DNA of 64,000 nucleotides. It comes from a virus. The stretch covers positions 32,001 through 96,000 of IMG/VR virus record IMGVR_UViG_3300037310_000404; one strand, written 5' to 3'. Both the position numbers and the translations under genes were made by a program. The notes beneath the pieces were generated by a model. That model was not told where the DNA came from and did not search any database. It saw only the letters and a program-made list of their open reading frames with translations. Below are positions 1 to 64,000 of this stretch, piece by piece. Position 1 is the first letter of the stretch, and the number at the start of each line of letters is the position of its first letter.

Positions 1-1511
1 TGCGCGATATTTCGGTTAACTCACCAGCCCTCGAAATCGAGAATCTTTATAATCAAATAGAGAGGGTAGCTGTAGCCCAATCTGTTTCTAATGCTAATTT
101 CATGACCGAACAGGAACTAAATAATTTGATGTCAAACTTTGGCATTAAGAGGCGCGGCGCTACAAAAGCTATTGGAAAAGTAACCTTCTATACTCCGACT
201 CAGCCGACACAAACAGTAACGATACCAAAAGATACGAGTCTTGGAACCAATCTGGGTAGCGCCGGTAAAGAGGTGGTATTTTTAACCAGGTATGACGTTG
301 TATTTAATACTGATGTTGAGGCCTCGTATTACAATAGCGACACTGGTAATTGGGAAATAACTGTTGATGTAACCGCGCAAGACGGCGGAACCGATAGCAA
401 TGTTGGGGCGTATACCATTACCAAGGTGAGAAATGTAAATATACCATTTCAAGTAACGAATTATAATCCGACTTCTGGCGGTGTTGACCAGGAAAGCAAT
501 CAGGATTTTGCCATACGAGCATTGAATATTATTTTGGGAAGCAATGCTGGAACAGAAAATGGCTATCGCGGCATGGCTCTTACTCAAGATAATGTTCTGG
601 ATACTTTAGTTGTTGGTCCCGGAGAAGCTTTAATGACCAGAGATGGCGGCTATGGCGGCAAGGTAGATGTCTGGATTGTTCCGGCTGAATCTGGATTTAC
701 AGAAATAGGCCCCGAGTCAAATCCTGAGCTTTCTTTCTTGTGGGATAATGGACAGCAATTTAACGAAGGATATCGTTTTGATTTCCCCATCAAGCCATTA
801 GATGCAAATTCTCCAGTTCAAATATTTGGAACCACGGCACCGTCCGGAAACATTAATAATGTTATTCTTTATGAGTCAAGAAATCCGGCTCCATCAACCG
901 TGGCATATGTTGACCCAAGCGGATCGAGATACCACTATACAATTTTTAAAGCTGATGACCTTGATACGGGACATTCTATCTATGCAAACGACTATATTCT
1001 TTGGAACGCAAATGAAATGGAATATTTAAGAACTTTTAATCCATCAGGATCTCCGTTCACCGGCAATAGTCTACAAGTTGATATCAACTACTCATATGAT
1101 AAAGCAGTAAACGATCTCCAGACCGTCATAGATTCGCCTGATAACAAGATCTTAACGGCTGACGTTTTAGCTAAAGAAGCTCAGCAGATACTTATTGATT
1201 GCTCGATGAGCGTTCAGCTACTTCCTCCATTCAAAATTACTTCGGCTACCGAAAACAATACTCTGGCCAATGTGAGAAATGCCATCGCAACGACTATTAA
1301 TAACATATCACTTGGCAACACGATTCAGGAATCTGATCTGGTGCAGGCGGCTCATAATGTTGAGGGAGTTGACAATATTATCCTAAACTCCGTAACTCTT
1401 ACCAAGAAGAGACCGATCTATTTTGACACTTCCACAGAAGCCATCGTAGATGATCAGGCGCTTGATAACCAATACTTTATATCTGATAACATCGTGGCGA
1501 GGTCTGTTTAA
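1..1511 (+). CDS. Baseplate J-like wedge protein, 5'-truncated by the window edge
   Basis: The frame of ORF 102..1511 is open back to base 3 (RDISVNSPALEIENLY...). It has J-like motifs GIKRRGATKAIGKVTF, GGVDQESNQDF and GTENGY, and sits at the start of the tail module. Confidence 0.85.
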   Translation, partial: RDISVNSPALEIENLYNQIERVAVAQSVSNANFMTEQELNNLMSNFGIKRRGATKAIGKVTFYTPTQPTQTVTIPKDTSLGTNLGSAGKEVVFLTRYDVVFNTDVEASYYNSDTGNWEITVDVTAQDGGTDSNVGAYTITKVRNVNIPFQVTNYNPTSGGVDQESNQDFAIRALNIILGSNAGTENGYRGMALTQDNVLDTLVVGPGEALMTRDGGYGGKVDVWIVPAESGFTEIGPESNPELSFLWDNGQQFNEGYRFDFPIKPLDANSPVQIFGTTAPSGNINNVILYESRNPAPSTVAYVDPSGSRYHYTIFKADDLDTGHSIYANDYILWNANEMEYLRTFNPSGSPFTGNSLQVDINYSYDKAVNDLQTVIDSPDNKILTADVLAKEAQQILIDCSMSVQLLPPFKITSATENNTLANVRNAIATTINNISLGNTIQESDLVQAAHNVEGVDNIILNSVTLTKKRPIYFDTSTEAIVDDQALDNQYFISDNIVARSV

Positions 1512-4500
1512 TGGAAACAAGTAGGCAGAAATTAAATAATCTATTTAATAATCTGAGCTCAATTTACAGTAAAGATAATGGAATGCTCAATTCCAATCTT
1601 TACGTGCTATTCAATGCCTACGCCGAAGTATTTCAGGATGTTCAAAGAAATATAAATCAAACCCAGAATAATACGTACATTTTCAGTGCAGACTCTGACG
1701 CTCTTGAGGATAATTTTGGTTCACTAATAAATTTTCCAAAACCCCCAAGGCTTAACACTGTCGATAACGGCGATAATATCTATCGATTCATTCTTGGAAC
1801 CCTGTACCAATACTTCCTAAGCGGGGCCACAGTCGCTACGATGGAAGCATCTTTGAACGAGGTTCTATCGCTCCTCACAATCGATCCTTCTACCCAGGGA
1901 TGCAGCAGCGTCGTAAATTATTCATATCTACCATTTGATGCTACGTCGGTTCAGGTTACGTGGCCCGCTGTTCAGTGTGTCAGCGGAGTGACGGCTGGCA
2001 TAGCCGGTGCTGGTGATATATTAATTGATCCATCCGATCTAATAGTGACATCTTATGACGATTCCACCAGAACTGTGTCCTTCACCGGTACAGTAAACAC
2101 GGGGACCAGATACCAATTTATCTATAACAGGGACAATACAAACTACATAGATACCAACTGGATGAACTTAACAAATCGAACGGTGCAGAATGTCTCTCCA
2201 ATGAATCTTTCGAGCGGTCTCGTTAATACCTACAATAATCCAGAATTCAGCTATTGGTGGAATAATTATAACGCAGATGGAGAGGGCGTAGTCGTTAATG
2301 AATTTGAAATCGACGAAAGCGATTCTTCCCTAGTCTGGAGACTGCCCCAGCGAACTGTGAGGTTTTTAAATCCGTACACTAATACATTTACATTAAAGAG
2401 TTATGATTTCTATAACTTGACCGGGACATCGTATGTCTTGCAGGGACCGATAACACCCACGAACCCGGATACGCCATTTAGTGATTTACCAATAAACTAT
2501 CAGGATGAGGTTTCTGGCAAGTATCAAAATTATTTCATCCGATACAATCAGAATAATCCTGGCCCCGCTCCGGTCAACACTCAATTCTCCGGGGTTTTCC
2601 CGAAATATACGAAAAAGTTTGGATCCATAGAATTTCCTTCAGACGATTTCGGTCCATTGGACTTTTTTGAAAAGAATGCCAACTTTGATCAAAACGACCT
2701 TTTTGGTAGTGGAACAAAACACGCATGGACTAATGTAACTAATAATAATGGAAAATACATTATAGACAATTCAAGCTTTGTGCAAAGGGATTTCAGTCTC
2801 CATCAAAACATCTTAACCTCTGAAAATTTTGAAAGCAACTCGCTAAGCAAGCTAACAAGTAATTTTTCTGAAGGCACAAGGATAACGGAGTCTCCGGGAA
2901 ATCAAAAAGGTGGCAAGCAGAATTGTCTCATGTTGATATCGTCTGGAACAGGATCAACCACATCTGTTTCTCCAGTTATTCCAAATGCCGATCTTCTATA
3001 TGCACCTTCTGGGATAAACCATATTAATGTCGACTTCTATGACGCCAACTATACTGGTACATCGACGTATATAGATATAATCCGTACTGGCACATCAAAC
3101 TCTTTCCATCAATTTAGATTTGGTATAGACAAAAATCTGTTTACATATCTATATCCAACCGGACTAGCTATAAACGTCAGCGGAGTAGAAGCTATATCTT
3201 CCGGGACTGGATTTACGCTGGCATCGGGAAGCGATATATTTAATAACTCAAAACCATACGGTTTTGTCGAAACATACTTCTCGTCAAGCGGATCCACCAA
3301 TTATGCCACGAATCAGGTTGGTCCATACGTCCTATCTTCCGGCAATCCGTATTCAAATTATTCTGATATGGCCATGGTTCCGTCTGGCTCATCAACCATC
3401 TTGGTGCCGAATATTGACAACGCTTCAATCCAAGATATGGATAGCTTTACGGCCGCGTTCGATTTCAATCCAACCGGAAACTATGTAAAATTTGGATTTA
3501 GCTTCTATCACAGCATAGGTGATGTTAATGTAACAAATTCAGCTCCATATCTTACATACATTCCTACTCCGTTCATGCCGGATTCCGCGTCCACAAAAAT
3601 CGGCGGCCCAGTCACGTACTTCAATAGCACTTTGCCGCTCCCGCATACCGGCAATATCGTCCAGGTTCCGTTCTTTGCACAGAGAGACTTTTCTTTCTTC
3701 ACCAACCCTGGAAATAATAGGTTGTATTTGCAGTTTACTGATCACGAAGTCATTTCTGGCTCTCTTGCCCCGATTTCGGCTACATATGATACTGGTGTGG
3801 ATTTGGCTGGTGGCCTCAACACATTTGAAATAGTTAAAAACCAGTATTTAAAGATCAATGGGGTTACTTACGTATTTGCTAAAAATATAGTCTCGCTATG
3901 GGAAACGCCTGGCAACTACCAATCGTACTTCAATAACGTTGATATTGGGTCCGATAGATCATTCAGTATCGAATTCAGCAGCGGTATATCTATTTATCAT
4001 GCCTACTTTGGTAATCAGTCAAAAAAGAATTCGTATTTAAACGAACTATCCAATGCATTTACTAACACTCTAAATAACACAGAGGCAAATCTAGTACCGG
4101 TGCCAATTCCATACTTTTATCAAATCAGCACAGTTCCTGGGACAATTGATTCTCAGCCAAAGACATATCTCGATGATTTGGGTAGACAAAAGAAGTGGCA
4201 TCGTCTTACGGTCGATTTTGGAACCGACTTCTCCGGCTTGGCTGCCTTGGTAGATGAGACTACCTTCTATAGTGGATCAATAGGCTTTGCTGGTTATTTA
4301 AATAATCCGTCAGGCATAATCTTATCTTCGACTTCACAAAATCCGGCATCTGAATTTGGATTCTTTGACAATATAGAAATGTCATATTTCGATTATTCAA
4401 TGACATTAGAAAAGTATCAGATACAGTTACAGTCAGACACATGGGAAGGCTCAATGCTGGAACAATCGTCTATTGTCGACAATAAATTCTTTAAGCTCGA

Positions 4501-4792
4501 ACCGGTGGCTAACTTCCAATTTTTGGTTACGATAAAAGGATTGGATGAGAACTATATCTATATCGTTAACGATATCATCCAAAGAGTAAAACCAGCCTAT
4601 GCTTTGGCTATTCCAGTTTATTTGTTGGAGCAGAGTCTTGATACTACTTCCCAGGTTCCTGAGGCTGATGATGACTCCACGAACTGGGAAACTGGAAATA
4701 TCGATAATAACATCATAATATTGCCGGGAAGTACATCTGGAACCTCCGCTGATTTACCTGGATTCATAGGTATTTCCGGAATGAGCGTTTAA
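1511..4792 (+). CDS. Large baseplate wedge/tail protein (gpI-like position) with long beta-rich insert
   Basis: It follows baseplate J with a stop/start overlap. The N-terminal DALEDNFGSLINF..P and C-terminal IIQRVKPAY motifs are typical of baseplate wedge partners. Confidence 0.65.
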   Translation: METSRQKLNNLFNNLSSIYSKDNGMLNSNLYVLFNAYAEVFQDVQRNINQTQNNTYIFSADSDALEDNFGSLINFPKPPRLNTVDNGDNIYRFILGTLYQYFLSGATVATMEASLNEVLSLLTIDPSTQGCSSVVNYSYLPFDATSVQVTWPAVQCVSGVTAGIAGAGDILIDPSDLIVTSYDDSTRTVSFTGTVNTGTRYQFIYNRDNTNYIDTNWMNLTNRTVQNVSPMNLSSGLVNTYNNPEFSYWWNNYNADGEGVVVNEFEIDESDSSLVWRLPQRTVRFLNPYTNTFTLKSYDFYNLTGTSYVLQGPITPTNPDTPFSDLPINYQDEVSGKYQNYFIRYNQNNPGPAPVNTQFSGVFPKYTKKFGSIEFPSDDFGPLDFFEKNANFDQNDLFGSGTKHAWTNVTNNNGKYIIDNSSFVQRDFSLHQNILTSENFESNSLSKLTSNFSEGTRITESPGNQKGGKQNCLMLISSGTGSTTSVSPVIPNADLLYAPSGINHINVDFYDANYTGTSTYIDIIRTGTSNSFHQFRFGIDKNLFTYLYPTGLAINVSGVEAISSGTGFTLASGSDIFNNSKPYGFVETYFSSSGSTNYATNQVGPYVLSSGNPYSNYSDMAMVPSGSSTILVPNIDNASIQDMDSFTAAFDFNPTGNYVKFGFSFYHSIGDVNVTNSAPYLTYIPTPFMPDSASTKIGGPVTYFNSTLPLPHTGNIVQVPFFAQRDFSFFTNPGNNRLYLQFTDHEVISGSLAPISATYDTGVDLAGGLNTFEIVKNQYLKINGVTYVFAKNIVSLWETPGNYQSYFNNVDIGSDRSFSIEFSSGISIYHAYFGNQSKKNSYLNELSNAFTNTLNNTEANLVPVPIPYFYQISTVPGTIDSQPKTYLDDLGRQKKWHRLTVDFGTDFSGLAALVDETTFYSGSIGFAGYLNNPSGIILSSTSQNPASEFGFFDNIEMSYFDYSMTLEKYQIQLQSDTWEGSMLEQSSIVDNKFFKLEPVANFQFLVTIKGLDENYIYIVNDIIQRVKPAYALAIPVYLLEQSLDTTSQVPEADDDSTNWETGNIDNNIIILPGSTSGTSADLPGFIGISGMSV

Positions 4793-4801
4793 CGCCGTAA
4801 A

Positions 4802-4851
4802 TAATTAATTAATCCACAATTTTTATAAAAAATTATTAAAGATAGATAGGA
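4802..4851 (+). promoter_or_regulatory. Recurrent intergenic motif TAATTAATTAATC...TTTTATAAAA...ATAGATAGGA
   Basis: The same elements recur at 14362-14416 and partly at 28044-28090. Function is inferred. Confidence 0.5.
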
Positions 4852-4869
4852 CAAATAAAGGAGCATTAA

Positions 4870-7800
4870 ATGTCTTCAGGAGCACAACCAGCTGTATTTC
4901 TATTCCCCACCGGAGTTGATAATTATTCAATTAAGGTGGACCGTGGCACTGTTATTTCCGGAGATGGTCCATTTACCGTTCCGGCCATACCGGCATATGA
5001 ATTTTATTTGTCCTATGTTCCTCAGTCGGGAACCGTATCTCTTGCCGGTTATACTGAAGTAACCGGAACCCCTGGAACCAACCAATACCAAGTAACTTAT
5101 AGCGGAACAAACGCTGGCCTGATGACGTTCAATGGAATTAATGCTGGCGATGGGCCACTATATGTATCCTACACGGCATTCGGGGATATCGCCCGCGCCT
5201 TTTATTTCAACGATCTACAGCAATCAGTCGAGACTATTGAAAATTACATCAATAGCGGCCTAGGCCTAGAAAACTATCTTCCGACTAGTGGTGGAACGGT
5301 CTCGGGAACGATAACGCTAAACGGCGCATCTATTGTTCCTAGCGTTGCAAGCGGAAACGACATAGGCACTGCAGCATTTCCTTTTGATGAAATGCATGCT
5401 TCTCAAATGTTTGCCAATTCGTTTACTGATGAATCATCAAATGGTATAACTATTGATGTATCTGGCAACACTTCTCTTACAACTACTGGCTCAATAAGTA
5501 CAAGTTCGTCTTCTATTACCGGAACTACGTCATCCAGCATTCATCTTGAAAGTTCAGCAAGCAATATAAGTCTTAAAGCATTGACCGGACAGATTGAGCT
5601 TATTACCCCAACGACAACTTCCTATGGCGATATGGTTCCAGCCTCTAGCGGAACTAATGATCTCGGCTCGGTTTCTCTGCCGTGGGGAACGATTTATGCC
5701 GATAACATAGTTGCTCCGTTGTTCCAGAGCGGAGTTGTTCAATCAAGTGGCGGGAGCATGACTGGCGATTTAAATATCATTCCGCCAGCAAAGATACGCA
5801 CTGACCTAATTCAAAACTATAGCTCCACCATAACTATTCAATCAACTGGTGCTGGCATAGTATTGCAATCGGATAGCGACACCAACATTAACAGCAATTC
5901 CAACGTTAATATAACTCCCGGAGTCGGTCAGATAGTTACCATTTCTGCTGGACTAACCGTATCTGATGCTGTAATCGCTCCGAATACTGATATTATTCCT
6001 TTCAACTCCGGAACGAATGACTTGGGGTCGGCTTCAAATCCATTTGATTATGTCTATGCTAATAATTACATAGGTCTAAGCCTTTCTGGTAATTTTGTTG
6101 CAAAATCAGGCGACTCTATGTATGGCGATCTTGTTATGGGAGATCCGCTTTCAACGGGAACTCAGCCATCGATTCATGCGGAGAACATTCAGTCATTAAA
6201 CAATGATTTGAATATCAATGTTGGCGAGTTGGCGGTTACGGCTACTAATAACGTCCATTTTGATCTTGGTCCATCCGGTAACCAGATTCTTGAGCTCGGA
6301 TTATTCCAAATATATTTTAGCACCGATATCATACCGACCACAGACAGTCTGTATGACATTGGCAGTCCGTCACTCTATGTTAACAACCTTTATGCTAGAA
6401 ATATACATGCTTCTGGCATAACCGGAACCACGATAGACGGTGCAACCCTTGGAGATGTAACTATAACCGGAAATATCACTATGAATTCCGGCTCATCGAT
6501 ACTTGCCGCAAACTCTGGAACAGTCAACATCGGAAGCAGCGGATCTCCATTTGGAACTCTCTATGTCGACAACATTGTTACCATTGGTTCTACTGGCGCT
6601 TTCCTAAGCAAGTTCGGCGATACGATCCAGGGGAACTTGTTGACTAACGGATCTGGTGTTAATGACATCGGATCTGCCTCTGTTCCATTCAATGCCATCT
6701 ATGCCGACAACATCATATCGTCTGGACTTGATGATATGTATGTTAATGTGACTGGCGACTCAATGTCTGGTCCATTGACTCTATCAGAGGTATTGTCAAC
6801 CGGAAACTTAACTATATCCGGGGCTTCCAATGTCAATATTTATGCAAATCAAATAGCAGAAACAGCGGAACAGGTAAATATCAGCGCGACGGTGGGGCCT
6901 GTCATTCTTGATGGAAACACAGAAATTCAACTCCTATCGAATAGCATTGCTCAACAGGCAATCACTCAGAGCGGCACTGAGTTCTTTAACGATTTATTCC
7001 CAAATGCCAGCGGAACGTATGATATAGGAACTCCATCGTTACCATTTAGAGCCATTTACGCGGATTTCTTAGTCCCAACAAGCATTTCCGGAACAGGCAA
7101 CTTTGTTCTAAAGGCCGGAGATAGCATGATTGGCGCTCTGACTATGCAGAGTGGGGCAAATATTTACACAGCAGTCTCCGGAGTCAACGACATAGGCTCT
7201 GCTTCTACTCCATGGAATGCTGTTTATGCTAATAACTTTTATCTGAGCGGATCGCCATTCGGTACTGGATTTGTTCATACCTCCGGCGATACAATGACCG
7301 GCGATTTATGGATGAACGGTGCCAATATCACTGCCGGATCTACTCCGTTTACCATATTCGGTTCTGGAGATGTAAACCTCAATGCTCTTACCGGATTAAG
7401 TATAAATGCATTTCTTGGTGATTTGGATATTATATCGCCAAATGGCATAGCAACATTCTATGGATCTCAGACCATTCTTGGCGGCGGCGGTGGTTCCACA
7501 AACATAATTGGTGGCGCTAGTGGCGTTTGGATTTCTGGTCAAAGCGGTCCTGTCAATTTATATTCTAGTAATGCAAGTGGAATAAGCCTGACATCACTTG
7601 GCGCGTTCTTAATTGATACTTCTGCCACAACACAGAATCCAACCCTAATAATGTCATCATCTCCAAGTACTTACTTTGACATTATTGGGCGTATAAGATT
7701 GAGCGGAAACGCCATACCGGCTGTCTCTGGATCGTATTTGCTTGGAACGGCAGCTGCGCCATTTAGCGGAGCATATGTTGAAAATATAAATGGCCGCGAA

Positions 7801-8031
7801 GCCACGTATCCCATTTATAGCGAGATACCGTCGGGTTCGGTAGATGGCGTAAATACAGTATTCGCCACGGCATTTGTTCCAGTTTCTGGTACCGAGAGGC
7901 TTTATAGGGCTGGCTTAAGAATGACTCCTTACGGAATCGACTACAGCATAGCTGGCAACACTATAACATTCGTGTCAGCCCCGTCTAGCGGCGACAACAT
8001 TCTGGTAGATTACGAAAGATCTATATTCTAA
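4870..8031 (+). CDS. Long tail fibre protein with repeated GD(T/S)MxG and DIGSxxxP(F/W) modules
   Basis: About 7 FVxxxGDxMxG and about 9 SGxxDIGSxxxPF motifs. The C-terminal EIPSGSVDGVN...DYSIAGNTIT domain is shared with the next gene. Confidence 0.75.
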   Translation: MSSGAQPAVFLFPTGVDNYSIKVDRGTVISGDGPFTVPAIPAYEFYLSYVPQSGTVSLAGYTEVTGTPGTNQYQVTYSGTNAGLMTFNGINAGDGPLYVSYTAFGDIARAFYFNDLQQSVETIENYINSGLGLENYLPTSGGTVSGTITLNGASIVPSVASGNDIGTAAFPFDEMHASQMFANSFTDESSNGITIDVSGNTSLTTTGSISTSSSSITGTTSSSIHLESSASNISLKALTGQIELITPTTTSYGDMVPASSGTNDLGSVSLPWGTIYADNIVAPLFQSGVVQSSGGSMTGDLNIIPPAKIRTDLIQNYSSTITIQSTGAGIVLQSDSDTNINSNSNVNITPGVGQIVTISAGLTVSDAVIAPNTDIIPFNSGTNDLGSASNPFDYVYANNYIGLSLSGNFVAKSGDSMYGDLVMGDPLSTGTQPSIHAENIQSLNNDLNINVGELAVTATNNVHFDLGPSGNQILELGLFQIYFSTDIIPTTDSLYDIGSPSLYVNNLYARNIHASGITGTTIDGATLGDVTITGNITMNSGSSILAANSGTVNIGSSGSPFGTLYVDNIVTIGSTGAFLSKFGDTIQGNLLTNGSGVNDIGSASVPFNAIYADNIISSGLDDMYVNVTGDSMSGPLTLSEVLSTGNLTISGASNVNIYANQIAETAEQVNISATVGPVILDGNTEIQLLSNSIAQQAITQSGTEFFNDLFPNASGTYDIGTPSLPFRAIYADFLVPTSISGTGNFVLKAGDSMIGALTMQSGANIYTAVSGVNDIGSASTPWNAVYANNFYLSGSPFGTGFVHTSGDTMTGDLWMNGANITAGSTPFTIFGSGDVNLNALTGLSINAFLGDLDIISPNGIATFYGSQTILGGGGGSTNIIGGASGVWISGQSGPVNLYSSNASGISLTSLGAFLIDTSATTQNPTLIMSSSPSTYFDIIGRIRLSGNAIPAVSGSYLLGTAAAPFSGAYVENINGREATYPIYSEIPSGSVDGVNTVFATAFVPVSGTERLYRAGLRMTPYGIDYSIAGNTITFVSAPSSGDNILVDYERSIF

Positions 8032-8047
8032 TAAGAGGTTAGATTAA

Positions 8048-11000
8048 ATGTCTCAAACAAGAATAAACAACATTGACATTAAAAAGCCATTAGTGGGCGA
8101 GGACGTAACTCTCGGCTCTGGAATAAATATTTTGGCACAAATCTCCGGAACTAGTGATCTAGGCTCGGCTGCAGCACCTTTTGATACCGTTTACGCTAAT
8201 AATATCATAGGCAGCGGAATAGGCGATGGTTTTGTTCGCATAACCGGCGATACTATGACCGGCAACCTAAGCATGGGTTCCGGCGGAAATATAGTTCCAT
8301 CCGTATCCGGAGTTGGCAATGTTGGATCTGCATCGTTGCCATTTAATACTTTATTCGCTAATAACTTGATAATTAATGGAAATAGTTTAGGCGACGAATT
8401 TGTGCACGTCACGGGAGATACGATACTAGGAAACCTCATTCTTGATTCTGGGGTAAATATATTAAACTCTGTCTCCGGGATTAACGAAATAGGCTCCGCT
8501 GCAAATCCGTTAAAAAGAGTATACGCACTAAACTTCGTAGATCCATCATCTTCTGGAAATGATTTTGTTTTCAGAGCCGGTGATTCTATGTATGGTGATC
8601 TAGTTATGAGCGGAAGTTCATTGATTACTGACACTATAGAAAATTATACGAGTGGAAGAATATATTTGTCTGGAAATGTTGTGGCCGGAACCAGCGGTAC
8701 TGCTACTGGAACTAATTCTATTGCATTCGGAATTAATGGAAGCGCTTTGGGCAACAAATCGTTTGCCTTTGGTGGTGGAAATGATTTTGGAGACGGGGTT
8801 CCTGGAGTAGCCGTTGGCGAAAAGTCAATTGCTCTTTTTGGATACGCCGAAGGCGATAGTTCTTTTGCTTTTGGTAACAATAATAGTTCAATCAGCAAGG
8901 CTTTAGGAGACTATTCGGTAGCCCTCGGCGGTGGAAGCCAGTCGCTTGGCGAAGGTGCTTTTGCTGCTGGCATGGAAAGCATTGCTTTAGGATACCACTC
9001 AGTAGCCCTAGGAAGTTTTTCGGAGGCGTATGGAGATGCATCGTTTGCAGTTGGATCCTTATCCATCGCTTCCGGAAATAGTTCATCCGCGCTAAATGGC
9101 GGTTTAACTCTGGGGCAATATGCTTTAGCCATCGGAAACGGAGCTGTGGCTAGTGGATTAAACTCTGTCGCTATTGGAAATGGGCCAACAGCAAATGGAC
9201 AGGATTCTATAGTCCTTGGAGTTGGCGGCACTGCCGATGGATCTATGTCAATCGTACTTGGTCCAACTGATGATGGTGGATTCAGCAATGCTGTGAATAT
9301 AGCACCGGGCGGAGGAGACTCCAATCCAACCGGTAACACCATATTGCTGAGCGCCTCAAATGGTCTATATCTTGGAAGCGATCCAACAAATCTATACCCG
9401 CTGACTTCTGGCACCCACGATATTGGTTCAGCTGCATTACCATTTAAAGATATATATGTTAATTCTATTATTGCAAATGGCACGGGTGGCAGCTTTGTTC
9501 ATATAACTGGCGATCAAATGACTGGCGATCTTGTTCTGGCAGGCGCGGCCTTAATTATATCTGCTAACACCGGAACAGTCGCTACTTCCATGGCTCTTGG
9601 AAGCAACGCTTTCGCCGGAGGGCAATATAGCATCGCGGCCGGACAAGACGCCGCCACCAGCACTAACCCTAGCACTTTTGCAATTGGATATCAAGCATAT
9701 GGTTCAGGACTTTTTTCTACAGCTATCGGTTACAATGCCAGAGCAATTGGGATCACATCTCTTGCAGCCGGATCGGTAGTAACAACAAGTGGGGCTAATG
9801 CTACCGCTCTTGGGTATAACAACTATGCCAATGGATCAAGCTCATTTGTTGCTGGAAGTGATAACTCCTCAAATGCTTCTTCGTCTGCTGTTTTTGGATC
9901 TAATAATACTGCCGGGTCATCTGCCCACAGGGCCCTGGTGGGTGGTGAAATATCTTGGGCTAATGGTCAAAACTCTGTTTCTGTCGGTTATAACCTGCAT
10001 TCAAGTGAAGCATATACGGCAATATTCGGATATGATAACAAGGCTAGCGGAAGCGGATTTAATTTAATAGCGGGACAATACAATAGCGGTACAAATACAG
10101 CAACTCATAGCTTGATTGCTGGCGAGAGCAATGGTGTTTATGATGGTGCCAACCATATGTTAGTTGTTGGTGCAAGTAATAAAGCATACAATTCATCATC
10201 TCATGGAATCATTGGTGGTTTAAATAATATTGTAAACAACGGAACACACTATGTAATAGTTGGAGGAACCGGTAATTTAGTTTCGAATTCATCTCACGGG
10301 TCAATAGTCGTTGGAAGAGACAATACGATTACTAATGGCGGCATCAATTCTGCTATATTTGGAAGAAATAATACAATCACAGATAGCACCGTAGATTCAT
10401 TGGTGGCTGGACATCTGAATACCATAACGCAAACTTCCGCCCAATCGATCGCAGTAGGCTACAATAATTCAATTATAGGCGCACCCAATTCCCTTGCGGC
10501 CGGGTTCCAAAACTCCATAACTGGCAGTAGCTATTCAGCTGTTGTTGGATATCAGAATCTTATCAGCGGGGCGGCATATTCTGTTGCAGGCGGCTATAGC
10601 AATGTGGTACTTGGCGCGTATTCAGTTGTTTTTGGTGAAAATAATGAAACGAGTTCAAGTTCTGGATGGAGCGCAGTATTTGGCCAAAACAATAACTCAA
10701 CAGGAAATCCGTACAACATAGTTGCTGGTGGAAACAATCAGGTAACAGCAGTATACAGCGCTACTTTTGGAAACAATAATCAGAACTATGGCAACTTTGG
10801 CACCGTTATTGGACAAAATAATCTCAACGACGGGAATAGTGGGTTTGTCGGTGGCTCGTCTAATAAAAACTATGGATTTGCGTCTCTTGTTGTAGGTAAT
10901 GCTGTTACAGTTTCTGGGGCAGCATCTTTATCGTACGGAGTTGCTAATACCATACATGCCTCAGCTACGCAGTCTATTGCCGGTGGAGTATCAAACACTA

Positions 11001-11575
11001 CTTATGGGCTTTACTCCGCAGCAATTGGATTGAATAACATCGCTTCTGGATCTAGCTCGATTGCTATTGGATCGACTAACACGGCGATAGGCGAAAGCTC
11101 GGTGGCTATCGGATCCAATGCCGTCGCATCGGAAAGTGGCACTTTTGTTTTCTCTGATAACCAGGCTAGCATATATACGGGAACATCGAGCAATGCAATG
11201 TATCTCAGATTTGAGAACGGCATAAATCTTTCATCTGGAACAGATTTGTTACCGCAGACTTCCGGAACACAAAATCTGGGGTCGGCGGCGTTTCCATTCG
11301 ACAACATACAGACTTTAACAATAAATGGAAATGCTACAAGAAGGACTGCTTGGAACGAAATACCTGCCGGAGTAATAAATGGATCCAATCAATCATTTAC
11401 CCTTGGCAATACTCCATATGATCAGTGGAGTACGCAGTTATATGTCAACGGACTATATCAAGCACCAAGCGGTATAGGTGCACCATATTTTGATTATTCT
11501 GTATCTGGAAACACAATCACAATGGTATTAGCACCAGCGTCTGGAAGCATAATGATAGCTAACTATCAATATTAA
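8048..11575 (+). CDS. Tail fibre/adhesin with YadA-head-like (Hep/Hag-type) repeats
   Basis: Long runs of ~14-residue SxAxG/SIAIG repeats, GDTMTG modules and the same C-terminal domain as 4870..8031. Confidence 0.75.
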   Translation: MSQTRINNIDIKKPLVGEDVTLGSGINILAQISGTSDLGSAAAPFDTVYANNIIGSGIGDGFVRITGDTMTGNLSMGSGGNIVPSVSGVGNVGSASLPFNTLFANNLIINGNSLGDEFVHVTGDTILGNLILDSGVNILNSVSGINEIGSAANPLKRVYALNFVDPSSSGNDFVFRAGDSMYGDLVMSGSSLITDTIENYTSGRIYLSGNVVAGTSGTATGTNSIAFGINGSALGNKSFAFGGGNDFGDGVPGVAVGEKSIALFGYAEGDSSFAFGNNNSSISKALGDYSVALGGGSQSLGEGAFAAGMESIALGYHSVALGSFSEAYGDASFAVGSLSIASGNSSSALNGGLTLGQYALAIGNGAVASGLNSVAIGNGPTANGQDSIVLGVGGTADGSMSIVLGPTDDGGFSNAVNIAPGGGDSNPTGNTILLSASNGLYLGSDPTNLYPLTSGTHDIGSAALPFKDIYVNSIIANGTGGSFVHITGDQMTGDLVLAGAALIISANTGTVATSMALGSNAFAGGQYSIAAGQDAATSTNPSTFAIGYQAYGSGLFSTAIGYNARAIGITSLAAGSVVTTSGANATALGYNNYANGSSSFVAGSDNSSNASSSAVFGSNNTAGSSAHRALVGGEISWANGQNSVSVGYNLHSSEAYTAIFGYDNKASGSGFNLIAGQYNSGTNTATHSLIAGESNGVYDGANHMLVVGASNKAYNSSSHGIIGGLNNIVNNGTHYVIVGGTGNLVSNSSHGSIVVGRDNTITNGGINSAIFGRNNTITDSTVDSLVAGHLNTITQTSAQSIAVGYNNSIIGAPNSLAAGFQNSITGSSYSAVVGYQNLISGAAYSVAGGYSNVVLGAYSVVFGENNETSSSSGWSAVFGQNNNSTGNPYNIVAGGNNQVTAVYSATFGNNNQNYGNFGTVIGQNNLNDGNSGFVGGSSNKNYGFASLVVGNAVTVSGAASLSYGVANTIHASATQSIAGGVSNTTYGLYSAAIGLNNIASGSSSIAIGSTNTAIGESSVAIGSNAVASESGTFVFSDNQASIYTGTSSNAMYLRFENGINLSSGTDLLPQTSGTQNLGSAAFPFDNIQTLTINGNATRRTAWNEIPAGVINGSNQSFTLGNTPYDQWSTQLYVNGLYQAPSGIGAPYFDYSVSGNTITMVLAPASGSIMIANYQY

Positions 11576-11586
11576 TGGATTAACAA

Positions 11587-11784
11587 ATGCCAAATTATTA
11601 TATAGTTCCAACAAGGATGCCTCAAGTGACGCCCCTGGGTATTTGTCCAGATATACCAGTGGGAATAGATTTTGAAGCCAGAGCATATGATGTTGATAAT
11701 TCAATATGCAAAATAAAAACTTTACGCAATGAGGTAATTGTTGGTGTAACTGAAATTACAGAAGCAGAGTATTTGGAAAACTAA
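11587..11784 (+). CDS. Small tail-associated hypothetical protein
   Basis: 65 aa, coupled to its neighbours in the tail operon. Confidence 0.5.
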   Translation: MPNYYIVPTRMPQVTPLGICPDIPVGIDFEARAYDVDNSICKIKTLRNEVIVGVTEITEAEYLEN

Positions 11785-12437
11785 TGACGTATTCTACATT
11801 ACTACATACAAGATACAGCGGCGTAGGTTCTGGCAACTATTCCGGAACTGACATAAATCAATTCGGTATTAATGTGTCTCCGATGGATCCAAACGTAGAG
11901 TATGTGCAGACTAATGGAAATCAGCTCATAATGCATGGTCATTCTCCAAATCCGGACCCATGGTCATTTTTTTACACTAACACAAATGACAGCCACATAG
12001 ATATCACAATGAATATAGAGGACTCTCAGGTGTATGATGGTACGCACTTTATTGAGTGCTGTGTTCGCGGGCAAGATCCATCGGGCGGAGCAGCTATAGT
12101 TTTCGGTGCTGGGGGATATGGGGTTTTATTAAACTCTGATGCGGATACGGTTTCGTGGTGGAAAATGTACCCATATTTATACCATCCAACATTAAAGTCA
12201 ATATCATACTCATTTTCTTGGCCAGCAAAAGTAAGACTGGTTATGGATGGAAAGATTTTAAATGTTTATATAAACGATGTTTTTATAGATAACTATGACT
12301 ATACATCAGAAGACAATATTAATGGTTATTCTTATGACTCTGGTTGCGTAGGGTTTAGGCAATATGGGGATTGGGACATGAAATTTAACGGAATTTTATA
12401 CAAAGGCGATAGACTTGACAACATATCGATAGGTTAA
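11784..12437 (+). CDS. Concanavalin A/LamG-like beta-sandwich tail protein
   Basis: Aromatic-rich, with KVRLVMDGKILNVYIND and GCVGFR segments typical of LamG/DUF1080-like folds. Confidence 0.45.
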   Translation: MTYSTLLHTRYSGVGSGNYSGTDINQFGINVSPMDPNVEYVQTNGNQLIMHGHSPNPDPWSFFYTNTNDSHIDITMNIEDSQVYDGTHFIECCVRGQDPSGGAAIVFGAGGYGVLLNSDADTVSWWKMYPYLYHPTLKSISYSFSWPAKVRLVMDGKILNVYINDVFIDNYDYTSEDNINGYSYDSGCVGFRQYGDWDMKFNGILYKGDRLDNISIG

Positions 12438-12448
12438 CAGGAGAAGAA

Positions 12449-13393
12449 ATGACATATCCATTTTTTGTGCCTTCGGGCGTAAGCATATATCCGGAGATTA
12501 GCGGTGCCCAAGCGCTCGGAACCGCAAGCAGTCCATTTGCAAATATATATACCGATCAGCTTATTGTTAGCGGGACTGCTATATCATCCTCTGGAGCATC
12601 CGGGTACTCTGGCTTCTCTGGATATAGTGGTCCAACTGGTATTTCTGGGTTTAGTGGTTACAGTGGACCCACTGGAGTAAGCGGATTCTCTGGTTATTCA
12701 GGACCCACCGGAATAAGCGGTTTTAGTGGCTATTCTGGTCCTACTGGCGTGAGTGGATTTTCTGGCTTCTCTGGTTTCTCTGGACCAACAGGAACCTCTG
12801 GATTAGAAAAACCTGCCAGCACAACGTCATCCGGAATCGCCATATGGTCTGGAACCGGAGCTGCTGGTCTTCTTAACACAAACATAACTATCGATAACGC
12901 CAATCTTGGGGTTATGACATTACCATCTGGCGGAAGCATACTAAATTCTGTTTCTGGAATTAATATACTTGGCTCTGTATCAAATCCATTTTCTGGAATA
13001 TTTGCCTCAACTATTATCGGCGAAACTAGAATGCTGAACTATGTAATAGATGGCGGAGGATCTACGATAGCGTCTGGATCTGCCGGATTTGTAGAAATAC
13101 CCTATAACATGAATGCGCTTTCGTGGGACCTGCTTGGAAACACTTCTGGGTCTCTTTCTGTAGATGTAAGAAGAGCAACATACGCCAGTTGGTCCGGAAC
13201 CGGGATTGCGGTTGGTAATTCTATAGTCGGATCAGAAAAACCTACCATAAGTAGCGCGTTTAAGGGTCAAGATACAGCCTTAACGACTTGGTCGGGGATA
13301 AGCACGGGAGACATTTTAGAGTTTTTTGTGGATGCTACTCCATCCGGAATATCCAGGGCAACTTTGGCCCTTAGACTTCGTAGGAATTCATAA
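12449..13393 (+). CDS. Collagen-like tail fibre protein
   Basis: Contains 23 uninterrupted Gly-X-Y triplets plus SGxxxLGxxSxPF modules. Confidence 0.75.
   Translation: MTYPFFVPSGVSIYPEISGAQALGTASSPFANIYTDQLIVSGTAISSSGASGYSGFSGYSGPTGISGFSGYSGPTGVSGFSGYSGPTGISGFSGYSGPTGVSGFSGFSGFSGPTGTSGLEKPASTTSSGIAIWSGTGAAGLLNTNITIDNANLGVMTLPSGGSILNSVSGINILGSVSNPFSGIFASTIIGETRMLNYVIDGGGSTIASGSAGFVEIPYNMNALSWDLLGNTSGSLSVDVRRATYASWSGTGIAVGNSIVGSEKPTISSAFKGQDTALTTWSGISTGDILEFFVDATPSGISRATLALRLRRNS
12593..12799 (+). repeat. Gly-X-Y repeat, 12-aa unit G(I/V)SGFSGYSGPT
   Basis: Translated directly: GAS GYS GFS GYS GPT GIS GFS GYS GPT GVS ... GPT GTS. Copies have synonymously diverged codons. Confidence 0.95.
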
Positions 13394-13626
13394 TGGCCGC
13401 GTACGATATTTTATACTACGACTTTCCGGGACATCAACATTTTCTAGATGGTGGTATAATTACAATAAAACCAAGCGGGGCTGCATGGACTGAAGAAGAG
13501 CTGTCTCTTGGCGTAAAAGTTTCATTAGATCTTGAAGACTGGCAATTGCAAGAAATAGTTCCTAATATTATAGATTTTAAGGTGAATAATAAACCAAATC
13601 CATCATCTCTGATCAGAGGAAGATAA
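13393..13626 (+). CDS. Small tail-associated hypothetical protein
   Basis: 77 aa, with stop/start overlaps on both sides. Confidence 0.5.
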   Translation: MAAYDILYYDFPGHQHFLDGGIITIKPSGAAWTEEELSLGVKVSLDLEDWQLQEIVPNIIDFKVNNKPNPSSLIRGR

Positions 13627-14360
13627 TGCCGATAGCATTTGGAAACGATTATACACTATCAACAACGTCTACTTCAAACACGAGAACGGATGCGCTAACA
13701 TTTGGGTCTACCGGTAGCAACGCATTATTATTCGTATTAATCGAGGCTGCCGACAATAATTGGTCAACTCCAATAACCGTTGAGTATGGCGGTATTGCAA
13801 TGACATCTGTTGGTGGAAAATTAGGATACGCTGGAGCCGGAACTACAACATATAAAGAGTTGTACTATATCAATAATAATTTAGCATCTGGACAAAATCT
13901 TTTTATAAATAGTAATGCAACAACCGGGCTTGGGGAGAATGGGGCAAAAAGTTGGATATATCGTTATTGGACATATGGCGGGGTCGGCAGTATCGGAACA
14001 ACTAAAATAAATACTACTGATTTCACCACATCGGCATCGGGAAGTCCGGTAAGTGTGTCGTTTAATTTTACGCCCTCTTCTGCGGCAAGTACTATAGTAC
14101 AGCTGTTGCCTGGAAATTCAATATCAACAACCACGACAACGTACGGATCTACCACAGGAACAATGAGGCAGGATATTACTCCAACCACCTACGGATCGTC
14201 ATCTGGGTGGCTAGCTTTTTCGGATTATACGCCAGGATCAACTGCGACATACAGCGTTTCCCAGAGTTTTAATCCTAATTTTACAAGCGCCACTGGTTAC
14301 GGCTGGGCAATGGAGCTAATTCCTCCAGGATCTAGAAATACTCAGGCAGTGTTTATTTAA
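13626..14360 (+). CDS. Ser/Thr-rich tail-tip accessory protein
   Basis: Ser/Thr/Gly-rich, beta-type composition, last gene of the operon. Confidence 0.45.
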   Translation: MPIAFGNDYTLSTTSTSNTRTDALTFGSTGSNALLFVLIEAADNNWSTPITVEYGGIAMTSVGGKLGYAGAGTTTYKELYYINNNLASGQNLFINSNATTGLGENGAKSWIYRYWTYGGVGSIGTTKINTTDFTTSASGSPVSVSFNFTPSSAASTIVQLLPGNSISTTTTTYGSTTGTMRQDITPTTYGSSSGWLAFSDYTPGSTATYSVSQSFNPNFTSATGYGWAMELIPPGSRNTQAVFI

Positions 14361-14361
14361 T

Positions 14362-14416
14362 TAATTAATTAATCTATTTTGTCTTGATTTTATAAAATTT
14401 AATATAATAGATAGGA
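14362..14416 (+). promoter_or_regulatory. Second copy of the TAATTAATTAATC / TTTTATAAAA / ATAGATAGGA motif, with TATAAT and an RBS
   Basis: Direct match to the elements at 4802-4851. Confidence 0.5.
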
Positions 14417-14426
14417 GAAATATACC

Positions 14427-14753
14427 ATGGAATTTCCATTCTTTAAAAAGGTCTTTCGCAAACTAGGCCAATATATCAGTTTGCTAGACGACATAATCGT
14501 TGACACATTAACAGACTTCAAGAGCCTACGTTATCAGCTGGTAATTTGGGCATATATACTTAATTTTTCAGTTTTAGGACTAGTCTATCTCGGGAAGGCT
14601 GATTACAAACTGGCTGGGGTAAGCATTGCTTTGCTGACCGCCGTTTACCATTTTTTCTTTAAGTCAAAGGAAAAACAGGCGCTGCTAGAAAATGCTGTTA
14701 GCGAAACTGATGCGGAGCCACCTGTAGACGACAGAGATCCTGATAAATTATAA
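14427..14753 (+). CDS. Membrane protein, holin-like
   Basis: Two hydrophobic segments (LVIWAYILNFSVLGLVYLG, LAGVSIALLTAVYHFFF) and a charged C-terminus. Confidence 0.45.
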   Translation: MEFPFFKKVFRKLGQYISLLDDIIVDTLTDFKSLRYQLVIWAYILNFSVLGLVYLGKADYKLAGVSIALLTAVYHFFFKSKEKQALLENAVSETDAEPPVDDRDPDKL

Positions 14754-14777
14754 ATCCCGAAAAGGAAGGTAGACATT

Positions 14778-15509
14778 ATGGTATGGTTAAACGTAGCAAA
14801 AGGGATCATTACATGGCTTTGGGCGCATAAGAATATCGCAGCCTATATCGTCATGGCAGTGATTATAGCTTTTTTGACGTGGAGAAATAAAAATTTAAAA
14901 ATTGCTAATCAGACTATGACTATCGAAAGGGGTCAGCTGCCTGATAATATAGAATTTATAGCCGAATTAAAGGGGACCAAATTCAAGATCACATATAGGG
15001 ATTCTAAAAACAATATAGTTCATAAAGAATATTATGTTCCAAAAGAAGGCGGCTTAACATTTACAAAGTATGTTGATTTGAAGAAGTATGATCCAAATTC
15101 AGGATTTTCTGATAAGACAGCCTCAGCACCACGCCCTCCTGTACTAACCAATCCAATATCAAACTTCATTAATAACGTATTTGGGCCAAAGAAGGAAGAG
15201 GGCTCCAATATTAACGTTAAGTGGTACGGGTTTACGTTCCGGCCTGGTTTTTCCGCTATCTATGATGGTGGACTTGTATCAAAACGACCGATCACCGTAG
15301 CGCTCGATGCAAAGTTGTTCTATATAAGCAGATACTCTAGCGGTCTTGGTTCGTCTCTTGAATATCCATACGTATTCGCATCAAGACATATCGATGACAT
15401 AATTCCATTTATACCGGTAGAAAACCTAGAAATTCAAGTTATCTACGGAAGACCTTATGAAGACTTTTCAGGATCAGTATTTGGACTAGGCGGGAGAACC
15501 AACTTCTAA
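14778..15509 (+). CDS. Membrane-anchored hypothetical protein
   Basis: N-terminal TM segment IAAYIVMAVIIAFLTW; ends in Phe after beta-strand-like segments. Confidence 0.5.
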   Translation: MVWLNVAKGIITWLWAHKNIAAYIVMAVIIAFLTWRNKNLKIANQTMTIERGQLPDNIEFIAELKGTKFKITYRDSKNNIVHKEYYVPKEGGLTFTKYVDLKKYDPNSGFSDKTASAPRPPVLTNPISNFINNVFGPKKEEGSNINVKWYGFTFRPGFSAIYDGGLVSKRPITVALDAKLFYISRYSSGLGSSLEYPYVFASRHIDDIIPFIPVENLEIQVIYGRPYEDFSGSVFGLGGRTNF

Positions 15510-16144
15510 TGGTACTAGATCCCTTAACACAAGATTCCATTCTCGGGCTCATCATATTAAATCAAGATGTGCTTGCTCAGGATCTATATAACCATACGGA
15601 GGGAATTTATTATTCTCGCATGTTCCAGAAGCCATCTAATCATATCTGGTATCAATTGAGTTGGATTGATAATCAATCGGTGCAAACTTTGGGATTGACT
15701 GATATTGATGTCAGAGTAAGAACCGGCGATACGCTCCCATATCTTTCGCCAATTACAAAGAAAAGATATACATTGGATCAAATCAATAATCAAATTAAAA
15801 ATTCAGACCCGAAAGACATAGATCAGCTATTGTATCATTGGCAGTTATCGCGCGCTACCTTGGGGTCTGATGCTGGCGGCGACGCTTCAATGGATGACTC
15901 TTCGCGTGTTTTCTTTGAATTGGGTACAACAGCGAATAGCGCGGTTTTAACAGCCGAAGATGATCCTGTGTGGAACTTCTGGAGTTTGCCGCATATCCAT
16001 AATATAAGCTATATCTCAAATAACTTAAGCCATGATTATCTACAACTGAGAATAGACCTAAAAAGTCTTGATTTAATCTCAAAAGTAGAGATGTATAAGA
16101 TAACTCTATCAAGCATATTAAAAAAGGATGCTGACAACACATGA
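15509..16144 (+). CDS. Hypothetical virion protein
   Basis: 211 aa, coupled between membrane genes and tail genes. Confidence 0.5.
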   Translation: MVLDPLTQDSILGLIILNQDVLAQDLYNHTEGIYYSRMFQKPSNHIWYQLSWIDNQSVQTLGLTDIDVRVRTGDTLPYLSPITKKRYTLDQINNQIKNSDPKDIDQLLYHWQLSRATLGSDAGGDASMDDSSRVFFELGTTANSAVLTAEDDPVWNFWSLPHIHNISYISNNLSHDYLQLRIDLKSLDLISKVEMYKITLSSILKKDADNT

Positions 16145-18597
16145 ATTTCCTTAAGACATTTTTCGGACAGATATTAAGAAAGTCTGACGTTGATTTTCAG
16201 AATCAGGGGGCCAGAAAAGCCGCCGTCCAGACTCATATCGACTATACAAGAAATGTTGGCGGTGTAGTATCGGGATTGGATGTCTATAGATCAGTTGATG
16301 GTCTGTCGCTTCTGATTACTCCTGGAGTTTTCTATAGCAAGGGAAGCTTCATCGACTCAAATTCTCAAGGTGGCGGCGAAAGGTGTCAGATTTACGCTAC
16401 GCAGACAATTACAGGATTTCCATCCACACCACCGCTTAATGGACAACCAACATATCTGGCTATCTATGCGAAACCAATAAGCCAAAACAATAATCCTGAT
16501 CCTGGACAATCTCAAACTGTAGTAACTTCAAAAAATATTCAAACTGGAGAAAATATTCCAGTTAGACAATACACTGCTGGCATTATTTCTTACACCAACC
16601 CAATATTGGCATCCGAAGTCGTAAATGTAAGAGGAACCGTTTTGGCCCTGGTCCAAGTTGATTATAACGGGGTCACGAAAACATCTTCAAGTTTATCGGT
16701 TCAGGCTATCAACACTTCTGTTAAAGAAGATTACTTGATTGCCGGATTGATCGACGTACCAAAACAGAGGCTTGCTCAATTAGCCATCGAAGATAATTTC
16801 ATTCAGGCCAGAATGATAGATGATGGACAAATTATTTCCAGACATTTGGCTGATGGTCTTATCACATCTCAAAAGCTTGCGGTATGGGACGGCGTGTCGA
16901 CTGGAACCTCTTCTGGATCTGGCGTTGCTACTGGGCATATTAAAGATGGAGCCGTAACGTCTGCCCAGCTTAATCCTACTGGCTCGTTAGATAGATTCTC
17001 TCCATCCAACTATATCTTTAACGGATCATTTGATATTGTTCCAAATACGGCTGCAGAACCAGATCTTGTTGGCTGGACTATATATAATCAAATAACTGGC
17101 AATATCGCCTATTCCGGAAACGCGGCTGGGGTATTCAAAACTTCTACCGAATCTGTGTTTGGCGGAAATTCTGCTGTTATCGTAGGAGCCGATCCTACCA
17201 AGGTTCCTGGTGGACTAGTTCAGGGAATAGCCTTATATCAAGATGTCAATTTTACCGACCAGAGATTAAATAATAAAGATATCATGGCTTCATTTTATAT
17301 GAAGACTGATAACTCTGTTCCCATAGCTATACCTGGTATTACCGGAATAACGGCTACTGTTCAATTTCTATCCAGTAATACCCCGATCGGCACGGCCAGC
17401 GTTATCGTTAATTATACTGGCGCAGCTATAGATTGGACCAGATTTAACACAATAACGCCAATCAGATTTACCGATACCAGCACTACGGCCGACGGAATCA
17501 GATTCATGATTTCTGGAAACACAACAAATGCTGTTAATGTATACATAGATAATGTGTTTATCGGCGTAACAAACTTGTTGCCAGCGTGGACGCCATCAAG
17601 AGCAGATCTTGAATATTCAGATACGCTTAATAAAGCTAATGTAAACGCAGTTAATATTAATGCCACCAATATTATTACAAATAACATAACAGCTACAGCC
17701 TATAACTCTGTGGCTTCTGGAGTTTCTACCGTTGGAGCTATAAGCAATCCGTTCCAATCAATCAATGCCGATAACATCTATACAGGTGGCGAGCACTTAT
17801 ATTTGCAGACTGATAAGTTTGTATGTTTTACTGGAGTTGGAACATTCAATTGGGTTGTTCCACAAACTACTACTTATATTTCAATAGAGGCCGTTGGCGC
17901 GGGCGGCGGTGGAAGCGCTGGATCTGATGACTCTTCAATTTATGCCATTACGGCAAGCGAATGCGGTATTGGCGGTGGCGGAGGTGGTGCTGGGCAATAT
18001 GTAAAACAAACTATCGCCGTAGTTCCTGGAGAGGTTCTGCAAATAGCAGTCGGCGATGGTGGCAATGGTGGATTTGCTGGTGCCTTCACTGATAATATTA
18101 CTTTATATAATGGACAAAGCGGAACCAGTACTATAATAACTAGGCTCTCAAACAACAGCGTCTTGCTTCAGGCCTCGGCGGGTGCTGGTGGCGGATTGGC
18201 GTCGGGAGCAAACCTCATACGAAACGGCGGTTCTGGTGGTGGGGCATCTTATTTTTCCGTGAATACTATCAGTGTCAAGGGGCAGAATGGAGAAGCTGGG
18301 AATAACTATGGGCCAAGCCCGTTCCAGATTGGGCTTGTAGATAACTGCGGTGGCACTGGTGGCAGCGTAAAGGTTGGATCTTTTTCTTCTTCTGGCGGAT
18401 CTAGGGGCCTGGGATATACAGCTGGCGGATCGCATCCAGCCAATGTTTTACAAAATGGCGGGGGTGGTGCAGGTCCTGGCACCGGCGGTGGCGGGGGTGG
18501 TGGCAGCCGTTCTGGAGTCGCTAGTTCAGATCCTCTTGGAAGTCGTGGCGGCTATGGGGGAAAGGGAGCGCCTGGTGCTGCTATAATAAAATACTAA
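16141..18597 (+). CDS. Tail fibre/spike paralog 1 (CBM-like domain, glycine-rich C-terminus)
   Basis: NYIFNGSF carbohydrate-binding-like motif, GAGGGG glycine-rich tail, N-terminus nearly identical to 18600..21164. Confidence 0.7.
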   Translation: MNFLKTFFGQILRKSDVDFQNQGARKAAVQTHIDYTRNVGGVVSGLDVYRSVDGLSLLITPGVFYSKGSFIDSNSQGGGERCQIYATQTITGFPSTPPLNGQPTYLAIYAKPISQNNNPDPGQSQTVVTSKNIQTGENIPVRQYTAGIISYTNPILASEVVNVRGTVLALVQVDYNGVTKTSSSLSVQAINTSVKEDYLIAGLIDVPKQRLAQLAIEDNFIQARMIDDGQIISRHLADGLITSQKLAVWDGVSTGTSSGSGVATGHIKDGAVTSAQLNPTGSLDRFSPSNYIFNGSFDIVPNTAAEPDLVGWTIYNQITGNIAYSGNAAGVFKTSTESVFGGNSAVIVGADPTKVPGGLVQGIALYQDVNFTDQRLNNKDIMASFYMKTDNSVPIAIPGITGITATVQFLSSNTPIGTASVIVNYTGAAIDWTRFNTITPIRFTDTSTTADGIRFMISGNTTNAVNVYIDNVFIGVTNLLPAWTPSRADLEYSDTLNKANVNAVNINATNIITNNITATAYNSVASGVSTVGAISNPFQSINADNIYTGGEHLYLQTDKFVCFTGVGTFNWVVPQTTTYISIEAVGAGGGGSAGSDDSSIYAITASECGIGGGGGGAGQYVKQTIAVVPGEVLQIAVGDGGNGGFAGAFTDNITLYNGQSGTSTIITRLSNNSVLLQASAGAGGGLASGANLIRNGGSGGGASYFSVNTISVKGQNGEAGNNYGPSPFQIGLVDNCGGTGGSVKVGSFSSSGGSRGLGYTAGGSHPANVLQNGGGGAGPGTGGGGGGGSRSGVASSDPLGSRGGYGGKGAPGAAIIKY

Positions 18598-18599
18598 CT

Positions 18600-21164
18600 A
18601 TGAATTTCCTAAAAACATTTTTTGGACAAATATTTAGAAAATCAGATATTGATTTTCAGAATTTTGGAGTCAGGGGCGCAATGGTCTCTGCTCACGTTGA
18701 TTTGTCTTTGAAAAATGGCGGAATTATCAGCGGTCTAAATTTGAGCAAGTCTATCGACAATAAGAGTATAACGGTTTCTCCTGGTGTTTTTTACAGTAAG
18801 GGGGATTTGTCGTCAGAAAACTCTCAGGGCGGAGGAGAGAGATGTCAGGTTTTCTCAACGCAGACAATAACCGGGCTTCCTGAAACACCGATAATCGTTG
18901 GCCAACAAACGTATCTTTTGATCTACGCAAAATCTACGCCTCAGAATAATAACCCTGACCCAACGGCATCTCAAACTATTTCTACATCAAAAAATGTAGC
19001 CACAAATGAGAATTTGCCAATTAGACAATATAACGGCGGTATCGTTGTTGTCACAAATCCAATTTTAAGAGCAGAGGTTGATAATATAGGCGGAGTGCCA
19101 ATCGCTCTATTAACTACGGATTCTGGCGGCAACATATTGACTCTAGACTTGAGCGTAAGACATAATTATGCAATTGGCGGAATTATAGATGTTCCGGAGC
19201 AGAGACTGTTGGATGTTGCGTTTTCTGATAATTTCATAATATCCAGAATGATCGATAACAATCAAGCCGTGTATGATAAGCTAGGAGAAGGCTTAGTTAT
19301 TTCCAATAAAATTGCTCTTTGGGACGGTATTTCCGAAACAGCCGCCTCTGGTTCTGGAATATCAACTGCTCATTTTAAGAGTGGGGTTGTTTCTGGTCCT
19401 AAACTTAGCCCGTCCTATGCCCTAGACCAGTACTCTTCTAAGAATTTTATTTTCAATGGATCTTTTGAAATTACTAAAAATACACCATCTGAGCCAGATA
19501 TGGTTGGATGGGACATCTACAATCAGGCTACCGGTGATGGTCTCTATTTCGGTCCACCAGCACTTGTTCAGAGAACAATAACTGAAGCAAACACCGGCTT
19601 TTATTCTGCCATGCTCCAAGGCGCGGATCCCAACTTTATTGCTGGTGGAAAAGTTTATGGGGTATCTATTTACCAAGATACCGCATTTCAAAATTTTCCA
19701 AATTTAAATAATTTAGATATCATGTCTTCTTTTTATATGAAGACATCTGCTCCCGTACCGGTAAACGTGTCAGGAGTATCCGGCATAAACGCTAGCATTC
19801 AATTCATATCCTCCGGATCCCTTGTTGATAGAGAATATACTATTGTCAATTATACTGGGGGTACATTGGGAGAATGGACAAGATTTCAAACAAACGAGCC
19901 AATAAAATATACTGGTAATCATATAGTTGATAGCATCAGATTTAGAATTTCTGGTAATATAACTAACTCTATAGCCATATTTATTGATGATGTATATGTG
20001 GGACCGTCTGATGTATTGGCTCCATGGGCACCATCGGATGCAGATTCGGATTACTCTAATGTTCTAAATATTAGAAATTTGAATATTAGCAATAATATTA
20101 TTAGCACGAACGTAGTTTCTGCTGGCATAACTGGAAATATACAATCTGCCGGGGCCGGTGTTAGCACGCTTGGCAGCCAAGCCAATCCTGTTAATTCTAT
20201 TTTTACAAACGATATAAATATACTCGGTCAAAAATATATTCCAGGGGCTCATAATTTTGTGGTTATAACTGGAACCGGATTAGTGTATTGGACAATACCG
20301 AGTGATGTAACCCATGTCGTAGCTGAGTTATGGGGCGCGGGCGGTGGTGGTGCCGCTGGAACTGACACCACTAGTTCTGGGGTTTATGCTCCTGTTCGAG
20401 GCCACGGTGGCGGAGGCGGCGGGGCTGGGCAGTATGTAAGAACGCTAATCCCGGGTGTTCTAAATCAGACCATCGTTGCAGATCTTGGAATTGGTGGCTC
20501 GGGTGGAATTGCCGGTGTTTCCGGAGCACCAATAAGCCAGTATCGCGGGAAAAATGGAACATCTACATTCCTCCGAGATACTGGAGGAGCCGTGCTGGCT
20601 GAAGCTATTGGCGGTTATGGCGGAGGATTTGGATACATAACTGGTGTTCTTACTCCAGTTGGAAATCCATACCTTTATAATTTTAGCAGCGGTGTGTTCG
20701 GCGGTTTCAGCACCTATTCGATTCTCGTGCCAACTACTATATCTTCAGGAGTTATTCTCGGTGGTTCTGGTGGCGGCTATTCATTATATCAGAACAACTC
20801 ACTATTCTTAGCTGGGGAAAATGGACAAGACTCAAATCAAGAGTTAAGGTCCAGTACGGTCCAGTTTACAGCTCCTGGCTGGGGCGGAGCGCTTGGACTC
20901 CCTGTGGCAATAACAAACAACGGCGGCTATGGTGGCGCGGCACATGGGTTTGAGGATCTTAGAGCAGCCGGAGGACTAGGGTTTTATGTTCCTAGCGGCG
21001 CAACATCTCCAGCGAGAACTCCTGATGCGGTATTCAATGGGATGACTGGAACTCTTGGCGCAGGTGGTGGTGGCGGCGGCGGAACTTTGGTTTACCCGGA
21101 AGTTCCGTATAGTGGCGGCAATGGTGGCCCAGGTGGAAATGGTTTTGTAATACTACACTACTAA
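18600..21164 (+). CDS. Tail fibre/spike paralog 2
   Basis: MNFLKTFFGQI.RKSD.DFQN N-terminus and collinear domain order with 16141..18597. Confidence 0.7.
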   Translation: MNFLKTFFGQIFRKSDIDFQNFGVRGAMVSAHVDLSLKNGGIISGLNLSKSIDNKSITVSPGVFYSKGDLSSENSQGGGERCQVFSTQTITGLPETPIIVGQQTYLLIYAKSTPQNNNPDPTASQTISTSKNVATNENLPIRQYNGGIVVVTNPILRAEVDNIGGVPIALLTTDSGGNILTLDLSVRHNYAIGGIIDVPEQRLLDVAFSDNFIISRMIDNNQAVYDKLGEGLVISNKIALWDGISETAASGSGISTAHFKSGVVSGPKLSPSYALDQYSSKNFIFNGSFEITKNTPSEPDMVGWDIYNQATGDGLYFGPPALVQRTITEANTGFYSAMLQGADPNFIAGGKVYGVSIYQDTAFQNFPNLNNLDIMSSFYMKTSAPVPVNVSGVSGINASIQFISSGSLVDREYTIVNYTGGTLGEWTRFQTNEPIKYTGNHIVDSIRFRISGNITNSIAIFIDDVYVGPSDVLAPWAPSDADSDYSNVLNIRNLNISNNIISTNVVSAGITGNIQSAGAGVSTLGSQANPVNSIFTNDINILGQKYIPGAHNFVVITGTGLVYWTIPSDVTHVVAELWGAGGGGAAGTDTTSSGVYAPVRGHGGGGGGAGQYVRTLIPGVLNQTIVADLGIGGSGGIAGVSGAPISQYRGKNGTSTFLRDTGGAVLAEAIGGYGGGFGYITGVLTPVGNPYLYNFSSGVFGGFSTYSILVPTTISSGVILGGSGGGYSLYQNNSLFLAGENGQDSNQELRSSTVQFTAPGWGGALGLPVAITNNGGYGGAAHGFEDLRAAGGLGFYVPSGATSPARTPDAVFNGMTGTLGAGGGGGGGTLVYPEVPYSGGNGGPGGNGFVILHY

Positions 21165-21185
21165 CAAATAAAATAAGGATAAAAC

Positions 21186-23783
21186 ATGGATAAGCCAATA
21201 TTTTTTGATCATCAGTTAATAAAGCCTTCGGACTTAGACTTTATGAGCGAGTCTTATACCAAGGCTATTGATGAAAATTTTACTGTTTTTTCTAACAGCG
21301 CGGCCGGGTTAGTTTCTGGTTTTAATATCACCGGAACAGTCGGGTCAAGCCAATTCTCCGTTTATGCTGGGGTTGCATATAATAATGCCGGAGAAAGGCT
21401 GCAAACTTATGCCACGTCAGGCGTGGTTATATCGTTTACTGGTACAAAAAATATATATGCTCGTCTAACCTCTGTATCTTATGACCCAAATCCAGCAACA
21501 AATCCAGGCGGCCCCAGCAACATTACTCAGTCGTTAAATCCAGACACAAATGCGTTGGTTGATACTAGATCATATAGCTATACCTATATAGATAGCACCG
21601 GCACAAGCTCCGATGTTGTGATTGGAACAGTTACCGCAGATTCTCTGTCTAAGTTCGTGTCGTCCAGCTCAAGTGGATCTCAGCACCTGCAGATTGCTGG
21701 CATGATAGATGTTTATGATGGAACTCTTGATCAGAGCGCATTTCAAATAGGAACAATTGATTCTGATAAATTCAATAATCCATTAAACTATACGATCAAC
21801 CTGAACACCGGAGTTGGCATCAATCTTGTTGGGAGCGGCTCCAACAGCATTGGTTCATCCACCAATCCGTTGGCTAACATCTATTCCAACAACGCCACGT
21901 TCCACCAAATCAATGGAATGTCACCAATTATCATAGATTCATTGTCTATGAAGCCGGGTGCAAGCATTAACCCGACATCTGGCCCGCTTATTTTTGATCA
22001 AAATGGTCTCGGTACTCAATTCGGCGGTTCCATACAGACTAATGAAATAAATGTTGGATTAAGCGGAAATATTCTTTTATATACACCAACTGGAAATATA
22101 ACCATACAGGCTGTGAATGGCGACGTCTCCGTAGCATCCGATCTGATCGTTGGTGGAGATATTCAGGCCGCAGGTGGCGCAAGCTTCCAGGATGGACTAA
22201 CTGTTTCTGGCGGCATAACGAATTTTGTTGGCAGCACTGTCGTTTTGAATCATGCCTCAGTTGATAAGAACTTAATATTTAATTCAGATTTTTCTATGGG
22301 TCTTCCGTTATACTATACCGGAACCAGCGTATTCAATAATCCTGGAAATAATATTGTAAACTTTAAGAGCGGATTAACAATTTTCTCACCTTGGGATGCC
22401 AGGTATTCTGGCACACTAATTCCTTATGCTTGGAACTTCTCTGGAACTCCCGGGTCAGTATTTAAGAATGGTACTTCTGAAGTTAACAGCGATGCCATTG
22501 GAATAAATGAAGTGCAGTCACTTATATTTACTCCGGCTCCAGGAACGGGAACATTCCAGATCCAATATACTGGAATACCGGCTCTGTTCTGGCCTAGCGG
22601 TACTGGTATTATCGCCACGACATCTACTCTAAACTATGATTCGACTAATATCCAGGTTCAAAGTGCTTTAGAAAATCTTGCAAACATAGGAAGCGGAAAC
22701 ATTACCGTTGCCGGTACAATGAGTGGTGGATTTTTCTTAACCTTTGGAAACGATCTCGGGTTTAAGAATCTTCCCCTTATATCGGTAGTCAATAATACTC
22801 TTTTGACAGGAGTAACTACATCGGTTGCCATTATATCAACGGTAACAAATGGATATACGCCTGTTTTCAATGCAATGAAGGATCAGTCTGTCTACACTGA
22901 TATTCCTAGATTGAATCACTACGCCCTGGTAAGCGGAAATAACGTGACCTCGGCGAGTGGCATATATTTTTCCGCGCCAATAGCGAACAGTAAGCCAGAC
23001 ACGACGTATAATGTCAGTTTATATTACAAATCGTTGCTTAGTGATTCCAATATTAATATTGGCGCTGCAATATCTGATTCAACTAATCCAAACGCCGTAG
23101 TCACAACCGGGTCTTATGTAAATTTTGATAAGACTAATAACTTCGCAACTTGGCAGAGGTTGTCAACAACGGTTGTTTCTCCGGGTATAACTGGTAATTT
23201 CCAAAACTTATTATTCCAAGTAAACTCTAGTGGTCTAACAACTAATACAGCGGCCATTGAGATTGCGGGTATCCAGATTACTGAGGGTGCAGACCTATTC
23301 CCATATTCAAGCGAAGATTCTGTTCGCTTCAGAATGTATGATCCGACTGGATTTATTGCATCTACGGGTGGATGGTCAGCACCAGTTTATGATTCTGCAA
23401 ATCATCTAACCTATAGAAACAGGGGTCTCGCCACCAACGAAAAGGTGTTGCTGGTTTCTGGATCGTTTTATTCTCCCGGTGGAATGGCTTCCATCATAGC
23501 CCAGGATACTTCATCACCCGGGCAGCATGTATATAAAACATTGCTGATAGACGGAACCCCTGTTGCATCTAGTATGAATAGGGATCCTGGCTTATGGCAC
23601 GCTGATTCTGTAGCATCAACTCAATATATACAAAAGGGTAAACATAACGTAGCATATATGTGGATTAATGGTGGCTCGGATGGCGCTCTTTGCTATATTA
23701 ATCTGTCCGGAAACGCATGGAGTCCAACAAGCATTGAGGGTATGATGATAACGGCCCCAAAGATAGAAGTCGTATTCCACTAA
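21186..23783 (+). CDS. Tail fibre/spike, more distant paralog 3
   Basis: FFDHQLIKPSDLDF N-terminus, GVAYNNAGER, NLIFNSDF CBM-like motif, QITEG..PY motif. Confidence 0.6.
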   Translation: MDKPIFFDHQLIKPSDLDFMSESYTKAIDENFTVFSNSAAGLVSGFNITGTVGSSQFSVYAGVAYNNAGERLQTYATSGVVISFTGTKNIYARLTSVSYDPNPATNPGGPSNITQSLNPDTNALVDTRSYSYTYIDSTGTSSDVVIGTVTADSLSKFVSSSSSGSQHLQIAGMIDVYDGTLDQSAFQIGTIDSDKFNNPLNYTINLNTGVGINLVGSGSNSIGSSTNPLANIYSNNATFHQINGMSPIIIDSLSMKPGASINPTSGPLIFDQNGLGTQFGGSIQTNEINVGLSGNILLYTPTGNITIQAVNGDVSVASDLIVGGDIQAAGGASFQDGLTVSGGITNFVGSTVVLNHASVDKNLIFNSDFSMGLPLYYTGTSVFNNPGNNIVNFKSGLTIFSPWDARYSGTLIPYAWNFSGTPGSVFKNGTSEVNSDAIGINEVQSLIFTPAPGTGTFQIQYTGIPALFWPSGTGIIATTSTLNYDSTNIQVQSALENLANIGSGNITVAGTMSGGFFLTFGNDLGFKNLPLISVVNNTLLTGVTTSVAIISTVTNGYTPVFNAMKDQSVYTDIPRLNHYALVSGNNVTSASGIYFSAPIANSKPDTTYNVSLYYKSLLSDSNINIGAAISDSTNPNAVVTTGSYVNFDKTNNFATWQRLSTTVVSPGITGNFQNLLFQVNSSGLTTNTAAIEIAGIQITEGADLFPYSSEDSVRFRMYDPTGFIASTGGWSAPVYDSANHLTYRNRGLATNEKVLLVSGSFYSPGGMASIIAQDTSSPGQHVYKTLLIDGTPVASSMNRDPGLWHADSVASTQYIQKGKHNVAYMWINGGSDGALCYINLSGNAWSPTSIEGMMITAPKIEVVFH

Positions 23784-23789
23784 TATTTG

Positions 23790-23817
23790 TTGATTAAAAA
23801 ATGGTTTTTGGTATAAT
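23790..23817 (+). promoter_or_regulatory. Sigma70-type promoter TTGATT-N16-TATAAT with extended -10 (TGG)
   Basis: Read directly from the sequence, upstream of 23854. Confidence 0.7.
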
Positions 23818-23853
23818 AAATAAAGTTCTTAAAAATGGAAGGATGGCTGCGTA

Positions 23854-25368
23854 ATGATTAAAATTAACAGCGCTCAGGAAAAGTTTTTATTGAAATTAAT
23901 AAAAGAAGGTAAAACTAGGGATGAATGCAAAAGTCGTTTCCAAAGGCAGTTTAAGAGGGATATATCTTATGAAAAACTGAGACAAATAGCTGTTAAGTTC
24001 GGAAAATCGTTCAAGGCTAATACCGGACATTTTGATGAGGCGAAAAGGATATTTATTCAGAGTTTGATTAAAAAAGGCATGAGTCAGAGTGAGTGCAGGG
24101 CCGCCTTTAAAGAAAAATTCCATTCAATCATTGCAAGTGAAACTCTTAGAAGACAAGCTGTATTGGCCGGCCATCCATTCTCGGGAAAACATAAAAACGA
24201 GTTCAGCGAAGATGAAATTTCCATTCTAAGAGGAGCACTTCTTTTGAAAAAAAGGCCAACGCAATTAAGAAATGAACTCTCATCAAGAAACGCAAGTAGC
24301 ATAGAGAGCAAAATGAAAAAACTTAGGGCTGATGGTGTTGTTGGAGATGATGTCAGATCATCTATTGTAAAAGATATACGCAGCGGTAAGACCAATGAAC
24401 AATTAGCAAAAAAATACGGTATAAGCGTAAAGTATCTCAATGAATTTAGACGCGAACATGTGGTAAGGTCGCAGGTTGAAATTGAAAATCTTAAGCGCTG
24501 GGAAGAGGCAGATGTAAATGAGGTTCTTGATCTCATTGAAACGGCCCAAGAAAAGTTAAACAAGATAAGCTCAGAACAAGCAGAAGCTAACATAAAAATT
24601 ACTACGAACAACAAATATGTCGCTCTTGCATTCATTAGCGATATTCATCTTGAAAATGTAAATACTGATATTCGTCAGCTTCGCCAGGACATCGATACGA
24701 TTCGAAACACTAAGGATTTCTACGTCGGTTTTGGTGGCGATTTAGTTGACAACTTTATGGTAGGGCCTCACAAAGAGGGGACCGTGGAAGCTGTTGTCCC
24801 ACCGAAGGCTGCCAGAATTGCTGCTGGCAAGCTTTTTGATTCAATGAAGGGCCGTGTTCTCTGGACCATTATCGGCTGCCATGATGCATGGGATGCTAAT
24901 TACGCCGACTACAATCTTCCTGAGCATATCGCCAGAAAGCTCCGCGCTCCATATCTTGGCCATGGTGGAGATATTAACCTAACTTTGCAGAGAAATGGAT
25001 CGAACAAGATAGCAAGGTACAGTCTTCACGCCAGGCATAAGTATCGCGGATCTTCGAGTGGAAACGGAACCGCACCTTGCAAGCGAATTCTAACTGACAA
25101 AGATCCAAAGTTCGATATTGTTGCCATTAGCCATAATCACTTTGCCGAGATTAAGATAGAGCACTTCCTTGGCAAGAATCGCTGTTTCATAAGAACCGGA
25201 TCTTATAAAAAAGAAGATCGCTATAGCAAACAACTAGGATACGACAGCAATGACTTTAATGCCAAAATCCCTGTAGTGATTCTAAATACCGAAAACAAAG
25301 AAATGAAGATTGTTTCAGGTATTTCGAATGCTGCTGATATGCTGAAGGCTCTAAACAAAACAAAATAA
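23854..25368 (+). CDS. HTH-repeat fused calcineurin-like metallophosphoesterase
   Basis: Motifs SDIH, GGDLVDN, GCHD, HARH and SHNH. The basic N-terminus has two imperfect repeats plus Myb-like and HTH segments. Confidence 0.75.
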   Translation: MIKINSAQEKFLLKLIKEGKTRDECKSRFQRQFKRDISYEKLRQIAVKFGKSFKANTGHFDEAKRIFIQSLIKKGMSQSECRAAFKEKFHSIIASETLRRQAVLAGHPFSGKHKNEFSEDEISILRGALLLKKRPTQLRNELSSRNASSIESKMKKLRADGVVGDDVRSSIVKDIRSGKTNEQLAKKYGISVKYLNEFRREHVVRSQVEIENLKRWEEADVNEVLDLIETAQEKLNKISSEQAEANIKITTNNKYVALAFISDIHLENVNTDIRQLRQDIDTIRNTKDFYVGFGGDLVDNFMVGPHKEGTVEAVVPPKAARIAAGKLFDSMKGRVLWTIIGCHDAWDANYADYNLPEHIARKLRAPYLGHGGDINLTLQRNGSNKIARYSLHARHKYRGSSSGNGTAPCKRILTDKDPKFDIVAISHNHFAEIKIEHFLGKNRCFIRTGSYKKEDRYSKQLGYDSNDFNAKIPVVILNTENKEMKIVSGISNAADMLKALNKTK

Positions 25369-25383
25369 TTCTCTGGTTTAAAA

Positions 25384-25800
25384 ATGAAAAAGCTTGTTTA
25401 CTTGTCGGGTATGATGGATGGCGTAAGTGCCGAAGAGGGAAAGGCCTGGAGAAAAAAGGCCACAGAATTCCTCAGAGAACATGGTTTCGATACGTATAAC
25501 CCCTACGATGGAGAGGAATACGAGGACAAAACCAATGCCAACGAAATAGCGCACAGGGATATATACTATTTGGATAAGTGCGACATAGTATTGGCCAACT
25601 TAGATTTACCTGAAACTCTAGAGAATAAGAAAATACCTTTCTTTACCATCGGCGAGATGTTTTTGGCAAATCGGCAAAGAAAACCAGTAGTTGCCTATAC
25701 GAACTGTTTAAAAGGGAGACCTGGCTATGACTTCGTAGTAACGAAATCTTTTAAGAATCTGGAAGACAGCCTCGATTATATCGTGGCAAATTATTTATAA
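25384..25800 (+). CDS. Nucleoside 2-deoxyribosyltransferase / nucleotide N-glycosidase family protein
   Basis: VYLSG, YNP, RDIYYLDKCDIVLANL, TIGEMFLA (catalytic Glu) and KPVV. Confidence 0.75.
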   Translation: MKKLVYLSGMMDGVSAEEGKAWRKKATEFLREHGFDTYNPYDGEEYEDKTNANEIAHRDIYYLDKCDIVLANLDLPETLENKKIPFFTIGEMFLANRQRKPVVAYTNCLKGRPGYDFVVTKSFKNLEDSLDYIVANYL

Positions 25801-25815
25801 GGTGGTCATGAGACC

Positions 25816-26202
25816 TTGTTTGAAAAGATTTCCTCGCGAGATTTAAGAAAAATCCCTGTCTACCTTGGCAAACGCCTCCTTATTTGCGAAGTCCCGGAAA
25901 CTCATGTCGAAATGAAAGAGGGGCTTAAGCATAGACCTATCTTGTTTGAACATCATGGTATGTTGTTTGATACTGGATCAAGATATCAACCGCTGTTTAC
26001 TATGAGAGATGTCCTTGTTGACTTAGAAGCAATATTTATTGGAGTTGATTACAAGATCAAAGATATAGTTCCAATGAGACGTATGGATGCATCAACAGCG
26101 TATACAACACCATTGAGAGTTCCGATACGATATGTTATGGAGTTGAATAAGGGTTACTGCAAAAAATACGGGATCTCTATAGGTGATGTAATACGAGTAT
26201 GA
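25816..26202 (+). CDS. DUF192 family protein
   Basis: EGL..R, GMLF, FTMRDV, L..IFI and YVMELNKG..GISIGD. TTG start. Confidence 0.8.
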   Translation: MFEKISSRDLRKIPVYLGKRLLICEVPETHVEMKEGLKHRPILFEHHGMLFDTGSRYQPLFTMRDVLVDLEAIFIGVDYKIKDIVPMRRMDASTAYTTPLRVPIRYVMELNKGYCKKYGISIGDVIRV

Positions 26203-26621
26203 AAAAACCAATAAAAAAATCATTAAAGAAGCAAAAGATCCAAAGCGACTCAACAACGGATGAGCTTATTAAGAGCAACATCAAGTTGTTTCAGCTATGT
26301 AATGAACTAAGTAACAGGGTATTTAGCACTGAGATCGCCACTCAAAAACTGGCGTCTAAAATGCAGGGCCTTGAAAAAGATAACATGGAATTGAGAAAAG
26401 TCCTGGATTTGATAGGTGAAAAGATTAAAGAAATAAAAGATGACATGATTGGCCCTGATGATGACCAAGATACTCCGGATCAAAACACGAGCGTATCTCC
26501 GGCTAAGAATATTCCACTTCACGACGATGTTACAGTAATGTGCAGTGTTTGTGATAAGGTATTCCATTCTTCTCTGAAAAAATGCCCAAATTGCGGCTTC
26601 AATAGAAAAGAAAGTAGGTAA
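26199..26621 (+). CDS. Coiled-coil protein with C-terminal zinc ribbon
   Basis: CSVC...CPNCG. Confidence 0.6.
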   Translation: MKKPIKKSLKKQKIQSDSTTDELIKSNIKLFQLCNELSNRVFSTEIATQKLASKMQGLEKDNMELRKVLDLIGEKIKEIKDDMIGPDDDQDTPDQNTSVSPAKNIPLHDDVTVMCSVCDKVFHSSLKKCPNCGFNRKESR

Positions 26622-26627
26622 CTATGA

Positions 26628-27356
26628 ATGTTTGGAATAGATCTAAAATACACAATTAATTGGTGGAAAGATGCCTTAGGCCTTTCCAAGCCAAATCCTC
26701 CAGTCCAGCCGCCAAGCCCTGCAAAACCAGAAATTGTAACTCCTTCGCCAGCGATCAAAACACCGACCGGTGTCGAGCTTCAGTTTAATCCAGGAAACGT
26801 TGTTACGGATGAAGATTTTTCCAATTGCGACTCAATGAGCGAACAAGATATCCAGGACTTTTTTGTCAGAAAGGGCGGCGTTATTTTGCCAAACTATTCT
26901 ATAAATGGGCATCTTGCGTCTTATTGGTTTTATAAACATTCAAAAGATAATGGAATTAATCCAAAAGTAATCATCACTCATTTGCAGAAAGAACAAGGGG
27001 CCGTTACTCGTAAAACTCCTTTTGCCAAACAGAGAACGTATGATTATTTAATGGGCGTAGGAGCAACTGATAGCGGCGATAATCCGAAGTGGGCTGGCGC
27101 AGATAATCAAATACTTGGGGCAGTTTTAACTACAAAGAAGTGGTTCGATAAAGGGAAATTAAATAAATATCCATATATCATGTCGGTGTCTGATAGACCA
27201 AGTTTGCCAATAGAAAATGCGGCGACTTTTAGTTTATATAAATACACGCCATGGGTTGGTGACATTGATAAGCAAATCGGTAAAAATCTGTATAAGGTTC
27301 CGTTTGGAAATTATCTTTTCTGGAAAATATACAACTCCAAAACATTTTGGGGCTAA
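26628..27356 (+). CDS. Putative cell-wall hydrolase (lysozyme-like)
   Basis: MSEQDIQDFF and GINPKVIITHLQKEQG resemble an uncharacterised lysozyme-like family. The assignment is tentative. Confidence 0.35.
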   Translation: MFGIDLKYTINWWKDALGLSKPNPPVQPPSPAKPEIVTPSPAIKTPTGVELQFNPGNVVTDEDFSNCDSMSEQDIQDFFVRKGGVILPNYSINGHLASYWFYKHSKDNGINPKVIITHLQKEQGAVTRKTPFAKQRTYDYLMGVGATDSGDNPKWAGADNQILGAVLTTKKWFDKGKLNKYPYIMSVSDRPSLPIENAATFSLYKYTPWVGDIDKQIGKNLYKVPFGNYLFWKIYNSKTFWG

Positions 27357-27379
27357 TCTAACCACGAACTGGCGGTGTC

Positions 27380-28054
27380 ATGGAAGTCGCCTACATTGCA
27401 CCAAGAATCATATATGCTAAATTTAATAGCAAGGAGCACCTCTGCACGGCTCTCCTTCGAGTGGTAGAGTATTACGAAAATAGGCGGTTTCATAATAAGA
27501 AAGTATCGTATAGGGAATACGTAAAGTGGTATAACGATACTAAACCGGCAATAGATAAACCATACAACAAGTCGTTTTTTGGAATGTTTTTGCCGGGAAG
27601 TTACTTCCGCCAATTCCTAAAAAACTATTCTCTAAAAGATCTCACTGTAAACGAGAGAGACCTGATAGAAAACTTGAAAAAATCTATTGGCAATGAATTT
27701 TTAAAGAGCAGAAAAAGATACGGTGTCATAGTTGGGTTTGAAGGGATAAAGAGCTCGACCGTAAAGCATGAGCTCTCTCATGCTATAGCATATCTTAATC
27801 CGGCGTACAGGAAGTCTATAAATAAATTAATTAAAAAGATACCAAAAGAAGAACTGGAAAAGATGCGTGGAGCGATGAGGGATATTTTAAAATATCCGAA
27901 AGAAGAGATTGATGAAGAAATAATTTCTCGACTCATAGAGAGTATCGGTTTAGATCGACTATTTTGCCGTAAACAGCTTGGAAAAAAGGTCAGAGTTAGC
28001 ACAAGGTTTAGAGATGAATTGCGAAATAACCTAAATTCATTTCTAATTAATTAA
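27380..28054 (+). CDS. Hypothetical protein with HExxH (HELSH) zincin motif
   Basis: KHELSHA followed by a downstream E. Confidence 0.5.
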   Translation: MEVAYIAPRIIYAKFNSKEHLCTALLRVVEYYENRRFHNKKVSYREYVKWYNDTKPAIDKPYNKSFFGMFLPGSYFRQFLKNYSLKDLTVNERDLIENLKKSIGNEFLKSRKRYGVIVGFEGIKSSTVKHELSHAIAYLNPAYRKSINKLIKKIPKEELEKMRGAMRDILKYPKEEIDEEIISRLIESIGLDRLFCRKQLGKKVRVSTRFRDELRNNLNSFLIN

Positions 28055-28090
28055 TTTTAATTAAAAATTTTTATAAAAATACATTATAAT
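28044..28090 (+). promoter_or_regulatory. Third copy of TAATTAATTAAT / TTTTATAAAA followed by TATAAT
   Basis: Read directly from the sequence. Confidence 0.5.
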
Positions 28091-28092
28091 AA

Positions 28093-28350
28093 ATGATCAT
28101 ATCATATAGAGAAAAGATGTATATTAGGCTTGCAAATAAGCCCAACAAGTATCCCTGGAATGCTAATCCGCATTCTAAGCTGGATTCGCCTGAGGAAAAC
28201 AATATCGAAGCTCTCGATAAAAAGAAGGTAGTAAAGATTAAGCCTGATAAAAGCCTTATGCGCCAGCAGCTAGACAAGCGTTTTATAAATTGGGAAAGTT
28301 TAAATCAATTAGCAGTACCTACTTTTGAAGAAAGCGCAAAAGGAGAATAA
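28093..28350 (+). CDS. Hypothetical protein
   Basis: ORF in a + strand operon; the true start may be the second Met. Confidence 0.5.
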   Translation: MIISYREKMYIRLANKPNKYPWNANPHSKLDSPEENNIEALDKKKVVKIKPDKSLMRQQLDKRFINWESLNQLAVPTFEESAKGE

Positions 28351-28353
28351 TTA

Positions 28354-28560
28354 ATGCTCATCAAAGACGAAGCAGAAAGTTTAGAAAAAGATGTTCTGCT
28401 TGCCAACAAAAAAGCTATGCGACAAATACTTACGCTTGGTGAGATGGTTCTTCCAAAGGAAAAGTATCCGCGTTTTCGCCAAAGCGTGTTAAATAGTTTT
28501 GGTAAATCTGGCCTTGAGACAGATATTAAAACAATTATAGAAAAATATACAGAGAAATAA
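28354..28560 (+). CDS. Hypothetical protein
   Basis: AGGAG RBS, coupled ORF. Confidence 0.55.
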   Translation: MLIKDEAESLEKDVLLANKKAMRQILTLGEMVLPKEKYPRFRQSVLNSFGKSGLETDIKTIIEKYTEK

Positions 28561-28575
28561 ACGGGAGTTTTAAAA

Positions 28576-29118
28576 ATGGCTAATCTAGTAGATATTCTTT
28601 TGCAAGTGGTTGATTCGACGGGAAATGTCCAGTCGAGCCTTCCTGCGGTTTTGTATAACCAAAGCTATTCTGATCCGTTCCATCCAATACCAACTTCTGT
28701 TCTTAGATCGGGAACCACTGACGGGTCTGGAAGGGTTATGTTCACTGGCATTGGGGCAGGAGTATATGATATTGGGGTTTCTACTAATGATGGAATTAGC
28801 TATCTTAGAAACTATTACGTAAAAAATGAATATGTGGTAGTGCCAGGAACATCCCTTGATTTTGAGTCAAGAACATATGTTGAGGCTCAGTCACAAGTGA
28901 CATCACCGGGGATTCTGACTCAGCACCCGGTTAACAATACTGGCACTGGATACTACGCGACTAATTCTGGTACTGAGGCTTTCGGTCTGCCGTTTCCGGT
29001 ATCTGGATCAGCTACAACTGTTAATGTTTCCACTACCAGAGCCAAAGAAAGCGGTAGCTCGTACTATCATTTAAACGGAAGCCAGTTGTTCCAGCAAAAA
29101 GTCAGAATGAAGGTCTAA
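28576..29118 (+). CDS. Prealbumin/SpaA-like beta-sandwich protein
   Basis: GTTDGSGRVMFTGIGAGVYDI pattern. Confidence 0.45.
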   Translation: MANLVDILLQVVDSTGNVQSSLPAVLYNQSYSDPFHPIPTSVLRSGTTDGSGRVMFTGIGAGVYDIGVSTNDGISYLRNYYVKNEYVVVPGTSLDFESRTYVEAQSQVTSPGILTQHPVNNTGTGYYATNSGTEAFGLPFPVSGSATTVNVSTTRAKESGSSYYHLNGSQLFQQKVRMKV

Positions 29119-29119
29119 C

Positions 29120-29479
29120 ATGCCAATTCTGCCTGATGGATCTGGTTCTCAATTTATAGTCCAGCAGGATAGGACCATAGATCCGTTAACAGTTCAAAGA
29201 TATTGCACCGGATGTCCGTTTAAGGCTGTAAAAACTAATGTTAGAAATCCAAGCGCCAATGGATCTACTAATCCAACGCTATGGGAAGATTCCGGGTCAG
29301 AACAAGCTCCGATGCTAAAAACTCAATATTATTGCACTTCTCCAAACTTCGATTACAAAAAAGCCATATTTTATAACGTGGCCTCGACAATAGGATTCGG
29401 ATACTGCCCATTCTTCCTGGAAAAGTGGCAGCAACTTGAGAGTAATCATGATCCGGTTGATCCGCCAAATCAATACTAA
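29120..29479 (+). CDS. Cys-containing hypothetical protein
   Basis: CTGCPF, YYCTSP and GYCPFF. Confidence 0.5.
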   Translation: MPILPDGSGSQFIVQQDRTIDPLTVQRYCTGCPFKAVKTNVRNPSANGSTNPTLWEDSGSEQAPMLKTQYYCTSPNFDYKKAIFYNVASTIGFGYCPFFLEKWQQLESNHDPVDPPNQY

Positions 29480-29488
29480 GGTGAGCAA

Positions 29489-29956
29489 ATGAACAAAAAT
29501 ACGATACATGAAAATGAGATAGCTGATATATTCGCTGCCCTTTCTGCTTTTAAGAATATTAAGACTGGTGCCAAACAAAGTCTTGAGGGTATCAGTTTTA
29601 GATATAAGACAGTTCAATACCACCTTGTTGACGATTTGTTTGAAGAGATTGCTAGAAATAATGATATATTTGGAGATGCTAAGATATATGCAGAACGCTT
29701 CTCTCTTCCTGGATATGGTAAGAAAAATCAATATCTAACTGGCGAAGAATATCAGTATGAGATTGTTATCGGAATTGAGCCAAAAGCCACCCTTGATGCA
29801 TATCACACCGAGATGCAAAACGTTCTTAACGCCATAGAAAAAAAGCATGGCGTAGATATCTATAGCGAGCCATACGAAGAAATCGAGGGCTATGGCTATA
29901 ACATCCACAAGATCATCTTCTACACTACAAAAGAAGATATATTCCCTCGCGAATAA
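29489..29956 (+). CDS. Hypothetical protein
   Basis: Coupled ORF with RBS. Confidence 0.5.
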   Translation: MNKNTIHENEIADIFAALSAFKNIKTGAKQSLEGISFRYKTVQYHLVDDLFEEIARNNDIFGDAKIYAERFSLPGYGKKNQYLTGEEYQYEIVIGIEPKATLDAYHTEMQNVLNAIEKKHGVDIYSEPYEEIEGYGYNIHKIIFYTTKEDIFPRE

Positions 29957-29967
29957 CCGGAGCTTAT

Positions 29968-30156
29968 ATGGCTAAAATGAATGGATATGAAAAATTTTAT
30001 AAAAATGACCTTGCAATAGGCGGCAATCCTCGCCTTGACGAAAGACCGTCAGCTATAAGCGATAGCATGGATACACAGCCTACAATTCAGCAGTTAAAAA
30101 AGTTTACCAAAGAAGATTTTAAAAAAATGATGCAAGTAGAAAGGGAAGAGATATAA
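29968..30156 (+). CDS. Hypothetical protein
   Basis: GGAG RBS. Confidence 0.5.
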   Translation: MAKMNGYEKFYKNDLAIGGNPRLDERPSAISDSMDTQPTIQQLKKFTKEDFKKMMQVEREEI

Positions 30157-30157
30157 A

Positions 30158-30607
30158 ATGAGCAAGTTAAATCAATTTAATGCAAACACTAATGAAGCCG
30201 TCGGCGTCGCTTTAGCGTCAAATGTCGGCAATTCACAACCAACCCCAAAAGATGGGGTTCCTGGAAATATTAACACGGCCCAGGGTGGCGAGACTATCTC
30301 CCCAGCAGGTGCCACCAGGGAATCATTGAGCGCTCCGCTTCAAGCAATACATGGAGCCCTGGTTTCCGGCGGAGAAGACCCATTATTCCAAAACAACATA
30401 CAGTCTAGCAGCCCTGGTTTAACTGGTGGCCTTGATCTGCCTGCGCGGCTTGAAGATGTTAGAGTTGGGTTCAGCTCATACGGATCAGCCGAAAATAGCG
30501 TTGGCAAGCCGGAGCAATCAGCCGCAACCGATCAGCTATATAATATACCGACCGACACGACTACCCCAAATATGGTAAATAACGTCGGCGCTAGATTCTT
30601 AAGATAA
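30158..30607 (+). CDS. Low-complexity (G/A/S/N/P) hypothetical protein
   Basis: Composition and operon position. Confidence 0.5.
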   Translation: MSKLNQFNANTNEAVGVALASNVGNSQPTPKDGVPGNINTAQGGETISPAGATRESLSAPLQAIHGALVSGGEDPLFQNNIQSSSPGLTGGLDLPARLEDVRVGFSSYGSAENSVGKPEQSAATDQLYNIPTDTTTPNMVNNVGARFLR

Positions 30608-30628
30608 TTAATATAATAAGAGGTACCT

Positions 30629-30829
30629 GTGGCAACTAATAGCGAAAGAGACTTCTATTCAGAGGCGTTCGGAGCAGCTAGGCTCAGAAACTATAATGGT
30701 TCTACAGTTTCTGAGTTTCCAAAAAACTCTGATAACACGTCGTTATCTTCTAATCAAAATATCGAATCACCAAGAAAAATTTATGGAGATAAGTTGCTCG
30801 ATGATGTAGCGACGAGATATTTGATATAA
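30629..30829 (+). CDS. Hypothetical protein
   Basis: GAGG RBS, GTG start. Confidence 0.45.
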   Translation: MATNSERDFYSEAFGAARLRNYNGSTVSEFPKNSDNTSLSSNQNIESPRKIYGDKLLDDVATRYLI

Positions 30830-30830
30830 A

Positions 30831-31040
30831 ATGAGGAAGAAATTTGTTTTTTGTTTTTACTATGATAGAGAGGTGCCAGTTGAAAAGAATTCTTCCGGCT
30901 GCTGCGAGTTTTTCAACGACTCTACAGCCAGATGCGACTATCACAAGTATTCAATTTCTAGCAGAAGAACTCAAGAGAAGTTTTATCGCCTTAGTGAGCG
31001 TGATGATTTGTTAAAAAATTTGGATGAAGAAGATCAATAA
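30831..31040 (+). CDS. Small Cys-rich hypothetical protein
   Basis: Four Cys; coupled ORF. Confidence 0.4.
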   Translation: MRKKFVFCFYYDREVPVEKNSSGCCEFFNDSTARCDYHKYSISSRRTQEKFYRLSERDDLLKNLDEEDQ

Positions 31041-31079
31041 TTGTAGTATAATATATTCAATCCACCACTTACGAGGTAA

Positions 31080-31874
31080 ATGCAGGAGATGAAAAACCAA
31101 CAACTTGGCAATGACGCTATCGGACATCATATCATTGCGGATCTACACGGTATTAAAAATTCAGATACTTTTGATAATATAGAAATAATGAAATCGCTGC
31201 TAATGGCAGCCGCTAAAAAAGCGAAAATGAAAGTAGTATCTGAGGCATGGTACAAGTTCGAGCCAACTGGTCTGACAGGCGTTTTGGTTTTGGCTTCATC
31301 TCATATCAGTGTGCATTACTGGCCCGAAAAACAGTTCTTGCATTGCGATATATTTACTTGTAATGACGGCGTTGCCGAACATGCTCTTGAGTATATTATC
31401 GATGCCTTAAAGCCGGATTTGAACAAGTCGAAAATTATAAATATTGACAGAAGCATCTACAAGGAAACAAAGCCATTTGGTTTTTCATTTTTAATTGATG
31501 GACTTGGATGCGCATCACTTAAAGATCTTGACGATATCGATATAGCCTACGACTTTTTAAATGAACTCACCGAATCCATAGGTATGACGAAGCAATCGGA
31601 GCCATGCGTGGTGAGGACCGATGCCAAGAAATTTCCCGATAAGCGCGGATTGTCAGGCGCAGTTTTTTTGGTAGAATCATCGATAACTATCCACACTATA
31701 TCAACGGCTGATAAACGCTTTGTTACGGTTGATTGCTACAGCTGCAGGCCGTTTGACAAAGAAATAGTTAAAAAAGTAATTAAGAAATACTACAAGCCGA
31801 AAATGTTCAGCAAAGAACAGTATCTTGAGCGTGGCGTTGAATACCATGCATATAACGATTCTAGAAAGGCGTAA
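31080..31874 (+). CDS. speD: Tandem two-domain pyruvoyl-dependent S-adenosylmethionine decarboxylase-family protein
   Basis: Domain 1: GHHIIADLHG...GLTGVLVLASSHISVHYWPE...CDIFTC. Domain 2: GLSGAVFLVESSITIHT...VDCYSC. Confidence 0.85.
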   Translation: MQEMKNQQLGNDAIGHHIIADLHGIKNSDTFDNIEIMKSLLMAAAKKAKMKVVSEAWYKFEPTGLTGVLVLASSHISVHYWPEKQFLHCDIFTCNDGVAEHALEYIIDALKPDLNKSKIINIDRSIYKETKPFGFSFLIDGLGCASLKDLDDIDIAYDFLNELTESIGMTKQSEPCVVRTDAKKFPDKRGLSGAVFLVESSITIHTISTADKRFVTVDCYSCRPFDKEIVKKVIKKYYKPKMFSKEQYLERGVEYHAYNDSRKA

Positions 31875-31889
31875 TCGGTGGAGGAATAA

Positions 31890-33962
31890 ATGGACAATAT
31901 AGAAATTCAGGCTTTAGCCGACGCGCTTGTAGAAAAGCTAAAGGAAGATGGTATTAAAATCTTCCCAGAAACCGCAAGTGCTATAGCGCAAGAAATAGCA
32001 GCAGAGCACCAAAAGGATCCAGGTATCCCAATTGATGTCATTGTTAAAAGGCAATATGCAAAGATACGCGGCATCAAGGAGGACGGTGGGGGCCTTTCTG
32101 GTACTGTTGCTTCTTTATTGCCAAAAATTGCTCTTTTGGAAAAGGAATTGCTTGTCGTTGCTGCCCGTGGACCGATTACGCCAGAGGAAATTAAGGCATG
32201 GCGTAAGCGTATCTACGACGAAGTATATATACCTTTCCAAAATATTGGTGCGGAGATATCTGATAAAGTAGCCGATCTCATGCAGAAATTTGAAGAACTG
32301 TCTAAAAATAAACATGAGGCGGAAGAAGAATTTAATGTCTTAGTTCAAAAAGCAAATCAGGCATTTAAAGACCTTATTGATCGCGGTAGCCCTTCTGCCG
32401 GACCAGTTAGAAGAAGGTATGTCGACGCAAAGTACGATCTAGTCCACAAGTCAGAGGAAATAACCAAAGCAACTGCCGAGTTAAATTTTACCCGTGGTCT
32501 TTTAACCTACCTTACTGGGGCTGGAGATTATTTAAAGAAAACCGTGAGACTTCCGGAAAACTTCGGAGTTCAACTTGATGGCGCTAGTGCATATTTGAGA
32601 CAAGCCGGAGTAACACTTGGCGAAATATCTGAAATCATAAATGCGCTTAAAGATAAGAAAAATCCAAACAGCTTAAAGCTTAAGGAGATGGTGAAGGAGG
32701 GACCGGAAAGGCATAGGTTGCCAATTTGGATGGCTCGTTCACTGAGCAATAATCCAACCTTAACGGCCCAAGAGGCCTCCATTGGACCAGGCGTAACCAA
32801 TATTGATGCAGAGAAGTTTGAGAACTCGTCCATTTTCTATGAAGCGGGCAGACGTTTGTGGGAAAAGATAAATGAACAAAATCCAGATATGTCTCAAGAA
32901 GAAAAGCTAGCCAAATACAACACGGAAGTTGATATATACAAGCAAAAAATGCTTAATACAGTGGCTAAGATCAACAAGCTTCCTGATACTTGGCGCAAAT
33001 TCAGAGAAATATACGAGATCCTTGATCCGGAAGCTCCTGAGCAGGTAGCTGCCCTACATTCTACTACCGAAGAGTCCCCTGAATCGTATCAAAAATGGCA
33101 TACTCCAACCAGCATTCAATCGCTAAATATCGACCCGGATGACGACGCCGCGATGCGTAGCGCCAAATGGTATTTAAATAAGAAAAATACCCGCGCCTGG
33201 TCTGAAATCAGAAAGATGGCGGAGGCTCAGAACCCAAACGCTCATTGGTCAACGCTATTTGCTTTGAGCCATATGCAACCAACCAAGTATGATCCGAAAA
33301 CTGGAAAGACTTATGGCGAACAATTTCTTTCGGAGTTAAGCGAAGAAAAACGTAAAGATCCCGACATGCAAGCTGCCGCTCAGAAGATAGACGGAATTAT
33401 GGCTACTAAGCGTAAGGAAATGGCCATTCAGGTTATATTTAACCCAGGTGTTCCTGATTGGATATTGATGAGGTTGGCCTCTTTGGGCTATCGTAGCTCG
33501 GCAAATGGACAAGTCCAAAAAGAAGCCGATGAGTCATACGACTTTATTAGGAAGCTTGCCTACGAGATGCTACTTTCTCGTGGCTGGAAGCTTGAGCGCG
33601 ATGCTGAGGGCAAACCAGTTGGACACAGACTTGGTGGCGGCCATGAGTTCGGATTCTCTTTCAAGAAAACCACTGATGCGACGACTAAGAGCGCATCTAT
33701 CAGGAATGTTGTTTCCCAGCAAGTAGCTCAGCAAAATCCTCAGATTAGCGCTATTGATCAACAGATAAGCAGCGAGAGTGATCAAATCAAGCAGTTAGAA
33801 AATCAAATCAATCAGAAAAGACAAAGAATAAAGGTTCTGGAAGACAACAAAAAACCTCTTATGGAGGAACAGCAGCGTGCACAGGAGGCAAACCAGAGGA
33901 TGATGTCTGATTATTCGCAGGGTAAACCTGTGCAGCCAACGTCTCCGGTTCCAGCAGCATAA
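31890..33962 (+). CDS. Large helical/coiled-coil hypothetical protein
   Basis: 690 aa with a Q-rich C-terminal coiled coil. Confidence 0.55.
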   Translation: MDNIEIQALADALVEKLKEDGIKIFPETASAIAQEIAAEHQKDPGIPIDVIVKRQYAKIRGIKEDGGGLSGTVASLLPKIALLEKELLVVAARGPITPEEIKAWRKRIYDEVYIPFQNIGAEISDKVADLMQKFEELSKNKHEAEEEFNVLVQKANQAFKDLIDRGSPSAGPVRRRYVDAKYDLVHKSEEITKATAELNFTRGLLTYLTGAGDYLKKTVRLPENFGVQLDGASAYLRQAGVTLGEISEIINALKDKKNPNSLKLKEMVKEGPERHRLPIWMARSLSNNPTLTAQEASIGPGVTNIDAEKFENSSIFYEAGRRLWEKINEQNPDMSQEEKLAKYNTEVDIYKQKMLNTVAKINKLPDTWRKFREIYEILDPEAPEQVAALHSTTEESPESYQKWHTPTSIQSLNIDPDDDAAMRSAKWYLNKKNTRAWSEIRKMAEAQNPNAHWSTLFALSHMQPTKYDPKTGKTYGEQFLSELSEEKRKDPDMQAAAQKIDGIMATKRKEMAIQVIFNPGVPDWILMRLASLGYRSSANGQVQKEADESYDFIRKLAYEMLLSRGWKLERDAEGKPVGHRLGGGHEFGFSFKKTTDATTKSASIRNVVSQQVAQQNPQISAIDQQISSESDQIKQLENQINQKRQRIKVLEDNKKPLMEEQQRAQEANQRMMSDYSQGKPVQPTSPVPAA

Positions 33963-33963
33963 T

Positions 33964-34605
33964 ATGTTAAATTATTCATCTAGAAAAAGCTTCAGACTAA
34001 AGTGTGTGGCTGATGTTTTCCCAGCGGGATCGCCAGCTAACAGTCCAATTGGTCAAGCTGTTATGAATACCGTAATGCCAGGGGTAGGTACAGCAGCCAA
34101 GCAGATCAATCAAAACTTTGGCAAAGACGAGTTAGCTCTTGATCAGCAGCCGAATCCGGCAAACGAGCATCTTGAGAATATCGGTGGTCCGAAAGTGACT
34201 ATTGAGCCAGCATTCCAAAGCATGATCCAAAACGCTGTTAATTTCGTTAATAACAAATATCCGGATCTTCTGCGTGATGTTACCGACGTGTTTGGACATG
34301 TAGAGGACGGTGGAGTATTTGGTGAATTCAAGACAACTAAACCTCATTCAATTTTTATAAATATAAGAGATATTGAATCGAAGGTGCGCCAGGTATTACA
34401 GGGCCACGATGAAAATGCTATAAAAAAAGAAATAGAAAATCAAATAATCAAAACACTAATTCACGAAAGCACTCATCGTAAGGAGTTTGGCGACACTGGA
34501 TACTCTACCGAAAGCGGTCCAGAGCAAGCTGAAAAAGCCGTGGAACCGTTTCTGGAACAAATATCCAATCGAGAAGGCTTGAATATTATAACTTCTAGAG
34601 CTTAA
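33964..34605 (+). CDS. Zincin-like metallopeptidase (HExxH)
   Basis: TLIHESTH with a downstream E, and a GEF...IFIN strand. Confidence 0.55.
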   Translation: MLNYSSRKSFRLKCVADVFPAGSPANSPIGQAVMNTVMPGVGTAAKQINQNFGKDELALDQQPNPANEHLENIGGPKVTIEPAFQSMIQNAVNFVNNKYPDLLRDVTDVFGHVEDGGVFGEFKTTKPHSIFINIRDIESKVRQVLQGHDENAIKKEIENQIIKTLIHESTHRKEFGDTGYSTESGPEQAEKAVEPFLEQISNREGLNIITSRA

Positions 34606-34622
34606 TTTAAATATAGCTAGAT

Positions 34623-34660
34623 AATAAAAAAGACCTGACAATTGTCAGGTCTTTTTTATT
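34623..34660. terminator. Bidirectional intrinsic terminator; perfect 38-bp palindrome
   Basis: AATAAAAAAGACCTGACAA|TTGTCAGGTCTTTTTTATT lies between convergent genes 33964..34605 (+) and 34679..35101 (-). Confidence 0.9.
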
Positions 34661-34678
34661 TACTGTTGGTTGTGTTGT

Positions 34679-35101
34679 TTATGATAGAACTAAGTCTTTG
34701 GTCGGTGACAAGAGTTTTTTAAACTGACCACTCAAAATATCCTGGAATGTCTGCACGTCAAACGACCTTTTCTTTAGCTTATCTGTTTTCTTGTCATATT
34801 CAATAGAGAGCAGCCCTTCAAGCAATGCTTTTGTTCTTGCCGGACCTATCTCTTCTGCCCAAAACTCATCTGTAACGGTTATCATCACGGTCGAGTTTGT
34901 AAGTAGAGTGTATGGTTCTCTTATGATTCTGACATTAACATGCTTTTTCCCCAACTTGTTTTTGCCGCTCTTAAAAAAGAACCTTAACTCGGCCGGGTTA
35001 AGATGGGCAAATCTTTCCTTAAACTCGTCTAAAATTTTCACTGCCTCTTCTTGAACTTCTTTGGCTTCGTAATACTTATCAGTTTTCTTTTGTTGTGCCA
35101 T
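34679..35101 (-). CDS. Putative phage metallopeptidase-family protein, HExxH apparently lost
   Basis: Family-like layout (F.HL...I.F...MI.V..EFW...AL), but ALLEGLLSI in place of HExxH. Confidence 0.5.
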   Translation of the reverse strand: MAQQKKTDKYYEAKEVQEEAVKILDEFKERFAHLNPAELRFFFKSGKNKLGKKHVNVRIIREPYTLLTNSTVMITVTDEFWAEEIGPARTKALLEGLLSIEYDKKTDKLKKRSFDVQTFQDILSGQFKKLLSPTKDLVLS

Positions 35102-35546
35102 TACCTTCCCCTGAGTTAAGTTTCATGATATCGGAACAGTCTGGACAAGAAATATACGAATGCGAATCTATCCTGAATCTTAGCGAGGATAGTTGGGCTA
35201 AAATTTCGGACTCAATTTTGCCAACGTTCTTAGCCACATTATGGATCGCATTATCGCAAGTCTTCCTGTCCTTATAGAACTTGTTGTGAGACCTATGATA
35301 CTTGGAATCATCAATGAACACAACTTTAATCTTAAGTTTCTTTAAATAATCAAATATCATTTTATCGATATTTTGATTTCTAGTGAAACCCTCTTCTTTG
35401 TTGATTCTAACTTCTAAGATGCTTTTATTTTCGCATCCTTCAAGAATGTCAATAATGACATCATAATGATTAAGTTTTAGTAACTCTTCCAGTGTCCTAT
35501 TCATCATGGCAAAGACTCCGGCTTTCGGATTAAGCCTTCGGGGCAT
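35079..35546 (-). CDS. Hypothetical protein
   Basis: Coupled minus-strand ORF; probably starts at an internal Met. Confidence 0.45.
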   Translation of the reverse strand: MPRRLNPKAGVFAMMNRTLEELLKLNHYDVIIDILEGCENKSILEVRINKEEGFTRNQNIDKMIFDYLKKLKIKVVFIDDSKYHRSHNKFYKDRKTCDNAIHNVAKNVGKIESEILAQLSSLRFRIDSHSYISCPDCSDIMKLNSGEGNGTTKEN

Positions 35547-36147
35547 TTTTATATATAGTCTCTACCTTTTCAGCCAATTCCTCAAGAGTTCCTTGATTAT
35601 AGACTACATTTTCAAAAGCGACATCATCTAAGTCTTTTTCTGAAATGTCGTCTATGTCCAACTGTCCGTCCGGCCTTATTAATCTTATAATTGTTGAGTT
35701 TGGAATTTTCTTGACAATGCCAATTTCGTTTTTAAACCTAAGATCATCAATACAAAATATAATGCCGTTCGGGGTTTCGGCATTAGTTTTAATAATTCTA
35801 TCATAAACAATGTCAGCCCATATGGTTGGTCTGATTTCCCTAAACTTAGCGCCTATGTTGATGAGGAGCTGGCGGCCCTTATCTTGTATCAACTGCGGGA
35901 CTATGTAAACTGCCGCGCTAGTGTTTGGAAGAGGTCCTGCCGGAGGCATTGTGTGCGAATGGTCGTAGTAAAGCTCTTTGTCGCCATCCCAGCCGAAATA
36001 CTCTTTGGCTATTTCCTTAAGGGCAGATGCAAAAGAAATTCGCCGGAACTCAAGACCCTCTTTTTCGACTAGTGCTTTTAGTATATTAGAAGATTCCGTC
36101 TTACCAGATTGTGCTTTGCCTGAAAACGCAATAAGTCTATTTGGCAT
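35530..36147 (-). CDS. Deoxynucleoside monophosphate kinase
   Basis: P-loop SGKAQSGKT, SFASALK, GRQLLINIG and DDLRFKNE. Confidence 0.85.
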   Translation of the reverse strand: MPNRLIAFSGKAQSGKTESSNILKALVEKEGLEFRRISFASALKEIAKEYFGWDGDKELYYDHSHTMPPAGPLPNTSAAVYIVPQLIQDKGRQLLINIGAKFREIRPTIWADIVYDRIIKTNAETPNGIIFCIDDLRFKNEIGIVKKIPNSTIIRLIRPDGQLDIDDISEKDLDDVAFENVVYNQGTLEELAEKVETIYKNAPKA

Positions 36148-36201
36148 GGAAAACCTGAAAAATATATATCTCTATTATACTAAAAAATAATAAAAAATCT
36201 A

Positions 36202-37017
36202 TTACGGATTATAGGTTTTTATGGGCGCTAGATTGTAATACTTTTCAACAAAATTTTTATTATACAATCTTTCCTTTTCTAACTTAGAAATTACACCTCT
36301 TAAAAAGGTAGAGAACTTAGTTCCTCTGCCCGCATGTCTCCATTCCCACCCACGAGCCTTTCTATCTGTTTCTATCATGCATCTAGCCGCACAATTGGTT
36401 GGAATATCCATTAAGTCTTCTATGGTTCTTATCTTTTTAATCTTAAAATTAATTATACCGCTTTCGTATAGATAATTTAATAATTTTACGTTATTTAAAT
36501 TATCCTCATTTATCTGCCATGAGTAATAATCCATCGTGTCTTTCATTACTGTTTTTTTAATCGATGGCAAGTATGTACCAGCCTTCCAGCTGCTAATTAA
36601 TTTATTATTAAACCCTGACTCGTCCATGCCCCATTGTAGTATTTGAACTATCCGATCTATGTGATTATCGCCGAGATCGGTGAAAACCCATGAGTTATCA
36701 AAAGCCGCCTTAACGTGACTCTCGATCATGGGAAGGCTTCTCTTATACCCCTGTTTTTTGAGATTATCCCTTATTTCGTAGGATAATATTTTAATTAAAA
36801 GAGCTCCCTGGTATCTGGCCAATCTATTGTTAGATCTTAGTTCAGAATCTGCTAGGGCTCTTTGGTTGTTATTATATAATTCAATTACTTGAGTACGCAA
36901 CCTTTGTAGTTCAACGTCTTGCGCCATGGCAGTTTGTGTAGTACTGTCCGCCAATAGGCCCTTCGATAACAACGTGGTTAATAATATGATAATGATCAGC
37001 GTCTTTCTAATGCTCAT
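36202..37017 (-). CDS. Exported protein with SLT-like glutamate motif
   Basis: N-terminal signal-like hydrophobic stretch, a coiled coil, and WGMDESGFN. Confidence 0.45.
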   Translation of the reverse strand: MSIRKTLIIIILLTTLLSKGLLADSTTQTAMAQDVELQRLRTQVIELYNNNQRALADSELRSNNRLARYQGALLIKILSYEIRDNLKKQGYKRSLPMIESHVKAAFDNSWVFTDLGDNHIDRIVQILQWGMDESGFNNKLISSWKAGTYLPSIKKTVMKDTMDYYSWQINEDNLNNVKLLNYLYESGIINFKIKKIRTIEDLMDIPTNCAARCMIETDRKARGWEWRHAGRGTKFSTFLRGVISKLEKERLYNKNFVEKYYNLAPIKTYNP

Positions 37018-37098
37018 GATTACCTTTCTACTGCATCCGTAATTAAATTTGCAGATTTAATATAATACTTTTTTATAAAAAAATTTTTTAATTACGGT

Positions 37099-37152
37099 AA
37101 ACAAAAACCCGTCTGCGAAAGTGTGATTTCGATCACAGACGGGTCTTGTTTT
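37099..37152. terminator. Hairpin with internal three-way junction; likely terminator for the minus-strand gene 37155..37349
   Basis: ACCCGTCT/AGACGGGT stem flanked by A/T tracts, with inner GTGAT-TTCG-ATCAC. Confidence 0.65.
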
Positions 37153-37154
37153 GA

Positions 37155-37349
37155 TTAGTTTACACCCAACTGACGTAGTCCTGCACGCTTTACTGCCTTT
37201 GTAAAGCTGCCAAAGCGCTCCTCGATAGTGCTAGAAGCGAACTTTCTGCGAGCGCTGTTGCGGTAGCGGCTTCTTGAGATTACTCTTGAGGCACCTGCCA
37301 CTGCGCGCAAATTGGTTAGCAACTCTTCGCTACTAAACTTGTTTGCCAT
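37155..37349 (-). CDS. Stand-alone homing-endonuclease-associated repeat protein
   Basis: EELLTNLR...Y...SSTIEERFGSFTKAVKRAGL pattern. A GGGAGG RBS precedes MANKF. Confidence 0.65.
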   Translation of the reverse strand: MANKFSSEELLTNLRAVAGASRVISRSRYRNSARRKFASSTIEERFGSFTKAVKRAGLRQLGVN

Positions 37350-37398
37350 TTTATTTTCCCTCCCTTCTCGTGTAAGCATTTAGTGAATTACTAATTAA

Positions 37399-37426
37399 AT
37401 TATACCAAATCTCCGCAAAAAGTCAA
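37399..37426 (-). promoter_or_regulatory. Sigma70-type promoter TTGACT-N16-TATAAT with TGG (minus strand)
   Basis: Read directly from the sequence. Confidence 0.75.
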
Positions 37427-37440
37427 CTTCAATTTAATTT

Positions 37441-37449
37441 TGATATAAT
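37441..37449 (+). promoter_or_regulatory. Extended -10 promoter TGATATAAT driving the sugar island
   Basis: The same element occurs at 43858-43866 and 60541-60549. Confidence 0.55.
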
Positions 37450-37486
37450 GATAAATGCATAATTAATATATTCTCAGGTTGAACTA

Positions 37487-38209
37487 ATGTATAATTTAAG
37501 CATTCTTTCAATTTTTAGAAACAGCTCAGATTACCTTCAAAATTATATAAACAACGTAAAAAAAGCATTCGCTCATAATGGTGGCAAATGCCATGCGATC
37601 TGGCTTGAGGGCGATTCGGCCGACACGACCCTTCAAATGCTTGAGGCGGCTAAGAAAGAGATGGAGAATGAGAACATCACCGTGACCTTGGTTAAATATG
37701 ACCTAGGGCTGCCTCATTCCGGCGGGGACCATCCAGAAAGATGGTTTAGGCTCGGTAATTGTTGGAATCGATGTCTGGATGAGCTCAAACCGTCCGACTA
37801 TACTGTGTGCGTAGAGAGCGACCTGATGTGGCAGCCATCGATCATAGCTAAGCTTTGTCGAGAGGTTAATGAGCAAAGAAATGTCGTATTCCCGATGCTT
37901 ATGCGCCATTATCCATTCGATAACCAGTTCCACGATACCCATGGATTTACAAGGAACGGATCCAACTTCACTAATGGGTTGCCCTTCTGGAGAGTTGCCC
38001 AGGGGATGTCAGAAGATGAGAATTGGCTAGAAATAACGACTGGTGGCGGCATGATAGTATCAAAATATGACTATCAGAAACTCGGAAAATTCGGATTGCA
38101 CGACTGCATCATGCATTATCCGGAAAATGTCAAACTGTTCATGAGCAAGAACTTAAAAATATATCATCCACCAGCTAATTCTGGAGAGACTGAGGTTGTT
38201 TATAAGTGA
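37487..38209 (+). CDS. GT-A fold glycosyltransferase (GT2-like)
   Basis: SIFRN, EGDSAD.T, WNRCL and VESD (DxD-like). Confidence 0.65.
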   Translation: MYNLSILSIFRNSSDYLQNYINNVKKAFAHNGGKCHAIWLEGDSADTTLQMLEAAKKEMENENITVTLVKYDLGLPHSGGDHPERWFRLGNCWNRCLDELKPSDYTVCVESDLMWQPSIIAKLCREVNEQRNVVFPMLMRHYPFDNQFHDTHGFTRNGSNFTNGLPFWRVAQGMSEDENWLEITTGGGMIVSKYDYQKLGKFGLHDCIMHYPENVKLFMSKNLKIYHPPANSGETEVVYK

Positions 38210-39132
38210 AGAAAGTACTTTTTGTAAACACCTCGCGAAAGCAGTGTGGTGTCCATCAATATGGATATAACATGTTCAGATGCCTCGCGAGGTCATCTAA
38301 ATATAGTTTTGCCTACATCGAGGCTCCAAATCTGAGTGTTGCGGTAGAGGCTTATAGACAATTCGGGCCAGATATAGTCATATGCAATTATCACCAGGGC
38401 GCTAGTGCATTTTTAAATCCAAACCAACCAAGGGCCTTTGGTTTAGCCAAAACCTTCTGCATTCTGCATGAAGACATAGATGGCAGCTTTAGCAGGGGAT
38501 TCTACGACTACTACATATTTGGCGATCCGCAATGGGCTTTAGCGAACAACTTTAGGCTGTCTGTTCCCAGGTTCGTTTTTGACTATGAAAACAAGATGCC
38601 AGATCCGGAAATTCCTACATTTGGCACTTTTGGGTTTTCTTTTCCCGGAAAAGATTACAATAAATTCCTGGAAACTATTCAGTCTCAATATGACAAAGCT
38701 ATAATAAAAATTCACTCTCCGCAAAATGACGTAATGATCCATGACCACCATCAGCGAATGTTGGCCGATGTCATGTCAAAGAAAAAGGATGGAATCGATG
38801 TTCAATTTTCAAGAAATTTCTTGGAACGTGAGCAGGTGCTGGATTTTCTGGCATCAAATACGGCGAATGTCTTCATTTATGACAAAAGCAGCCATCTTGA
38901 CGGAATATCAAGCGTCATTGACTTTGCCATAGCGGCTAAAAGGCCGGTTATAGTTAATAAATGTGCTTTATTCAGGCATGTTCTTCACCTCCCCATAAAT
39001 ATTGAAGATCATGATGTAAAATCAATTGTATCGCGTGGGGCAACGATATTCGACGAGCTCAGGGACCGCTGGTCGGAACAAAAAAACATTGAGTTCTATG
39101 AGAATCTATTCGAAAGGATCTTGGCCGAGTGA
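38206..39132 (+). CDS. GT-B fold glycosyltransferase-like protein
   Basis: CGVHQYG N-terminus, FGTFGF.FPGK and ISSVIDFAIAAKRPVIV. Confidence 0.55.
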   Translation: MKKVLFVNTSRKQCGVHQYGYNMFRCLARSSKYSFAYIEAPNLSVAVEAYRQFGPDIVICNYHQGASAFLNPNQPRAFGLAKTFCILHEDIDGSFSRGFYDYYIFGDPQWALANNFRLSVPRFVFDYENKMPDPEIPTFGTFGFSFPGKDYNKFLETIQSQYDKAIIKIHSPQNDVMIHDHHQRMLADVMSKKKDGIDVQFSRNFLEREQVLDFLASNTANVFIYDKSSHLDGISSVIDFAIAAKRPVIVNKCALFRHVLHLPINIEDHDVKSIVSRGATIFDELRDRWSEQKNIEFYENLFERILAE

Positions 39133-39923
39133 TTCCAATTGACATGACCGCAGACTGGTTGCCCGTTGGAGAAAACGAGCCGAAAACTCACGGTGTCGGA
39201 GACACTCTCCTGATCAGCTCTGTTGTTCGCGAGATATCTCAAAGATATCCGGACAAAAAGATCATAGTAAAAACCCGTGGTCCTAAAGAGATATTCTATA
39301 ACAACCCACGAGTTTATAGAGTTGAGCATGGATACTGGGGAGAGTATGAGTTTTGGCCTCATGGCCGCTGGCGCGGCATGCATCAAATTCAGAACCTCTG
39401 CGAAAGCTATGGCATACATAACGCCGATATAACGCCCGAGTTATTTATCAGCGATAAAGAAAGAATGGTTGCCGAAAAAAGCCTACAGATGTTAACGGGT
39501 GGTAAGCCAGCCATCATGTTTTGCGGAGCAGCAACTCATCCCGAAAGAAATTGGGATAATAATAAGTGGGCCGATCTTATAGCCATGCTCAGTAGGAAGT
39601 ATGAAGTCTTCCAAATGGAAGAGACTCTTCGATACGACTTTGAGTCCGGAGACATAACCGAGATCTACCCCGCCATACCGGGTGCGCGCCAAGAATTGCG
39701 TGGCTTTGGGCTTAGAAAGCTTTTTGCTATGATGTCGGTAAGTAGAAAATATCTTGGTGTAAATACCGGATGGATGGTCGCCGGATGTGCCTTTGGATAT
39801 GACAATTACACGGTCCTACAAAACAAAACTCCGTTTTGGATGTTCCCGAGAAACAAGAATTTTGTGAAAGAAGATGATTACGCTACGATCAGGAAAACGA
39901 TCGAAGAAGATTGGATGAAATGA
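39129..39923 (+). CDS. GT9 (heptosyltransferase)-like glycosyltransferase
   Basis: GVGDTLLISSVVREI, YPDKKIIV, NNP.V, RNW....W..L and GVNTG. Confidence 0.7.
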   Translation: MIPIDMTADWLPVGENEPKTHGVGDTLLISSVVREISQRYPDKKIIVKTRGPKEIFYNNPRVYRVEHGYWGEYEFWPHGRWRGMHQIQNLCESYGIHNADITPELFISDKERMVAEKSLQMLTGGKPAIMFCGAATHPERNWDNNKWADLIAMLSRKYEVFQMEETLRYDFESGDITEIYPAIPGARQELRGFGLRKLFAMMSVSRKYLGVNTGWMVAGCAFGYDNYTVLQNKTPFWMFPRNKNFVKEDDYATIRKTIEEDWMK

Positions 39924-39977
39924 GTTTTAATAAAACACTTTAGCGGAAGAGCTCATTAAATAATAAATGAAGATTAG

Positions 39978-40724
39978 GTGAACACAGTGAAAATAGCTAT
40001 CGCCAGTCGCGGCCTTGTTAGAAGTCCATGGAACAACAGCATCGGACCACACGATACGTCATCCGTCATGTGGTGCGTTGAAAACTTAAACATACTAAAG
40101 GGGCAACTGGGCGATCACGAGATAAAGACATTTTTCTGTTCGTGGAAGTATGCAAACGCAATAGAGTATGCTGGTCATTTCGATACAAGTTTACTGTTAG
40201 ATGAACCGTCTCATAAAGAGTCATATGAAAGGCTCCCGAGACAACCGATGTGGTTTAGAGATCCTGGTCATTACTGTCATGGCACCAGCTCTTTGTATAA
40301 ATTTTTTCATCAATCAAGAGAATTGATGAAGACGGTAAAATCTGCTGACGGCGATTTTGATTATATCATAGCCTACAGGCCAGATCTAAGAATTAAAATG
40401 GGGAATATCTCGGAATGGTTTAATGGAGACTATGTGATACCAGGAATGTCCTGCATCAACTTTAATGACCATATCAACATAGCGCCAGCAAAAAGCATGT
40501 ACGATGTCTGGGATTATAGTGACGAGGAGCTTCTGGCGGCAGTTGATAAATCACTAGACACAGAAGACGTATTAAAAAATCTTGTTCTAGACAGTGGTTT
40601 AAATTTTTCGACTAATGTCAATATCCAGGAATACAAGTTGCGCAATTTTGACGTGCGTGCTCATTATCATGCTGGCGGCTACGAAGCGATGCGCAAACAG
40701 CTACTGGGGAAACAGGGGTCATGA
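39978..40724 (+). CDS. Glycosyltransferase-like hypothetical protein
   Basis: FDYIIAYRPDL and FNDHINIA resemble uncharacterised viral/capsule GT-like proteins. Confidence 0.45.
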   Translation: MNTVKIAIASRGLVRSPWNNSIGPHDTSSVMWCVENLNILKGQLGDHEIKTFFCSWKYANAIEYAGHFDTSLLLDEPSHKESYERLPRQPMWFRDPGHYCHGTSSLYKFFHQSRELMKTVKSADGDFDYIIAYRPDLRIKMGNISEWFNGDYVIPGMSCINFNDHINIAPAKSMYDVWDYSDEELLAAVDKSLDTEDVLKNLVLDSGLNFSTNVNIQEYKLRNFDVRAHYHAGGYEAMRKQLLGKQGS

Positions 40725-41221
40725 TGAACAACAGCTACAAAGATATCAAATACCTCTTTGTTGATATTGACGGCGTAATGACGACTGGCCGCAAAGTATA
40801 TGATGATGCACATGCTGTGGTTTATAAAGAATATAATGATAAAGACTTTACAGCTCTTTCGTTATTCAAGCAAAAAGGCGTGCGCGTCGTATTGTTATCC
40901 GGCGATAAAAAGATTAATCAGGCAATGGCTGATAAAAGAAAATTAGAGGCATATTTCACGTCATGGCTACTAGTTGGCCAGGAGCCCGAGCTTCCAGAAA
41001 AAGTGCAAATAATGAAAGACCTAGGGGCTGATTTGTCACAAAGCGCCTATGTCGGAGATGACTATTTCGATATAGCTGTATTTAAGCATGTAGCATATTC
41101 ATTCTGCCCGGCCGATGCGCCGGGATATGTAAAAAGGAATTGTCAACATACTCTCGCGATAAAAGGCGGCGAAGGGGTTATTGCGGCACTCTTCGATTTA
41201 ATCTATGGCCAAGAATTCTAA
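40721..41221 (+). CDS. KdsC-like HAD sugar phosphatase
   Basis: FVDIDGVMT, LLSG, YVGDDYFD and FCPADA...GGEGVI. Confidence 0.85.
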   Translation: MMNNSYKDIKYLFVDIDGVMTTGRKVYDDAHAVVYKEYNDKDFTALSLFKQKGVRVVLLSGDKKINQAMADKRKLEAYFTSWLLVGQEPELPEKVQIMKDLGADLSQSAYVGDDYFDIAVFKHVAYSFCPADAPGYVKRNCQHTLAIKGGEGVIAALFDLIYGQEF

Positions 41222-41936
41222 AAATATCAGTATATACGGGCATTTGTTCAAAGACCATATATATTATTTACCAGGATTCCCAAAGGAAAACACGGCCACC
41301 ACTGCCGATGTTCTTGATGAGCGCTATGGCGGCACGGACAACTTTATACGACACTTTGTTCATATAAACAAAGTTGTGGTGAAAAGGTTCGAAATCCCTG
41401 CGACAGCTGTAATAATAGTTAATAGGAAAAATGGGTCAAGATCAAGTATGGCCTATTGGGAACCGGCTCCTCAGAATATCTTTAGGCTCGCTAGCGGCTG
41501 TGTATGGGCGCATTTTATGTATGCTGATAAAATGGACATACCGATAGATTTTCTTAAGAAATTAAAGGATAGGAAAGTTATAATTTCTGTCGATTTGTGC
41601 ATTAAGAATCATGACAATAAATGCAAAAATTACTTGCGCGGCGTATTCAAATATACCGACTATCTTATAGCATCTGACGCAGAGATTGTGGATCTAAAAA
41701 AAGAAGTAAAATTGTGCAAAAATACAGTGATACACTATGCCGACAAAATAGTAATAAATAATCGAGTTTACAAAAATCATAATTATTCTAAAAGAGTCAA
41801 GAACACACTAGGGGCCGGTGACTTTTTTGCGGCCGAATTGGTGTCGGCCATGCTGGACGGTAAAAGTCTAATCAAAGCGGCTTCTAGGGCCGCCAAGCAA
41901 AGCGCCTTATTCGTGAAGGGGAAAATTAATGAGTAA
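41205..41936 (+). CDS. PfkB/ribokinase-family carbohydrate kinase
   Basis: NTLGAGDFFAA anion-hole signature. Confidence 0.8.
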   Translation: MAKNSKNISIYGHLFKDHIYYLPGFPKENTATTADVLDERYGGTDNFIRHFVHINKVVVKRFEIPATAVIIVNRKNGSRSSMAYWEPAPQNIFRLASGCVWAHFMYADKMDIPIDFLKKLKDRKVIISVDLCIKNHDNKCKNYLRGVFKYTDYLIASDAEIVDLKKEVKLCKNTVIHYADKIVINNRVYKNHNYSKRVKNTLGAGDFFAAELVSAMLDGKSLIKAASRAAKQSALFVKGKINE

Positions 41937-43098
41937 GACAAATATTTTAATACCTATGTCTGGAAAGGCCAGGAGATTTCTTGAAGAAGGATATGTAATG
42001 CCAAAGCCTTTAATCATGGCTAAGGACAAACATATTATTGATTGGTCTATGCAGTCAATAGATCTAAAAAATAGCAATTTAATATTTGTTGTAAGAAATG
42101 ATCATGTCTGTAATTTTTCTATAGATAAAATCCTGAAGCATAAGTTTGGAGAAGATATCAAGATAGTGAAAACGTATCAAGACACGAGAGGCAGTGTAGA
42201 GACGTGTTTATATGCCAAGGATTTAATCAATAATGAAGATCCTCTGTTAGTATATTGTTTAGACGTGTTCTTTGAGCCGCAATTTAATCCACAATCGGCT
42301 CCAGCGGAGCTGGACGGCCTGTTGCTTACATTTAAATCTAATTCTCCAAACTATAGCTATACCGATGTTGATGAAAACGGATTTGCTAGAAATGTTGTAG
42401 AAAAAACAGCCATCAGTAACAACGCCAATGTCGGGGTATACTGCTTCCGTCATGGGTCAGATTTTGTTAAATACGCAGAAGACATGTTGGCCAAAGACAT
42501 TCGCACAAATGGCGAATTTTATATCGCGCCTTTATATAATCTGATGATCGCTGATGGTAAAAAGATTGGTATTAGAGAAGTGGAAAAGATGCACGTTATG
42601 GGAACTCCAAAAGAACTTGAGTTTTTCACCAAGGTGGCGCTTAACAGATTTGGTGATAGAAAAATTGCTTTATGCGCCGACCATTCTGGATTCGAGCTTA
42701 AAGAGCACTTTAGAAAGATGCTAATTAAATATAAGATTGCTTATGTGGATTTTGGTTGTTATACCATTGACGATTGTGATCAAGTTGATTTTACTAAAAT
42801 AGCTTGCAGGTCTGTTTTGAACGGCGTATGTTCTCATGGTATAGGTTTTTGCAGAACCGGGCAGGCCATAAATATCGCGGCTAATAAATTCGATGGGATT
42901 AGGTCTGCACTAGTCTTTAATGATTACACGGCCGAATATGCCGTCCGGCATAATGGGGCAAACTTTTTCACAATAGCAACAAAATTTGTAAACGAGGACG
43001 AGTCAGAAAAAATCCTTGGAAGATTACTTAACTCATCTTTTGAAGGCGGCCGTCATCAGGTCAGAGTTCAGAAGATAAATGACTTGGAAAACAGATGA
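41929..43098 (+). CDS. Sugar-phosphate nucleotidyltransferase fused to RpiB/LacAB isomerase
   Basis: N-terminal LIPMSGKARRF...PKPLI and NGEFYIAPLYN. From ~42661: ADHSGFELK, CRTGQA, ANKFDGIRSA and RHNGAN. Confidence 0.85.
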   Translation: MSKTNILIPMSGKARRFLEEGYVMPKPLIMAKDKHIIDWSMQSIDLKNSNLIFVVRNDHVCNFSIDKILKHKFGEDIKIVKTYQDTRGSVETCLYAKDLINNEDPLLVYCLDVFFEPQFNPQSAPAELDGLLLTFKSNSPNYSYTDVDENGFARNVVEKTAISNNANVGVYCFRHGSDFVKYAEDMLAKDIRTNGEFYIAPLYNLMIADGKKIGIREVEKMHVMGTPKELEFFTKVALNRFGDRKIALCADHSGFELKEHFRKMLIKYKIAYVDFGCYTIDDCDQVDFTKIACRSVLNGVCSHGIGFCRTGQAINIAANKFDGIRSALVFNDYTAEYAVRHNGANFFTIATKFVNEDESEKILGRLLNSSFEGGRHQVRVQKINDLENR

Positions 43099-43538
43099 TA
43101 CTCATATCACATCGCGGCAACTTCCGTGGCCCAAACCCAGAAAAAGAAAACACCCCGGATTATATCCTTGGGGCGCTCGGGCGCGGATTTGATGTAGAGG
43201 TGGATGTATGGGTAACTCAGGATGCATTCTTCCTAGGCCACGATAAACCAGAACATCTGGTAGAAAAAAAGTTTCTAGCTGATAATCGCGACCATCTGTG
43301 GATTCATTGCAAAAACATAGAGGCTCTTGAAATTTTCAATAGCTATGATGGTTACAAATACTTTTGGCACCAAAATGATGACTGCTGTCTGGTTTCAAAT
43401 AGAGTTATCTGGCATAAACCAAATCCGGTGGCTAAATTTCCGGGCATTAATCTGATGCCGGAATTTAACAAATTAACAAAAATAGACCTGGATGGTGCTC
43501 AGGGAGTTTGTTCAGATTATATAGAGAGGTATGTGTGA
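43095..43538 (+). CDS. Glycerophosphodiester phosphodiesterase-like protein
   Basis: ISHRGN, EN..., GFDVEVDVW and LGHD. Confidence 0.75.
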   Translation: MILISHRGNFRGPNPEKENTPDYILGALGRGFDVEVDVWVTQDAFFLGHDKPEHLVEKKFLADNRDHLWIHCKNIEALEIFNSYDGYKYFWHQNDDCCLVSNRVIWHKPNPVAKFPGINLMPEFNKLTKIDLDGAQGVCSDYIERYV

Positions 43539-43855
43539 AGCTATTTAGAATAGAGGATTTCGTGGGTGGATGGTTCATCGGCGACTTTGAACCTTCTTTA
43601 TTAAAAACTAAGGATTTTGAGGTCGGCTATAAGTATCACAAAAAGGGCGAACATTGGCCTGATCATTACCACAAAATAGGAACTGAGTATAATTGCATAG
43701 TTAAGGGCCATATGATACTAAATGAAGTTGAGCTTAAGGATGGTGATGTATTTGTGATAGAGCCGGGACAACCATCAAAAAGTACTTTTTTGGATGACTG
43801 TCATATTATTGTGGTAAAAACTCCGTCAGTCCCCGGAGATAAGTATGAAATTTAA
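43535..43855 (+). CDS. Cupin-domain protein
   Basis: GWFIGDFEP and HYHK...E...G...LKDGDVFVIEPG. The likely GTG start is at 43535. Confidence 0.75.
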   Translation: MKLFRIEDFVGGWFIGDFEPSLLKTKDFEVGYKYHKKGEHWPDHYHKIGTEYNCIVKGHMILNEVELKDGDVFVIEPGQPSKSTFLDDCHIIVVKTPSVPGDKYEI

Positions 43856-43893
43856 TTTGATATAATTATAAATAATCTTTGGAGAACCAATAA

Positions 43894-45117
43894 ATGCAAA
43901 AATGCAGAATTGATGGCTCGGATCTTGTAGAGGTTATAAATCTCGGCGAAATGTATTTCACGGATTTCGTTGATGATCCAACCGACGGGGTAAAAAGCCC
44001 CCTTCGTCTTGGTATTGGTAAAAACTCTGGACTGGTCCAGCTGTTCGAAACATTGAATCCTGAAAAGATGTATCGTAAATACTGGTACAGATCTGGAATA
44101 AACGAGGCGATGCGCAGAGATCTGAAAAACATTGTTGAATGCTCAAAGAAATATGTGGAGGTAAATCCGGGAGATACAGTACTGGACATAGCCGCCAACG
44201 ACTGTACACTATTAAGCTTCTGGGGCGACGACATAAAAACAATAGGAATTGATCCGTCTAGTGCATCTGATCATATGGTATTCAAGCCAACGAGCTATGT
44301 TAAAGACTTTTTCAATTCAGCTAACTACTGGAGCGTGGCCGATGAAAAAGCAAAGGTCATCACTTCAATAGCTATGTTTTATGATCTTCCGGATCCTGCC
44401 TGGTTCGTCGAAGAAGTAAAAAAGTGTCTCAGGGATGATGGTTTGTGGGTTATGCAAATGAGCTATACCCCATTAATGCTTGAACAGAACGCTTTCGATA
44501 ATATCTGCCATGAGCACATCGAATACTATACTCTTACATCTCTTAATAAGCTATTAGATGGCCATGGATTTAAAATAGTGGATGTTGAGTTGAACGATGT
44601 TAATTCCGGGAGCCTGAGAGTCTATATCGCTCATAAAGACAACAATAAGTTCAAGCTTAATCACCACTCATTACAAATTGGAGAATTCAGAACCAAATCG
44701 CTGTTAGCTTATGAAGATAGCCTGGATCTTGCTTCTCCTAAGCCGTATCAGGAATTCTTTGCCAGAGTAGAAGAAAATAAAAATAAGACAATGGAATTGC
44801 TACGCAGATTAAAAGCAAACGGAAAGGTAGTCGTTGGTTACGGGGCAAGCACTAAAGGAAATACGCTTCTGCAGTATTATGGGATCGGGCCAGATTTAAT
44901 CCCTTGTATCGCAGAAAGAAGTCCTGAGAAGCTTGGCAAGAAAACAATCGGAACAGGAATTCCAGTCATATCTGAAGAAGAAATGCGCGAAATGAAGCCG
45001 GACTACTTATTTATCTTCCCCTGGCATTTTGTGGACGTATTTAAAACAAGAGAAGCCGCGCTAAGGGAATCCGGCACAAGATTTATTGTTCCATTACCAT
45101 CAATTTACATAATTTAA
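43894..45117 (+). CDS. NDP-sugar C-methyltransferase (class I SAM-dependent)
   Basis: CRIDG N-terminus, YWYRSG, VLDIAANDCTLL, FDNICHEHIEYY, YGASTKGNTLLQY and PWHF. Confidence 0.85.
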   Translation: MQKCRIDGSDLVEVINLGEMYFTDFVDDPTDGVKSPLRLGIGKNSGLVQLFETLNPEKMYRKYWYRSGINEAMRRDLKNIVECSKKYVEVNPGDTVLDIAANDCTLLSFWGDDIKTIGIDPSSASDHMVFKPTSYVKDFFNSANYWSVADEKAKVITSIAMFYDLPDPAWFVEEVKKCLRDDGLWVMQMSYTPLMLEQNAFDNICHEHIEYYTLTSLNKLLDGHGFKIVDVELNDVNSGSLRVYIAHKDNNKFKLNHHSLQIGEFRTKSLLAYEDSLDLASPKPYQEFFARVEENKNKTMELLRRLKANGKVVVGYGASTKGNTLLQYYGIGPDLIPCIAERSPEKLGKKTIGTGIPVISEEEMREMKPDYLFIFPWHFVDVFKTREAALRESGTRFIVPLPSIYII

Positions 45118-45128
45118 TCGGGGTCAAA

Positions 45129-46091
45129 ATGAAAAAGGTTTTAATTACTGGAGCAACCGGGTTTGTTGGGAGCCACATGATCGATTATATCCTGGCTAAT
45201 CACCCGGACTATTCTATTGTGGCCATGAAGCGACGTAGAAGTGATATGGATAATGTGCGTCACGTCATAAACCACCCTCGCATCACATGGGCGGTTTGCA
45301 ATGCCGAGGATTATGGTAGTGTTCAAAACGTATTTCAAGAACATGGACCGTTTGACAAAATATTCCATCTTGCCGCACAGTCATTTGTTAAGTTTTCTTG
45401 GGACTCGCCAATAGAGACAATCCATAGCAATGTGGATGGCACGGTAAATATTCTTGAGGCCACTAGGAAAATGTCTCCCGATGCAGTGGTGCAAATTGCT
45501 GGCTCATCTGAGGAATATGGGTATCAGGAGACGTTTCCTCTCACCGAAGATTTGTTGCTTAGACCTTTGTCGCCATACGCAGTATCAAAGGTGGCCGCCG
45601 AGAACCTTGGGTATCAGTATTTCAAATCTTATGGCATCAAGACCATTCTTACTCGCACCTTTAATCATGAGGGCCCAAGAAGAGGTGAGGTATTCGTAAC
45701 CTCTACATTTGCCAAACAAGTAGCGGAAATAGAGAAGGGGCTAGTGTGTCCTGTCATTAAACATGGCAATCTGGATTCATACCGTGATTATACTGATGTT
45801 AGAGATGTTGTCGTTGCTTATTGGCTCGCTACTGAAAAGTGCATACCAGGAGAGCCATATAATATTTGTTCTGGGAATTTAACAAAAATTGAAGACGTAT
45901 TAAAAACATTTATGAGTTTGTCTCCAATAGAAATAACTGCCCAAGAAGACCCTTCGAGACTAAGACCGTCAGATCTTGTAAAACTATGCGGATCGTCAGA
46001 AAAATTTAAAAAAGCAACAGGTTGGGAACCGAAGATAAGTGTTGATACAATGCTGAAAGATATCCTTGAGTATTGGAGAGGGAAGGTCTAA
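45129..46091 (+). CDS. GDP-mannose 4,6-dehydratase / GDP-sugar reductase (GMD/RMD-like SDR)
   Basis: GATGFVG, HLAAQS, SSEEYG, SPYAVSK and FNHEGPRRG. Confidence 0.85.
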   Translation: MKKVLITGATGFVGSHMIDYILANHPDYSIVAMKRRRSDMDNVRHVINHPRITWAVCNAEDYGSVQNVFQEHGPFDKIFHLAAQSFVKFSWDSPIETIHSNVDGTVNILEATRKMSPDAVVQIAGSSEEYGYQETFPLTEDLLLRPLSPYAVSKVAAENLGYQYFKSYGIKTILTRTFNHEGPRRGEVFVTSTFAKQVAEIEKGLVCPVIKHGNLDSYRDYTDVRDVVVAYWLATEKCIPGEPYNICSGNLTKIEDVLKTFMSLSPIEITAQEDPSRLRPSDLVKLCGSSEKFKKATGWEPKISVDTMLKDILEYWRGKV

Positions 46092-46522
46092 TGGAAACAT
46101 TTGGATCATTACTCGACAAGTTGTCTATAGAGACAATTAGGCTATCCAAACTCGATGAGTCTTCTGCCGAGGTTGTTTCTGGAGTTTCATCTAAGATTAA
46201 TATATTAAAAGCTGAGATAGATGACTATATTATTGCTGCAGTGGCCAAAAAAGTTCCTATCGAAGACCCAAAATTCAAAATTTATAAATATGAAAAGCCA
46301 GCCGGTGACGTTTTTGGAGGCATCGGAGATGCTGTCGCAAGACTATTTGAAGCCAATTTAAAACTTTGGAACCTTGAAGATGTTCGTCGCGACAAGAGCG
46401 TTGCAGATAAAGACCGCCTAGCCGCATGTGATGATGTTGCCAGATGGAATAGGGTGCGCAATGATGCTATGGACTCAATTAATAATATGTTGAAAACATA
46501 TATTGAAAATAAAAATAGTTGA
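46091..46522 (+). CDS. DUF4254-like protein
   Basis: ETFGSLLDKLSI and LWNLED.RR...NRVRND.MD.IN motifs. The start is ATG 46091, overlapping the previous stop. Confidence 0.5.
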   Translation: METFGSLLDKLSIETIRLSKLDESSAEVVSGVSSKINILKAEIDDYIIAAVAKKVPIEDPKFKIYKYEKPAGDVFGGIGDAVARLFEANLKLWNLEDVRRDKSVADKDRLAACDDVARWNRVRNDAMDSINNMLKTYIENKNS

Positions 46523-46547
46523 CAAAAAACATTATCAATGCTATACT
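46519..46547 (+). promoter_or_regulatory. Near-consensus sigma70 promoter TTGACA-N17-TATACT with TG extension
   Basis: Read directly, upstream of the sigma factor at 46585. Confidence 0.85.
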
Positions 46548-46584
46548 TTGGCCATGTTGGCAACTTTTATCCTGGGGATAATAC

Positions 46585-47388
46585 ATGCGATTTGAAGAAA
46601 TAGGCAAAGTTTTGCCAAACGAAGAAATAGTGGCTCTTATAAAACTGTATCGTGAAAACAACGACTACGAGGCCAGGGATAAGGTTATCATTGCCAACAT
46701 GGGGGCGGTATACAGCTTGGCTCACAAGTATGCCGGGCATTTCATCGGCAAACATGTTAGCTTTGAAGATTTAGTCTCTGATGGTGCGATTGGGCTTATT
46801 GAGGCTATAGATAGATTTGATACCAATCTTGGGGTCAAATTTTCGACCTATTTCCATTGGTGGGTTTTGAAGAGAATAACGGAAAATATAGCTGGAGGCC
46901 CTCTTAGTCTACCATTTCACCGGACTCAAATCTATAATAAATTTAAGAAAATTCAAGAAGAACTTATCCAGTCCGGGCAACATATAGATTTTGAGGATAT
47001 AGCGGATCAGATCGGTGTCTCAAAAGAAATTCTTATAGATACAGTACAAAAACACTCCCCGACTGTTGACAACGATTCAAAAAATGAAGACTGGGGACAT
47101 CAAAAGATCAATGCCGCCATAATACAGAAAGAACGTCTTGAAGATAGTTTAACAGACGGTATTATGTTTAGGCGCATCAAAAAACTAATAAATAAGAATT
47201 TGAGCGATCGAGAAAAGTACGTTATAGTTGAAAGGTTTGGACTGGGCGAAAATGAACCCAAAACCTTGGAGGCGATCGCTAAAGAGTTAGATGTTAGCTG
47301 TGAATTTGTTAGAGTTATTCAAAATAAAAGCATAGACAAAATTAAAAGGCTTATCAATAGTGGCCGTGGGACCAAGTCGGATGATTAG
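46585..47388 (+). CDS. Sigma70-family RNA polymerase sigma factor
   Basis: Region 2 DLVSDGAIGLIEAIDRFD..GVKFSTY; region 4 LSDREKYVI..RFGL..KTLEAIAKEL. Confidence 0.92.
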   Translation: MRFEEIGKVLPNEEIVALIKLYRENNDYEARDKVIIANMGAVYSLAHKYAGHFIGKHVSFEDLVSDGAIGLIEAIDRFDTNLGVKFSTYFHWWVLKRITENIAGGPLSLPFHRTQIYNKFKKIQEELIQSGQHIDFEDIADQIGVSKEILIDTVQKHSPTVDNDSKNEDWGHQKINAAIIQKERLEDSLTDGIMFRRIKKLINKNLSDREKYVIVERFGLGENEPKTLEAIAKELDVSCEFVRVIQNKSIDKIKRLINSGRGTKSDD

Positions 47389-47575
47389 AGTTGATGTAAA
47401 ATATTCAAGCGGTCATGCGAAATCAGTGACAATAGAAAACAAGGCCAAGTGTGCGCAATGGCTTTCCTTGGTTCACCAACCATGGAAAACAATAACAATA
47501 ACCTCGCATGGCAACCAGTACCAAATATCTAGTAAAATGGATTTGAACGCATGGATTGAGAAAAATGGCAAATGA
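47381..47575 (+). CDS. Hypothetical protein
   Basis: Coupled ORF; likely start MIRVD. Confidence 0.4.
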   Translation: MIRVDVKYSSGHAKSVTIENKAKCAQWLSLVHQPWKTITITSHGNQYQISSKMDLNAWIEKNGK

Positions 47576-48092
47576 CAAGGATAAAGAAATAATCTTCCAG
47601 CCATATGGTAAGGATGAATTTTATATAAATCTTTTAGCCAGCAAAGATGGGGAGTGGCTTTTTGGTCCAAGTGATAAAGATAAATTCAACCACTTGAATC
47701 AAAATTCTATTGTGCATAGCTATTTGCACATTAAAGGCAAAAATCCAAAATATCATAAAATTTTAATAGATGATGGTTTTGAATTAAAGACCGATCCGTC
47801 ACGAGTTTTAATCAAAAAAGATGCTAAAAAGCCAACAAATGTTAACGAACTCTATGTTTTTGTAGTATATAATTATGAACACAGTTTTCTTCACTTGGAG
47901 TATACTCCGAGTTATGACGAGTATGTTGAGCTTAAAAAAAATTTTAACATACTATCAACCTTTATTATTATTGGAGACGAGCTCTCTGTTGATGCCGAAA
48001 AAACTGGCATCGGGATAGGAACTAGGCGTCAAAATGTTATTGAGCTTATAGAAGATCTAAAAAAAGAAAAAAGGGAATTGGAGGATTTATGA
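47556..48092 (+). CDS. Hypothetical protein
   Basis: Coupled ORF. Confidence 0.5.
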   Translation: MRKMANDKDKEIIFQPYGKDEFYINLLASKDGEWLFGPSDKDKFNHLNQNSIVHSYLHIKGKNPKYHKILIDDGFELKTDPSRVLIKKDAKKPTNVNELYVFVVYNYEHSFLHLEYTPSYDEYVELKKNFNILSTFIIIGDELSVDAEKTGIGIGTRRQNVIELIEDLKKEKRELEDL

Positions 48093-48298
48093 GCAAGGAA
48101 TTTTTCGATACTATGGAGAAAATAGAGGCTTTGGCGAAAAGAATTAAATTCCTTGAAGGCGCTCATCCAGAAATCTATAATAAATACCAGCAACCAGCCA
48201 TAGAGGCTTTAAAAGCTCTAGATAAACTTGACAAGGAGATATCGAAAGATCTGAAAGCTAAATCAAAGTCTAGTCGTCCAAGAACGAGGAGACAGTAA
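48089..48298 (+). CDS. Hypothetical protein
   Basis: GGAGG RBS, ATGA overlap. Confidence 0.5.
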   Translation: MSKEFFDTMEKIEALAKRIKFLEGAHPEIYNKYQQPAIEALKALDKLDKEISKDLKAKSKSSRPRTRRQ

Positions 48299-48882
48299 TG
48301 AAAAAAGAAAGAGAATTGACAGAAAGAGAATTTAAAACTCTTAGAAAATTGTTGCTTCTTTGGTTTCGTCTTGCTGTGCGTCGGAAATATCCTATTATGT
48401 TAAATATCATCCTGTTTGCGTCGGTGTTCACCAATGTTTATTTTTTGTTCGATAGACCAGAGAAGCAGGTCGCTGTCGTGATGGAAAAACCAGTTAATTT
48501 TGGAAATGTATTAGACTTATCTAATTATCCGTCGGTTTCAAGAAATTCTCAAACTCTATCTCGAAGATTCTCTATCCTTTATAAGGCTTATCTAAATGAT
48601 AAGTCGACTCCTGACTTTTCTCATAACATAAACAATACTAGACAGATAAAAAAGGAGTGGGTTTCTTATTGTAAGATCCAGCTGAAAAAAGTTATATCTA
48701 TAAAAGCAAGAGTGCGTGATCTTGAGCTTGTTTTAATAAATAATTATCCTGACAAAATAGATGACATAGAGCTTATCATCCAGGATAAAAAATATGAAGA
48801 ACATTTGGCTGATATGTCAAATTATTATGCCAAGTTTATATCTGAAGAGGAGTATAGGAGTATTACAAATTCCATGGATTGA
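48298..48882 (+). CDS. Membrane-anchored hypothetical protein
   Basis: Hydrophobic IMLNIILFASVFTNVYFLF. Confidence 0.5.
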   Translation: MKKERELTEREFKTLRKLLLLWFRLAVRRKYPIMLNIILFASVFTNVYFLFDRPEKQVAVVMEKPVNFGNVLDLSNYPSVSRNSQTLSRRFSILYKAYLNDKSTPDFSHNINNTRQIKKEWVSYCKIQLKKVISIKARVRDLELVLINNYPDKIDDIELIIQDKKYEEHLADMSNYYAKFISEEEYRSITNSMD

Positions 48883-48883
48883 T

Positions 48884-49057
48884 ATGCAAGTAAAAATTAA
48901 AGCTGACCGAAACTGTTTATGGTGCAATAAAAGTATAAAAAAGGGTGATTACGTTTGTGTATATAAAAGCGGGGCTGTCGTGCACCAGGGAGAGTGTTGG
49001 GAAAATGTAAAAACTTTATCGGGGAAAATTAAGAGGGGCGATAAAGATAAGCGTTGA
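48884..49057 (+). CDS. Small zinc-finger-like protein
   Basis: MQVK...CLWC...HQGEC. The start is refined from ORF 48794. Confidence 0.5.
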   Translation: MQVKIKADRNCLWCNKSIKKGDYVCVYKSGAVVHQGECWENVKTLSGKIKRGDKDKR

Positions 49058-49068
49058 GCGGATGAGAT

Positions 49069-49713
49069 ATGTTTGGTTTTGGTGTAAAAAAGAATATCAA
49101 AATTATAGATTCTAGCGTCCTTGTGGATGGTAGAATACTTGGCATTATAGAGTCTGGTTTTATAGAGGGTGATCTTCGGGTGCCCCCTTTTGTTATATTA
49201 GAGTTGCAACACTTAGCCGATTCACAGACCCACGAAAAAAGACAAAAAGGGAAAAGGGCTCTTGAGCTCTTAGAGAGATTACAAAAAACTGGATCAGTAA
49301 ATGTTTCCGACGACGAATTCGACGTAGTCGAAAAAGTCAAAGAAGTTGACACGAAACTTGTTTTGTTGTGCAAAGAGCTTGGGGCAAAACTGCTTACCGT
49401 TGATTTTAATTTAAATAAGATAGCCAAGATACATGGTGTGTCTGTTTTAAATATCAATGAACTTTTTTCTGCCATTAGACCAATCGTGTTGCCGGGTGAT
49501 CGATTTACTATAAAGATCTTTAGAGCTGGGGCTATGCCGGATCAGGGTGTTGGTAGCCTGGAGGATGGGACGATGGTTGTTGTTGACGGCGCATTAAAAT
49601 TTAGGGGCCAGAAAGTAGAGGTTGTGTGTCGGCAATTTAATAGCAATCCGTCTGGTAGAATGGTTTTTGCTGAAATAGACGAATCTGGTGCCAGTGATGA
49701 AGCCGCCCGATAA
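49069..49713 (+). CDS. PIN + TRAM domain protein (YacL-like, lacking the TM region)
   Basis: IIDSSVLVDGRI, VILELQ.LAD, EVDTKL, TVDFNL, QGVGSLEDGTMVVV and SGRMVF. Confidence 0.9.
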   Translation: MFGFGVKKNIKIIDSSVLVDGRILGIIESGFIEGDLRVPPFVILELQHLADSQTHEKRQKGKRALELLERLQKTGSVNVSDDEFDVVEKVKEVDTKLVLLCKELGAKLLTVDFNLNKIAKIHGVSVLNINELFSAIRPIVLPGDRFTIKIFRAGAMPDQGVGSLEDGTMVVVDGALKFRGQKVEVVCRQFNSNPSGRMVFAEIDESGASDEAAR

Positions 49714-50398
49714 GAAGATAGAGTGGTATGAAAACGGAAATATAAAAGAATATGCCCAATATCGTGGCCGTAAATTGCATGGTAAAAGAATTTTGTATTA
49801 CATTAATGGGGTAGAAAAATCAGTTTCTTTTTATAAGAATGGCGATCTAAACGGAAAAAATGCACACTATAGTTCTAATGGTACTAAATTAAAAACTGTA
49901 GAGTATAGAAAAAATAAGAAGCACGGGTTGGCTATAACTTATTTCCCGAACGGCAGCGTGCAGTCTGAATATGAGTATGTTAATAATAGAAAACATGGAA
50001 CATTCAAAGAGTTCTATCCAAATGGCTCTTTAATGATAACTGGCCAAAATATTAATAACAAAATCTCCGGAAAATATATCGAATTTGATAAGGATGGTAA
50101 TATTTCTCATGAATGTAACTATGTTCGCGGAGCGCTTTCTGGACCTTTGCGAGATTATGAAAATGGTTTTTTAAAAAAAGAATATTTTTATAAGTCTGGG
50201 AAACTTAATGGAAAATGTACTGAGTATCATGAAAATTCTAGACAAGTAAAGTGCTCCATGGATTTTGTAAACGGAAAAAGACATGGGGATTTTCTTTATT
50301 ATACCACTACAGGGCTATTAAAAATTAAATCGATGTACAAAAATGACATCTGTACCGAGCATGTCGAATATGGAAAGCAATGGAGGCATGGTGACTGA
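49697..50398 (+). CDS. MORN-variant repeat protein (YwqK antitoxin-like)
   Basis: Repeats of Y(Y/F)xNG...Y.NG..HG. Confidence 0.85.
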   Translation: MKPPDKKIEWYENGNIKEYAQYRGRKLHGKRILYYINGVEKSVSFYKNGDLNGKNAHYSSNGTKLKTVEYRKNKKHGLAITYFPNGSVQSEYEYVNNRKHGTFKEFYPNGSLMITGQNINNKISGKYIEFDKDGNISHECNYVRGALSGPLRDYENGFLKKEYFYKSGKLNGKCTEYHENSRQVKCSMDFVNGKRHGDFLYYTTTGLLKIKSMYKNDICTEHVEYGKQWRHGD

Positions 50399-50756
50399 CG
50401 TCTTTGAAAAAAATATAGATTTTTCCGAACTGAAGAATTGGAAAAAAAATGAGGCTTCTAAATATAAGTTTGCTTCTGAATTCGATGAAGTTCTTAAAAA
50501 TTTTTACGTCCCATGGGAAGCCGTACAAAAAGATGGAGATAAGAACACGGTTCATGTTTTTGCAAGCCATGTTTACGATAGAGATAAGTTTATTTATATA
50601 AACTGGGTTTATGATAAACATAAAGTAATATCAAAAGATATCGTATCGATTGAAAAGTCTAATTTAAAAAAGTGGTTGAGAGAAGCTCGCGATTCAAGTA
50701 TGATTGACTGCGATAGTTTAATTAACATAGCGAGATTTTTGTATTTTGAGGATTAG
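50391..50756 (+). CDS. Hypothetical protein
   Basis: GGAGG RBS at 50382; the start is uncertain. Confidence 0.45.
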   Translation: MTDVFEKNIDFSELKNWKKNEASKYKFASEFDEVLKNFYVPWEAVQKDGDKNTVHVFASHVYDRDKFIYINWVYDKHKVISKDIVSIEKSNLKKWLREARDSSMIDCDSLINIARFLYFED

Positions 50757-50758
50757 AA

Positions 50759-51565
50759 ATGAACCGCAAAGACTTTTTAAGCTCTACCGGATCTTATGAG
50801 CCAGTAATACATCTTGATATCGAAAATGATGATTATCTATCTAGTCAAGAGTTTGTAGTAACTGACATAAAAAGAGGATTTTCTGAAATTAGAAAACTTC
50901 ATGAATTATGCATAAAACACGGCGCGTACATAGCAGGAGGATATGCTAGGCATTGCGTAACAATAAATAGCAAGAGTACTGATTTTTCTGACGTAGATGT
51001 ATTCTGCCAAAATCAAGGTTCTTTTGATGCGTTATTAGCCGAGATCAAGAATATCCTCGAAGGAGACATTGCATACTTAGATATTTTACAAACAGAATAC
51101 GCTGTAACTATAGGTTTTAAAAACCTATCTGGCGATGCTCAGTTTTTAAAAAATGTTGAAAGAGCACAGGGTAGGATAAAAAATAAAATATCTCAAATTT
51201 TTCCTATTCAAATTATAAAACCAGTTACGATAGAGACCGGTAGACAAACTGGTGGAGATATTATTGAGATTTTAAAAAATTTCGATCTTGACATATGTCA
51301 GGTTGCCATAGTATCTCCAGTCAAAGCCATTTGTTCTTTTAGCATGATGGCGAGTGATAAGGATAACTCGATGAAGGTCTCAAAAGGTTTACATAACCCA
51401 TATATGACAATGGCTCGTGTTATTAAATATGGCGGCCGGGGTGTTCGTGTCAAAGCTGGGATTTTGCAAGATTTGTTTACTTTTTTTGCAGAAAATACAT
51501 ATAAGAAAGATGGCTGTGGGGCGGCGGATCTTGAGGAGTTTATAAAGAAACAAGGAATGTCTTAA
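50759..51565 (+). CDS. Nucleotidyltransferase, tRNA nucleotidyltransferase/poly(A) polymerase head-like
   Basis: AYIAGGYAR...SDVDVF (GG-x-DxD) and NFDLDICQ. Confidence 0.7.
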   Translation: MNRKDFLSSTGSYEPVIHLDIENDDYLSSQEFVVTDIKRGFSEIRKLHELCIKHGAYIAGGYARHCVTINSKSTDFSDVDVFCQNQGSFDALLAEIKNILEGDIAYLDILQTEYAVTIGFKNLSGDAQFLKNVERAQGRIKNKISQIFPIQIIKPVTIETGRQTGGDIIEILKNFDLDICQVAIVSPVKAICSFSMMASDKDNSMKVSKGLHNPYMTMARVIKYGGRGVRVKAGILQDLFTFFAENTYKKDGCGAADLEEFIKKQGMS

Positions 51566-51805
51566 TATCCCTGTTAGTAAGGCGTAATGTTATCCACATT
51601 AAATCTAATCAAAAAAGTGCGATTCCTATATACTTCTTATATACATATTATTATATATAGTACATAATATATAATTAATATAGTATATAGAAAATCAGGA
51701 AATTTAGTTATATTTAATTATCTTAAAATAATTAAAGAAAATGATTGAAATTAAAAAATTTTTTGGTATAATTAAATTACTTAACTAACATAACAAACAA
51801 AAAAG
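51566..51805. other. Very AT-rich intergenic region with inverted repeat
   Basis: TA-rich tract bounded by CTATATACT (51626-34) and AGTATATAG (51682-90). Confidence 0.6.
51745..51772 (+). promoter_or_regulatory. Promoter TTGAAA-N16-TATAAT with TGG
   Basis: Close sequence match to the promoter at 23790. Confidence 0.7.
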
Positions 51806-52186
51806 ATGACAACTATACAGATATCAAGCACCTACCTATCTTCTACTCTTAAACCTAGACAGGCAGCTGAAAGGATTAAAGAGATACTGTATGATTTTTT
51901 GGATCATACAGATATTGATTCAGGATTTAATACAGATCTTTTCATAGATGAACTAACAACCACAGAAGAGGAAGAGTTCAGGGTTATAGAGGATGAGGTT
52001 GTTGAAAGTCCGGATATTGAAATCGATGATGAAAAATTAGATCATATGATTTCTGACTACCTGGAGTATGAAGAAACTACAGGCGCAGCGGATGATGATT
52101 ATGGAGACGACGAAGATGGCGACAGCGACGAGGCAGAAGACGAGCCGGAGTTTGATTTCGACGATAACTATGACGACGAAGAGTAA
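51806..52186 (+). CDS. Highly acidic protein
   Basis: 48 of 126 residues are D/E versus 6 K/R (hand count). Confidence 0.7.
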   Translation: MTTIQISSTYLSSTLKPRQAAERIKEILYDFLDHTDIDSGFNTDLFIDELTTTEEEEFRVIEDEVVESPDIEIDDEKLDHMISDYLEYEETTGAADDDYGDDEDGDSDEAEDEPEFDFDDNYDDEE

Positions 52187-52226
52187 ATTTTAATATAATA
52201 TCTAAAAACAACAGAAGGAGAGTAAC

Positions 52227-52451
52227 ATGGCTAGAAAGAACTTGTGGACCGAAGATCAGCTAAAGAAAATGGCTGAAGAGATAGATACTAAGAAGGTTGA
52301 GAACCCTTCTTACACTGCCAAAGATTACGCGGCAGAGAAGCAGATTGTTTACGGAACCTTGTATCAGGCTTTGCGTAGGAAGGGCTTATTCAAGCCTTCA
52401 AGACAGCGCACCCGCAAATCTGATGTTCAAGAGCCAGCTACAGTCGCATAA
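52227..52451 (+). CDS. Small putative DNA-binding protein
   Basis: GAAGGAG RBS; HTH-like YTAKDYAAEKQIVYGTLYQALRR. Confidence 0.5.
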   Translation: MARKNLWTEDQLKKMAEEIDTKKVENPSYTAKDYAAEKQIVYGTLYQALRRKGLFKPSRQRTRKSDVQEPATVA

Positions 52452-52472
52452 AAGGAAGAGGTTTAAATATAA

Positions 52473-52748
52473 ATGCCCGATTTTGACGGTATTCCTCGCA
52501 GACCGAAGCTTAATCAAGAAGAAGACGAAGACGATTTTGACTGGAAAGATTGGAAGAAAGAAGTAGAAGAAAACCAATCAACCATTTATGCCGTCTATAT
52601 GAATAAAAATATCCCAGAGGTAACGATCCAGATTTTAAACGATTTTGGTTTTAAATGGAATGGCCACTTTTGGGAAAATACAAACGGATTAAACAAGGAT
52701 GAAATTTCTTCTTTAGAAGAAGAGGGAATCGTAGTCCAAAAAAACTAA
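52473..52748 (+). CDS. Hypothetical protein
   Basis: RBS; FGFKWNG..W motif. Confidence 0.5.
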   Translation: MPDFDGIPRRPKLNQEEDEDDFDWKDWKKEVEENQSTIYAVYMNKNIPEVTIQILNDFGFKWNGHFWENTNGLNKDEISSLEEEGIVVQKN

Positions 52749-52769
52749 AATCATTCTAGTGGAGAAAAA

Positions 52770-53123
52770 ATGCCAAAGGGTCAAAAAAAAGTTGCGTTAA
52801 AAAAGAAGACAGCAAAAAAGAAGACAGTTAAGCCATCTTCGTCGCTGAAGAAGACTGTTAAAACCGGGAAAGTAAAACTTCAAACAGAAGTTGAAAACGC
52901 TGTCTTAACAGACAAAGAAATGCCTGTGTCTCAGACGGCGGCAGAGACGCCAAAGGCTAAAAAGACTGGTCCCACAACAAAGGCCACAGGAACAGCAGCC
53001 CTGAAAGGTGGTGCTGTTGTGATTTCCACCCACAACGATGACGCGTCGGCAGAGAAATCTAAGGCTGTCGTAATTCGAGGCGGTAAAGCAGTATTGGTTG
53101 AAAACATAGACGATGTCGAGTAA
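52770..53123 (+). CDS. Lys-rich, histone-H1-like N-terminus protein
   Basis: MPKGQKKVALKKKTAKKKTVK. Confidence 0.55.
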   Translation: MPKGQKKVALKKKTAKKKTVKPSSSLKKTVKTGKVKLQTEVENAVLTDKEMPVSQTAAETPKAKKTGPTTKATGTAALKGGAVVISTHNDDASAEKSKAVVIRGGKAVLVENIDDVE

Positions 53124-53767
53124 TGGCCATGAAACTTATTTTAGCGATTTTAATGGCGTTACCCTTCTCGCTTCTTTCCGCCGAACCCGAGTCTCCTAAT
53201 AATAGCTCGGGCTTCGTGTTGGAGAAACAAGTCACCAAACAACAACTTTCTATGTTTTTTGACTTTTCGCTAGAAGAGATGAGGAATAGTAATTTTGGCC
53301 TCTCTCGTGATATGTTTGAGCTGATTGGAGAAAGAGCTCCCAGTGATTTCCCAATGTGCTTTTACCACCTAGCCCAGCTCTACAGACAGATCCCGACCTT
53401 GGAAAACGCTGGGAAAGAAAAAGCAAACCTGGAGAAGTTTGTAGCTCTCTACAACAAAAAGACAAAAGTTGACAAGACGTTCTTTGAAGAGAGTTATTCT
53501 AGGCTTATAGCACTAGAGAATGATCCGATAAAGTTGGCAAAATATGCCAAAACTATCCTGAAGATATCAAAGTCATCTTCCCAAGGCAAGCACATCGCGG
53601 TTTCCGCGTATACCAAAATCTTCTCCATAACAAATGATGCAGAGTACGCTAGTAAAATAGAGAAAATGAGCATGTCCGCTGTTCCTAAACGCTCGATGCT
53701 GCCGGTTATTGATCGCCCATCAACAGGGGCGTCAACAATAGATGCGAGCTTTAGCATTTCCAGATAA
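53123..53767 (+). CDS. Exported helical-repeat protein
   Basis: Signal-peptide-like N-terminus followed by TPR-like helices. Confidence 0.5.
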   Translation: MAMKLILAILMALPFSLLSAEPESPNNSSGFVLEKQVTKQQLSMFFDFSLEEMRNSNFGLSRDMFELIGERAPSDFPMCFYHLAQLYRQIPTLENAGKEKANLEKFVALYNKKTKVDKTFFEESYSRLIALENDPIKLAKYAKTILKISKSSSQGKHIAVSAYTKIFSITNDAEYASKIEKMSMSAVPKRSMLPVIDRPSTGASTIDASFSISR

Positions 53768-53785
53768 GACGGGAAGGTAAAAGAA

Positions 53786-54133
53786 ATGTTTAAAAGCTGG
53801 CTGGAAAAAAGTATATTAATCTGCATATTAGCAGCGAATGTTCTTTTATCTTGGACTATCCTAAAAATAAAAATAGAAGAGATTAATCAGAATACTGCTC
53901 AGAAAATAGAAGAGACACGCAGAAGCTTATTTCTCTATATGATAGAGAACTCTTACGGAACTTTTGTTATCAAAGCTGAGGGTGAAAATCTGGAAGCCGC
54001 TATTGCTGAGCTAAAAAACATGATAAATGTTTCTAAACAAAATAAATGGTCTCTTATTGGAAATAAGAAAATAACTAAGAAAATTGATGGATCCATAGAG
54101 CTTTTTCAGACTATTTATAGATTGCCAGATTAA
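53786..54133 (+). CDS. Membrane-anchored hypothetical protein
   Basis: N-terminal TM segment. Confidence 0.5.
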   Translation: MFKSWLEKSILICILAANVLLSWTILKIKIEEINQNTAQKIEETRRSLFLYMIENSYGTFVIKAEGENLEAAIAELKNMINVSKQNKWSLIGNKKITKKIDGSIELFQTIYRLPD

Positions 54134-54195
54134 TTTTATAAAAATTGATTTAAATAAGCCTTGACAATTTAATTAAAAAATAGGATCATTGGTTT

Positions 54196-54825
54196 ATGAA
54201 AATACTAGCGATCCTGTTTTTAATGCTAGCGTTAGTTATCCCGGCCTCTGCGAGTGACCATGGAGCCGCTGTTGATTTGTATATTGAGGCTGGTGGTAAA
54301 AATATCGCTAGGGCTAAAAAATATACAGAGATTATAAAATTGCTTTGGAAGAAAAATAGGTCAAAACTTTCTCATATACCAACGCCTAACATACCAATAG
54401 CGCTAGGTTTGAGCGAAAGTACATTTAATCCGCTAGCAGTTTCTTCTGCTGGATGTCTTGGCGTTTTTCAACTAGACCCTAGCACTGCCGTTTGGATTTG
54501 CAAAAGATATAAAATTAAGTATAATAAGAGAACGATAAAAAAAGAACTACTAAACGATGTTTATTTTAACATACTTGTTGGGATGTGCTCGTTAGATTAT
54601 GAGATGGAGCAATCAAAAAATTTAAAAGAAGCTATTTTGTCATATAAGTGCGGAGGCACCTATATCAGGTCAAAATGGTCATATAGTTCTAGAGAAAACG
54701 AACTATACTCGATATTCGCCAATAAGCTGGAGCGTCTTAATAATGAGCGCAAAAAAGACGATATTCATCCCGAAAAAGCTAAAAATAGCTTTAAATCGCC
54801 ACGCAAGAAAAAGTTTTCCCGATGA
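54196..54825 (+). CDS. Lytic transglycosylase (SLT domain) with signal peptide
   Basis: LSESTFNPLAVSSAGCLGVFQL, and AILSYKCG at the AYN.G position. Confidence 0.85.
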   Translation: MKILAILFLMLALVIPASASDHGAAVDLYIEAGGKNIARAKKYTEIIKLLWKKNRSKLSHIPTPNIPIALGLSESTFNPLAVSSAGCLGVFQLDPSTAVWICKRYKIKYNKRTIKKELLNDVYFNILVGMCSLDYEMEQSKNLKEAILSYKCGGTYIRSKWSYSSRENELYSIFANKLERLNNERKKDDIHPEKAKNSFKSPRKKKFSR

Positions 54826-55189
54826 ATGCCTCGGTATATTTGAATGTATGGAGGCAAACGGCAATTATTTGATTATAAATACTCATGAGTGCAGGAATAC
54901 GGCTAGGAATAAAAGATTCGGTGGAGAGTTTGCTAAAAAGGAATTCAGAAAATTTACCAAGCTATCTAAAAAACTTAGTAGAACGAAGCTATTTTTGGGT
55001 GTTTACCACAGTCATCCGATAAGTGCCAGCATAAGACTCGGAGAGCAAGATAAATACTCGGGAAACCTTTTTAGATTATTTAGAATGCAGCTCATTCTTG
55101 GTCTAAAGAATCGCGGAGTTGTCAAACACGGATTTTGGAAGGTCGGTAAAAACAAGAAGTGGGCGTCTTTCGCCATAAAGGAAATTTAA
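54743..55189 (+). CDS. JAB/MPN (Mov34) metalloprotease
   Basis: FPDECLG (catalytic E), GVYHSHP and downstream D. Confidence 0.8.
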
Positions 55190-55190
55190 A

Positions 55191-56057
55191 ATGCAAGCCT
55201 ATTTAGATTTAGCTAAGGATATTCTTGAAAACGGATATGAGAGAAAAGATCGCACTGGAGTGGGAACAATTGGCGTTTTCGGACGTCAACTAAGGTTTGA
55301 CCTCTCTAAGGGCTTCCCTCTTCTTACCACCAAAAAACTCCACCTCAAATCAATAATTCATGAATTATTATGGATTATTAGCGGAGCTACCAATATTCAA
55401 TATCTCAAAGACAATGGCGTTAGAATTTGGGATGAGTGGGCGGATAAAAACGGAGACCTTGGCCCGGTTTATGGTCATCAATGGAGAAACTTTGGCGGCG
55501 GTCAAAAGGTTATCATAAACAAAACAAGATCCGTCGGAGCATCCACCGGTATCGGGGATGCGATCTTTGTAAATAGTGCGGGGGTTGACCAACTGGCTAA
55601 GCTTATCGACGGACTGAAGAACAATCCAGATTCCAGAAGGCATATTATAAATGCATGGAACCCAGAGGATATCGACAAAATGGCGCTTCCTCCATGTCAC
55701 GCCTTTGTTCAGTTCAATGTAAGAAAAGGAAAATTCCTGGATTGCCAACTGTACCAAAGAAGCGCCGATTATTTTTTAGGAGTTCCATTCAATATAGCCA
55801 GTTATTCATTGCTTACCATGATGATCGCTCAAGTGGTTGGTCTTGAACCAGGAGAGTTTGTGCACACATTTGGAGATGTGCATATTTATAAAAATCATAT
55901 AGACAAAATAAAGCAGCAGATCGAAAGAGATCCAAAACCATTACCTAGGATTAAAATAAATACTAATGTGAAAAACATAGAAGATTTTAAATACGAAGAT
56001 TTTGAACTCGTCGACTATAATCCTCATCCGGCAATAAGGGCTGAAGTTGCGGTATAA
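55191..56057 (+). CDS. thyA: Thymidylate synthase
   Basis: [39 protein letters not shown]. Confidence 0.97.
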
Positions 56058-56075
56058 AAGAGAGCATAAAAGACC

Positions 56076-56261
56076 ATGGGCAGAGACGATATAAAACCTG
56101 GATCGATATGGACTACGGGAATTCCGTCAAGACCAGACGTGGAGATTATTAGAGTTAATATATACTCAGAAGTAGTTATCTGGTGTTATGCTGGCCAATC
56201 TCAAACCTTTGATACTAATATTGATCAGTTTTTAAAACAATTCAAACCAAAGACTAATTGA
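56076..56261 (+). CDS. Small hypothetical protein
   Basis: Coupled ORF. Confidence 0.45.
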   Translation: MGRDDIKPGSIWTTGIPSRPDVEIIRVNIYSEVVIWCYAGQSQTFDTNIDQFLKQFKPKTN

Positions 56262-56286
56262 CAAATTAGCAGGAAACAAGTATAAT
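56258..56286 (+). promoter_or_regulatory. Perfect consensus promoter TTGACA-N17-TATAAT
   Basis: Read directly; immediately followed by ATGGAT ATG. Confidence 0.9.
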
Positions 56287-56292
56287 ATGGAT

Positions 56293-57123
56293 ATGGATCT
56301 CAATTCCTATCTGTCTCCTGAGCTTAAAAAGATCATTCGAAAGAAGAATCTCAGCTCTGGCGAGATAACTTCGCTCGTTACAAAATACGCCAAGGTAAAA
56401 AATTTGGCTAAAAAAGACTTGTTTAAGGACTTGATCTTTGAAAACATGGCTAAAATGATTTTCAAAATGTCTGCCGACGCGTTAAAGCAAACCGGGGCTG
56501 GATCAGAGGCTTTTGCTGATTTTTTTCAGTATGGAACCATAGGGTTTATGGAGGCATTAGAAAGATTTAAACCAAGCATGAAGATTAAGTTTTCTACATA
56601 TGCCTTTTACTGGATAAAACATTATTTGACTATTTGCAACCAGGAACTAAGAGTATTTAGAACTCCAAGAGATATCTATATCTCTAATGCTAAATATCAT
56701 AGTGTTGTAAACGAGTCCAAACTAACAGATCTTTCGGTAGATGTCATTCTCAAAAAGAGAGGCATAACGCGTGAGCAATTTGAAAAATATCGGTCGGACT
56801 CAGAGATCGTTGGCCGAAGATTGATAAGTCTCCAGAACACGATTGGGCCAGACGGAAGCCAAAAGACTGTTGAGAATATTCTGCGTATTGAAGACAAACA
56901 AAATGCACTCGATAAGCTAGAGAACGATGATATGCATGTATATATACGCAGGGTTTCAAAACTAATGCCAAGGGACGAGAGTTTGGCGATTGAGAAAATA
57001 TTCTATGAAGGTCTTTCGAGAAAAGAGTTGGCCAAAGTGCTTGGAGTAACACCCAGAAGGGCTGCTGCGATCGAGGCCAAAGCGGTAAAGAGATTACATA
57101 ACAATTTAACAGCAAGGGAATAG
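56293..57123 (+). CDS. Second sigma70-family sigma factor, probably leaderless
   Basis: DFFQYGTIGFMEALERF..KFSTYA.YW and region 4 GLSRKELAKVLGVT. The ATG lies 6 nt after the -10 box. Confidence 0.85.
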   Translation: MDLNSYLSPELKKIIRKKNLSSGEITSLVTKYAKVKNLAKKDLFKDLIFENMAKMIFKMSADALKQTGAGSEAFADFFQYGTIGFMEALERFKPSMKIKFSTYAFYWIKHYLTICNQELRVFRTPRDIYISNAKYHSVVNESKLTDLSVDVILKKRGITREQFEKYRSDSEIVGRRLISLQNTIGPDGSQKTVENILRIEDKQNALDKLENDDMHVYIRRVSKLMPRDESLAIEKIFYEGLSRKELAKVLGVTPRRAAAIEAKAVKRLHNNLTARE

Positions 57124-57126
57124 GTC

Positions 57127-57330
57127 ATGGGAAATCAACTAACAGTATCCGGAAGCTCGGTGGGCGCGTCTGGATCACAAAAAATAGAAGTTCCGTCAGA
57201 CGTTTTTGAAAAAGAACGCCTGATGAAATATCATGGTGTAACTACCGATAAGGAGTTAAAGCTAGCCATTTATCAGGATATGTTACGCAAGCAGAGAAAC
57301 AAAAGATCATCTTCATCTCAGAGTATTTAA
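57127..57330 (+). CDS. Hypothetical protein
   Basis: Coupled ORF. Confidence 0.45.
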
Positions 57331-57785
57331 TGGACGCAAAGTTTTACTCTAAAACTGTTTACATAAAAAGAGACTCTGACGCAATCGAGCCGACTTATGC
57401 AACAGCTGGTGCTGTTGGCGCTGATCTTTGTTCAGCCGAAGAGGTATCGATAATGCCTGGCGATAGGCTTTTAGTTCATACAGGTGTCTATCTTGAGATA
57501 CCGGTTGGGTTTGAAGTACAGGTCCGCCCAAGAAGTGGATTGGCTTTAAAACACGGCATCACCGTGGTAAACTCTCCTGGCACCATCGACAGCGACTATA
57601 GGGGAGAAGTTGGTGTAGTTTTGATCAATCATGGCAAAGACGTGTTCAAAATAAAAAAAGGTGATAGAATCGCACAGTTAGTATTGAACGAAGTTCATCG
57701 GATGGCTTTTGTTGAGATCCAAGAGCTATCCGAAACACAGCGAGGCGAAGGCGGCTACGGAAGCACCGGAGTCTCAAAACAATAA
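57330..57785 (+). CDS. dut: Trimeric dUTPase
   Basis: [30 protein letters not shown] and [10 protein letters not shown]. Confidence 0.97.
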
Positions 57786-58110
57786 GGGGGCGACAGGTTT
57801 CGACGGGAGAAGTGAACGATAGGACGCATGCCGGGGGATGCTCAAGATACCTCGTTAAAAATTTCTAGGGCACAGAGAACTGCTGAAGACGCAGAACTCC
57901 TAGCAGCTTAATTGCTGCACTCAACATGGGGACTCCTCTAACTATGTATGAGCCGCAGAGGATAGGATCAGAACAAAGCTTATTTCGCCAATCAGCTTAC
58001 TTGTCTGATCTGAAATAAAGAGCGAAAGTGGCAAAAAGTGTTGCCGGACCTGAAAACCGGATAAGCATGTAGTTGGTCTACCAGGATCATCTTTCGGACG
58101 TGGGTTCGAT

Positions 58111-58708
58111 TAAGGAGCCGATAAGCTATGAAGATTGAATATCTAGCTGGCATAATAGATGTGGAAGGCACCATGTCTATATTTATGGATGGCGGTAAAA
58201 TGGTTCCATCCATAACGGTTGCCAATACCAACAAAAAACTGCTAGATGAAATCTTCAAATTCCTTAAAGCGAACGGAGTAAAATCCGAAATATGTATGCA
58301 TAAAGCAAGATCGGCGAGGCATAAAGACTCATACAGCCTGAGAGTCAGATGGAATGCCGCGATAAGACTTGCCAGCATGCTAGACGGATTTCTGATAATC
58401 AAAACAGAACAATGCAAATTGCTTGTTAATGATTTTCGGAAAAGGACTCCGAGAAATGGCAAATATTCGCAAGGAATGCTGGCTAGCAAAAATAAGTTGA
58501 TAGCCAGGTTTAGAAAGCTCAACAGTCGCGGTGTATAGTAATATACACATGAAAAATTCTCTCTGATTGACTTGGAAGCCCTGAAGAGGGTGACAAGGCG
58601 GAAGGCCTAAAGCCACCGTGAACGACTAAGCGAGAGAACATCCTATAACAAGGATGATGCGATAGTCTAAGCTGCATGTATAACAAAATAAGATGCAGGA
58701 AAGTGCTG
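58111..58708 (+). mobile_element. Group I intron in the tmRNA T-loop
   Basis: The 5' exon ends in U and the intron ends in G. P2 58531-48 (GTAA loop); P3 TTCTCTC 58557-63/GAGAGAA 58632-38; P4 CTTG/CAAG; P5 GCCCT/AGGGT; P6 GCGG/CCGT; P7 GACTA 58624-28/TAGTC 58663-67; P8 CATCCT/AGGATG; P9 TGCAT/ATGCA. Confidence 0.92.
58128..58538 (+). CDS. Single-motif LAGLIDADG homing endonuclease (intron-encoded)
   Basis: YLAGIIDVEGTMSI, ANT...L, LIIKTEQC. AAGGAG RBS at 58112-17. Confidence 0.9.
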   Translation: MKIEYLAGIIDVEGTMSIFMDGGKMVPSITVANTNKKLLDEIFKFLKANGVKSEICMHKARSARHKDSYSLRVRWNAAIRLASMLDGFLIIKTEQCKLLVNDFRKRTPRNGKYSQGMLASKNKLIARFRKLNSRGV

Positions 58709-58741
58709 TCCCACCGCCTCCACCAATTTTAAAGCAGGGCT

Positions 58742-59395
58742 ATGAACATAGCGACCTTAAAGCAGTATGACAAAATATGTCTTGTGGATGTTGGTTTTCA
58801 CAAGGGGCATTTTGTCAACGACTTCATCCGGGATCATGGCTTTGATAGAAGTAAAATGAGGGTCATTGCTATAGATCCGATTAAGCACAATCAGGGCTCA
58901 TATGACGAATTCCATCAGGTTGCTATATCGACTGAGCCTGGCAGGGCTAAATTCAATATCTATGACGAGCCCGGCTGCAACTCCTTACACGATCTGCAAA
59001 CAGGAAAAATGGTCGATAAGATAAATCACGAGGGTTGGTACTGTAGATATCCAATCAAAAAGATTGACGAGATAGAAGTGGATGTGGTCAGGCTTGATAC
59101 GATACTCGAAACATTACAGGAGCCAATCATACACTTTCTAAAGGTAGATGCGTAAGGTAATGATTTGAACGTGATTAAAAGCGCCGGTAACATGTTAGAT
59201 AGGGTTATATTTATACAGATGGAGAGCAGTGTCGCGCAAAATCCAAACGAAATCATGTATAGCGGTCAGACATTGATCAACGATGACCTAGAATACATGA
59301 AGAGTCGAGGTTTTGAAGTAGTGAGCATAACCGACTATTCGCACCAAGCGCCACCAGAGGCGAATGTTTTGCTTTACAATAAGAGATTTTCGTAG
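58742..59395 (+). pseudogene. FkbM-family methyltransferase with an in-frame TAA at 59153-55
   Basis: LVDVG.HKG, IDP, S.GCNSL, VRLDT and LKVDA*GNDLNV continue in frame to IFIQME. Confidence 0.75.
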
Positions 59396-59409
59396 AAACG
59401 AGATGATCT

Positions 59410-59664
59410 ATGGATGCAAAAGTAGCTTTCACAAGATCGGCAGGAACCTTCTTCATATTAAAGAAGTGGGAGAAGGCTTCGACCGAATATGAAAAAATCA
59501 TAGAGCTTTATGGAGATGACCCGATGATCTATGAGCAGCTTTTCATTTGTTATAACAATTTAAGAGATCCAAGAGCAAAATCCACACTTGAAAAAGCGAT
59601 AAAGTTTACAACAAAACCAGAAAAACTAGCTCTCTTAAAAGAGAAACTAAATCAGTTTAAGTAG
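59410..59664 (+). CDS. TPR-like protein
   Basis: WEKASTEYEKII...YEQLFICY...AKSTLEKAI. Confidence 0.55.
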   Translation: MDAKVAFTRSAGTFFILKKWEKASTEYEKIIELYGDDPMIYEQLFICYNNLRDPRAKSTLEKAIKFTTKPEKLALLKEKLNQFK

Positions 59665-59674
59665 GAGGTTTAAA

Positions 59675-59719
59675 ATGAAAAAGCCGACAAAAGGACCCAA
59701 GAAACCCTGCGGATGCTAA
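59675..59719 (+). CDS. 14-aa micro-ORF MKKPTKGPKKPCGC
   Basis: AGGAGG at 59663-68 with a 6-nt spacer; the stop is 1 nt before the next ATG. Confidence 0.5.
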   Translation: MKKPTKGPKKPCGC

Positions 59720-59720
59720 G

Positions 59721-60308
59721 ATGCCGACTATCAAAGAAAAAATAAACGATTTTATCGAAGATGTAAACTATAGGATTGAATCATATGGTGTTTTTGATAC
59801 ATTTATTGAACGACCGTTTAGAGCCGCCGTAGTTTCCCCGGTTAAAAAAATCATAAAAATTCTAGCATGGATTCCAATCTTGTGGGAAGATCGAGACTGG
59901 GACGATTCTAGTGTTTTATACCTATTAAAATATAAGATTATGCGCATGCGCAAAGAAATAGCGAATGGTTACGGTGCCGAAGACTGGAAACAGGAACGCT
60001 TGGCCGAAATGGACGCTACTTTATCAGTTGTTCAAAAAATCATTGACGGAGATTTTGCAAAATCAGAAAGAGCTGAGCACGCTGAGAAATATGGAGAAAT
60101 AAATTTTAGAAGCGAGCCCACTGATAATCCGAAATGGCGTAGAGGTATAATATCCTATAGCAAAATTGACCCAAATGATTCTGAAAAAGCCGAACAGGCC
60201 AGGCAGGAATCGTTTGTAATTTCTCAAGTCGAAGAACTTAGGGAGACCGAAGCGTATAATGAGCTTTTCAAATTATTAGCCCAAAATCTTAGAAAATGGT
60301 GGGACTGA
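59721..60308 (+). CDS. Hypothetical phage protein
   Basis: LWEDRDWD..LLKYK pattern, common in phage hypotheticals. Confidence 0.55.
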   Translation: MPTIKEKINDFIEDVNYRIESYGVFDTFIERPFRAAVVSPVKKIIKILAWIPILWEDRDWDDSSVLYLLKYKIMRMRKEIANGYGAEDWKQERLAEMDATLSVVQKIIDGDFAKSERAEHAEKYGEINFRSEPTDNPKWRRGIISYSKIDPNDSEKAEQARQESFVISQVEELRETEAYNELFKLLAQNLRKWWD

Positions 60309-60532
60309 TAATGACGTTTAGCGCAGCGTATAACGAGGGAGATATTCTTCAGTTAATAACAATTAATAATTATGATTTGAGAAACCCGCATCTTTACAAG
60401 GTGATACAAGCTGACAAGGTAAAAAATTGTTATACGCTAAGGGATATGCAAACTCAGGAACAACAGCCTCCGTATTCGAAAGAGGTTTTAGATGTTAATT
60501 TTGAAAAAGTTCAAAAAACAAGAACGGTTTAG
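60296..60532 (+). CDS. Small SH3-like hypothetical protein
   Basis: YNEGDIL...YKV.....CYTL. Confidence 0.4.
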   Translation: MVGLIMTFSAAYNEGDILQLITINNYDLRNPHLYKVIQADKVKNCYTLRDMQTQEQQPPYSKEVLDVNFEKVQKTRTV

Positions 60533-60574
60533 GTTATTTTTGATATAATTAAATTAACTCATTTAGAGGACTGC

Positions 60575-61084
60575 ATGAAAAAGTTTTTAATGGTTGTTCT
60601 TGCTCTTTCGATTTCGGCTCTTGCTTCGGCTTCATGGAGCGATTACAGGTCGGCATCCACAGAAGCTCGCAGATATTTAAGCCAACTGCAAGCAGAAACA
60701 AACACAGCAACCGCGCTGTCATCTCTAGAGGGTGTCGTTGCGGCCTGTGAGGCAACAGCTGTAGAGGCAAAGAAACTCGGCAGACCGGACATTGCAAGTT
60801 GGGCATATAACAACGCCGCATATGCCAACATAGTTGCGTTTAAGAAGGCTTGCAACTACACGAGTATGAATACTAAGATCGAATCCCTAGATCCAAAATG
60901 CGAAGATAGAAAAATCTTGTTGAGGCAGCTGCAGGATCTTTACAGGACCAATTTGCATCTTCTGGATTCTGCCGACAAATATCTTGAGTCTGCATCGGCT
61001 CTGTCAAGTGTTTCCGCAGCAAAAGTGGAATCAAATCGTGGATTTATCAGCGATGTAAGGAAGTTCATAGAAATAACATTTTAA
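60575..61084 (+). CDS. Exported helical protein
   Basis: Signal peptide MKKFLMVVLALSISALASA. Confidence 0.6.
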   Translation: MKKFLMVVLALSISALASASWSDYRSASTEARRYLSQLQAETNTATALSSLEGVVAACEATAVEAKKLGRPDIASWAYNNAAYANIVAFKKACNYTSMNTKIESLDPKCEDRKILLRQLQDLYRTNLHLLDSADKYLESASALSSVSAAKVESNRGFISDVRKFIEITF

Positions 61085-61097
61085 CTCAGGAGAGGTT

Positions 61098-61403
61098 ATG
61101 AATCACGTAAAGCTATTGATCGAGGAAAAGTCTGGAGAGCTCGTCAACACGTTTGGCTTTGCTTACACAGACAAGTCGCAGGAAGTAAAGTGGGTTGACA
61201 GCGCCGTTGTTGCCACACGCAGCAAGGACAATAAGTGGAGCTACAAGGTTGGCTCAAAAGTCGGCACATTGTCCGAAGAGCAGTATGCCACCTTTAAGCA
61301 TTTGCTTGAGAAGGTCACGCAGTACGTCGAAACCAACGGGATGAATCTTGCTGGTATTAAGGTAGAGAAGCCAAAAGCCGATGCCGAAAAAGCTGCCAAG
61401 TAA
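61098..61403 (+). CDS. Hypothetical protein
   Basis: AGGAGAGG RBS. Confidence 0.55.
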   Translation: MNHVKLLIEEKSGELVNTFGFAYTDKSQEVKWVDSAVVATRSKDNKWSYKVGSKVGTLSEEQYATFKHLLEKVTQYVETNGMNLAGIKVEKPKADAEKAAK

Positions 61404-61728
61404 CCAGCTGCCGGACGTAGATAAAAAAGCGTTCATCATAGATAGTAGCAAAGATGAGACAGATAGATTACTTGATCTATTTAGATTAGCTGGCAAAAAT
61501 GTAGAAAATATAGGCAGCATATTTGTCATGCTAGTCGAAAACGCTCCCGTGCCGGACAGCCTAGAGATAGACTCAACGGTTGGGGGCGATTTTGTTTATG
61601 TGTATACCGATGATGATTCTAGGCTGTTGTTGAATCAGCTTGATACATGCGTTTATGACCCGGTATACAAAAGAGTTATAGGTAGCATTGTAAAGACAGA
61701 GCTCCTATTAGGGAAAAAAGCATTATGA
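61381..61728 (+). CDS. Hypothetical protein
   Basis: Coupled ORF. Confidence 0.45.
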   Translation: MPKKLPSNQLPDVDKKAFIIDSSKDETDRLLDLFRLAGKNVENIGSIFVMLVENAPVPDSLEIDSTVGGDFVYVYTDDDSRLLLNQLDTCVYDPVYKRVIGSIVKTELLLGKKAL

Positions 61729-62534
61729 GCACAAAGCCTCAATCAATATCTATATCCGAAAGAATGAAGACATACTACGAGCACCGCACAAGGGCGTATT
61801 TGCCCCGCAGGTCTTATTCCATATTGAGACTAGACGGGCGCTCATTTCATAACTTTACAAAAACCATCGGAGCTGTAAAGCCATACGACCGAGACCTTAT
61901 GAGCCGCATGGACCTTACGGCCAAATATCTTTGCGCCAACATACAGGGCGCTAAATTAGCATATGTCCAATCCGATGAGATTTCGATTCTTATGACCGAT
62001 TTTGATGCTATACAAACGCAGGCATGGTTTGATGGCAATATCCAGAAGATCGTGTCCGTTTCCGCTTCGATGGCCGCAGGATTCTTTAATTCCATTAGCA
62101 AGGGAACATTCGGATCCAATCCATACGACAATGTTGAAAAGTATCAGGGAATGGATGTGAATGATTGGATCGTGGTAGCTGATAAAGAGCTAGCCGCTTT
62201 TGATGCTAGAGTGTTCACGATTCCAGACAAAGTAGAGGTTTATAATTATTTTGTCTGGCGTATACAAGATTGGGAATCAAATAGCTTACAGATGCTTGCC
62301 AGAAGCTATTACAACCAAAGCGATCTTCACGGCAAAAGCTGGGACGAGTTACAGTCTATGATCGTTGCTTCTGGCGGAGATTGGCACAAGCTCGATCCGG
62401 AACTTAAATACGGCAGAATCTGCAGCACTCGTCTGGGCGGCATGTGGGGAACCTATGCTGCTCCAGATCTTCATGATCCAAAACAAAAAGAAGAATTTAA
62501 AAAACTGATTCCGGAGCACGGCTATGAGCTCTAA
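61725..62534 (+). CDS. tRNA(His) guanylyltransferase Thg1/TLP family
   Basis: RLDGRSFH, YVQSDEISIL, FDGNIQKIVSVSAS, FDARVF and YFVWR.QD. Confidence 0.92.
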   Translation: MSTKPQSISISERMKTYYEHRTRAYLPRRSYSILRLDGRSFHNFTKTIGAVKPYDRDLMSRMDLTAKYLCANIQGAKLAYVQSDEISILMTDFDAIQTQAWFDGNIQKIVSVSASMAAGFFNSISKGTFGSNPYDNVEKYQGMDVNDWIVVADKELAAFDARVFTIPDKVEVYNYFVWRIQDWESNSLQMLARSYYNQSDLHGKSWDELQSMIVASGGDWHKLDPELKYGRICSTRLGGMWGTYAAPDLHDPKQKEEFKKLIPEHGYEL

Positions 62535-63183
62535 ACAATTATCCCCAGAACAACTTTATGAAGCCTGGGACACTCTTCCAGAGGACTTTAAAGAAGCAAA
62601 TTATAGAGATGTTCTCAAGGCAATGGGTTTTGAAGATAATGATAATAATAGGAGCTGGTTCCATCAAATAGTAAAAACCAGCGAAGAGATAGAGGCTCTT
62701 AAGAAAAGGTGGGCCGAGCAGGATGAGAAGTGGGCAAAGGAGCGAGCCGAGCACAGAATTCTCATTGAGAAGCAAAAAGAAGTATTAGATGAACATAAGC
62801 AATTTAAAAAAGAAAGATACGAGCGCTATATAATTGGCATGACCAAGTCTCTTTGGTGGCAATGGCTTTTCCCGCCAAAAGATCCTGCATTGCGAGGCTA
62901 TATACAAAGTCACTTGTGGGGATACAGGCTTCGTCGCTCCATAAAAGGCACCAGGTCTTTTATTTATGGGAAATTTAGGATACCGGAGAAAAAGTCAAGA
63001 TTCTTAAATAAATGGAGAAAGAGCCCATTTTATTTTAATCCATTTATAAAGGGACACGTTATATTGTTTGGATATCAGGCTGCCCTAAGAAGCAGATTAA
63101 GAGCATATAAAACAAAAAGGGAATTGGCGGCATTCTCAAAAAAGATGGAGAAGAAGCATGGAATCAAAAAAAATTCTTTATGA
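62524..63183 (+). CDS. Hypothetical protein
   Basis: Coupled ORF. Confidence 0.5.
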   Translation: MSSKQLSPEQLYEAWDTLPEDFKEANYRDVLKAMGFEDNDNNRSWFHQIVKTSEEIEALKKRWAEQDEKWAKERAEHRILIEKQKEVLDEHKQFKKERYERYIIGMTKSLWWQWLFPPKDPALRGYIQSHLWGYRLRRSIKGTRSFIYGKFRIPEKKSRFLNKWRKSPFYFNPFIKGHVILFGYQAALRSRLRAYKTKRELAAFSKKMEKKHGIKKNSL

Positions 63184-63667
63184 TAATGAGTGGCTGTCCC
63201 TCATTGACTCTGACGGGTACATCTACTCCCATGAAGTCAAAGGGGACGGCAAGAAGGTGGCCATTCTAGTCGTTGATTCCCAAAATCCAGGGAAAGTTCT
63301 TGGGCGATATGAGAATACTCCGGCTCATGGTGACGGAATACAACTGGCATCGATAACTGGAACCGTTGAAGACGATGATCCGCTATCAACCGCCGTTATG
63401 GAAACTGACGAAGAGGCCGGTTTTTTTGTAGATGAAGACGAGCTTATAGAGCTTGGAATAGTAAGGCCAAGCAAGAGCGCCGACACCACTTGCTATCTAT
63501 ATGCTGTTGACGTTGCCGGAAAAACCCAGCACGAGCCGGAGGGCGACGGTAGTTCTGGAGAACAGGGCGCTTATGTAAAATGGATTAGCGCCCAAGATGC
63601 CGTTGAATGCAAAGACCCTCTTATGTCGGTCATGCTAATGCGCTACGCCCTAATGCAGGAGAAATAA
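63158..63667 (+). CDS. Nudix hydrolase
   Basis: Variant Nudix box GTVEDDDPLSTAVMETDEEAG. Confidence 0.75.
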   Translation: MESKKILYDNEWLSLIDSDGYIYSHEVKGDGKKVAILVVDSQNPGKVLGRYENTPAHGDGIQLASITGTVEDDDPLSTAVMETDEEAGFFVDEDELIELGIVRPSKSADTTCYLYAVDVAGKTQHEPEGDGSSGEQGAYVKWISAQDAVECKDPLMSVMLMRYALMQEK

Positions 63668-63954
63668 TTAGTCTCAAAATAGAAGTCGCAGATAACTATG
63701 AAGCATTTGCTTCTAGGATTAAGTCGTTATACGCACTTGGATTTACTGCAGCATACCCGGCAGATAGATATGGCGTAGACGTCCCAGTACCGCACCTTGG
63801 ATATAAGCTTCACCTTCAAGAAGATCCAGAAGACGGATTTCTGATCGAGCTTCCCATAACCAAGCTAAGAGAAGCATCAGAGGATACAAGAAAAAAGTAC
63901 TTTAGTAGCGACAAAGGAAGAATGAATTTTCCGAAAGAAATCTCTACACAATAA
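63607..63954 (+). CDS. Hypothetical protein (start uncertain)
   Basis: The ATG start overlaps the Nudix gene by 61 nt. AGGAG at 63657-61 precedes an in-frame ATA/ATT. Confidence 0.4.
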   Translation: MQRPSYVGHANALRPNAGEIISLKIEVADNYEAFASRIKSLYALGFTAAYPADRYGVDVPVPHLGYKLHLQEDPEDGFLIELPITKLREASEDTRKKYFSSDKGRMNFPKEISTQ

Positions 63955-63982
63955 AAAAAGAAATCTCTACACAATAAAAAAA
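63937..63982. repeat. Perfect 23-bp tandem duplication GAAATCTCTACACAATAAAAAAA x2
   Basis: Read directly: 63937-59 and 63960-82. Confidence 0.95.
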
Positions 63983-64000
63983 GGAGCAAGTTAAATGGCT

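Follow-up and report, generated by a model that had tools for sequence, protein, structure and literature searches.

A tmRNA gene of a large freshwater phage, cut in its T-loop by a group I intron with a LAGLIDADG endonuclease gene

The tmRNA gene of a large freshwater phage was found to be cut in its T-loop by a group I intron, inside of which a gene for a LAGLIDADG homing endonuclease is located. The locus lies in a window of 64,000 nucleotides (positions 32,001 to 96,000 of the IMG/VR record IMGVR_UViG_3300037310_000404), and all features are given in coordinates of this window and on its plus strand. The whole reading, a phage tmRNA with a group I intron of the splicing type and a homing endonuclease encoded in loop L1, is considered highly probable.

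The interrupted tmRNA gene and its phage setting

Exon 1 (57786–58110) opens with the 5′ strand of the acceptor stem (GGGGGCG, 57786–57792), continues with the mRNA-like and pseudoknot body and closes with the 5′ strand of the T-stem (GTGGG, 58100–58104) and nucleotides 1–6 of the T-loop (TTCGAT, 58105–58110); its 3′ end at 58110 was read directly as GGACGTGGGTTCGAT. Exon 2 (58709–58725, TCCCACCGCCTCCACCA) consists of T-loop nucleotide 7 (T), the 3′ strands of T-stem (CCCAC) and acceptor stem (CGCCTCC), the discriminator A and CCA, with the 3′ ACCA encoded in the DNA. A previous sequence-only reading had proposed that removal of 58111–58708 restores the T-arm, an alanine acceptor stem with G3:U70 and the CCA end, and both the sequence and ARAGORN bear this out. 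In the joined exons GTGGG pairs with CCCAC around a T-loop of seven nucleotides (TTCGATT), and GGGGGCG with CGCCTCC including G3:U70. ARAGORN reported no tmRNA in the intact window and, after exact deletion of 58111–58708, a tmRNA of 342 nt with the tag AEDAELLAA*, whose reading frame extends from the resume codon GCT (GCU at 57882) to TAA (57882–57911, or 97–126 of the spliced tmRNA). The predicted spliced junction reads GGGTTCGAT^TCCCACC and the uninterrupted T-arm GGACGTGGGTTCGATTCCCACCGCC. The Rfam tmRNA model (RF00023), likewise suggested in that reading, recognized the interrupted gene at 57793–58112 with 78.9 bits against a gathering threshold of 47, in a match without the 3′ strands of T-stem and acceptor; the alignment spans the pseudoknot region (PK1–PK4), with low posterior probability downstream of the tag frame.

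Alanylation, SmpB binding and trans-translation require the T-arm and acceptor stem, which would come back solely through splicing; judging from its anatomy, the phage tmRNA would therefore depend on splicing. No SmpB gene was present in the 127-kb record, which is approximately 66% complete, and the tmRNA is assumed to use SmpB of the host.

The gene belongs to a tightly packed phage operon and not to a host flank. It starts one base after the stop codon of a dUTPase gene, and the next gene follows 16 nt past its end on the same strand. Thymidylate synthase, sigma factor and dUTPase genes are located upstream, an FkbM methyltransferase and a Thg1-like gene downstream; farther on, the record includes PhoH, NAMPT, a tRNA and an HNH gene. 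Consensus promoters and terminators occurred at or below chance level and none marks a separate transcription unit for it; we propose a precursor of 940 nt, transcribed together with the dUTPase gene or just after it.

This setting bears on the question whether the gene might be bacterial, as host flank or as att-site remnant at a prophage edge within a viral contig. Many prophages integrate into ssrA, and an uninterrupted tmRNA 3′ end was recovered in 73 IMG/VR contigs, none of them otherwise like this tmRNA or with its neighbours; an intron-less allele of this phage was not among them. Such an origin is nevertheless hardly credible, given that the gene is complete and no mere 3′ fragment, is situated at approximately 90 kb of the 127-kb record with phage-type genes for another 37 kb past it, is separated by gaps of 0 and 16 nt from flanking genes on the same strand and adjoins no integrase. 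Identical pieces, including 58393–58692 and flanking genes, were present in a second freshwater study, whose contigs bridge neither splice junction and contain no intron-less joint; a look through sequencing runs turned up no RNA run with this sequence. Exon 1 had no match in the phages collection, and a search of IMG/VR with the tag-frame pattern returned none.

Fold, kinship and integrity of the intron

The intron (58111–58708, 598 nt, T-loop subsite 7) begins with TAAGGAG and ends with GTGCTG; as had been claimed, U58110 precedes it and G58708 is its last base. Its 5′ splice site falls within P1, for which the 5′ strand CGAU^U (58107–58111, caret at the splice site) is matched by the internal guide sequence AGUCG (58524–58528), conserved in position and sequence in the alignment of relatives, with U58110 opposite G58525. 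A P2 hairpin of 7 bp with a GNRA loop follows (GUGUAUA-GUAA-UAUACAC, 58531–58548). The compact core comprises P3 (58557–58563/58632–58638), J3/4 (58564–58570), P4 (58571–58574/58594–58597), P5 (58578–58582/58587–58591), P6 (58598–58601/58616–58619), P6a (58604–58606/58612–58614), P7 (GACUA/UAGUC, 58624–58628/58663–58667), P8 (58639–58644/58651–58656), J8/7 (AUGCGA, 58657–58662) and P9 (58672–58677/58693–58698), after which a tail of 10 nt leads to the terminal G.

Covariation and a covariance model support this fold from P2 to P9, the pseudoknot of P3 and P7 included. Across 87 family members 93.6% of the cells in the P3–P9 core pair, compared with 39–45% in slid controls, and compensatory changes were detected in 26 of 40 core pairs, distributed over P3, P5, P6, P8, P9 and one pair of P7. 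For P2, which was evaluated in ten tmRNA-hosted introns, all six counted pairs display compensatory changes, and 93% of cells pair (16–63% in slid controls). Model R1, constructed from 83 relatives with the window sequence left out, aligned to the window over its full length without a non-canonical pair (125.6 bits, E = 4.5e-26). The sequence-only reading had described a P2–P9 core with P7 as GACTA/TAGTC and had named failure of a covariance model to support P3 and P7 as counter-evidence; both helices were supported by the 87-sequence covariation and by model R1. Its proposed check with the Rfam group I intron model (Intron_gpI, RF00028) failed, with 11.6 bits against a gathering score of 50 (E = 5.6). 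This failure is uninformative, because the same model reached its threshold in none of 16 scanned family loci and holds no bacterial seed sequences (bioRxiv 10.1101/2020.01.27.920355).

P1 itself comprises only 5 bp and must close across approximately 410 nt, and the invariance of the exon sequence in the T-loop leaves no room for covariation in it. The comparison set consisted of nine other tmRNA-hosted family members (numbered with the prefix L), eight of them at the same T-loop subsite 7, and all eight share the U-1:G wobble in P1 and the terminal intron G. The 3′ strand of P1 is AGUCG in five and U/GGUCG in L302 and L297, while L301 has a different P1. In these position-7 relatives (A/U/G)GUCG stands 0–2 nt before a hairpin of 7–8 bp with a four-nucleotide loop, to which an A-rich joiner and P3 are attached. 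In L262, L302, L297 and L306, which lack an open reading frame, the GUCG-P2-P3 block lies 7–10 nt past the splice site. The window shares with L303, L307 and L310 a homologous endonuclease gene between the splice site and the AGUCG-P2-P3 block. Since the same block adjoins the splice site where no reading frame is present and follows the reading frame here, the endonuclease gene is placed in L1, in agreement with the earlier claim.

A local P1 of 7 bp, in which 58105–58111 would pair with 58133–58139 (UUCGAUU with GAUUGAA), would instead put the gene between P1 and P2 and thus outside L1. It is longer than the long-range helix, and L310 has a similar AUUGAA close to its start codon. However, U-1 would pair with A and the G-U wobble would be shifted one base into the intron, which makes this pairing incompatible with the terminal G58708 and a T-loop of seven nucleotides; it is also missing in L303 and L307, and the AGUCG-P2 block is conserved across relatives. 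The local pairing was rejected as P1, a role in which it is exceedingly improbable, and would be at most a transient alternative.

Spliced in silico, L307, L310, L306, L262 and L302 were also recognized as tmRNAs by ARAGORN. L262 is an intron in the tmRNA gene of an Elusimicrobia MAG, and L307 has a bacterial chromosomal context and an endonuclease gene in L1. When model R1 was run over 151 sampled genomes of the phylum of L262, only the genome of L262 itself matched. Pattern matches in metagenomes (n = 38) were mostly chance occurrences in coding DNA, the real ones being L268, L277, L293, L297, L272 and L301. Identity between relatives was 74–78% in the exon (partial alignments) and 81–88% in the intron RNA, values too crude to prove mobility. 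The combination of tmRNA, intron and endonuclease gene was encountered in at least one other phage contig of IMG/VR and in several phage-like contigs; thus the combination of phage tmRNA, intron and LAGLIDADG gene in L1 noted in the sequence-only reading is present and is not unique to this phage.

Is the intron, or the tmRNA, a decaying relic that has lost splicing or splices poorly in a tmRNA pseudogene? The short, long-range P1 of 5 bp might be taken as a sign of this, as might the post-P9 tail of only 10 nt in comparison with the longer P9.x domain of most protein-gene members. The short tail, however, is common to the tmRNA-hosted relatives (L303 and L306, for example), bacterial chromosomal L262 and L307 included. 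All core helices are intact, and with 125.6 bits the window scores at least as high in model R1 as the scored members from other tmRNA genes and from named phages (91–119 bits), except for L303 (130.8 bits). Moreover, the reading frame is intact with its catalytic residues kept, and the exons rebuild a flawless tRNA-like domain, which makes decay very unlikely. We take the intron to be of the self-splicing type; the exons would be joined in a reaction initiated by guanosine.

The endonuclease and its presumed activity

The endonuclease gene (58128–58538) encodes 136 amino acids and would be translated from its own ribosome-binding site, a Shine-Dalgarno sequence AGGAG (58114–58118) that starts 4 nt into the intron and precedes the ATG by 9 nt, with counterparts at the same place in L303 (AAGGAGG) and L310 (AAGGAG). 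Its last codons overlap the 3′ strand of P1 and P2, and the stop codon TAG (58536–58538) lies inside P2. That the reading frame encodes a LAGLIDADG protein, as previously stated, is corroborated by Pfam LAGLIDADG_3 (25.1 bits, cutoff 22.5) and by structural matches to the I-CreI type; PHROG 5046, which the PHROGs database labels 'HNH endonuclease', matched at 3.8e-16. A single motif, YLAGIIDVEG, is present, in which D11 is invariant and position 13 is E or D in 20 homologues, and a TPRNGKY motif is conserved at the C-terminus. The AlphaFold2 model (pLDDT 93.6) displays the order H-E-E-H-E-E-H, an alpha-beta-beta-alpha-beta-beta-alpha fold, and the top Foldseek matches were the homodimeric I-CvuI, I-MsoI and I-CreI (TM 0.70–0.79, probability 1.00). 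A sequence search against solved structures matched no chain.

Against a best control of 0.00, the homodimer model scored 0.57, a mark that 20 of 30 proteins with one-chain pairs as solved structures attained and 1 of 23 with single-chain structures. Residues 2–13 form the interface, contact agreement between runs was at least 87% and partner pLDDT at least 82. The pass may reflect likeness to solved dimers, because dimers of the I-CreI type are among the solved structures; most likely the endonuclease works as a homodimer via its LAGLIDADG helices, as the model suggests.

Homologues were obtained by exhaustive HMMER search; a word-indexed protein search returned the query alone, and a search for related loci in IMG/VR confirmed none. 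The closest homologues are encoded within tmRNA introns or immediately 3′ of tmRNA genes. Three arrangements occur in the endonuclease family, with the gene standing free on the 3′ side of a tmRNA gene that lacks an intron, standing free on the 3′ side of an intron-form gene, or lying inside L1. From this tmRNA-linked location a tmRNA target is inferred. Its probable substrate is T-arm DNA without the intron, in which the inverted arms GTGGG and CCCAC of 5 bp flank the insertion point. Cleavage there would cause the intron to be copied into tmRNA genes that lack it (homing), and the phage copy would be immune because the intron splits the cleavage site.

It could be argued that the protein is mainly a maturase, which assists the folding of the long-range P1 and of the core and cuts DNA little, if at all. 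LAGLIDADG maturases are established, among them the protein of a Thermotoga 23S intron as cited in PMC3984707, the bI3 maturase is among the Foldseek matches, and closing an L1 of 410 nt may need help. Conversely, the motif has kept its acidic residue in the whole family, the nearest folds are active homodimeric endonucleases, and in L304 a homologue stands free beside an intron-less tmRNA gene, where a maturase would therefore have no substrate. A predominantly maturase role is thus judged unlikely. The two roles are not mutually exclusive.

If the protein is a homing endonuclease, phages could conceivably be the vehicles which seed tmRNA introns across bacterial phyla, an idea we put forward tentatively and with more doubt than confidence. 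The endonuclease would cut the intron-less ssrA of the host at its near-universal T-arm, and repair from the phage template would copy the intron into bacterial chromosomes, possibly along with exon sequence of the phage tmRNA. In the lytic phase such a cut could also remove the host tmRNA gene and leave the phage tag system in charge, and the three arrangements would represent successive stages of invasion.

Comparison with known systems

Intron-form tmRNA genes interrupted at this T-loop subsite, the main one (subsite 7), are already known from bacteria, some with LAGLIDADG genes. Apparently new are the phage replicon, an endonuclease gene situated in L1 and the kinship with a small intron family that is common in phage protein genes. 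The first intron form was described in Clostridium, according to a title cited in PMC11915505, and that study, the tmRNA database of 2025, reports 883 unique sequences from 21 phyla, approximately 0.4% of tmRNA genes. With respect to the earlier statement that such introns are described but rare, the first part stands and 'rare' is now expressed by these numbers. LAGLIDADG genes were present in 36 of the 883, at sites after P9 or in the P7.1 region (PMC11915505). RefSeq viruses were screened in the same study, the text of which reports no phage intron form and the phylum table of which covers bacteria and archaea only; we found no published report of an endonuclease-bearing intron-form tmRNA in a phage. 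As standard annotation misses the gene (ARAGORN blank, Rfam partial, gene callers with a small reading frame), phage tmRNAs of this form are under-counted.

The locus joins the bacterial intron-form tmRNA, a small group I intron family common in phage genes for capsid and nucleotide metabolism, and a LAGLIDADG lineage almost confined to tmRNA genes or their vicinity. It thereby suggests a testable route by which tmRNA introns could have reached 21 bacterial phyla, namely homing carried by phages to a target that hardly varies, and provides experimental material in a ribozyme of approximately 190 nt and its cognate endonuclease of 136 amino acids with a predictable target.

With the bacterial intron-form tmRNAs the locus shares the host gene, the site between T-loop nucleotides 6 and 7, U-1, the terminal G and the rebuilt T-loop, whereas here the replicon is a phage, the endonuclease gene lies in L1, and only 3 nt are present at the P7.1 location of published endonuclease-bearing introns. 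When 185,579 species genomes were scanned for the J3/4-P4 15-mer of this family near a T-loop, one bacterial genome matched, and the abundant Bacillota tmRNA introns are thus, on this sequence criterion, probably a different lineage. Phage-encoded tmRNA is also known, for example Phage__Mycobacterium.9 of the mycobacteriophage DS6A (PMC11915505); such phages likewise possess their own ssrA-like gene, and the examples found are uninterrupted or minimal, with no intron forms.

Small P2-less introns of phage protein genes, as in a P22-like coat gene (MW202674.1) and the ribonucleotide reductase gene of Roseobacter phage CRP-118, have a homologous P3–P9 core of approximately 80% identity and share P7, J8/7 and the invariant J3/4-P4 UCUCUGAUUGACUUG, so that one model covers all. 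In these P1 joins P3 directly by an A-rich linker and the P9.x tail is usually longer, whereas the tmRNA-hosted subgroup is distinguished by an additional P2 hairpin and by its short tail. Finally, the endonuclease resembles I-CreI, I-MsoI and I-CvuI in its fold, in being intron-encoded, in its acidic metal-binding position and in the single LAGLIDADG helix at the modelled dimer interface, but identity is only 13–19%, the protein is shorter (136 amino acids) and carries TPRNGKY, and its presumed target is tmRNA T-arm DNA, whereas those enzymes target rDNA.

The split tmRNA gene and its replicon

The tmRNA gene at 57786-58725 is divided on the plus strand into exon 1, ending GGACGTGGGTTCGAT at 58110, an insert at 58111-58708, and exon 2, TCCCACCGCCTCCACCA, at 58709-58725. 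The Rfam tmRNA model matched 57793-58112 with 78.9 bits, the 3' T-stem and acceptor strand being absent from the match, and on the intact window ARAGORN called neither a tmRNA nor a tRNA. Once exactly 58111-58708 was taken out, it called a 342-nt tmRNA with tRNA domains at its 5' and 3' ends, the 3' one terminating in CCA, and between them the resume codon GCU (57882) and the tag AEDAELLAA*. The joined exons form an acceptor stem GGGGGCG/CGCCTCC with G3:U70, a T-stem GTGGG/CCCAC and a 7-nt loop TTCGATT. The sequence-only reading, which had proposed this split together with a restored T-arm, a G3:U70 acceptor stem and an encoded CCA, was thus exact to the base. In two relatives (L303:797-815 and L307:2104-2120) the CCA is not encoded, and ACAA or ACUG follows the acceptor strand instead of ACCA.

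The IMG/VR record of which the window is bases 32001-96000 is 126,997 bp long, with an estimated completeness of about 66%. The tmRNA shares one strand with its two neighbours: it begins one base past the stop of a dUTPase gene, and 16 nt separate its end from an FkbM-type methyltransferase gene. Upstream are genes for thymidylate synthase and for a sigma factor, and downstream is one for a Thg1-like tRNA-His guanylyltransferase. The last 31 kb of the record hold PhoH, nicotinamide phosphoribosyltransferase with an NMNAT/Nudix gene, an RF-1-domain protein, a tRNA-Ser and an HNH endonuclease. Because of the tight one-strand packing and the phage-type genes on both sides and up to the record end, it is very unlikely that the tmRNA lies on a host flank. 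Identical pieces of the locus, part of the intron included, were present in a second freshwater study, and a chimera is argued against by the same architecture in unrelated assemblies. No SmpB gene was found in the 126,997 bp of this incomplete record, hence the phage tmRNA presumably relies on host SmpB. The 358-aa RF-1 (peptide chain release factor) domain protein (PHROG 19918, 20323; G000:C1:110875-111948 of the whole record, equal to L315:14875-15948 of its downstream piece, minus strand), the tRNA-Ser(GGA) at G000:C1:112281-112370, the Thg1-like gene at window 61725-62534 and the tmRNA constitute a cluster of translation-related functions.

The intron core and its relatives

Since the generic Rfam group I intron model reached only 11.6 bits (E = 5.6) on the window, relatives of the insert were sought. 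In megablast its 3' third was 80% identical to a 217-nt gap splitting a P22-like coat gene in MW202674.1; weaker matches came from Roseobacter phage CRP-118, where the sequence separates two halves of a ribonucleotide reductase gene, and from Desulfovibrio phage 7757, whose genome is un-annotated, and more than 180 IMG/VR loci were recovered with two short core motifs. The split coat gene is annotated as P22-like coat protein twice (L003:2496-2712; MW202674.1 16872-17088), the split reductase (L005:1473-1872, CRP-118) as two CDSs, gp44 and gp45, and one of these two public records has a spurious 'hypothetical protein' inside the intron. In the IMG/VR contigs L010 (567-1008) and L141 (6111-6982) two core copies share one strand, within about 300 nt and about 720 nt respectively, as tandem introns in one gene region.

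A manually drawn pairing scheme of the window sequence (P3, P4, P5, P6, P6a, P7, P8 and P9, with the P3/P7 pseudoknot) was tested for covariation on 87 non-redundant family members. Standard pairs occupied 93.6% of cells versus 39-45% with partners slid by 1-3 columns, both sides had changed in 26 of 40 core pairs, and in 500 shuffles not one of the five measures was reached even once. A covariance model of 83 members, built without the window sequence, matched 58557-58707 end to end with 125.6 bits (E = 4.5e-26) and zero non-canonical pairs. The earlier claim of a group I core is therefore confirmed, also for P3/P7, on which a covariance model was expected to decide. The Rfam group I model, likewise looked to for support, gave none by its score; as all 16 family loci scanned also fell below its threshold and it was seeded without bacterial sequences (bioRxiv 10.1101/2020.01.27.920355), its failure is not evidence against the intron.

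Targeted pattern scans located the same core in the tmRNA T-loop of an Elusimicrobia MAG (L262, 193-nt intron, no ORF), of four identical contigs, one of them an IMG/VR phage contig (L302, 195 nt), and of L297 (186 nt). An exhaustive HMMER search returned 523 homologues of the ORF product; of the seven closest, the DNA of six was examined, and each of these lies in or beside a tmRNA gene. L303 (homologue 57% identical, 593-nt intron) is arranged as in the window; the L310 intron measures 604 nt, and tRNA-Trp and tRNA-Asp follow shortly after the gene, while L307 has a 648-nt intron and bacterial neighbours. L312 displays an exon 2-like 3' end (UCUCGCCGGAUCCACCA) with tRNA-Pro just after; a 5' T-loop was sought there and not found, and Rfam called no tmRNA. 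Homologues stand free immediately 3' of the tmRNA in L304 (957-1812, 48% identical; intron-less tmRNA) and L306 (984-1959, 40% identical; ORF-less 193-nt intron), which with the L1-inserted forms look like a series from free-standing to intron-borne nuclease. After removal of predicted introns ARAGORN also called tmRNAs in L307, L310, L306, L262 and L302. For L310:224-642, from a phage-like contig and spliced in silico, the ARAGORN tag was unusually long (26 aa, ending YLAK) and the score below the Rfam tmRNA threshold, which points to a mistaken tag call or to an atypical tmRNA.

P1, P2 and the endonuclease

In family members in protein genes, the P1 hairpin ends in a U-G pair and leads through an A-rich linker straight into P3, with no P2. 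At the corresponding position the window has a perfect hairpin of 7 bp and a GUAA loop, in which the exon takes no part. Two P1 pairings were thereby left as candidates, and the choice was made from the tmRNA-hosted relatives. Every member at this T-loop subsite except L301 has (A/U/G)GUCG 0-2 nt before a 7-8-bp four-loop hairpin, then an A-rich joiner and P3; the partner of this strand is exon CGAU together with the intron's first base, which places U-1 opposite G. By this comparison P1 is 58107-58111 with 58524-58528 (plus strand), and the hairpin is P2, with compensatory changes at six of six pairs and 93% of cells pairing versus 16-63% in controls. The strand lies 7-10 nt from the splice site in ORF-less forms, and the endonuclease gene occupies that P1 loop in the window as well as in L303, L307 and L310; in the window its Shine-Dalgarno AGGAG begins 4 nt into the intron and its stop codon (58536-58538) is inside P2, both on the plus strand. 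The placement of the ORF in L1, as first proposed, is supported by this comparison, in which the gene is inserted between splice site and (A/U/G)GUCG-P2 block relative to ORF-less relatives, by P2 covariation, and by the relatives' spliced forms being ARAGORN tmRNAs.

The family also occurs in the tmRNA of L301 (497-720, minus strand) and L272, but with P1 as GCGGGU/GCCCGC. With this P1 the 5' splice site would come one U beyond the T-stem, the 3' boundary reads ...AUAACG before UCCCGCC, and the predicted exon joint would give a 2-nt T-loop; the site may correspond to a minor subsite listed in PMC11915505, or to another arrangement altogether.

The ORF product (58128-58538) matched Pfam LAGLIDADG_3 above cutoff. 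Its motif reads YLAGIIDVEG, with an invariant D11 and, in 20 homologues, either E or D at the acidic position 13; a further conserved stretch, TPRNGKY, is found close to the C-terminus. PHROG 5046, matched at 3.8e-16, is labelled 'HNH endonuclease', at odds with the fold found. The AlphaFold2 model was confident (pLDDT 93.6), and its best PDB matches were the homodimeric single-motif enzymes I-CvuI, I-MsoI and I-CreI (TM 0.70-0.79, probability 1.00). Two copies were modelled as a dimer via residues 2-13 with a score of 0.57 versus 0.00 for the best control, a mark that 20 of 30 proteins solved as one-chain pairs also reached, as did one of 23 solved as single chains; runs shared at least 87% of contacts, with partner pLDDT of at least 82. 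The model supports a homodimer, the pass indicating likeness rather than proof because like dimers have already been solved. The 5-bp inverted arms GTGGG and CCCAC flanking the insertion point in T-arm DNA would suit such an enzyme.

We infer that the precursor RNA self-splices, that the phage tmRNA would be inactive until then, and that the endonuclease would cut intron-less T-arm DNA, leading to homing. A search for RNA sequencing runs containing the stretch found none. Such phages could conceivably carry the intron into bacterial ssrA genes, perhaps cutting the host copy during infection, but this is rather unlikely.

Comparison with known intron-bearing tmRNAs

The intron-split tmRNA is not unique to this phage: L302 has an RNA ligase gene and members of further PHROG families as neighbours, and tRNA genes flank both L310 and L312. 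In the 2025 tmRNA database paper, intron-form tmRNA is known from 883 unique sequences, all with T-loop introns and mostly at subsite 7, in 21 phyla, and accounts for 1,703 of 421,434 tmRNA genes (PMC11915505). The window locus has the same gene form and subsite, but its replicon is a phage; RefSeq viruses were searched in that study, whose text mentions no phage intron form and whose phylum table contains bacteria and archaea only. In one genome each of 185,579 species, the family's invariant 15-mer lay within 18-48 nt of a T-loop in a single bacterial case, so the abundant Bacillota tmRNA introns probably represent a different lineage. LAGLIDADG genes were reported in 36 of the 883 sequences, the first 23 being located after P9 (4) or in the P7.1 region (19) (PMC11915505), whereas the window gene is in L1. 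The core of the window intron belongs to the small phage-gene intron family, and just 3 nt separate P7 from P3', the place where a P7.1 would be expected.
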